Positions 1 to 25,214 of a DNA stretch of 25,214 bases are shown here, piece after piece. Source of the stretch: a virus (lineage: Duplodnaviria; Caudoviricetes). The first letter of the stretch is position 1; each line of letters begins with the position of its first letter. The translations under genes were made by a program, and so were the position numbers. The DNA lies in the IMG/VR virus record IMGVR_UViG_3300045974_000134, positions 1 to 25,214 of that record; one strand, written 5' to 3'. A model generated the notes under the pieces. That model was not told where the DNA came from, searched no databases, and worked only from the letters and a program-made list of their open reading frames with translations.

Positions 1-3000
1 TAGCCTCTCAGGTTGCCCCACTCGCTCTTAAGCTTGTCCAGTTCTCCGCGATAGCCAAGGATATCCCGGAAAGCAGAGAGCATGTTTCCCTGGTGTTTCT
101 TCTCAGTCTGGTCAACCTGTTTCCAGAAGTCACGATAGGCGGCAATGACAGCAGGGCTCGCTTTGATCTTGGAGGGGTTCTCGCCGCTGGCAAGTTCATC
201 ATCAGTGAGATTCCGCTTAAGGCTACGAATCAGGCGGTGGACTTCACTTGCTTCTTTCGCATCAAGGTGTGCTGCTCGCTCCATGTTCTTGTTCAGGAGT
301 TCGACCAGATCAGCGAACCACTCTTGATCCTTATATGGAAGCATTGACAGTTCATCAAGTTGTTGGAAGCGTACCCGATTGGCTGCATTCATAACTTCAT
401 GGAATGCCCGATAGGCTTCAACAACAGTTTTCCCGACTTTGCCGAACTTGGTTTTACCGCGATACAGTTCGTCTCGAGTGAAGTATGTGGCAACTCCGTT
501 TTCATCGCCGTGCTTTATCAGGTCGTTAAACTGTTTTATTTCTTCTTTGCTGGCTTTCTTAAGAATATTGTCCAGTCCTTCAACGCCGGCATAGCCCTCT
601 GATGCCTGGAACAGATCAGAGATAATGCCGTTGCGGTTCTGGCTCCGTTCCAGGTTGAGATTAACGACATGGCGGCGTATCGGTTTGCCTTCACTTCCGA
701 ACCACGGATTAGAGAGAATCTTGCCGATGTTGGCTTTCAGGCGTTCAGGAATACTCTGACCGGCCATTTCAATCAGGCTCTTGACCATATCGGTAACTTT
801 GGCCGGGGCGTTGATCTTGGCGGCGTGATCGGCTATACCTTGGTCTTGAAGGGAGAAATTAACGTCGCTGTTGGTGGGGTCAAACATGCCATTATTCCCC
901 GTAGCTGACTTGATCTGGTCATTTGAGAATACGGCATAGTTCTTTTGAGGACGTTCGCCATCCAGTGATTCATACACGATCATACCATCATATCCAGCTT
1001 CTTTAATTGCTTCACGTACATCGATGGTTTCAAGAGCTTTCCATTCGCCATTGGATATTCTGCGGTCAAGATCCAAGCGAGTTGCGGTTGTATATGCATC
1101 TGCTGGCAAACTGGAAATAATATCTTTGACAGCTTTGGAATCAAATGGATCAAATGCTTTTTCTATTCTCAAATATACCGGCATCACAGAGGGATATCCC
1201 TGTTTGAGGTGTTTAGGCACGTATGGATCTGTGATTTCTGCATTTCCAGCAAACTTTGAAGCAAATTCGGGAGAAGAGGAAAAGAAGATGGGGCCTTCAA
1301 AAATCCCTTTTCTGAAAGTACCAAAATCATTCCGCGTGCCATGATAAACCACAAGCGGGTTGCCTTGTTTGTCAACAACCGTGCTATCGCCAAACCACTT
1401 CTTGAAATTTGGGGTGTCAGTCTGGCCACTTGCTGCAAACATTGCCTCATCCCCGCCCTTGCCAACTGACAACCGTTTTTCACCAATCCGCAACATCTCT
1501 GCCACGGCCAGCGACAATTCGCTATCTGAAACATGCGAGATAAGCCCCTGTTGACGCAACCAGTGCTTGATGTACATGAATAGACGCTGCATCAAACCTG
1601 ACGGTTTCCAGTCTGCATTCACTGCCTGTTCAGCTATGGCGGCGGTTGCTTCCTGTACGGCACGGCGGTATTGCTTTTCGTCGGTTAGGTCGTATCCATA
1701 TCGGTCAGCAATCCGTTGCAGCATCAGGTGTGCTTCTTTGGCGGCTTCTGTTTTGCCATTCACGGTACGCTTGAACCAGTCAACAGCCAGGTCAACGATC
1801 TTGCTCGTCTGTCCGGCGTGCGCCAGTTCGTGACCAATGACCAGCGCCTTGACGCGCTGCAGATCCGGGACGTTATCAGTTATGACGTGAATGGTGCCGT
1901 GCAGTTCCATTGCCTGAACATGATCGGGGTTTACCTGGGCCTTGGTGATTTCCGCCTGAGCGTTCTCGGGAAGATCGGAAATGGATTGAACGACGTTGAC
2001 ACGCTTGGCGATGGGGAGAGTGGATACCCAGGCTTGGGCTTCGGTGGCTTGCATACCGGTTGATTGAGTATCGGTAAGCTTGAAGTTGGCTTCGGTATTC
2101 GTTCCGACTGGCTGTTTTTCATCCGCCGTCAACTCCGCCTGCAACTGCGACAACTCGGCAATCTTCTCATTGAACGCCGCTTCATGCTCAAACGGTGCAC
2201 CGATTCTTTTCACCAACTGTTTCAGTTTGGTTTCATCATCAGCAAGATTCGATTCTGTTCTACGAAGCGAATCAGATACATCGTTCAAGCGGTTGAAGAT
2301 CCTCCGGGCCAAACCAGCACCATCAGTCCCTTGCGGATACATCATCATGTTGGTGTCAATTTCTGACGGAACATTATCAGTTATCTGGATAATATTGGAA
2401 TACTGCATTGTCACCGCCGACATGGCAACGGACGCAACCATCGGCATACCGTTGATACTGCCGTACTGCTGTGAATCAGTCCAGACACCTTTGTAACTAT
2501 CATCAGGGAATTGGTTTTGCAGATCCATCACCGCCTGATTATATGCAGCAACCACCGCTTCACCGAATTTTCCCGGCTTGTCAAACGTCCGCTTACCGAC
2601 AATGCCCTTGAAGCTACTGCCGGAAACATAGCCGCCAACAGCCTTTACCGCTTCTTTCAACTTAGCAATATGCTTATTGTACGCAGAAATATTCCATTCC
2701 GCCGTGTTCTTGTCACCCCTCATCTGGCTCTGTTGCTGAAAGTGTGCTTCTTTCAAGCGGGAAAAGCGTTCAATATCAGCCTGCAATCCAACCAGCTTGA
2801 TAACCCGTTCATCACCAGACGACAATGCCCGTGCCATTTCATACTGGCTGACTTCTGAAACATCTTCCATTGTGCGCAGATTATCGTCACCCATAAAGGC
2901 TTGCTCGATAAAGCGACCTTTACGGCCTACCATCTGCCACATGGTTGAATCGTAACTGCCCTTTGTGGAATACCAATTAGCTTCAATCTCGGTATTCTGG

Positions 3001-6000
3001 TTCCCTTGACGGATGATGCGCCCGTGCGCTTGTTCAACAGCAGACGGGTACCACGGTGGGTCAATATAATGCAGAGCATAGAGGCGGGTTTGCAGATTCT
3101 TACCGACACCCAGACTATTGGCATGGCCGATAATGATCTTCTTGCGCCCTTCGCGCATATCCTTCATGACTGACAACTGCTTGGCACTGGTGTCATATTC
3201 ATCAAACCACGCCACTTCACCAGCAGGAATACCGGCAGCTTTCAAGCGCTGATTGATCCAAGCCCGAGCATCAAAACCACGGCTCTTGGCGACGTTGGCA
3301 CCGAAACCATGATTATAAAAGACAACCTGTGTGCCTCCCTTTATCGGGGAGGGTTTACCGTCAACGCCATTGTATTTATTATCCTTCGTGTCTTTATACA
3401 CCCGGATAATTTCATCAATCACGCGGTTCAGCTTGCTATCAGGATCGTTCTTGGTCGAACCGACCAGGCGCATATCAATAGACGATAAGCGGCCATCGGT
3501 AATAATATTGATAATCGGGTCAGGGTTTCCTGGCTGGTCCGGTGTCGGCTTCCAGTCCCGTGCCCGCTTCATACGTGGTTGCAGCACATTTGCCTGATAC
3601 GCTTTCAATTCATCAGACGGCGTAGCGATAATCATATTCGGCTTGCCGCCCTTGATATCAGGACGAACCACATATGCCCCCAGGTGGCTGGAAGTCAGCA
3701 CATCCATAAAGGTACGCACCCGCTTCATCAACTCCGGCAGGTTATTGAATTTGGCAAAGCGTGATACCGGCTCGTACTTGCCAGCGGCATTCAGTTCATA
3801 ATCCATAGCCGTCTGACCAAACATCGCCGCCCATGCGTCAAAATGGCCGATATCGTCCCGCTCCATCTCTTCTTCCATAAAGAAGCGCATGACGTTGTAC
3901 AACTCGCCCATTGTATTTGTCACAGGTGTACCGGACGCAAAGACATGACTGCGGCCTGGCTTTTGATGCTCCATCCAGTTTGTTTTCAGAAACAGGTCAA
4001 GAGCGATACGACTACCAACAGGGTCAATTCCCTTGACCTGCTGCGCCGTGGTAAAATCCAGCTTACGGAACTTGTGCGCCTCATCGACAAAAAGGAAGTC
4101 AACGCCAAGCTCTTCATAGGTAATAATATTATCGCCCTTGCCATCTTCGACAATACTGTCAAAGCGCTGTTCGGCATTTTCAATCATCTTCTCCATCTTG
4201 GATATTAGGTGACGCGGTGCATCATCATCCCGTGCTTCCGTCAATGCTTCACGCATGGCGTTCAACATCTTCTCTTTCACTGGAGCAACACTTTCCGGCT
4301 TCATGCGCAACTTACCAAGTGCTGATTGCGTAATGATAATAGCATCAGGGGCATTCATCGCCGCCTGAGCCATAAAGCGTTTACGGTTTTTCAGATCAAA
4401 GTTCAGTTCATCGGCCACCATAATGTTTGCCAGCGGGTACGCATCCATGAATTCAGCGGACCATTGCGATAGCTGGTCATTCGGCACCACGTAGAGAGGC
4501 TTGTTGATCAGCCCCAGGCGCTTCATCTCCATACCGGCTGCAATCATCTCCAGTGTTTTGCCCGCACCAACAGCATGCGCCAGATAGGCATTTCCGGTCT
4601 GGATCATGCGCCAGATCGCCCGCTTCTGGTGAGGATGTAGCTTGTACTTGGTAGCGATGCCGGGAAGTGTCAGGTGACTGCCATCAAAACGACGGGGAGC
4701 CAGATTGTTGTACTTCTTATTGTAGAGATCCAGCATCTCGCCAGCACGTTCAGCATCAGTCCAGATCCACGAACGGAACTCCGTCCGCATCTTGTCGGCA
4801 ATCTCATTTACTCGGGCAGTTGCGGCTGGATCTACAGATACTTTGCCATCAAGGTCACGAACAGTAATGCGCAGAGGACGCTGATTCAGCACAGCATCAA
4901 GGATCTCGTTGGCACCACGGTCAGCCGTACCCCATTCAGCGGTTGAGCTACGCAACGACTGCACACCCTGCTTTTTACTGGAAGAACGCCGGCCATATCC
5001 TTTGGCCGGGGCATTGCCCATTGTCACCTTCCAGGTGTTTGTTGCCGCATGGCGCTCTACCTTTATATTCAGGTTCAGCACTTCCTGGGCGAACTCCCCG
5101 ACAATATCAGTCGGTATCCACGCCATACCAAGGCCAGCGGTAATCTGTCCCGGTGTAAGCGGTTTTGGCTGTACTTCGGTTAATGCCTTGACGTTTGCGC
5201 GAAACTTCTCATCACTCCGTGCCGCCTGTTCAGCTTCTGCCAGTTTAGTAACAACATCACCAGACAGATATTCATCCGCCAGCAGATGTTCACCGGATGG
5301 CGTTTCATAGATCATATCGCCCAAGGCTTCAATCGCTTCATTGCGAGAAATCTTCATCAATCCGGCAATATGATCCAGGTCAAGCATCCCGATTTCATCA
5401 AGCGACAACGCAAGTGCATCACCCATGCTCTCCGGATTGGTGGAACGCACCGGCTTCATGACGGTACGACCGGTTAGGAAGGAGGCTTTTGAAATATCGC
5501 CATCGTCGTTGATCTGCTCAAGCGCGAGAACAAGCGAACCCTCAACGTCGATGTTTGCTGTTTTTTCCCACTTATAATTGCGCGACTCTACTTTCTGTTC
5601 ATTGCCATCTTCATCAAGCTCTGTTTTGACTTTCAGCGTAAAGTCTTTGATGTTGCCGTACTTCTTCACAAAAGCGTCATACGCCTTATTCAGTTCCTTC
5701 AACGACTTTTCCCACCCTGCATCGTTGAACTGGTCAAAACGTGCCTGTTTCATTAGGTCGCGCAACGGAATATAATCGGTCAACCAGACTTGCTCTTTTG
5801 CTGATAGCTTCACCATGCTGGAGAGCGGCACACCGGAACCGTTTTCTACCCGCATTATTTCACCCTTGCTAGACAGGTACACGCCCCCCTCTTTCTTATT
5901 CTTGGGGCTAAAATCACGCTCTACGACAACCTGCTTGATCGTTTTCGGATCTTGTCGCATGGCACTGTAGACGTTGGCAGGCAGGTTTTGCACAGCAGCG

Positions 6001-9000
6001 GCAAAGAGCTGTTCAATATCGCCTTCCAGTGGTTTAACAGAATAATCATTCTGGCTGAATTGGCCTCGCTCGGTAACATGAGTACCCAACACCATTTCAG
6101 GATGAGCGGCAAAATACTCGTTGATCTGTTTAGTCTGGTCGCCTATCTGAATATCTGCGGTTTTGCCCCAGGCATGGCCACCGGCCTCATCACCATCGGC
6201 ACGCTTGCGCAAAAAGATAACATCAGTAACAACTTCCGTACCGCTATGCTGTTTGAAAGCGGTTTGGGGTAGACGGATTGCACCCAGTAGGTCGGCACGT
6301 TCAGAAAGATATGCCCGTGCCTTGTCGTCCAGCTTATCCATAGTATAGCGACTGGTAACGAACGCCAGTAGGCCACCGGGACGCACCTTGTCAATGGTCT
6401 TGGCAAAGAAGAAGTCATGCAGTGAAAACTTGTTTTTCTTGTAATCAGGGTCAGTTAGGATTGTTGTGGATGAAAACGGCGGATTGCCGATTGCCACGTC
6501 AAAGAAATTGCCGGGGAACTTCTGCTTGGTGTAGTCACCGTGGATAATATTCTGATTCGGATAGAGCTGTTGTGCTATGGTAGCAGTAATGCCATCCATT
6601 TCAATACCGGTATACTTGGAATTGGCGTAGATACCATCAGGCATGGTGCCCATAAAGTTACCGGTACCGGGGCCAGGTTCAAACACCTTGCCACCAGCAA
6701 AGCCCATACGCTCAAAAGCTTTCCACATGGAGCGGGTAATAGCTTCACTGGTGTAGTGGGCATATTGACTGGAGCGTGCGGCGGTCTTTAATTCTTCGGG
6801 AGTAAGCGCAGTATCAAGGCGGTCAACCAGCGGTTTCCATGCTGCTTCTGCCCATTGTGGGATTATACGTCCTTGTTCGGCATAACCGGGGAATATCTTG
6901 TTGCGGATTTCGCCAGCACCCCAGCCAACATACTTCATCAACAGAAGCTGCTCGTCTGGTGTGGCCATGCGCTTTTCTTCGCGGAGAGCTTTAATCAGTT
7001 CAACAATATCAAGGTTACGGCTGGCGCTATCCTTCCAGCTTCCGGTACGCTCTAAGCCGCCATTTGGGATTCGTAAATCTCCGGTGGCATCGGATCGGAG
7101 AATTCCAGATAATCCGCTCGGGTCACTTCCCAGATCTCGCGTTGTGCTTGTTCCATCTCCTGCACTTGCTGCATCGAATCGTGGATCTTGCTGATCTTCG
7201 TTAATGCTTGATGATACACTGACCGATACGACTCCTCCATCTCCACTGCGTACTCTTCCAGGAACGTCTGCAATGTCCCCGCTTGTTTCAATTCCTTGTA
7301 CATCTGAGGTGCCTGTTCCTTCATCGACAATGCTATCATCTGTTCCAGTTTTTTGCCGCTCGGAATTAACATCTGACACCTCCTCGTTTTCTTCTATTAT
7401 AGCATAATTATTGTTTTTTACATCATCCATAAAGCGCATCAGGTACGGTTTAATTGCATTTCCAAACTGTTTGGCGATGAACTGAAAGAACTCGGTTAAC
7501 TGTTTGCCGGATTCTTTGAAGTTATTATACGCCGCCACAAAATGAGGCTTGGCTTTGGCATAGGTATGTTCGTCCACAGCACCGGGGAAGTTCTTTAGCG
7601 AGCCACCACCAAAGCTGTCATAGAGCCCTTTCAATGCTTCACCGGCACCCTTGACGCCATAATCAGCGGCGGCTTTCAGAATATCGCTTGCGCCTCGGGT
7701 GTCGTTCTGTCCTCCGCCAAAAACAGGACCGGAGCCAATGTGTTCAATAGTTGCGATTTCCGTTTTTATGCCGTCTACAAGATCGGCTATCTTTGTTTTT
7801 TCGGTTGCCGTGAAGTAATGCCACAGGCGATATTTGATGCCGAGCTTACTCAGAATCTGTTTTTGACCAAGCAGGGTATACGCCGACCACCAGTCTGGCG
7901 CTTGATCGGACAGAGCAATGTCGCTATCTTCCTCAACAACACTCTTCCCGGCCAGTGCCGTATTCAATTTATCCAGAAAATCAAACGGTGGCGAAAACTT
8001 ATTGCCTGGTGCCGTGGCACCGACACTACGGTGATACCAATCACCATCTACTTTGGAATATATGTACGGATTGCTATCAACCTGAACTTCGTTATCCGCC
8101 AGCTCTACCTTTACAGGAGCTACCGCCTCGCCCTGCAAACCTTCAACAAACTTCCGCCGTGCAGGAGTATCAGTCACATACCAAACACGTTTACGCATTG
8201 CCCATCGGAAACCTTCCGCCTTGATCTTGCTGATAACAGCATCAGACGGTTTACCCTCAAAGCGCAATTCAATACCATTCTGTGCACTGTTGAATGAAAC
8301 CTTCATCCCGGCAACCGGCTCTATCTTTGGCTTGGCCGCTTCAACCTTCTGCCGGTACTTATCCGCCTCATCTGGGTACTTTTCTGCCCACACATCAAAC
8401 GCCGCCTGCTGTTCATCAGCAGTCTTGTCAAAAGCAGTTGCCGACTTTTCGTGACTGGCAATATTCTCTTTCTTCTTGGCACGTTCAGCTGCATTGCGTG
8501 AACTCTGTGCCTGTTTGCGGGAATACGCTACATTTCGCAGTAGCGTATCTGGTTCTACGGCTACTTTATTATAAACCGGAGCAGGAACGACAGCCGGAGC
8601 TGGATCTGTTTCATGATTCGTGTAATCAAACGAGACATATCCGGATACACCATCATCCCACATAGCTTCATAAATGTGCGAGTAACGAGTAGATGACTCA
8701 GACGAAAGGCCACCATAAGAAATCATGCGGCTGGTAAATGTTTCAGCCCGAGTTATTTCTCCATGCTTACCATCGTTATCCTGAACACGATCCCCTTCTT
8801 TAAAGTATGGTGTCGCCTGGTCGTCTCTTTCCGGTTTTGCAGGATGGGACCCAACAGGCGGTGGAGTGCTTTTCCGCTCGTCCTGCTTCGCCTTATGCTT
8901 TTGTAACGCTTTCTGAATGCGGGGTTTGTTCTCCGGCTTGGCCTTGGCTATAACCTGCTTCAAATACGCTTCGTGCTTCTTGGCTTTTGACAGCGAACGT

Positions 9001-12000
9001 ACCGGTTTTTCAGCAGCCGTTACATCGTCAAACATCGCCGCCATTTCCTCAAGCGACAGGCTATTAATTTCATCTTCAATGGTCTTAGCTGCAGCAGGCA
9101 CTTCATCAGTCACACCGGTGCGCTCTTTCATCTTGGCAATTCGGTCTTGTAATGCTTTCCGTACTTTCGGTTCTTTTGCGGCAAGCATCTCCGCTTTCAG
9201 TTTTGCAAGATGCTTTTGGCGAGCAACGCCAAGACGCCTTACCCTTGCTGTCTCTGCCGGATCTTCGCTTGCAGTATTATCTTTACTGACTGCATGAACG
9301 CCTGTTTTTGTTCCGGGGTCATTCCCTTGCACTTGTCCTTGATCTTCTGTGCGGCCTTCTTCGCTTCTGAACTCTGTGGCATCAAGAGCCTCCCTGAAAT
9401 TATTTTCAACTCCCTGCCAATCGGCAGCGGTCATTGGCGGTTCAAAGGTTTCAGCTAAGTAGTCATCTATAATATCTGCGGATTCAGCCAATAATACCGA
9501 CTGTTCTTCAACCCACTGATTGTGATGGAACTCGTCATACTCTTCATCGGTCATTGCATCCAGCATTGCCTGAAAACGGGACTCCTGATCTTTTTGGAGA
9601 GATGTGTAATTGCTTTCGCCGCGTGTATCGTTTGATGAAGCGAATACATGAGAGCCTCGCGAAGAGTCGTCCAGGGGAATACCTTTGGTGCTGATTACGT
9701 GCAGTATCCCGGCCTTGGCTTCTTTGGTTGCCTGACTGTTTAATGTATGCGCAAGATCCTTGCCGGATGTTGTTTCCTTATCAATTTGGGCTCGGCTGAT
9801 CCCGCCCAATTTTGCGGCTGCCACTATCAAACTGTCTTTGGATGTATCCAGTTGACGGCGGGTGTTGGCTGGTTTGGTTGCGGCAGAGGTTTTGACAACA
9901 ACATCTTTCAGGCTGTTTTCATGCTTCTGGATCTCTGTATTGATTTCACCTAATCGCCGGGTGACTTCTGCTGGATACACTAAACCGCCAGTAATCCCCT
10001 TGTTGTTATTGTTGGCAAGCAGTTGCTCTTTTTCCTGCTTCAACGCGGTAACGCGGTCCGCTACAGTGGATTTCCGCAGGTCGGACACTTCTTTTTGCGG
10101 CCCATTGACTTTTTGCTGCACATTGGACAAACCATCACTTACACCTCCGGATTGGATATTATTACTTCCGACTCCTGCCACTTGGCTTTGCAGGTTGGAC
10201 ACTGCCAATCCCGGCCCGTCCATTTTACTCGGCCCTGCTCCTTGCATTTTGGGCAATACACCTGTAGTGCCATTGGCATTCTCCTGATATGGTTGAATTT
10301 TTACTATTACTTTACCGGATGCAGCTGGAACGCTTTCCATGGTACCGTCCATCTTCTTCCGGGTGATAATATATGGCTCTGCAATTGCCGACAATCCTGC
10401 CGAGGTAGCGTTTTGCAATAAAGAGTCTGCTACCTGTTGCGGCATGGGAGGTGAAAGATATTCACCATTCTGAATTGCACCGACTCCACCTGTTGTAAAA
10501 TGATCGGCGTTACGGATCTTTGGGAAACCGAGAGATGTTAAAAATGTATTGGTATCACCGCTTGATAGGGCAGAGAGTGACGGGTGCTGTTGTTCTCCTG
10601 GCGCATTAGCAAATGGATTGGCGGCAAACGATGAATACATGTTTGCCGTTACGTTTGTTGATACGGGGGGCAGATCAGGTAATATTGATTTGACGGCGCG
10701 GGTCATTGCCCCTGCCGGTGGAGTTGCAGCTATACCAAGATCACGTCCCGAATCCACGGGCCAGTTTTTGGGTATAGAATCGGCGGCAACACCTGATGTA
10801 TCTTGCAGTATGTTACCAGTGCGTGTATTTGCTCCTGTGACAATTTCGGTAGCGGGTTGGTTTTGCTGATTGAGGGCATTGGTTTCCTCCGTTGGCGTTT
10901 GTGGCTGTTGTCCTCGCTGCTGCATTACATCGGATATGTGACCAGCAGCAGAAGAACCGCCGCCCATGACGCCACCGATCAGGCCACCAGCTGCCATTGA
11001 TTCAATAATATCATTCCATGCTTCCGGGTGAACGGCAGCACTGATACCTTTATCTGCGGCAACCTTAAGGAAGGCGCTGAAATTTCCGCCAGCCTTGTTG
11101 ACTTCATCAGAATACACCTGCTTATTGGCTCCAATGTTTTCCAGAACCGTCTGCACGCCCTCCTGTATCGTCTCTTCACCAATACCCAGACCGGCAATCT
11201 TGGCCGTATCCTTGACGCGCTGCACACCAGTCAAAGCGGTTTTACCGGTAAGCGCCTCAGCCTCTCCTGAAACCTTACCCATTCCCGGCATGATCTTGGT
11301 CAAGCCGGTTTTCTTCATCAAATAAGCAGGGAACGCGGTATCAAGGATGCCCGCTGCGGTGCCATAAAGCAGTGACCGCCCCATATCCTTTTCTTCCGGT
11401 TTCTGATCGCGGTAGATCGTAGCCGTTTCCATGCCTATTGAGTTGGCACCGGTTGCGGCGATTGCACCAGTGGTACCGGCACGATTGGCGGCCAGTGTTG
11501 CAACGTTTTCAGCGGTGAGCGTTCTTCCTGAATTGATTGCGGTTTTAGTCGCAGCCTCCATCGCTTTTTTCCCGGCAATGGTTTCTAGTGATGCAATACC
11601 GCCACGGGCAAGGCCACCGGCAGCAACACGTCCAGCAGCGGCACCAACTCCACCGGTTGCAATCCCAATGACGGCTTGTGGTAAAAACTCTACCAATTGT
11701 TCACCGGCCCATCGACCTGCATCACCTACACTTTTGATATCTCGGAATTTCTGGGAAGGGTCTTCCTGCTCTTTCTGCGCAATCCAGGATTCGGCAGTAT
11801 CCCCCCATAATTTACCCGCATCTTCAATAGCCTTGACCCCTGTAGCGCGGCCAGCCATTTCCGTAATGCCGGCAACAGGCAGGGCAAGATATTTATTAGA
11901 ACCTACAGCAAAGTGAGTTGCAATATCCTCTACAATACCGCGCTTTGGAGGCGGCTCCGGTGCGGCCTTGCGGTTCATGATACTGTCAAGCTCGTTATAG

Positions 12001-12044
12001 AATGTATCAGAACTGCCGGGACGTGCTAAAAGCTGGTCACTCAT
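1..12044 (-). CDS. Giant DarB-like / large polyvalent protein (>=4014 aa, runs off the left edge); probably virion-packaged and ejected
   Basis: ATG at 12044 after GAGGGA; begins MSDQLLARPGSSDTFYNELD. The same frame (codon starts at position mod 3 = 2) carries NPPF (6485), DEAH (4085), HELAH (1832) and YHGT (1346), and reaches ...DKLKSEWGNLRG at the window edge. The ORF track lists no long closed ORF in this frame, consistent with no internal stop. The N-terminal part has Gly/Ala-rich hydrophobic segments typical of ejection proteins. Confidence 0.93.
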   Translation of the reverse strand, partial: MSDQLLARPGSSDTFYNELDSIMNRKAAPEPPPKRGIVEDIATHFAVGSNKYLALPVAGITEMAGRATGVKAIEDAGKLWGDTAESWIAQKEQEDPSQKFRDIKSVGDAGRWAGEQLVEFLPQAVIGIATGGVGAAAGRVAAGGLARGGIASLETIAGKKAMEAATKTAINSGRTLTAENVATLAANRAGTTGAIAATGANSIGMETATIYRDQKPEEKDMGRSLLYGTAAGILDTAFPAYLMKKTGLTKIMPGMGKVSGEAEALTGKTALTGVQRVKDTAKIAGLGIGEETIQEGVQTVLENIGANKQVYSDEVNKAGGNFSAFLKVAADKGISAAVHPEAWNDIIESMAAGGLIGGVMGGGSSAAGHISDVMQQRGQQPQTPTEETNALNQQNQPATEIVTGANTRTGNILQDTSGVAADSIPKNWPVDSGRDLGIAATPPAGAMTRAVKSILPDLPPVSTNVTANMYSSFAANPFANAPGEQQHPSLSALSSGDTNTFLTSLGFPKIRNADHFTTGGVGAIQNGEYLSPPMPQQVADSLLQNATSAGLSAIAEPYIITRKKMDGTMESVPAASGKVIVKIQPYQENANGTTGVLPKMQGAGPSKMDGPGLAVSNLQSQVAGVGSNNIQSGGVSDGLSNVQQKVNGPQKEVSDLRKSTVADRVTALKQEKEQLLANNNNKGITGGLVYPAEVTRRLGEINTEIQKHENSLKDVVVKTSAATKPANTRRQLDTSKDSLIVAAAKLGGISRAQIDKETTSGKDLAHTLNSQATKEAKAGILHVISTKGIPLDDSSRGSHVFASSNDTRGESNYTSLQKDQESRFQAMLDAMTDEEYDEFHHNQWVEEQSVLLAESADIIDDYLAETFEPPMTAADWQGVENNFREALDATEFRSEEGRTEDQGQVQGNDPGTKTGVHAVSKDNTASEDPAETARVRRLGVARQKHLAKLKAEMLAAKEPKVRKALQDRIAKMKERTGVTDEVPAAAKTIEDEINSLSLEEMAAMFDDVTAAEKPVRSLSKAKKHEAYLKQVIAKAKPENKPRIQKALQKHKAKQDERKSTPPPVGSHPAKPERDDQATPYFKEGDRVQDNDGKHGEITRAETFTSRMISYGGLSSESSTRYSHIYEAMWDDGVSGYVSFDYTNHETDPAPAVVPAPVYNKVAVEPDTLLRNVAYSRKQAQSSRNAAERAKKKENIASHEKSATAFDKTADEQQAAFDVWAEKYPDEADKYRQKVEAAKPKIEPVAGMKVSFNSAQNGIELRFEGKPSDAVISKIKAEGFRWAMRKRVWYVTDTPARRKFVEGLQGEAVAPVKVELADNEVQVDSNPYIYSKVDGDWYHRSVGATAPGNKFSPPFDFLDKLNTALAGKSVVEEDSDIALSDQAPDWWSAYTLLGQKQILSKLGIKYRLWHYFTATEKTKIADLVDGIKTEIATIEHIGSGPVFGGGQNDTRGASDILKAAADYGVKGAGEALKGLYDSFGGGSLKNFPGAVDEHTYAKAKPHFVAAYNNFKESGKQLTEFFQFIAKQFGNAIKPYLMRFMDDVKNNNYAIIEENEEVSDVNSERQKTGTDDSIVDEGTGTSDVQGIETSGDIADVPGRVRSGDGGVVSVSVSSSINEDQQDPRFDAASAGDGTSTTRDLGSDPSGLSGILRSDATGDLRIPNGGLERTGSWKDSASRNLDIVELIKALREEKRMATPDEQLLLMKYVGWGAGEIRNKIFPGYAEQGRIIPQWAEAAWKPLVDRLDTALTPEELKTAARSSQYAHYTSEAITRSMWKAFERMGFAGGKVFEPGPGTGNFMGTMPDGIYANSKYTGIEMDGITATIAQQLYPNQNIIHGDYTKQKFPGNFFDVAIGNPPFSSTTILTDPDYKKNKFSLHDFFFAKTIDKVRPGGLLAFVTSRYTMDKLDDKARAYLSERADLLGAIRLPQTAFKQHSGTEVVTDVIFLRKRADGDEAGGHAWGKTADIQIGDQTKQINEYFAAHPEMVLGTHVTERGQFSQNDYSVKPLEGDIEQLFAAAVQNLPANVYSAMRQDPKTIKQVVVERDFSPKNKKEGGVYLSSKGEIMRVENGSGVPLSSMVKLSAKEQVWLTDYIPLRDLMKQARFDQFNDAGWEKSLKELNKAYDAFVKKYGNIKDFTLKVKTELDEDGNEQKVESRNYKWEKTANIDVEGSLVLALEQINDDGDISKASFLTGRTVMKPVRSTNPESMGDALALSLDEIGMLDLDHIAGLMKISRNEAIEALGDMIYETPSGEHLLADEYLSGDVVTKLAEAEQAARSDEKFRANVKALTEVQPKPLTPGQITAGLGMAWIPTDIVGEFAQEVLNLNIKVERHAATNTWKVTMGNAPAKGYGRRSSSKKQGVQSLRSSTAEWGTADRGANEILDAVLNQRPLRITVRDLDGKVSVDPAATARVNEIADKMRTEFRSWIWTDAERAGEMLDLYNKKYNNLAPRRFDGSHLTLPGIATKYKLHPHQKRAIWRMIQTGNAYLAHAVGAGKTLEMIAAGMEMKRLGLINKPLYVVPNDQLSQWSAEFMDAYPLANIMVADELNFDLKNRKRFMAQAAMNAPDAIIITQSALGKLRMKPESVAPVKEKMLNAMREALTEARDDDAPRHLISKMEKMIENAEQRFDSIVEDGKGDNIITYEELGVDFLFVDEAHKFRKLDFTTAQQVKGIDPVGSRIALDLFLKTNWMEHQKPGRSHVFASGTPVTNTMGELYNVMRFFMEEEMERDDIGHFDAWAAMFGQTAMDYELNAAGKYEPVSRFAKFNNLPELMKRVRTFMDVLTSSHLGAYVVRPDIKGGKPNMIIATPSDELKAYQANVLQPRMKRARDWKPTPDQPGNPDPIINIITDGRLSSIDMRLVGSTKNDPDSKLNRVIDEIIRVYKDTKDNKYNGVDGKPSPIKGGTQVVFYNHGFGANVAKSRGFDARAWINQRLKAAGIPAGEVAWFDEYDTSAKQLSVMKDMREGRKKIIIGHANSLGVGKNLQTRLYALHYIDPPWYPSAVEQAHGRIIRQGNQNTEIEANWYSTKGSYDSTMWQMVGRKGRFIEQAFMGDDNLRTMEDVSEVSQYEMARALSSGDERVIKLVGLQADIERFSRLKEAHFQQQSQMRGDKNTAEWNISAYNKHIAKLKEAVKAVGGYVSGSSFKGIVGKRTFDKPGKFGEAVVAAYNQAVMDLQNQFPDDSYKGVWTDSQQYGSINGMPMVASVAMSAVTMQYSNIIQITDNVPSEIDTNMMMYPQGTDGAGLARRIFNRLNDVSDSLRRTESNLADDETKLKQLVKRIGAPFEHEAAFNEKIAELSQLQAELTADEKQPVGTNTEANFKLTDTQSTGMQATEAQAWVSTLPIAKRVNVVQSISDLPENAQAEITKAQVNPDHVQAMELHGTIHVITDNVPDLQRVKALVIGHELAHAGQTSKIVDLAVDWFKRTVNGKTEAAKEAHLMLQRIADRYGYDLTDEKQYRRAVQEATAAIAEQAVNADWKPSGLMQRLFMYIKHWLRQQGLISHVSDSELSLAVAEMLRIGEKRLSVGKGGDEAMFAASGQTDTPNFKKWFGDSTVVDKQGNPLVVYHGTRNDFGTFRKGIFEGPIFFSSSPEFASKFAGNAEITDPYVPKHLKQGYPSVMPVYLRIEKAFDPFDSKAVKDIISSLPADAYTTATRLDLDRRISNGEWKALETIDVREAIKEAGYDGMIVYESLDGERPQKNYAVFSNDQIKSATGNNGMFDPTNSDVNFSLQDQGIADHAAKINAPAKVTDMVKSLIEMAGQSIPERLKANIGKILSNPWFGSEGKPIRRHVVNLNLERSQNRNGIISDLFQASEGYAGVEGLDNILKKASKEEIKQFNDLIKHGDENGVATYFTRDELYRGKTKFGKVGKTVVEAYRAFHEVMNAANRVRFQQLDELSMLPYKDQEWFADLVELLNKNMERAAHLDAKEASEVHRLIRSLKRNLTDDELASGENPSKIKASPAVIAAYRDFWKQVDQTEKKHQGNMLSAFRDILGYRGELDKLKSEWGNLRG
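870..1420 (-). other. Domain of the giant ORF: ADP-ribosyltransferase-like (ART-PolyVal type)
   Basis: TPNFKKWFGDSTVVDKQGNPLVVYHGT (YHGT 1335-1346)...IFFSSSPEFASKFA...VMPVYLRIEKAFD...AIKEAGYDGMI (GYDG 984-995)...NYAVFSNDQIKSATGNNGMFDP, the motif series of polyvalent-protein ARTs. Boundaries approximate. Confidence 0.8.
1500..2000 (-). other. Domain of the giant ORF: zincin-like metallopeptidase (MPTase-PolyVal type)
   Basis: GTIHVITDNVPDLQRVKALVIGHELAHAG with HExxH at 1818-1832, followed by VQEATAAIAE (candidate third ligand Glu). Boundaries approximate. Confidence 0.75.
2880..4650 (-). other. Domain of the giant ORF: SF2 (SNF2-like) helicase/ATPase of DarB type
   Basis: Walker A LAHAVGAGKT (~4554-4583), motif Ia VVPNDQLSQW, Walker B FLFVDEAH (DEAH 4074-4085), motif III ASGTPVTN, motif VI EQAHGRIIRQGN (~3000-3035). 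Confidence 0.92.
6200..7040 (-). other. Domain of the giant ORF: amino (N6-adenine) DNA methyltransferase of DarB type
   Basis: AHYTS, SAM-binding motif I VFEPGPGTGNF (6654-6686), catalytic motif IV FDVAIGNPPF (NPPF 6474-6485), then HDFFFAKTIDKVRPGGLLAFVTSRYTMDK and GAIRLPQTAF. Confidence 0.93.
7052..7372 (-). CDS. Nested +1-frame gene, 106 aa, helical, TnpV-like
   Basis: SD GAGGAGGTG (7377-7385) just upstream of the ATG, with TGcTATAAT further upstream. The sequence MKEQAPQMYKELKQAGTLQTFLEE...QQVQEMEQAQREIWE resembles the TnpV family pattern as recalled (not searched). The host frame here is a G/D/S-rich linker. Confidence 0.75.
   Translation of the reverse strand: MLIPSGKKLEQMIALSMKEQAPQMYKELKQAGTLQTFLEEYAVEMEESYRSVYHQALTKISKIHDSMQQVQEMEQAQREIWEVTRADYLEFSDPMPPEIYESQMAA
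7396..7404 (-). promoter_or_regulatory. Intragenic extended -10 promoter (TGcTATAAT) for the nested 106-aa gene
   Basis: Minus strand reads aaaaaacaataattaTGcTATAATagaagaaaacGAGGAGGTGtcagATG: a perfect TGnTATAAT in a local AT-rich island; -35 is poor. Confidence 0.7.
9239..9382 (-). CDS. Nested +1-frame gene, 47 aa basic helical peptide
   Basis: GGGAGG-ctcttg-ATG; MPQSSEAKKAAQKIKDKCKGMTPEQKQAFMQSVKIILQAKIRQRQQG*. Lies in a linker of the giant ORF and is too short to appear in the ORF track. Confidence 0.55.
   Translation of the reverse strand: MPQSSEAKKAAQKIKDKCKGMTPEQKQAFMQSVKIILQAKIRQRQQG
10061..10135 (-). CDS. Nested +1-frame zinc-ribbon microprotein, 24 aa
   Basis: GGAGGT-N7-ATG; MVCPMCSKKSMGRKKKCPTCGNPL* (CPxC-x10-CPxC). 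Starts 3 nt after the stop of the 44-aa zinc-ribbon ORF. Confidence 0.6.
   Translation of the reverse strand: MVCPMCSKKSMGRKKKCPTCGNPL
10139..10273 (-). CDS. Nested +1-frame zinc-ribbon microprotein, 44 aa
   Basis: AGGAG-N7-ATG; MALQVYCPKCKEQGRVKWTGRDWQCPTCKAKWQESEVIISNPEV* (CPKC-x14-CPTC with WxC and a downstream W, typical of zinc ribbons). Confidence 0.68.
   Translation of the reverse strand: MALQVYCPKCKEQGRVKWTGRDWQCPTCKAKWQESEVIISNPEV
10730..10879 (-). CDS. Nested +1-frame gene, 49 aa hypothetical
   Basis: GGAGG-aaacca-ATG; MPSISKTNPLPKLSQEQIHALVTYCKIHQVLPPILYPKTGPWIRDVILV*. Begins where the hydrophobic N-terminal region of the giant protein gives way to linker. Confidence 0.5.
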   Translation of the reverse strand: MPSISKTNPLPKLSQEQIHALVTYCKIHQVLPPILYPKTGPWIRDVILV

Positions 12045-12061
12045 ATATCCCTCGTAGCTTA

Positions 12062-13477
12062 TCAGTTTTCGTCGTCAGTTATAGCTGTCGCGGTTCCAGC
12101 ATATTGCGCACTGGATTTTGTGGCATGGCGCTGGATCAGATCGAGAATGTCATTCTGTTTCTGCATATCCAGCTTTTGTTCCGGGGTTAGAGCGCCGAGA
12201 GCACTGATCTCCTGATACGTTTTCGCCTTGTTCTTGGCGATATCGGCTATCAGCTTGTAATCCGGTACGTCTTTGGATTGTTTCATCTGTGCAATCCGTG
12301 CATCGTACTGTTTCGTCAGGAGCCCCAGTTTCTTGTTACCAATATCGAGCATACCTTTACGGTAGTCGATCTCTGAAATCATGTTCTTGCCTTTCAGATC
12401 CAGCAGGGCGTTTGTTTCGTTGGCAAGCGCTGTATGTTGAGCAGTCACGGCTTTGATGTTATCCACCTCAGCAGGAGCCTTGAATATTCCCAGATCGGCA
12501 GCAACATTTGCATGGCGGGCACTCGCATTGTTCTGGTTGATCTGTGACGGCTGAATATTTGTTTCAAGTTGAGTCTGTGCCGCTCTGCGTGCCATTTCTG
12601 AATTGATGTTAGTAATACCGGCCTGTTTAACCTGCTGATTGACGCCGAACTTGTGACTTGCCATATCTCCCAGACTCATAGCGTTGAAGTCAGGAGGGGC
12701 ATTCTGTCCTGGTGCCAGTTCGTAAACGCCATGGCCATAACCGACTGTACTCGTCTGCTGTGCCGGTTGAGTAAGGGCGGTGATTGGTTGCGCAGCCTGT
12801 GCCTGCTGAGTCTTGAAAGCCACCTCTTCGTCAGTACCGCGAGACGGCAGAATGAATGTCTGGTTACCATTGGTACCAAAACCACCATTGCTTGCGATTT
12901 CAGCTTTTGCCATACCTGCTGAATCCGGTCCTGACATTTCAAATATACGTTGTCCGGCTGGAAGTTGCGGGGCGGAGGATGTGATTGATTGATCTCTTAA
13001 GCCTTCTTCGTCCGGCTGGCTTATTTCTGTTGGCTGAGAACCTGTGTTTAGCCTGCGCGCGGGTGCTCGCCTTACAGTGGCTGTCGCAGGCGGTACGACT
13101 GAAGTTGTGATTTTGCCTGGTTTGGCGCTAGTGGTTATGCTTGGTACTACCGTTGGCGCTGGCGGTGGTTGATTTTGTTTTACTGGAGCTGAGATATCCA
13201 GGGAATCATAATTATATGCAGGATCTCCTGGCTGGAAAAAGTTATGTACCCTGTCTTTTATTGCGCCGAACACCTGTGTTTCTGGTGTGGTTTTACTTCG
13301 ATTAACAAATGGTCTTTCTGGAATAATATTGCGTTCGGTATCAAGGCTTGTGATCGGTGTGGCACTATCAGCGGCCATGTTGGCAACATTGGTTATGATA
13401 TTGCGCACCGCGCCGCGACCAATATTATTACGCGGATCATTGGCTGGATATCCTCCGAATTTTAATAACTCTGCCAT
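12062..13477 (-). CDS. Probable internal virion/ejection protein (471 aa)
   Basis: GGAGGT SD; P/Q/T/A-rich N-half and Q/N/A-rich coiled-coil-like C-half; sits directly before the giant ejected protein. Function inferred from position and composition. Confidence 0.6.
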   Translation of the reverse strand: MAELLKFGGYPANDPRNNIGRGAVRNIITNVANMAADSATPITSLDTERNIIPERPFVNRSKTTPETQVFGAIKDRVHNFFQPGDPAYNYDSLDISAPVKQNQPPPAPTVVPSITTSAKPGKITTSVVPPATATVRRAPARRLNTGSQPTEISQPDEEGLRDQSITSSAPQLPAGQRIFEMSGPDSAGMAKAEIASNGGFGTNGNQTFILPSRGTDEEVAFKTQQAQAAQPITALTQPAQQTSTVGYGHGVYELAPGQNAPPDFNAMSLGDMASHKFGVNQQVKQAGITNINSEMARRAAQTQLETNIQPSQINQNNASARHANVAADLGIFKAPAEVDNIKAVTAQHTALANETNALLDLKGKNMISEIDYRKGMLDIGNKKLGLLTKQYDARIAQMKQSKDVPDYKLIADIAKNKAKTYQEISALGALTPEQKLDMQKQNDILDLIQRHATKSSAQYAGTATAITDDEN

Positions 13478-13497
13478 CTTACACCTCCAATCAATTA

Positions 13498-13515
13498 CGC
13501 CGTAACTGCGACGGA
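13498..13515. promoter_or_regulatory. Operator-like site, copy 2 (CGCCGTAActgcGACGGA)
   Basis: Matches 24801-24818 at 14 flanking positions (CGCCGTAA-N4-GACGGA); core dyad CCGT-N7-ACGG; lies over the predicted transcription start. Confidence 0.65.
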
Positions 13516-13516
13516 C

Positions 13517-13545
13517 ACTATGCTGAAAAAATATATGGATTGCAA
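13517..13545 (-). promoter_or_regulatory. Putative sigma70-type promoter for the 471-aa and giant genes
   Basis: TTGCAA (13545-13540), 17-nt AT-rich spacer, CATAGT (13522-13517), in a 71-nt intergenic gap. Confidence 0.55.
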
Positions 13546-13548
13546 CAA

Positions 13549-14580
13549 TTATCCGTTCAAGACTCCAATAGATATTTGGCTTGCGGATGCTACCATGTTG
13601 GCTGCTGCATTGACCGTAGCCACGGCTGCATCTATCTTGTTACGCGCATTACTGGCTGCTGTTTCGATAGATTTGGCGACTGTCGCCACGTGCTGTTGAA
13701 CCAGTGCGTTAAAATTACTGGCAGCAATTCTGTCTTTGGCTTCCACAATACTGGCATTCGTTTTGGTTACATCAAGGCGCAGGGTGAACTCTTTTATTTT
13801 CTGGTCCATCTTTCCCGCTTCCGATGCAACAGCTGTTCGATATTCATCCAGGACAGCGCGAACACTTGTATCAAAGACCTGTACCAGCACACCGGCATAG
13901 CGCATATTAAAATCAATATCAGCATTATGCGCAGATATCTGCTGTTGAACTGAAAACTGATAATTATTTTTTGCCCATTCAAATATCTGCTTAACCAGAT
14001 CCCGGGAGGTTTGGGATAGATCAAACATGTATTTCTGTTGTGCATCCAACTTAAGTGCAGTGGTCATTGAATTGGGATAAGTGAACCCGCGAGCTCCTGT
14101 TGCTGCATTAGCTGCGCTGTGTGCATCTCGCAGAGCCTGTTGTTTTCTTTCCAGATCGGCAGCGTATAGTGCTACTTGCAGTTTGGTTGTTTCGTTTGTC
14201 AGTTTGGTAACCACCGTATCAACATCATCACTGCCGGTAATGTTGCCGGTAAAGTTTGTCAGCAGGTTTTTAAGATTAGACCAGAAAGTATCATTCCATA
14301 TTGGTGTATTGTAACCGGATAAGCCTGGTGCTGTTGGAAGTGTTGGCCTGCCGATTGTGGCCAGGGTTACATCAAACGCTTCCAGTGCGGCCTTGATTGT
14401 TGAGTCGGCATCAGAAAAGGGGCTGTATGTTCCCTGTGCCGGTGCGGATAGATCACTCCAGTTTACAGCTGTCCACCCGGCAGCGACTGAATTAAGCGTA
14501 GTTATTGCAGAATTTGCCGTATTCTGGGCAGCGGTAATGTATGAGGCGGTACTGTTTACTACATCGGTTGCAGTTGCCAT
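13549..14580 (-). CDS. Probable internal virion/ejection (pilot-like) protein (343 aa)
   Basis: AAGGAG SD; Ala/Thr/Asn-rich and helical, with an AATGARGF motif; located between tail genes and the giant protein. Confidence 0.6.
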   Translation of the reverse strand: MATATDVVNSTASYITAAQNTANSAITTLNSVAAGWTAVNWSDLSAPAQGTYSPFSDADSTIKAALEAFDVTLATIGRPTLPTAPGLSGYNTPIWNDTFWSNLKNLLTNFTGNITGSDDVDTVVTKLTNETTKLQVALYAADLERKQQALRDAHSAANAATGARGFTYPNSMTTALKLDAQQKYMFDLSQTSRDLVKQIFEWAKNNYQFSVQQQISAHNADIDFNMRYAGVLVQVFDTSVRAVLDEYRTAVASEAGKMDQKIKEFTLRLDVTKTNASIVEAKDRIAASNFNALVQQHVATVAKSIETAASNARNKIDAAVATVNAAANMVASASQISIGVLNG

Positions 14581-14592
14581 AATGGTTCTCCT

Positions 14593-14856
14593 TTATTTCC
14601 GTTCCTGTGTTGCCATAAAATATGAAGCACCATATACCGCTAAAATCAGTCGCCATTCTTGCGCTATGATGCAGATTATGATTGCCACCCAAAAGCCGGA
14701 ACACATACGGCATTCAATCATGTGAGGATATCCAGAGATCTGCAACCATGATGTTTTAGCTAAAAACCACTTTCGGCATGGGGCTAAGAGTGAGGATGAT
14801 ACAACAATAAATGTTACAGCATAGACTGTTAGTGTGAGGGTAAGCAGTGTTATCAT
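14593..14856 (-). CDS. Small membrane protein with CxxC (DUF1360-like), 87 aa
   Basis: Two to three hydrophobic segments; MIECRMCSGFWVA resembles the DUF1360 CxxCxGxW motif; ATGA overlap with the upstream gene. Confidence 0.65.
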   Translation of the reverse strand: MITLLTLTLTVYAVTFIVVSSSLLAPCRKWFLAKTSWLQISGYPHMIECRMCSGFWVAIIICIIAQEWRLILAVYGASYFMATQERK

Positions 14857-15113
14857 ATTACTATCCCACCCCCACAGCCATTACATCCATTATTTTCAGC
14901 AGCTTTCCCCATAAACTTGATTATTGCAGCGCCTGGTACGTCATTCGGGAACTGATATCGTGCGGCAGAAAGTATACCCATCTGTCCACACCATTTTATC
15001 ACGGGTACCGGTCTTACGCCCTGCTGTTCGCACAGCCTTTTATATTCTTCATAGTCAAAAATATTAGTTTGTTTAAGACTTATTGCGAGTCGTTCTTCCC
15101 CTTTTAGCAACAT
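14853..15113 (-). CDS. Hypothetical protein (86 aa) with C-terminal GCNGCGG
   Basis: GAGGT SD overlapping the fibre gene stop; translationally coupled to the next gene. Confidence 0.7.
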   Translation of the reverse strand: MLLKGEERLAISLKQTNIFDYEEYKRLCEQQGVRPVPVIKWCGQMGILSAARYQFPNDVPGAAIIKFMGKAAENNGCNGCGGGIVI

Positions 15114-15123
15114 ATTAAATACC

Positions 15124-18100
15124 TCATGTTAATGTTTCATTATATTTTCTAACTACTTTGTATTTCGCCTCTCGATTTGTAGCGTTACAATATTCAAGGC
15201 GTAAAATTGATGGATAGAAAGAAAGGTTGCCTGAATAATTAAAACCGTGATTCACGACCAGATCATTGAATGTGTGGTGTTCTGCTGCGCCGTCGCACGT
15301 TCCGTATCCTCCGCCATATCCAAATATCCAATCAAGCCACGCAACGTGCCACTTGCTGTCATTGTCAGTGCATCCAGAGCCAGGGCTTGCAATATCCTGC
15401 CTGTCATCATCCCATACCAATGTCCACCACTCTCTATTTGGATATGTGCCTTTTACGGCATGGATAACTCCATTTCCTGAATTGTTTGCCTCCCATGTAC
15501 CGTCAAGGTTGTTGTATAAAAAGTTGGCTGGCATGGTTGAGTGTCCAGTACCACCATTAGCCCATGTAGATGGATTTTCATCTGAGTAAATGCCCTGGTC
15601 CGCGCAATCATTATAAGATAACACCCACGTTGATACCGCTGCGTGGACATCAACCTGCATAAAAAAGGATCCGGCATTATAATTACTATTACCTGCTTGA
15701 GAAGCAATGATATAGCAAACCCCGACACCCGTTGCGGTTACTGTTGTGCCTGATACGGAAGCGATGCTTGGATTTGATGATGAATATGTTACTGGATTAC
15801 CAGAAGAACCATAGGCGGTGATTGAAATGCCTGTTGATTGTCCTGTGTATAAAGTCGAGTCGCCAAGATAGCCGGTAATATATTGATTGGCCTTGTTAAC
15901 AACAATTCCGGCCCAGTCTGTGGCTGCTGTATAATGTGTACTGTCTGATGGTGTAAAGGTGACATTCAGAACCAGTCCACTATCTGCGTTCGGAACCGTT
16001 CCGGCAGGTGGCGAATACGTAAAAGTTCCCGAAACATCGGCTGTAGCGTTGAGTTGTGTGCCTGAAAGCGCTGTGCCATATGTTATGGCGGCGGGATCTG
16101 GCCAAGTGATTATAGGTACTCCCTTAACCACTACACCATCCCAGGTCCACGCAGTAGCGTAGTTTGGCGTTTCATTGGTTACTACGTAAATCGCCAGTCC
16201 GGTGTTAAAAGACTGTGCGGCATCCATATCGATTATAGGGCCAGAAGGCGAACCACTGTGGTAGGTGAATGTTATTCCTGAAATACTGGATGTTGCTTTG
16301 TAGGCAGAAAGGGTTTGTCCTTCAATAATAAATTCTGGCGAGCTAAAGGTAATGTCAGGCGTCGCTTTATATATTACTAAACTTCCTGGAACAAAAGTGA
16401 TTGCATAGTTATCAGAAGTCAGACCACCTGGCACAATGCCATTGACATACGATCCTGCATTGATTGCGCCTTGGGCAGCTCCCGAAAAAGTCAGTCCGCC
16501 AGACAATACGTTTTGATCCTGTCCCGGTACAAACCCATTGTACGTTACGCCATTTCCACCATTCCACACAGAACCATTGTATGTCATATAGGCAGTGTTG
16601 GCGGTAACCGTTAAAGCCTTTTGAGTGATACTAAATCCGTGATCGCTTGGATTAGTGGGTTCTGGTATTTCATAGTTGTGTGCCTCAACTCCTGTTGGCG
16701 TAAACTGACATGACACAAAAAAACCGGAATCAACATCAGGCATTAAGGTGGCATTTTCTACAACTCCATTCCATACTGAATTGCTGTGGCCGGACACCTC
16801 GTATAACGAAACTCCTTCTACAGCCCAGCCAAACACTTCAATGTGGTGTGAGTTGTAAAATAGGGCATTCATGATATCCTGCCACTTCATTCCATAAACA
16901 TAACTGTTAGCAGTTGACCATATCGGCACTGGAATATTCTTGTTTACAGTCAGCCACTGTTCGTAATCCATAGGAGACGGATAGCGATCGGTGTCAAGCG
17001 GATAGAATTGGGCGGTGATTGAATGTTCGCGAGGAGTACCGTTGGTGTTGGTCTCAAGATAAGTCCCTGGAGTGGGGTGAACTATCCAGCCGGCCGGTTC
17101 TCCGCTGGTTTGATAAGCTGAATTCCCTGCAATTGGAGCCCAGCAGAGAACGTCCAGTGCTTCACCATAGGTTATCGGGCCATCGTTGATGTCAAACGAC
17201 ACGCCACCGGGAGCATTCATTGCGAAATTAACGTTGTGCGTTGCGGTTGTTAGCCTTGGTGCCGGATTATGATTGTGGTCTCCGGACTGATCTAAGTATG
17301 CGTAAACTTTTCCTGCTCCCACAAAAGTCCAGGTTGCACCGGCTGAACTATTTATGTCTCCGGTAAAAATTGCAACCGATGTGTTTGATGAATTAATGGA
17401 AACCGACAATCCTGTGGCAGTTAAAACGCCGAGATATGTACTACGGGTTTCTGCCTTCACATTTCCTATATCCCCAACACGACCCCAGTTAGTCACTGTG
17501 TCTCTGGTGATGTAAATCTGTTGATCTGCCTTATTGACCACAATCCCCTGCTCTGCAACCGCCTGATGATAATGCAGCGTATCGGTTGCCTGAAATGTAG
17601 CGTAAAGAGGCAAACCACTATTTGCATCAGGTACAATATTCTCTGCCGGAATCGTATAATCCACATCAAGCCAGTAATGTAAGCCACCCGGTAATGTTGT
17701 AGTTGTTCCCGGAATATGAACTACAGCATCCAGTTGCACCCCTACTTTCAGTGCTTCGCCATAGGTAATTGTTGCCGGTTGATCCCAGTGAATAAGAGGA
17801 ATGCACCAGGTGGGGGGGCCAAACCTTCTCTCGGGGTATTTGGCAAACAACCCTGTTGGCGTTATTCCATCGGTCTCGTATAGAGGATTAGGCGAAAACG
17901 GAACAAACAGAATTCTTGGAGCTGGTAGGTCTGTGAGGACACCGTTACTGTATCCTTTTATTGTTGTACTATCCTCAATCTGTAGACCAATTGCATTTTG
18001 CCTTTTCTGTGTGTTTATCGTTTCATCAAATCCAAGATCTTCAGTTTCCAAATCATCAGCCCACCACCCATCAGCATCGTCAATTTTGGTAACAATATAC

Positions 18101-18534
18101 TCGCGTGCCATATCGGAAGTTACTATGTCACCGGTACCGTCCGTCAGATTGCTGTTGACGTTGACACACATATTCGAAACATCATAAATCTGTGTATTGC
18201 CATCCACACTTGAGTAGATAAGTTTTATGGTAAAAGGAGGTATTCCCCCTTTCCATGTCACTGTTGGATACATACTGCCATCCCCGAGCACTTCATTGAC
18301 TACATTTGTTATCCTGAATTCATTACCGTTGACGATGATTGCCCTGTTTAAGGCCGGGTTTTGAAACAGCTGGATAATGATGATATACAAATCTTGCGTG
18401 GCATCGGCTGTGTAAGCGATGGTTTTCTTAAAAGGGCGAAGGGAGATAGCTCGTGCAACGGAGGCAGCCTGCTGTTTTGCCATACCGATCACCAAGGCGG
18501 GCAGTTGCGTACCGGCCGCATTGATGATCTTCAT
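15124..18534 (-). CDS. Putative tail fibre/adhesin with tandem Ig-like and MBG-type repeats (1136 aa)
   Basis: TAATG coupling to the tail gene. Repeated W/F-x(4-5)-ITYG-xAL units, an MBG-like unit (ITQKALTVTAN...NYAITFVPGSLVIYKA), two VVNKAxQxI...Q(S/A)GxxN Big_2-like units, and a Trp/Cys/Gly-rich C-terminal domain. Confidence 0.75.
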   Translation of the reverse strand: MKIINAAGTQLPALVIGMAKQQAASVARAISLRPFKKTIAYTADATQDLYIIIIQLFQNPALNRAIIVNGNEFRITNVVNEVLGDGSMYPTVTWKGGIPPFTIKLIYSSVDGNTQIYDVSNMCVNVNSNLTDGTGDIVTSDMAREYIVTKIDDADGWWADDLETEDLGFDETINTQKRQNAIGLQIEDSTTIKGYSNGVLTDLPAPRILFVPFSPNPLYETDGITPTGLFAKYPERRFGPPTWCIPLIHWDQPATITYGEALKVGVQLDAVVHIPGTTTTLPGGLHYWLDVDYTIPAENIVPDANSGLPLYATFQATDTLHYHQAVAEQGIVVNKADQQIYITRDTVTNWGRVGDIGNVKAETRSTYLGVLTATGLSVSINSSNTSVAIFTGDINSSAGATWTFVGAGKVYAYLDQSGDHNHNPAPRLTTATHNVNFAMNAPGGVSFDINDGPITYGEALDVLCWAPIAGNSAYQTSGEPAGWIVHPTPGTYLETNTNGTPREHSITAQFYPLDTDRYPSPMDYEQWLTVNKNIPVPIWSTANSYVYGMKWQDIMNALFYNSHHIEVFGWAVEGVSLYEVSGHSNSVWNGVVENATLMPDVDSGFFVSCQFTPTGVEAHNYEIPEPTNPSDHGFSITQKALTVTANTAYMTYNGSVWNGGNGVTYNGFVPGQDQNVLSGGLTFSGAAQGAINAGSYVNGIVPGGLTSDNYAITFVPGSLVIYKATPDITFSSPEFIIEGQTLSAYKATSSISGITFTYHSGSPSGPIIDMDAAQSFNTGLAIYVVTNETPNYATAWTWDGVVVKGVPIITWPDPAAITYGTALSGTQLNATADVSGTFTYSPPAGTVPNADSGLVLNVTFTPSDSTHYTAATDWAGIVVNKANQYITGYLGDSTLYTGQSTGISITAYGSSGNPVTYSSSNPSIASVSGTTVTATGVGVCYIIASQAGNSNYNAGSFFMQVDVHAAVSTWVLSYNDCADQGIYSDENPSTWANGGTGHSTMPANFLYNNLDGTWEANNSGNGVIHAVKGTYPNREWWTLVWDDDRQDIASPGSGCTDNDSKWHVAWLDWIFGYGGGYGTCDGAAEHHTFNDLVVNHGFNYSGNLSFYPSILRLEYCNATNREAKYKVVRKYNETLT

Positions 18535-20030
18535 TAGCGTGTACGACCAGCGGAAACAGCTACGGCCGGTTCGATGTTTAAAGCGGTAAAAGCAGCCCCG
18601 TTGACGTTTTTGAGTTTGATCTGCCAGAACGTGCCACGAATTCCCCGAGGTGGAGCTGTTCTCAGAGTGTGTGCCGAGGCCAGATCGTCAAACAGAATCA
18701 CATCATCTTCATAGATCGGCTTCTCATTGATAAAATAATCGACCGCCAATTCTCCGCTACAACGGGCCTGAACATAAAGTGCTGGCAAGCCCTTGGCTTC
18801 TTTCTTACCAAAGTCGGTTGACGGCGTTAGTACGAACGCATCAATTTTTTGCGGTAAACTGGGTGCATAATCAGTATCGCCCTCAAAGCGGAATATTCCG
18901 GAAGAATTGACACCAAAACATTCTGAATCAATATTAAATAGACTGGAAAATCCATAGTTTTCAAAGCGGCTGTGCGTGAGATTTGCCAGATTCAAGACCC
19001 ATGTACTGGTAGCGTCAAGGCAGACAATATATTGATTGGTGTCATTTATCACTTTATGTATAGCGGTACCATAAACAGACGGATACAGGGTTATCTTATC
19101 AGCAGAGAGGTTAATGGCAGTGCCTCCTGGTAACCCCGCAAAAATCCCCATTTTTGTAGTCCAGAGAACCGCCATGCCTACTGCCTGCAACTGCGGGATC
19201 AGGCCGGCATGAATCTGGACATCGGTACCGTAGATTGCTCCATATGGTGCTACCTGTACTTGAGAGAACCCTGCTTGCAGCTTACCGGCCTCATCAACGA
19301 CAATCCCGCCACCTTCCAGAAAATAGGTTGCCTTTGTGGTCCCCACAAAAAGGCCATTGCTTACGTGATGAATCATGGTTACTGGATCTGGAAAGCCGGC
19401 AACTACGTTATAGCGGATATCCATCTGCTCGATGTTGTACGTCTTGGTGGCATAGACAAAATTATCAATGGCCAGATACAGTGTGCCGCCAAAATGATGC
19501 AGACACTTTCCGGCCAGAGTCGCCAGCTTGAAAGCGTCAATCTCAAAATTACTGTTTGACGCAACTCCGTTCCAGTTAGCCGGATCAGCAGGATAGTGGC
19601 TTGCCACCCATGCTTCCAATGACGCCACATCTACCCAGTCGCTTGCCTTGTCAATCCGTGTGACCGTAGCTCCATCAATAATGCCTATCTTTTCGTTATC
19701 GGAGAACACGACAACATCATTGACCTGCTCAAACTCGCACACGGACGATACCGTGAAGACCGTAGTCAAGGTCGTGACGGTCACTCCGTTGAATGTGCAG
19801 AGGTGTCCACCAGACACGCAATAGGTCACATTGTCTTTACTGGTCCAGCAGGAACTGATATCTCCGGCCACAACCAGATTGAAGCCGTCTCGCCTGATGG
19901 CATTGTTTTCGTCGTCAAGGTCGCAGTTGCATATATCAATGCACTGCCCATACTGCTTGCTCTTGCCGTTAAAGCAATCAATACTGGCGGGATCTGCCAG
20001 AGTATTCATTCCTGCGAAGTGAAAGCGCAT
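18534..20030 (-). CDS. Probable tail tubular/nozzle (stabilisation) protein (498 aa)
   Basis: Start revised to ATG 20030 (GGAGAGG SD, 1 nt after the upstream TGA). N-terminal FAGMN...NCDLDDENNAIRRDGF and a beta-rich body as in podoviral nozzle proteins; follows the adaptor. Confidence 0.65.
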   Translation of the reverse strand: MRFHFAGMNTLADPASIDCFNGKSKQYGQCIDICNCDLDDENNAIRRDGFNLVVAGDISSCWTSKDNVTYCVSGGHLCTFNGVTVTTLTTVFTVSSVCEFEQVNDVVVFSDNEKIGIIDGATVTRIDKASDWVDVASLEAWVASHYPADPANWNGVASNSNFEIDAFKLATLAGKCLHHFGGTLYLAIDNFVYATKTYNIEQMDIRYNVVAGFPDPVTMIHHVSNGLFVGTTKATYFLEGGGIVVDEAGKLQAGFSQVQVAPYGAIYGTDVQIHAGLIPQLQAVGMAVLWTTKMGIFAGLPGGTAINLSADKITLYPSVYGTAIHKVINDTNQYIVCLDATSTWVLNLANLTHSRFENYGFSSLFNIDSECFGVNSSGIFRFEGDTDYAPSLPQKIDAFVLTPSTDFGKKEAKGLPALYVQARCSGELAVDYFINEKPIYEDDVILFDDLASAHTLRTAPPRGIRGTFWQIKLKNVNGAAFTALNIEPAVAVSAGRTR

Positions 20031-20031
20031 G

Positions 20032-20715
20032 TCAGAACCTCTCCGGGCGGCATACATGCTCTTGAGGATTCATGGCGGCGCGGTTCAACACGATCTGTTC
20101 AATGTCCGCGTCAAACTGTTTGCCCCATTTGGCTGATAGATTCGGGTCGTATCCTTCCAGATCCGGCTTGATGTAGAGATACTTCAAGGCACCATGAATC
20201 ATTTCATCATCCAGCTGTTTTATTTCTGGTGAACTATTTGTTTCCTTTTCCACCAGGGAAAGCAGTGGGAGGCGTTTCACTGTCATAGCAGCAGTGCCGC
20301 CAGTAATAGGTTTACGGTTGAAGCTGACAATATAATCACCAGAATCAACCGTAAAGAATGTGGGCGTACCCTCCGCCTCATCCCAACCGGGATCATATTT
20401 ATCGAGCCAGTCGGTTGTTTTGCGCTCAAGGGGCTTGGTCACTCCCGGAAACTTCAATCGCTCTATGCGCAATATCCGGTCATCAATAGCGTATTCTCTC
20501 GGGAATATCCCGTTAACGGCAGCTATCGTGAACTGACATATTGCAACAGTCGTTGAATCGTGCAGCAGAAATAGTTTCTTGCACAGTTCACGTTCTGCTT
20601 GAGACAATGAAGCGATGATATGAGGAGTTTTCCAAAGGAAATGCGACTCGTGTAATCCTTTCGCGTCATCCAGAAACTCGGTCCGCATCCGTGTAACCAA
20701 CCCCTCGATATTCAT
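20032..20715 (-). CDS. Probable head-tail adaptor / tail tubular protein A (227 aa)
   Basis: Helical N-terminus (LVTRMRTEFLDD...WKTPHIIASLSQAERELCKK), beta-rich middle, helical C-terminus (EMIHGALKYLY); position downstream of capsid. Confidence 0.7.
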   Translation of the reverse strand: MNIEGLVTRMRTEFLDDAKGLHESHFLWKTPHIIASLSQAERELCKKLFLLHDSTTVAICQFTIAAVNGIFPREYAIDDRILRIERLKFPGVTKPLERKTTDWLDKYDPGWDEAEGTPTFFTVDSGDYIVSFNRKPITGGTAAMTVKRLPLLSLVEKETNSSPEIKQLDDEMIHGALKYLYIKPDLEGYDPNLSAKWGKQFDADIEQIVLNRAAMNPQEHVCRPERF

Positions 20716-20718
20716 ACC

Positions 20719-21249
20719 TTACCCCTTGGCTGCTTCGTAAGCTGCATCACGCTCCGGGCCAGTCACTTCAAAACCAAGCTTCTCTTTTAGCGCTTCCACT
20801 TTGGGAGTGCCAGTACTGGTGAAGTCACTTGGATTACCAGTGTTCAGCAGGTCAATAATCGCAGCTTTGATCTGCTCTATTTTCTCACTAGTTGCCGCAG
20901 GAGGTGCAGGGTTTGGCGGAGGCGGTGCAAATCCGTCATTGTCGGAATCCTGCAAGAGCGTCAATGGTGGATTTGACGGGTCAACTTGAGTTGATAGTGC
21001 CCCTGGTGTTTCAACGCCAGAGAGACGGGCCTTAAGGTCGGCAATCTGTTCTTCGGTATACGCGCCCTTTGCAACAGCTTCATGATGGAAGAATAGCGGC
21101 ACGGTACGTGGCGTATCGCCGATACGGCAGCCATGTCCACCATATTCTGTTGAAAGAGTGATCGGCTCTTGGCCAGGCAGAGTGCAGAACTTGGTTTCCG
21201 CAGTCGTAATCACGGAATTCGGGTCAAAATTGTTCGGATTTACTGACAT
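20719..21249 (-). CDS. Hypothetical virion-associated protein (176 aa)
   Basis: AGGAGG SD; C-terminal DFTSTGTPKVEALKEKLGFEVTGPERDAAY small helical module common in phage head regions. Confidence 0.75.
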   Translation of the reverse strand: MSVNPNNFDPNSVITTAETKFCTLPGQEPITLSTEYGGHGCRIGDTPRTVPLFFHHEAVAKGAYTEEQIADLKARLSGVETPGALSTQVDPSNPPLTLLQDSDNDGFAPPPPNPAPPAATSEKIEQIKAAIIDLLNTGNPSDFTSTGTPKVEALKEKLGFEVTGPERDAAYEAAKG

Positions 21250-21275
21250 TGCTATACCCTCCTGTTAGTTAATGT

Positions 21276-21300
21276 AGGGGCGAGAGCTGTCCTCGCCCCT
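21276..21300. terminator. GC-rich intergenic hairpin (terminator or mRNA stabiliser)
   Basis: AGGGGCGAG-N7-CTCGCCCCT perfect 9-bp stem; lacks a clear U-tract on the coding strand. Confidence 0.45.
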
Positions 21301-21310
21301 GTGTGTTAGT

Positions 21311-21715
21311 TTACCGCTGAATGAAATCCGCACGGCCTGGTTCGATATATTCCACGATCAGATATCCTGCGCCTGTGGTTGGAGGTACACCTGTGAACGC
21401 CGAGTTAATGACAAGTGCCCGCTCGTTGGCCGTGTTGTGGACTTTCCCAGTAGGAACCAGTGCGGTAAGAGCAGCAACCTTTGCATCAATTGCCGCCTTG
21501 AAGCGGTTATTGACGGCTTTATCTCCAACTGTGAATACGTTGGTAGTGGAGTTGAACGGTATTGTGATTACTAGTTCTCCGCCACGGACGATTGCGCCGC
21601 CTGGCAAGCCCATTGCCTCATTATCAAAATATGTGGTTGCGCCAAGATCAGCAAAAGTGAAATCTACTTTTTTAACGGCTGGGGATTGTACCCCTGCATC
21701 TTTTGTGATAGCCAT
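21311..21715 (-). CDS. Probable capsid decoration/cement protein (134 aa)
   Basis: Directly after the capsid gene; jelly-roll-like pattern LPGGAIVRGGELVITIPFN...FTVGD...TTGAGYLIVEY. Confidence 0.65.
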   Translation of the reverse strand: MAITKDAGVQSPAVKKVDFTFADLGATTYFDNEAMGLPGGAIVRGGELVITIPFNSTTNVFTVGDKAVNNRFKAAIDAKVAALTALVPTGKVHNTANERALVINSAFTGVPPTTGAGYLIVEYIEPGRADFIQR

Positions 21716-21748
21716 GATCTTACTTCCTTTCGTAAATGAATTTTCGTC

Positions 21749-21832
21749 GGCAGGGTTGCGGCGTTAACCGCTGATGCAACCGGGAAAGCATCACCCTGCC
21801 ACAGGTAAAGGGCGAGCCCTAAGCCCGCCCCT
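21749..21832 (-). other. Structured intergenic RNA after the capsid gene: hairpin plus three-way junction
   Basis: Hairpin AGGGGCGGGC/GCTCGCCCTT (21808-21832), then outer stem GGCAGGGT/ACCCTGCC enclosing GATGC/GCATC and GCGG/CCGC (21749-21800). Confidence 0.55.
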
Positions 21833-21845
21833 CCGGTTTATCCGC

Positions 21846-22964
21846 TTAGAACGGGTCCATGTAGTGATCGACTGCGACCAGCCCGAAGTCCTCTGTACTC
21901 TTATCCAGGTTGCTGTAGAACTTGGGCTTGAGCAGGCCGAAGATTTTGCTTGTGTAGATACCCTGCTGGCTATCGTACTCAAAACCTTTCTCTACCCACT
22001 TGGGAGCGCCAAGATCGGAGAAGCCGAGAGCCTGAGCACCCATAAGCAGAGTACGGCTGCCGTTAATCGCATTGCCTGCGCCCCATCTGGTTGCAGTACC
22101 ATTGGTATTGTATACCAGCGAGTGCTCCTGAATAATCAGGCCGTCAATCGTAACGATACCACCAGTAAAGAATGGGTTCTCATCACCACGCACGCCGCCA
22201 TTAATGACTGCGTTCTTGTAGTCAGCGTCATTCTTAATCATAGCAAGGGTATTGGCGGTAACAAACACCACGTAATACTCTTTCCCGCCTGCAAGCAAAG
22301 GCTTGACCATGTGGCTCTTTGCATAGGCTTTGAGCATGGTCAGCATCTTGTATGATGGTTTGTCGGTTACCGTGATTACAGAAGTATCACCGGCCTCAAG
22401 CATTCCGGTTGTGCCGTTCCAGCGTCTCCATCGTTTAGCGGAAGGAGCGGACACATACGAAGCAAAGTTCAGCTTGGTAAGAGTATCCTTGGTCCGCAAT
22501 GAACCATCGAGGTTGTAGGCATAGGAAATGCCGGACGCGGTGAGGAATGCCAGCTGGTCTGCACGAGAAGCAAGCCAGGTAGAAAGCTTGTCTTTTGCTT
22601 CGCCACGGAAATTAACGACGGTGTTCTGATCGGCCAGTTCGCCCTCGTTGCGGACTGAGTGGTAGATCTCGTCAATCATGATCTCCTGCTGGTATGCCTT
22701 CATTTGCTCTTCGGTGCCTTCTCGCTTGCCACCGACAGAACCAACTCCGCCATCTTCAATGAGGTCGGCAACCAGTGTCATAATGCACTTAAGGCCCCCG
22801 CCTACGGTTTTCTTGAGATCAGTGATTAATTGAATAGGGAAGTTGTCGCCTTTACCGGCGAACTTGGAAAGAATATAGGACTTCTCGCGCATCTGCGAGA
22901 GTACATCGCGGGACCAGATTTTAATCTGATCAGAGCTGAGTGCTCCAAAATTGGTAACTGCCAT
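21846..22964 (-). CDS. Major capsid protein, N4-gp56/DUF4043 type (372 aa)
   Basis: Start revised to ATG 22964 (AGGAGG SD); MAVTNFGALSSDQIKIWSRD...REGTEEQM...NPFFTGGIVTIDGLIIQEH...LLMGAQALG...GLLKPKF...EDFGLVAVD. Confidence 0.9.
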   Translation of the reverse strand: MAVTNFGALSSDQIKIWSRDVLSQMREKSYILSKFAGKGDNFPIQLITDLKKTVGGGLKCIMTLVADLIEDGGVGSVGGKREGTEEQMKAYQQEIMIDEIYHSVRNEGELADQNTVVNFRGEAKDKLSTWLASRADQLAFLTASGISYAYNLDGSLRTKDTLTKLNFASYVSAPSAKRWRRWNGTTGMLEAGDTSVITVTDKPSYKMLTMLKAYAKSHMVKPLLAGGKEYYVVFVTANTLAMIKNDADYKNAVINGGVRGDENPFFTGGIVTIDGLIIQEHSLVYNTNGTATRWGAGNAINGSRTLLMGAQALGFSDLGAPKWVEKGFEYDSQQGIYTSKIFGLLKPKFYSNLDKSTEDFGLVAVDHYMDPF

Positions 22965-23020
22965 GACTGAATTCCTCCTGTGAGTTTGTGTGTGTCGTTT
23001 CGTTTTGACTGCATTGGATT

Positions 23021-23174
23021 TGTGCGGATTAACGCCCGGCACATCGGGCTGAAACGACCACTTATTCACAGGAGCGTCGGTCCCTGGCACAGTATCGCGG
23101 TAGCTTGCGGAATGGTTTAACGTCATACTCAGGACGAAAACGACCGCTTGTGTTCAGGTGCGTCGGTACCTGGC
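23021..23174 (-). repeat. Imperfect tandem duplication (period 86 nt) of a structured element in the capsid leader
   Basis: GCCAGGTACCGACGCACCTG...AAGCGGTCGTTT (23174-23138) and GCCAGGGACCGACGCTCCTG...AAGTGGTCGTTT (23088-23052), each followed by a second hairpin ending CGTTAA(A/T)CC. Confidence 0.75.
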
Positions 23175-23271
23175 CTGTTTGCTATAGAGCGGGAAGGGGT
23201 TACACCTTCAATTCGGGGTTCCTAACCCTCGCTGTCGAATTTAGTTACTTACTGAACTACCGCCCAAGCTT

Positions 23272-24210
23272 TTACAGAATATCTCCGCGTGCTCGTGCGG
23301 CTGCTTCTGTTTTGTTAAATTCCTTAAATTGCTTCTCTGACATCTTATCGATGTTGACTGTAAACGACTCTTCACCTTTGCCGGGAAGTACAGGAGGTTG
23401 AGCAACCGAAGCTGAGGCCGCCGTAGTGCGTGCCTGAATATCGCGTGATTGCCGTACCTGTTCGGCCTTGTTCGGATCAATAGCAGGAGTGGTGGCGCCA
23501 TGTAGAAGGGCAAACTTCGGCCCCTTCTCGTCAACCGCTTTCTGTAGCGCCTCAACCGGTGATAATCCACTTGTGATAAGTTCGGTTGTACGAGCCCTGA
23601 CGGCTACTACGGCATCAACATCAGCTTTCGGAGATTCAATATCCAGAAATGGGTAGATCTCATAAGCAGCTTTTCCTACAGCCTCAAGCGACGATTGCAG
23701 CGTTTCCTGACTGGCACTCTGCTTGATATTGGTTTCCGCTCTTACGGTGGCGACCTGTAAAAGAAGATCGTCAATCTGATCTCCCAGGACGTTTGCCGCT
23801 TCAAGATCGCCCTCTACTTCAAGATCCTTCTGTTGACGGCGCATCTCCCGGATCTTCTCACGAGGATCTTCAACGGTCTGTTGCTGTGCTGCCGGATCAG
23901 CAGGCTGCTCCGCTGCCGGACGCTGTGTAGTCTTGAGTGTTTCAAGCTGTGCCTTGAGGGCCTTGTTTTCCTCGTTTACCTCATTGAAGCGAGCTCGGGG
24001 AATGGTTGCATCCGGTTTTTCTTCTGTTTCAACTTTTACAGATGGTTCCTCCTTCACGAGTTTTGCCAGGATATCAGGGTTGTACTCTGCATCAACACGG
24101 ACTCCCTCTGCTGCTGGTTCAGGCTCAAAAAAATCGCCTCTGTCCTCTACTGCCGGCACTGCTCCGGGCACCGCTTCCGGTACTGCTACTTCTGTTGCTG
24201 ATAATGTCAT
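23272..24210 (-). CDS. Probable capsid scaffolding protein (312 aa)
   Basis: GGAGG SD; acidic E/P/A-rich N-terminus, IPRARFNEVNEENKALKAQLE coiled coil, C-terminal IDKMSEKQF...ARGD; immediately upstream of capsid. Confidence 0.8.
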   Translation of the reverse strand: MTLSATEVAVPEAVPGAVPAVEDRGDFFEPEPAAEGVRVDAEYNPDILAKLVKEEPSVKVETEEKPDATIPRARFNEVNEENKALKAQLETLKTTQRPAAEQPADPAAQQQTVEDPREKIREMRRQQKDLEVEGDLEAANVLGDQIDDLLLQVATVRAETNIKQSASQETLQSSLEAVGKAAYEIYPFLDIESPKADVDAVVAVRARTTELITSGLSPVEALQKAVDEKGPKFALLHGATTPAIDPNKAEQVRQSRDIQARTTAASASVAQPPVLPGKGEESFTVNIDKMSEKQFKEFNKTEAAARARGDIL

Positions 24211-24249
24211 TGTCCTGCCTCCCGGTTGTGTTGTCTGTAACTTGCGGCC

Positions 24250-24435
24250 CTAATCCTTTTCTTTGAGAAGTCCGGCCATCTCGGACATACGAGCCTTTAC
24301 CATCTCGTTAAGGCGCTTGCGGCGTTCAGGGTCTTTCTTGAGTTCAGCTTCAACCTCTTCTGCACGAGAGAGAGCCCGAATATCATCTTCTGTTTCCCAC
24401 TTCTTTTCCTGCTCTGACATTTTTCCTTTTGCCAT
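24250..24435 (-). CDS. Hypothetical charged helical protein (61 aa; 74 aa from alternative ATG 24474)
   Basis: GGGAGG-N6-ATG; MAKGKMSEQEKKWETEDDIRALSRAEEVEAELKKDPERRKR... Confidence 0.75.
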   Translation of the reverse strand: MAKGKMSEQEKKWETEDDIRALSRAEEVEAELKKDPERRKRLNEMVKARMSEMAGLLKEKD

Positions 24436-24485
24436 TGTTGGCCTCCCGCATTGAATAGGTACGCTGCTGTTCATGACTACCTCCG

Positions 24486-24535
24486 AAACGACAAAACCCC
24501 ACACACACGCCATGATTGACGTATATGCGGGGTCT
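24486..24535 (-). terminator. 19-bp leader hairpin with U-rich tail (terminator/attenuator candidate)
   Basis: AGACCCCGCATATACGTCA-ATCA-TGGCGTGTGTGTGGGGTTT pairs fully with five G-U wobbles, on the minus strand only, followed by TGTCGTTT. Confidence 0.65.
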
Positions 24536-24597
24536 ATTTAATCCTGATCTCAGGTAAAAAGATTATCCGCGACTACCGGTATTCAGTTGTTAAGCTG

Positions 24598-24786
24598 TTA
24601 CAGCGGGTTCATCTCTTCAAGCTTGGTACCGACAAGGCCACCCTGATTCAGGTGGAGCGTCAGGTTTCCGGTGAACTTGGCAGTGATGATGCCGCACTCC
24701 TTGCACAGATCAAGCAGATCAAGTGCAGCTTTGCGCGGGTCTTTAACCGGTATGCGGCGTATATGTTGTACAGTGCTGTTAGCCAT
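24598..24786 (-). CDS. Small protein (62 aa), DUF2292/YezD-like; first gene of the late operon
   Basis: AAAGGT SD; KFTGNLTLHLNQGGLVGTKLEE resembles the (F/Y)GxxTxxxxxGxxxxxE beta-hairpin pattern of that family (by eye). Confidence 0.65.
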   Translation of the reverse strand: MANSTVQHIRRIPVKDPRKAALDLLDLCKECGIITAKFTGNLTLHLNQGGLVGTKLEEMNPL

Positions 24787-24800
24787 AAGTAACCTTTATC

Positions 24801-24818
24801 CGCCGTAATTATGACGGA
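24801..24818. promoter_or_regulatory. Operator-like site, copy 1 (CGCCGTAAttatGACGGA)
   Basis: Inside the imperfect palindrome TATCCGCCGTAATTATGACGGATA (24797-24820) that covers the -10 box; repeated at 13498-13515. Confidence 0.68.
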
Positions 24819-24835
24819 TAGTAAAATGTTGTCAA
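24808..24835 (-). promoter_or_regulatory. sigma70-type promoter of the virion operon
   Basis: TTGACA (24835-24830), 16 nt, CATAAT (24813-24808), preceded by an A-tract (UP-like). Confidence 0.8.
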
Positions 24836-24922
24836 GAACTTTTTATTTGTTGCTTATAGCGTGATGCAACTGCCCTACGCTGGTGCCGGGTTGACTCGGG
24901 GTGACGGGCCTTGGTGATCTGC

Positions 24923-25091
24923 TCAATTTACGGGTCTGTTCGTCTTCATGCGCTGTCTCTGTGCTTCCAGATATGCCTCTTCATCCTGTTTGCGTTGTAC
25001 ATAATCCGCCTGGTCACGCATACGTTTGAAGTACCATAGTATAACGGCTTGAGTACAGCAGCGGGCTTTATCGCCTGCTGCCACGTTTTGT
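24923..25091 (-). pseudogene. 3' fragment of a phage CDS interrupted by the intron
   Basis: Open frame from the intron junction: QNVAAGDKARCCTQAVILWYFKRMRDQADYVQRKQDEEAYLEAQRQRMKTNRPVN*. Protein-like; its 5' part is presumably beyond the intron. Confidence 0.55.
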
Positions 25092-25214
25092 GTACGCCCG
25101 TCATGGGCGTGAACTTATGGGGTGCAAGTCCCCTGTACGAGAATCCAGTCACTGTCGCGATGACAGGGTAAACGAAGTACTAGCCGAAGGCAAGGGCGTC
25201 TCCGCGAGGAGAGG
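25092..25214 (+). mobile_element. Group II intron, class IIC, 5' end (domain I, truncated by the window)
   Basis: Begins GTACGCCCGTCATGGGCG (GUNYG start), then GGGGTGCAAGTCCCC and TAGCCGAAGGCAAGGG blocks typical of IIC domain I. The 5' exon has a stem-loop (25058-25081) and ends in TTGT. Confidence 0.85.

Follow-up and report, generated by a model that had tools for sequence, protein, structure and literature searches.

Small open reading frames nested in the linkers of a giant DarB-like phage gene: a candidate hidden layer of partner proteins

A giant polyvalent gene and five nested ORFs

The window, i.e., the whole 25,214-nucleotide stretch of phage DNA analyzed here, carries on its minus strand a giant gene (3..12044, 3' end open at the contig end) for a polyvalent DarB-like protein of at least 4014 amino acids, which is the final gene of the head/tail module. 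PHROG 10089 (DarB-like antirestriction) matched residues 1660-3309 of this protein (E=0). The gene codes for an N6-adenine methyltransferase domain with an NPPF motif (residues 1660-1960; 6165..7067, minus strand), a SNF2/SF2 helicase (residues 2466-3014; 3003..4649, minus strand; Pfam ResIII, SNF2-rel_dom and Helicase_C) and an ART-PolyVal ADP-ribosyltransferase domain (residues 3558-3721; 882..1373, minus strand; Pfam PF18760, E=6e-23), so that, in a phage late region, the core of methyltransferase and SNF2 helicase is joined to additional conflict domains. Giant size, location in the virion module and the combination of methyltransferase, SNF2 helicase and ART-PolyVal are shared with DarB-type polyvalent proteins (Iyer et al. 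2017, PMC5512222; PMC9144972), and the methyltransferase is 57% identical to those of the Bcep22 and JC1 DarB-like proteins. The report on JC1 describes its DarB-like homologue as detected in virions and the gene as 22% of the phage genome (PMC9144972).

A previous sequence-only reading had placed five small ORFs in the +1 frame of this gene, each led by a Shine-Dalgarno (SD) sequence. All five were confirmed on the minus strand, each with an ATG start and a stop codon and each wholly inside the intact host ORF, and an SD was found 4-7 nt before every ATG. ORF A (10730..10879, 49 residues) belongs to no family and has GGAGG at 10890-10886, 6 nt before its ATG. ORF B (10139..10273, 44 residues) codes for a CxxC..W..WxCxxC zinc-ribbon-like protein (AGGAG at 10285-10281, 7 nt before the ATG), and ORF C (10061..10135, 24 residues) for a basic, putative mini zinc finger with two CxxC motifs (GGAGGTG at 10148-10142, 6 nt). 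The ORF D product (9239..9382, 47 residues; GGGAGG at 9394-9389, 6 nt) is basic (net charge +8) and likely a helical hairpin. ORF E (7052..7372, 106 residues), preceded by AGGAGGTG at 7384-7377, 4 nt before its ATG, encodes a TnpV-like, four-helix acidic protein (net charge -8).

The number of such ORFs was compared with chance by a strict rule, set after the finding was seen (GGAGG, AGGAG or GAGGT within 14 nt, at least 20 residues). Exactly ORFs A-E passed in the +1 frame of the host gene and none in the +2 frame, and none was found in the other minus-strand ORFs of the window (12,342 nt). The synonymous-codon shuffling proposed with the ORFs gave a mean of 0.93 with global shuffles, none of 1000 reaching the five observed, and 0.86 with local ones (1/1000). 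When ORF E was left out, four SD-ATG ORFs stood against 0.40 expected, a count reached in 0/2000 shuffles. In 58 other giants, also with the TnpV-like gene left out, there were 36 SD-ATG ORFs of at least 20 residues (24.2+-4.4 in shuffled sequences) and 29 of at least 35 residues (14.8+-3.4); none of 200 shuffles reached either count, and one close relative, L006, supplied 4 of the 36. The cores of the giants showed no excess (11 seen, 15.9 expected). The nested ORFs thus have translation start signals of their own beyond chance.

The host frame over the nested ORFs

As had been suggested, the ORFs lie in linkers and none of the five is within the catalytic core: Phe, Trp, Tyr and Cys make up 1.1% of the host frame over them, compared with 6.7% elsewhere in the N-terminal part and 8.4% within the core. 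ATG-started +1 ORFs with a weak SD do exist inside the core. The longest one tested, 6418-6143, was rejected as a gene because its substitutions are of the host type (2/1/17 over the host codon positions), and a further +1 ORF, 1534-1184, was rejected on the same type of pattern.

Host-frame stops over the nested ORFs were absent from all homologues (ORF E, 58/58; ORF B, 7/7; ORF C, 9/9; ORF D, 7/7), and random recoding of ORF E keeps the host frame open only 0.2% of the time. In codons of the ORF E family, T at the third position was avoided where the host would gain an aromatic residue or Cys (52/443, vs 253/713 elsewhere); the matching comparison in the cores gave 29% vs 28%. We considered whether the host-equivalent frame of an ordinary gene is inherently disordered and stop-poor, but found the opposite (7.6% stops, 15.9% aromatic/Cys); the linker character is therefore selected. 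In the +1 arrangement, a change that is silent for the small gene suffices to remove any host stop, and the other frame shift is forced shut over ORFs D and E. Across the nested ORFs, the host frame is kept merely stop-free and non-aromatic, and selection at the amino acid level acts on the +1 frame.

Selection and conservation of the nested frames

Frame-specific selection, another check that had been proposed, was examined by a simple count of pN/pS in three genomes (window, L002 and L088). Values were 0.20-0.39 in the +1 frame vs 1.3-2.7 in the host frame, with significant differences for ORF B (0.20 vs 1.88, P=6e-6), ORF C (0.30 vs 1.58, P=0.014), the aligned core of ORF D (0.30 vs 2.3, P=0.003) and ORF E (0.20 vs 1.34, P=4e-4), which argues for purifying selection on these four nested frames. 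ORF A pointed in the same direction (0.39 vs 2.65, P=0.14 in the three-way comparison). Between the window and L002, substitutions over the five ORFs were distributed 46/31/16 by host codon position, whereas host-only regions were dominated by position 3 (e.g., 9/5/131 in the helicase). The expectation that homologues keep these frames open also held: all five ORFs are retained in the two close relatives, L002 and L088, and four (B, C, D and E) recur in distant phages. ORF A is known from three close genomes, and one viral scan yielded no distant relatives of it. Taken together, the shuffled controls, the selection seen in each frame and the conservation of the ORFs support genuine small genes as a second coding layer of the linkers.

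ORFs B, C and D

Nested homologues of ORF B, which share its Cys/Trp motifs, were found in L103, L104, L124 and L125, with the four Cys invariant in 7/7 sequences. The SD of ORF C overlaps the end of ORF B, whose stop codon falls between the SD and the ATG of ORF C, and this layout suggests that the two are likely a translationally coupled pair. ORF C was found behind differing host segments, with ORF B present or absent. When viral contigs were searched with an ORF C pattern, 8/14 matches were nested +1 within host frames of 900 or more codons; the four Cys are retained in 8/9 family members, the L109/L111 homologue missing one. ORFs B and C look like zinc ribbons of a generic kind, every Pfam match being below cut-off. 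It should be noted that their relatives were collected with patterns derived from the +1 peptide; the higher +1 identity of these relatives is therefore partly circular.

ORF D follows a conserved acidic host domain, and the same domain precedes it in the window, L002, L088, L104, L124 and L125. Its homologues (L104, L124, L125 and, weakly, L110) are in loci retrieved via the B or C patterns rather than via D. Other giant genes also contain the putative zinc-finger ORFs B and C and the helical ORF D, in every case nested, and in diverged giants all three preserve their SD, start codon and length. PHROGs gave weak unnamed matches for ORF B and none for ORFs A, C, D and E, an Atlas search gave no usable match for ORF D, and an alignment of ORF B produced three candidates in the protein database, none at E<=0.01. 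No convincing promoter was seen for ORFs A-D.

ORF E and the methylase-helicase core

ORF E matched Pfam TnpV (PF14198) with E=5.7e-4 and 20.3 bits, under the 27-bit gathering cut-off, and we therefore call it TnpV-like rather than a TnpV member. PF14198 was matched by 25/58 members of the ORF E family at E<=0.05 (best 4e-8), and the best three Atlas clusters for ORF E were TnpV (19-41% of members; 0.90, 209/256 features shared). These similarities point to homology with TnpV at the family level. The suggestion that the nested peptides are more folded than the sequence over them was tested on ORF E (pLDDT 87.8); Foldseek with this model gave no match at E<=0.001 in PDB or BFVD.

The family is nested ahead of the methyltransferase in 78/80 related loci, with no profile match in any other frame of those loci. 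The Bcep22 giant carries a nested homologue (E=1e-23) that is absent from the annotation of that phage. In the window ORF E ends at the methyltransferase start; its stop codon lies about -66 to +48 nt from this start in 51/53 loci, and in the remaining 2/53 the ORF is 0.5-1 kb upstream. The low-complexity tail of the protein is variable. An extended -10 box, TGcTATAAT (7396..7404, minus strand), lies 29 nt before ORF E, is retained in L002, L088 and L097, and predicts an internal promoter. A -10 box (at least 5/6 matches) was present in 25/53 loci, vs 3.3+-1.5 expected, and absent from 28/53 by the same rule. A generic promoter scan missed the box in the window because it requires a -35.

A tblastn search with an ORF E homologue against plasmids gave zero matches. 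Of the DarB-like plasmid genes, L116 and L119 have no nested gene before the methyltransferase and L114 has an unrelated free-standing gene instead, so the partner is not obligatory. TnpV of Tn4451/Tn4453-type transposons is an annotated transposon gene of its own, whereas ORF E is nested within a phage virion-module gene and is not located next to a serine recombinase in a mobilisable transposon. A role in excision has been proposed for TnpV from its likeness to lambda Xis (PMC3158075); nothing in the present analysis supports that role.

Several observations connect ORF E with the core behind it. L097 and the window share the upstream domain, the -10 box and the SD up to the ATG, beyond which the core of L097 is distant (41%) and its nested protein, of 81 residues, is a different one. 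ORF E switches along with the core at this recombination junction. Over 57 loci, ORF E similarity tracked the methyltransferase (partial rho 0.29) and not the upstream domain (0.05), a correlation which may partly reflect better conservation of the core than of the upstream segment. A complex of ORF E with the segment behind the methyltransferase was predicted with a score of 0.75 vs 0.00 for the best of three controls, in a prediction that covered half of the core. The mark for this score was reached by 116/157 solved pairs and 2/215 mismatched pairs. Three runs gave 0.75, 0.76 and 0.00, with contact agreement of at least 0% and partner pLDDT of at least 65. The predicted binding site is the host segment between methyltransferase and helicase (residues 2154-2194; 5463..5585, minus strand; chain-1 residues 495-535 of the model), and the predicted interface falls on the least conserved part of ORF E. 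Of the earlier idea that the small proteins are accessory partners of the cargo enzymes, co-segregation and the predicted complex support the part on ORF E alone.

Possible roles and alternative explanations

We propose, with a probability of about 0.6, that the host is a dual-coding giant gene whose five linker +1 SD-ATG ORFs give separate small proteins that act as dedicated partners of the neighboring modules. Separate translation of the nested ORFs is likely. ORF E would be made from its own host-sigma70 promoter and, for this reason, independently of late transcription, either just after entry or in the lysogen. Its product might restrain or chaperone the injected or newly made methylase-helicase core; we favor a restraining, inhibitor-like partner. 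ORFs B, C and D, which would travel as cassettes beside particular host modules, probably do a similar job as putative metal-binding and basic helical adaptors.

A less likely explanation is that the nested genes are real but are independent passengers, i.e., early or lysogenic effectors or regulators which use free linker space in a packaging-limited genome; they might be zinc fingers, DNA-binding or anti-defence proteins unrelated to the domains of the giant. The generic zinc-ribbon character of B and C, the varying surroundings of ORF C, the predicted promoter of ORF E and the recurrence of other, unrelated nested ORF families in other giants agree with such passengers, and for ORFs A, B and C this is quite plausible. 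Against passengers, ORF E is fixed before the core in nearly all loci, swaps with it and is predicted to bind it, and ORF D follows one host domain in six loci. It is much less probable that the +1 ORFs serve as frameshift or reinitiation arms giving alternative isoforms of the giant, such as a short E-methylase-helicase from the internal promoter. That promoter would also transcribe the core, and ORF E mostly stops close to the methyltransferase start, but its variable tail, the two distant loci and the separate SD and stop of each ORF argue against such arms. No in-frame TnpV fusion was found among 401 genomes; the single long-frame match, in G274, was a histidine-kinase coiled coil and hence a false positive. 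This case also shows that weak profile matches can be spurious.

Equally improbable is that ORF E is the only gene and that A-D are by-products of linker codon composition. Hydrophilic linkers are poor in xTA/xTG codons, leaving the +1 frame open, and their Gly/Glu-rich codons supply SD-like words; stops are half as frequent in the +1 frame as in +2 (168 vs 326). Shuffles still yield 24 ORFs in the 58 loci, and chance may therefore account for about two thirds of the non-TnpV ORFs that pass the rule in other giants. However, B, C and D each show a significant +1 synonymous excess and keep motifs, SD, start and length in diverged giants, ORF D surfaced in loci not chosen for it, and the excess in the window persists without ORF E. 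A by-product origin is thus largely refuted for B, C and D, and may hold for A, whose selection signal was not significant.

Returning to dedicated partners, the layout would most likely arise as units of a module plus a small gene fuse into the giant and are read through. The term overprinted, used in the sequence-only reading, presumes that the host frame is older, and here the facts point both ways. The unconstrained host frame (pN/pS 1.3-2.7) and the annotated TnpV members in transposons fit absorption; the absence of free-standing copies of any of the five families from the loci examined fits origin in place. More tentatively, giant injected proteins of phages and plasmids may be built of two-layer cassettes, in which each enzyme module is swapped together with a cognate controller gene in the +1 frame of its linker, with its own promoter and SD. 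If so, polyvalent linkers would hold a large and unannotated store of specific inhibitors or chaperones, and the role of TnpV would be to regulate DarB-type methylase-helicases, not to act in transposition.

Known parallels and annotation

Small genes embedded in a shifted frame of a same-strand gene are known from the embedded class of Rz1 within Rz, where the two products are described as subunits of one spanin (PMC9144972), and from GndA within gnd of E. coli (PMC11230408). These are single nested genes, whereas here five lie in one host gene, in linkers only, and they belong to several unrelated families that appear to be exchanged as cassettes; one of them has a predicted promoter of its own. 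In its main text, PMC5512222 makes no mention of 'overlap', 'TnpV' or 'linker', and we found no paper describing such a layer of nested ORFs in giant genes. New here are five nested ORFs within a single gene and, besides the TnpV-like family, three further conserved ones.

Phages and conjugative elements commonly carry polyvalent/DarB-like genes, which can fill as much as a fifth of a phage genome and whose linkers are regarded as featureless. If the linkers encode several selected microproteins, the annotation of cultured phages such as Bcep22 misses genes, deletion of the giant gene also deletes hidden genes, and the unexplained TnpV family gains a testable role as partner of a methylase-helicase. 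This would be a natural case of several genes sharing DNA, in which the linker surrenders its sequence and retains openness and disorder. Giants of this kind likely have partner proteins in a hidden layer that annotation mostly misses. The claim that standard gene callers miss all of the nested ORFs is mostly right, as in Bcep22, where none is annotated, but some are called: P0001 is a called nested ORF on a 1327-base contig, and in L117 the RefSeq annotation includes a nested ORF from another family while it shortens the giant.

Nested ORFs and their statistical support

Five small ORFs, A (10879-10730), B (10273-10139), C (10135-10061), D (9382-9239) and E (7372-7052), lie on the minus strand in the +1 frame of the DarB-like giant gene. 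The sequence-only reading had given each an ATG start with a Shine-Dalgarno (SD) motif 4-7 nt upstream, and this was borne out. Under a strict rule (GGAGG, AGGAG or GAGGT within 14 nt of the start, ORF of at least 20 aa), which was fixed after the finding was known, they were the only ORFs in the giant gene that passed; none was found in its +2 frame or across 12,342 nt of the window's other ORFs. Synonymous shuffles, which preserve the giant protein sequence, agreed with the proposed excess: a mean of 0.9 such +1 ORFs was obtained versus 5 observed, and 5 or more occurred in at most 1 of 1000. Without E, four strict +1 ORFs remained versus 0.40 in shuffles, and 0 of 2000 shuffles reached 4. 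The suggestion that the ORFs occupy linker-like sequence of the host frame (the giant protein's own reading) also held, as aromatic residues and Cys accounted for 1.1% of it over A-E versus 6.7% in the remaining N-terminal part. The nested-ORF feature is real. With regard to individual ORFs, E is almost certainly a translated gene, B very probably so, C and D are likely to be, and A is plausibly one.

The giant gene (start at 12044; 4014 codons, open at the record end) is the last gene of a phage head/tail module (scaffold, capsid, SU10 adaptor, head closure) on the minus strand of the 25,214-base virus record. Its product is polyvalent: a DarB-like methyltransferase-SNF2 core (PHROG 10089, E=0) is joined by an ART-PolyVal domain. 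The nearest relative in the genome collection is locus L088 on a Geobacteraceae MAG contig (methyltransferase 97% identical), which suggests that Geobacteraceae may be the host group of this phage.

Selection on the two reading frames

Two close relatives, L088 and L002, which were retrieved via E or the methyltransferase, retain A-E including SD, start and length. The N-terminal 380 aa of the giant (12044-10900) are like those of L088 and unlike those of L002, and in the A-B interval the window matches neither relative; we infer from this pattern that the giant's modules are swapped at the borders of nested genes.

Between the window and L002, substitutions over A-E at host codon positions 1/2/3 numbered 46/31/16, position 1 being the wobble position of the +1 frame. 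Host-only regions were dominated by position 3 (methyltransferase 5/1/39, helicase 9/5/131), as were two longer +1 ORFs lacking a strict SD that served as negative controls. The frame-specific selection that had been proposed as a check was detected: by three-way simple counts over three genomes (window, L002, L088), pN/pS was lower in the +1 frame than in the host frame, significantly for B (0.20 vs 1.88, P=6e-6), C (0.30 vs 1.58, P=0.014), D (0.30 vs 2.3, P=0.003; 32 aligned codons, one-codon indel allowed for) and E (0.20 vs 1.34, P=4e-4), with A at 0.39 vs 2.65 (P=0.14). In E-family codons, third-position T was used in 52/443 cases where it would give an aromatic or Cys host codon versus 253/713 elsewhere (29% vs 28% for the same comparison in cores), the sequences in both comparisons not being independent. 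These data show that selection acts on both frames: on residues in the small frame, and on openness and non-aromatic character in the host frame. In the +1 layout a host stop can arise only where a small-gene codon ends in T, and by the genetic code a synonymous change is always available to remove it, whereas the other frame shift stayed closed in 5000/5000 recodings for D and for E; this would account for the nested genes always being +1.

ORFs A-D in other giant genes

The C DNA pattern matched 14 viral loci, of which eight (one being the L002 contig and two the same phage) were nested, in +1, within host frames at least 900 codons long; the other six were un-nested and divergent past the first CxxC. 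All four loci matching the B pattern were nested, two of them new. One giant, L103, has B with a GTG start immediately before C. All three of B, C and D occur in L104, ordered as in the window; B and D are found together in L124 and in L125, and C with a weak D in L110. The D homologs are not circular, because these loci had been selected for B or C, and the same unnamed host domain with an acidic end precedes D in six giants. Identity was higher in the +1 than in the host frame (B 65 vs 46%, C 62 vs 44%, D 41 vs 29%), partly as a result of sample selection. ORF A was seen in close relatives only. No free-standing members of the A-E families were found among 126 sequences compared, nor a free-standing B in one protein search.

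ORF E and its predicted promoter

E was surveyed in the best 80 of 115 loci from a methyltransferase-alignment scan. A five-sequence profile matched 73 of them (weakest E=0.04; four matches are the profile's own contigs), in every case in the +1 frame, inside an open host frame and upstream of the methyltransferase; no match occurred in other frames of the 80 loci. Of the seven missed, five carry a divergent E subfamily recognized by eye and two a long +1 ORF at the E position that does not match the profile. At 90% identity the 80 loci reduced to 62. In 58 family members the mean BLOSUM score was 0.77 in the +1 frame versus 0.12 in the host frame, and no host-frame stop was found over E. The protein is TnpV-like, below the Pfam cut-off; its structure model has four helices (pLDDT 87.8) and gave no fold match in PDB or BFVD.

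An extended -10 box is located at 7404-7396, upstream of E. A TATAAT box (at least 5/6) was present 15-60 nt upstream of E in 25/53 loci, nine of the 62 having been excluded for an uncertain start or no E-profile match; resampling host codons gave 3.3+-1.5 loci (maximum 9 in 1000). Phage Bcep22 has the same nested E gene and -10 box, both without annotation. A second nested +1 ORF of 56-84 aa occurs immediately upstream of the TnpV-like gene at L056:5420, L057:5429 and L007:5222; for L056 and L057, the stop codon of this ORF directly adjoins the ATG of the TnpV-like gene, giving a nested two-gene unit.

Co-segregation and predicted complex of E with the methyltransferase-helicase core

Locus L097 (G060:C41) shares 80% identity with the window over 7704-7362, a stretch that spans the -10 box, SD and ATG. 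Past the ATG its core is only 41% identical and its nested protein (81 aa) is different, with a recombination junction near oriented position 1145, just after the nested ATG. Across 57 loci, E similarity correlated with that of the methyltransferase (rho 0.31, Mantel p=0.001, partial 0.29) and of the post-methyltransferase region (0.39), and did not track the upstream domain (partial 0.05). When a complex of E and host aa 1660-2450 was predicted, the score was 0.75 versus 0.00 for the best of three controls; the mark set for this score was reached by 116/157 solved and 2/215 mismatched pairs. The three runs gave 0.75, 0.76 and 0.00, with contact agreement of at least 0% and partner pLDDT of at least 65. 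In the predicted interface, residues 50-77 of E contact host aa about 2154-2194, a stretch that contains none of the catalytic motifs. The modeling supports binding of E to the core segment.

Six plasmid DarB-like genes, chosen out of 40 listed, were also compared, and the E profile matched none of them. In three (L115, L117, L118) the methyltransferase is preceded by a nested +1 ORF that belongs to other families; one (L114) has a free-standing small gene, and two (L116, L119) have no such gene, nested or free-standing. The nested sites are L115:about 960-1500 (C. jejuni), L117:4651-4956 (P. aeruginosa) and L118 near 4750-4950. For L117, RefSeq calls the nested ORF and begins the giant after it, the host frame being open from 4509.

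Possible function and relation to known systems

It is more likely than not that the nested genes are partners of the giant's modules, a reading to which we assign a probability of roughly 0.6, mainly on the basis of E; for B, C and D such a role is suggested by analogy. The giant protein would be synthesized late, packaged and injected, in line with its JC1 homolog, which PMC9144972 describes as virion-associated. The nested genes would be translated from internal SDs, with B coupled to C, and E would be transcribed from its own predicted sigma70-type promoter; E may then bind the core, acting on it as a restraint or as a chaperone.

Nested same-strand genes as such are already known, as described for the embedded Rz1 (PMC9144972) and for GndA (PMC11230408). 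TnpV is known solely as a gene annotated on transposons, and its role there is postulated (PMC3158075, PMC9815147). Overlaps are unmentioned in the main text of a polyvalent-protein survey (PMC5512222). A search of the openly searchable literature, which covers only a part of the subscription papers and not the original Bcep22 paper, turned up no publication describing nested genes within DarB-like or polyvalent genes.

Nested ORFs in giant genes generally

Upstream of the methyltransferase, 62 loci contained 71 strict +1 ORFs versus 35.0+-4.8 expected; the core contained 11 versus 15.9. E accounts for most of the upstream excess. Without E, 58 loci had 36 versus 24.2+-4.4, a count that takes in four ORFs from L006 (29 versus 14.8+-3.4 for ORFs of at least 35 aa). 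Nested genes other than E thus form a real layer, but on average a modest one, five per gene being the high end.

Further nested peptide families recur among the strict +1 ORFs of the 62 loci. Four SD-led families of 36-67 aa, absent from the window, were seen in other giants: one at about 3580-4510 in L057, L063, L065, L067, L068, L072 and L079, another at about 2690-4240 in L032, L033, L035, L042, L043 and L049, and two in the pairs L022:659 with L025:2543 and L022:5183 with L053:5216. Late in the L002 giant lies an SD-led 58-aa +1 ORF (L002:13564), preceded at about 80 nt by a TGATAAT box; the window version lacks this ORF. Another giant contains two SD-led +1 ORFs of 52 and 53 aa (L107:1141-1296 and 943-1101, minus strand), located between the next domain and a preceding segment that, by its motif, we take to be GGDEF-like.

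Elsewhere in the window, a promoter-like stretch with TTGACA followed by a 61-aa ORF (MANSTVQH...) lies at 24835-24600 (minus strand), upstream of the scaffold and capsid genes; the record end above it is presumably a transposase-like remnant. Plus-strand antisense ORFs of 160-193 aa run across the capsid and giant genes at 21774-22355, 11431-11916 and 7740-8297.

Follow-up and report, generated by a model that had tools for sequence, protein, structure and literature searches.

Comparison with related phages indicates that two small reading frames with predicted zinc ribbons, ZnR1 and ZnR2, which lie out of frame within a giant gene of a Caudoviricetes virus, are very probably real translated genes. 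They are two of five nested +1 genes in this one gene, all conserved in relatives. The gene lies in the window, by which we mean the whole 25,214-nucleotide stretch of DNA that was analyzed.

Arrangement of the nested reading frames

The host ORF occupies positions 3..12044 (minus strand), comprises at least 4,014 codons, runs off the record, and encodes a Cys-free, DarB-like polyvalent virion protein. Matches to PHROG 10089 (DarB-like; 1,688 bits) and to the Pfam families Eco57I, SNF2/ResIII, and ART-PolyVal indicate a single large protein that combines a methylase and an SNF2 helicase with other polyvalent domains; the methylase and SNF2-type helicase module (Pfam, PHROG) is encoded in the host frame at 3003..6518 (minus strand; host aa about 1843-3014), and the ART-PolyVal domain is encoded at 882..1373 (minus strand; host aa 3558-3721; 82.6 bits against a cutoff of 31.2). 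The host ORF is sited among virion genes, 3' of scaffold, capsid, adaptor, and head-closure genes on one strand. From what is published on the family (PMC5512222, PMC9024508), we infer that the host product is packaged and injected. The host chain across the nested genes is likely a linker, and the host N-terminal domain, used as a scan query, gave no relative.

As the preliminary description had claimed, ZnR1 and ZnR2 are two consecutive +1 ORFs of 44 and 24 aa, each led by a Shine-Dalgarno (SD) sequence with a 7-nt spacer to its ATG; both lie on the minus strand. ZnR1 (10139..10273) starts with the ATG at 10273 and terminates with TAA (last base 10139 in the window), and its motifs, CPKC...CPTC, are spaced as CxxC-x14-CxxC and followed by a conserved C-terminal tail, I-x-x-N-P-E; its SD, AGGAG, lies at 10281..10285 (minus strand). 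ZnR2 (10061..10135) starts with the ATG at 10135 and terminates with TAG (last base 10061), and its motifs, CPMC...CPTC, are spaced as CxxC-x10-CxxC; its SD, GGAGGT, is found at 10143..10148 (minus strand), within the terminal codons of ZnR1, which bears out the earlier statement that the second SD sits in the tail of the first ORF. In the window, the single codon GTG separates the ZnR1 TAA from the ZnR2 ATG, so that the two ORFs share a frame. Both are wholly contained in the host ORF, in another frame and with start signals of their own, as expected for embedded genes. ZnR2 is basic (net charge +6), and this charge may be partly a by-product of reading a Gln/Glu-rich linker in the +1 frame.

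The remaining three nested +1 genes are also on the minus strand: ORF0 (10730..10879; 49 aa, SD GGAGG), ORF4 (9239..9382; 47 aa, basic and likely helical), and ORF5 (7052..7372; 106 aa, TnpV-like and helical). When 175 out-of-frame ATGs were ranked by SD strength, the five nested starts took ranks 1 (ORF5), 2 (ZnR2), 3 (ORF4), 4 (ORF0), and 9 (ZnR1). The term "micro-operon," previously applied to the ribbon pair, is fair for four of the five loci with both ORFs, but the pair belongs to a larger, five-gene nested layer. ORF0 is represented by four distinct sequences and has no family match. ORF4 (five sequences) always lies 3' of the same acidic host domain, and its upstream flank is common to all pairs, whereas its downstream flank is common to 1 of 10 pairs. 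ORF5 lies directly 5' of the methylase domain and gave a predicted model with a pLDDT of 91; its match to Pfam TnpV (PF14198; E of 6e-4) scores 20.6 bits, below the cutoff of 27, and 19 of 61 members of its family match at an E of <=0.01 (best, 4e-8). Of 62 methylase-bearing host clusters, 61 carry the TnpV-like family, which is missing, along with the methylase, from the related record G001. For the TnpV-like protein and the methylase module together, complex prediction scored 0.11 (mark, 0.32), which speaks neither for nor against their pairing. ORF5 had no match in GenBank phages.

All four CPxC motifs in the +1 frame of the host ORF fall within ZnR1 and ZnR2, a number that had been judged hard to explain by chance. 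When the host protein was held fixed and synonymous codons were redrawn 200,000 times, four CPxC motifs never arose and all eight Cys arose in 56 draws. Across 2,000 synonymous and 2,000 codon-permuted versions of the whole gene, read in the five other frames, no version of either kind had three or more CPxC motifs within 62 codons; a looser cluster of four or more CxxC motifs occurred in 45 and 36 versions, respectively, so that counting motifs is by itself strong evidence for CPxC only. The decisive evidence for ZnR1 and ZnR2, above motif count, is their conservation in relatives.

Conservation and selection in related phages

ZnR1 was recovered as five distinct sequences (window, L001/L003, L096, L012/L013, and L016/L020) and ZnR2 as six, namely, those of the ZnR1 carriers plus L004/L017. 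Every copy is nested, in +1 relative to a long host ORF that encodes zero or one Cys, and is preceded by an SD and started by ATG. The two CxxC knuckles are kept in all five ZnR1 sequences and in five of six ZnR2 sequences, the exception being L004, which has three Cys and a His, so that the Cys codons, whose conservation the preliminary description had proposed as a check, are indeed conserved in homologs. In an alignment of four ZnR1 sequences, 22 of 44 columns are invariant and include all four Cys. Drift was seen in two of the six ZnR2 sequences, with the third Cys gone in L004 and the ORF extended to 68 aa in L020. Every locus from the degenerate pattern scans (four and two loci) and the alignment scans (two and one) was nested, and none of these two pattern scans and two alignment scans gave a standalone ZnR locus. 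The carriers are few and mainly close kin, so that neither their co-occurrences nor their pairwise rates are independent; a further candidate relative, L095, was rejected as unrelated.

Ribbon cassettes are exchanged separately, with borders at the SD and the stop codon: similarity between the window and L001 starts at the ZnR1 SD, and the flanks of ZnR1 are common to 0.4 (upstream) and 0.3 (downstream) of pairs. Despite these exchanged flanks, both ribbons are kept in an N-terminal linker zone at host aa about 490-830. In L012/L013, about 200 host codons and an antisense HNH gene lie between ZnR1 and ZnR2; the L012 spacer matches HNH_3 of Pfam in antisense (41.2 bits; cutoff, 24.8), the host frame stays open, and ZnR2 is preceded by its own, different SD. 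The loci L063 and L066 contain +1 ORFs that appear HNH-like by reading, without a Pfam match. Several other candidates were set aside: for the antisense ORFs at 9862-10287 and 10023-10421, relatives do not keep the corresponding frame open; putative +2-frame "families" are shadows, scoring better when read as host frame; and a 9-of-12 promoter site at 10394-10366, 5' of ZnR1, was rejected as a general feature, the flank being replaced in L001, L012, and L096. A search for internal promoters at 7000-13600 gave 9 sites, compared with 7.7 +/- 2.9 in shuffles. Among sequencing runs, one DNA run, possibly from the source sample, was listed as a carrier, and no RNA run was listed.

A methylase is present in the hosts of four of the six carriers. 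Record G001 (L016/L020; 99% complete) has the tandem pair and a DarB-type methylase module nowhere in the record, and no methylase was detected in the L012 host of 3,942 residues. Among 62 methylase-bearing clusters surveyed, a four-Cys ribbon ORF occurs in the window cluster alone and L004 has the three-Cys variant; the ribbons are not a general need of giant genes, most of which are without them.

The substitution pattern points to the nested frame. Between the window and L001, the ribbon region has 40 substitutions in 213 nt, distributed as 22, 12, and 6 over host codon positions 1, 2, and 3, compared with 4, 3, and 15 in the following 117 nt (Fisher P of 2e-4). Read in +1, the changed codons are 14 silent and 13 replacing; the host-frame reading gives 1 silent and 27 replacing. 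Pooled over the six pairs of four sequences, without correction for multiple hits and excluding L020 and L004 (no gapless alignment), pN/pS was 0.23 in the +1 frame and 1.72 in the host frame for ZnR1 and 0.22 and 1.68, respectively, for ZnR2. For the methylase region we relied on the window-L096 control, with a host pN of 0.011 and a pS of 0.336; the other two of the three controls, both with L003, gave a host pN of 0.13 and are probably out of register via an indel. By these comparisons, purifying selection acts on the nested +1 frame of ZnR1 and ZnR2. A conserved host-frame motif, raised earlier as an alternative cause, was looked for and not found, the host frame changing freely (pN/pS of about 1.7).

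That the ORFs are untranslated at present, being relics in decay, part of an RNA element, or a shadow cast by some motif in the host frame, is quite improbable. Their very short length and the drift of ZnR2 in L004 and L020 would fit, but the +1 frame is conserved while the host frame varies; SD, ATG, and stop are kept while the identity of the stop codon switches; and the RNA consensus fold is weak (covariation term of -0.5 kcal/mol; one of the four sequences disrupts 18 of 45 pairs), with no common fold seen around the nested starts. We consider it very improbable that the giant ORF is not read through here and that the locus consists instead of two shorter host genes with the ribbons as ordinary genes between them. 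The host pN/pS above 1, which indicates no conserved protein constraint over the ribbons, and a host-frame ATG that overlaps the ZnR1 TGA in L012 and L020 speak for such a split; however, the window, L003, and L096 lack that ATG, the HNH insertion leaves the host frame open, and the carrier host ORFs are open for 3,750 to 5,231 codons. Under uniform codon choice, and for related, non-independent sequences of ORFs inside open host frames only, 0 host stops were seen versus 11.6 expected across ZnR1 (four sequences), 0 versus 4.9 across ZnR2 (five sequences), and 0 versus 355 across the TnpV-like gene, where the host frame also has 0 Cys versus 164 expected (62 sequences). Readthrough of the ZnR1 stop into a double ribbon, as formerly suggested, or a programmed frameshift fusing a ribbon to the host protein, is extremely improbable. 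The ORFs are in frame and one codon apart in four of the five loci with both, but they are split by about 200 codons in L012/L013, ZnR2 occurs without ZnR1 in L004/L017, and a strong ZnR2 SD is present in six of six sequences; moreover, ZnR1 ends with TAA in some phages and TGA in others, the spacer codon between the ribbons varies (GTG, GCA, GCA, and ATA), and the +1 frame 5' of the ZnR1 ATG is open for just 9 to 26 codons and unconserved.

Family, proposed role, and known systems

Profile searches of ZnR1 and ZnR2 gave weak generic ribbon matches of the TFIIB, TiaS, PhnA, L37ae, and MJ0042 types, and for ZnR2 also DZR and zinc_ribbon_1/3; with none at a curated cutoff or standing out, these give only a fold class, not a family or function. 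The CxxC-x10-14-CxxC spacing and a predicted beta-hairpin are as in generic zinc ribbons, and PHROGs and NCBIfam likewise returned weak generic matches alone. The protein and fold searches concern ZnR1, as ZnR2 is below usable length. Its model, built from just four sequences, has a pLDDT of 68.9 and a pTM of 0.44; a fold search with it gave a best Z of 3.1, with 0 of 48,161 chains at a Z of >=5, and there was no match in BFVD at an E of <=0.001. Zinc-ribbon clusters of the ESM Atlas (0.92-0.93, with 124 to 134 shared features) are leads only. A set of 5.8 billion proteins contained no relative of ZnR1 (lengths of 24 to 77, three shared 5-mers required). Against 1.84 billion representative proteins, six matches at an E of <=0.001 were rejected as relatives by reading, five being multi-CxxC repeat proteins and one a CxxC-free long repeat protein. 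GenBank phages gave matches at an E of 0.7 only, and plasmids gave none.

We favor, tentatively and at somewhat under an even chance, the reading that the ribbons are separately translated late microproteins that help the giant protein in the producing cell; given that the genes are real and translated, such a helper role is about evenly balanced. Internal initiation on the late structural transcript would yield ZnR1 and ZnR2 apart from the giant, and each ribbon is predicted to hold zinc through its four Cys. Acting before packaging, the peptides might chaperone the giant, quiet its enzymes, or bind its mRNA or DNA, the last being among the options given the strongly basic character of ZnR2. 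By nesting, a gene with a Cys-excluding product could carry Cys-dependent functions, and helper and cargo would stay together through domain swaps. The ribbons may have originated as small genes captured into the linker, the host frame having become open through changes that left the nested protein unaltered (a host stop needs T at the nested third codon position); a standalone ancestor was not found in protein-set searches. In favor of helping, the N-terminal linker position is kept, sister nested genes each track one host module (the TnpV-like gene with the methylase, ORF4 with its upstream domain), and P1 DarB is served by small helper proteins. Against it, the ribbons track neither flank nor methylase, so that no cognate domain can be named. 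More broadly, and somewhat doubtfully, we speculate that giant polyvalent virion genes are two layered, pairing an injected, Cys-free multienzyme chain with an exchangeable array of separately started +1 microgenes in its linkers that supplies the producing cell with chaperones, antidotes, and Cys-dependent regulators for the chain; cassettes would recombine at SD and stop borders with the giant unbroken, and in this hidden layer of control the zinc ribbons would rank as the first members that depend on Cys.

The ribbons might instead be real but independent late accessory proteins, riding a strong late transcript with the linker as a tolerant landing site, and serving as nucleic acid binders or as inhibitors of host defense or competing phages. 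We regard this as possible but on balance unlikely. It would account for clade-restricted cassettes that are exchanged separately and without a fixed flank and for unrelated insertions at the same sites (the antisense HNH gene of L012 and the HNH-like ORFs of L063 and L066), and a second-frame gene in a phage methylase is a published precedent (PMC11855218). Against it are the lack of a standalone copy in any scan, the kept linker position, and the fact that ribbons without a mobility function of their own need a benefit to be retained. A third proposal, that the ribbons are Com-like or Lar/Ral-like and activate methylase translation or alleviate restriction, is improbable. Like the 62-aa Mu Com, a small zinc finger protein (PMC6483171), and like Lar/Ral, they are small phage proteins with four zinc-binding Cys (predicted in the ribbons) and basic residues, and a methylase accompanies most carriers; however, they are nested, have 44 and 24 aa, and persist as a tandem pair in the methylase-free G001 and next to a host without a detected methylase in L012. 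PF10122 (Mu Com) was not among the 21 and 7 Pfam families found at an E of <=0.05, a six-frame search gave no candidate, and PF14354 (Lar/Ral) had no profile match to ZnR1 or ZnR2, so that membership in these families is not supported. The start regions share no RNA fold, the methylase, unlike mom, has no start of its own and forms an internal part of the host product, and late synthesis would suit a protective role on entry poorly if the peptides were not packaged. The earlier proposal that the ribbons aid a DNA-modifying cargo accordingly loses its specific methylase link; in the looser form of peptides assisting the giant protein, it is still the best reading.

The lambda spanin gene Rz1, read in +1 from its own start, lies wholly inside Rz, and its product works with that of Rz. 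The ribbons resemble it as small +1 genes within another gene, each with its own start, but Rz1/Rz is one fixed lysis pair, whereas here several exchangeable, cytoplasmic microgenes lie in linkers of a 4,000-residue protein and partnership is only proposed. In mycobacteriophage methylase genes, the ShiLan insertion is a hidden out-of-frame HNH endonuclease (PMC11855218); like the ribbons, it is a complete second-frame gene whose carrier frame stays open, predicted to be looped out, and L012 likewise has an HNH gene, between its ribbons and in antisense. ShiLan differs in being one selfish homing gene for which that account gives no detectable ribosome binding site (PMC11855218); the ribbons, two members of a nested set of five, have strong SDs, no nuclease domain, and a signature of purifying selection. 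The host ORF matches the polyvalent proteins and P1 DarB as a virion-gene-linked giant with a DarB-type methylase-SNF2 module and ART-PolyVal (PMC5512222, PMC9024508). Small accessory proteins also serve P1 DarB, among them Ulx, tabulated as aiding DarB localization, but their genes are separate (PMC9024508). Small neighboring ORFs that encode polyvalent domains, distinct from nesting, are described in PMC5512222, the main text of which makes no mention of overlap, TnpV, or zinc ribbon by term search.

We found no account of such nested-gene arrays in the literature searched; embedded phage genes are known as single cases, whereas here five occur in one gene, all +1, with strong SDs, and conserved, and the nested layout recurs across the DarB-like family. 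Were the helper reading true, it would explain how a 4,000-residue chain with methylase, helicase, ADP-ribosyltransferase, or kinase domains is made harmlessly and loaded into the head. Deletions or knockdowns of darB-like genes would hit several genes together. Gene callers drop nested ORFs, as seen from ZnR1, which is missing from protein sets and yet was found at once by DNA searches, and "low-complexity linkers" in such giants can be the shadows of hidden genes.

Two probable zinc-ribbon genes in the +1 frame

The DarB-like giant ORF of this phage carries a second, multigene coding layer, of which two small zinc-ribbon ORFs are part. Both are minus-strand ORFs read in +1 relative to the giant, each with a Shine-Dalgarno (SD) sequence 7 nt upstream: ZnR1 (10273-10139; 44 aa) and ZnR2 (10135-10061; 24 aa), the second SD falling within the tail of ZnR1, as the preliminary description had it. 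When synonymous codons were drawn anew under an unchanged host protein, four CPxC motifs arose in 0 of 200,000 draws and all eight cysteines in 56 of 200,000; shuffling the whole gene yielded clusters of at least three CPxC in 0 of 4,000 cases and four looser CxxC in 81 of 4,000. Fold and feature searches with ZnR1 returned the zinc-ribbon class and nothing narrower, and profiles of Com and Lar gave no match, leaving the proposed kinship with either unsupported.

Related loci were found by a host-frame scan (L001), by a scan with a neighboring host domain (L096), and by scans with the ORFs and degenerate patterns (the pairs L012/L013, L016/L020, and L004/L017). With identical pairs counted once and the window included, five distinct ZnR1 and six distinct ZnR2 sequences are available. 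Every copy has an SD and an ATG and is nested in +1 within a host ORF that stays open for 3,750 codons or more and encodes 0 or 1 cysteine (L013 and L017 are shorter fragments). The proposed check of cysteine conservation bore out the idea: all four cysteines are retained in 5/5 ZnR1 and 5/6 ZnR2, the ZnR2 of L004 having three cysteines and one histidine. In L020, ZnR2 is extended to 68 aa. A standalone ancestor of the ribbons was not found.

Substitution patterns point to the same frame. Between the window and L001, the 213 nested bases contain 40 substitutions, distributed 22/12/6 over host codon positions 1/2/3 (21/12/6 with the window shifted by one base), versus 4/3/15 in the adjacent 117 bases (Fisher p = 2e-4). 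Altered codons comprise 14 silent and 13 replacing in the +1 frame and 1 silent and 27 replacing in the host frame. Over six nonindependent pairs drawn from four sequences that align without gaps (excluding L020 and L004; rates uncorrected), pN/pS in +1 was 0.23 for ZnR1 and 0.22 for ZnR2, against host-frame values of 1.72 and 1.68. The high host-frame ratio is an arithmetic shadow of selection in +1 rather than a sign of positive selection. The host frame is also maintained across the ribbons, with no stops versus 11.6 (ZnR1) and 4.9 (ZnR2) expected under random recoding of the nested proteins. ZnR1 and ZnR2 are a real feature and very likely two real genes.

A wider layer of nested genes

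Three further +1 ORFs lie on the minus strand within the giant gene: ORF0 (10879-10730), the basic, 47-aa ORF4 (9382-9239), and the TnpV-like ORF5 (7372-7052), directly before the methylase domain. None of 2,000 synonymously recoded versions of the gene had five or more SD-led +1 ORFs; among 2,000 permuted versions, 8 did. The five nested starts rank 1, 2, 3, 4, and 9 among 175 out-of-frame ATGs by anti-SD pairing, and all five ORFs are retained in L001 and L096.

Of 139 viral loci confirmed to carry the methylase, we examined the best 80, which form 62 clusters at 90%, window included. The ORF5 profile matches 61 of them, always in +1 and ending 179 to 263 codons before the NPPF motif; the remaining cluster, L053, has a shorter +1 ORF (~71 aa) ~230 to 300 codons before NPPF. 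Across the ORF5 family the host frame has 0 stops versus 355 expected and 0 cysteines versus 164 expected, and the ORF5 model is a confident four-helix fold (pLDDT 91). The ribbons are rare, occurring among these clusters only in that of the window and in L004.

ORF4 always lies downstream of an acidic host segment (window host aa 729-881); their charge complementarity raises the idea, as no more than that, that the two form a cognate pair or that ORF4 caps a DNA-mimic domain. A nested +1 family of ~50 to 60 aa, present in 10 hosts (L005-L010 and others) at host aa ~820-1080, has a consensus like KVRKL...SNPKMRRA.A.AIKAM; the family scores better in +1 than it does when read in the host frame, and is possibly distant kin of ORF4. 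Further SD-led +1 ORFs, all on the plus strand and without Pfam matches, coincide with or follow a Zeta-like kinase domain (Pfam confirmed in L004, by eye in L005) or precede Kinase-PolyVal (L020): L004:9195-9362, L005:9414-9665, L020:13841-13999, and L003:15537-15710. These are candidates for nested antidote genes.

Cassettes, expression, and role

Similarity between the window and L001 begins at the SD of ZnR1. In L012/L013 it stops at the ZnR1 stop and returns ~200 host codons later at ZnR2, whose SD differs from that of the window. Exactly between the two lies an antisense gene for an HNH endonuclease (L012:4616-5125, minus strand; 170 aa; HNH_3 at 41.2 bits, above the cut-off; C-terminal HTH; SD GGAGGT), across which the host frame stays open; the arrangement parallels the ShiLan insertion (PMC11855218), but in antisense. 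In L004/L017, ZnR2 has no ZnR1 beside it and its flanks are unrelated. Given this split and this solitary ZnR2, each ribbon is a cassette of its own, and readthrough into a double-ribbon protein, as once envisaged, is unlikely. Nor does the suggested dependence on DNA-modifying cargo hold: the record behind L016/L020, which is 99% complete, carries both ribbons in tandem and lacks both the methylase module and the TnpV-like gene, and the L012 host has no methylase within 3,942 residues, so the ribbons are independent of such cargo. Two mutually related +1 nested ORFs with differing host flanks (L063:8538-9029 and L066:8361-8912, plus strand; 164 and 184 aa) have no Pfam match at E 0.01 and, judged by eye from their motif, resemble HNH homing endonucleases.

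Since 7000-13600 contains no minus-strand terminator-like site and promoter-like sites only at chance level, we infer that internal initiation on the late structural mRNA would give rise to the nested products, with ZnR2 translation probably coupled to that of ZnR1 where the two adjoin. These products would then arise during synthesis of the giant, and four-cysteine peptides would be more at home in the cytoplasm of the phage-producing cell than in the virion. Small genes may have been captured into the giant gene, since, with the frames offset in this way, substitutions that leave the nested protein unchanged can eliminate stops from the host frame.

What the ribbons do there is more finely balanced. 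The main rival to a helper role is that they are passengers: they follow no flank, are restricted to one clade, and share their sites with genuine passengers. Sister nested genes each keep to one module of the host protein, ORF5 to the methylase and ORF4 to the acidic domain, and P1 DarB is described as having small helpers, such as Ulx (PMC9024508). We therefore favor a helper role, to which, given real genes, we would assign about an even chance.

The giant gene and its surroundings

Embedded genes are a known kind, as in the pair Rz1 in Rz; an exchangeable array in polyvalent-protein linkers is a variant that we could not find described. Among the papers listed, judged by titles and abstract openings, none reported genes nested within polyvalent or DarB-like ones, though the supplements of PMC5512222, with gene neighborhoods, could mention such ORFs; the portions of PMC11879866 and PMC13551039 consulted contain nothing relevant.

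The 25,214-base record is ~40% complete. On its minus strand, scaffold, capsid, adaptor, and head-closure genes and two cysteine-free genes precede the giant ORF, which starts at 12044 and is open to the record end (at least 4,014 codons, zero cysteines). With methylase, SNF2-type helicase, and ART-PolyVal domains and a 1,688-bit match to the PHROG "DarB-like antirestriction," it is a polyvalent virion protein as the term is used in PMC5512222. Such giants have 62 cysteines in 286,028 residues, which we read as a demand of virion life and envelope passage. Geobacteraceae is the likely phage host family, the close relative L096 lying on a contig titled as a Geobacteraceae metagenome-assembled genome, a putative bin.

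The N-terminal domain of the giant (window 12044-10900) is swapped among close relatives (L001, L012, L016, and L004) with the nested genes behind it retained; the window and L001 share no similarity upstream of host aa 369. The two cysteine-free genes (13477-12062 and 14580-13549, minus strand) are, in lacking cysteine, like ejection proteins; neither has a family match. The virion region also encodes a 1,136-aa protein (18534-15124, minus strand) that combines Ig-like repeats and an MBG_2 domain and is probably an adhesion fiber or a decoration of the head.
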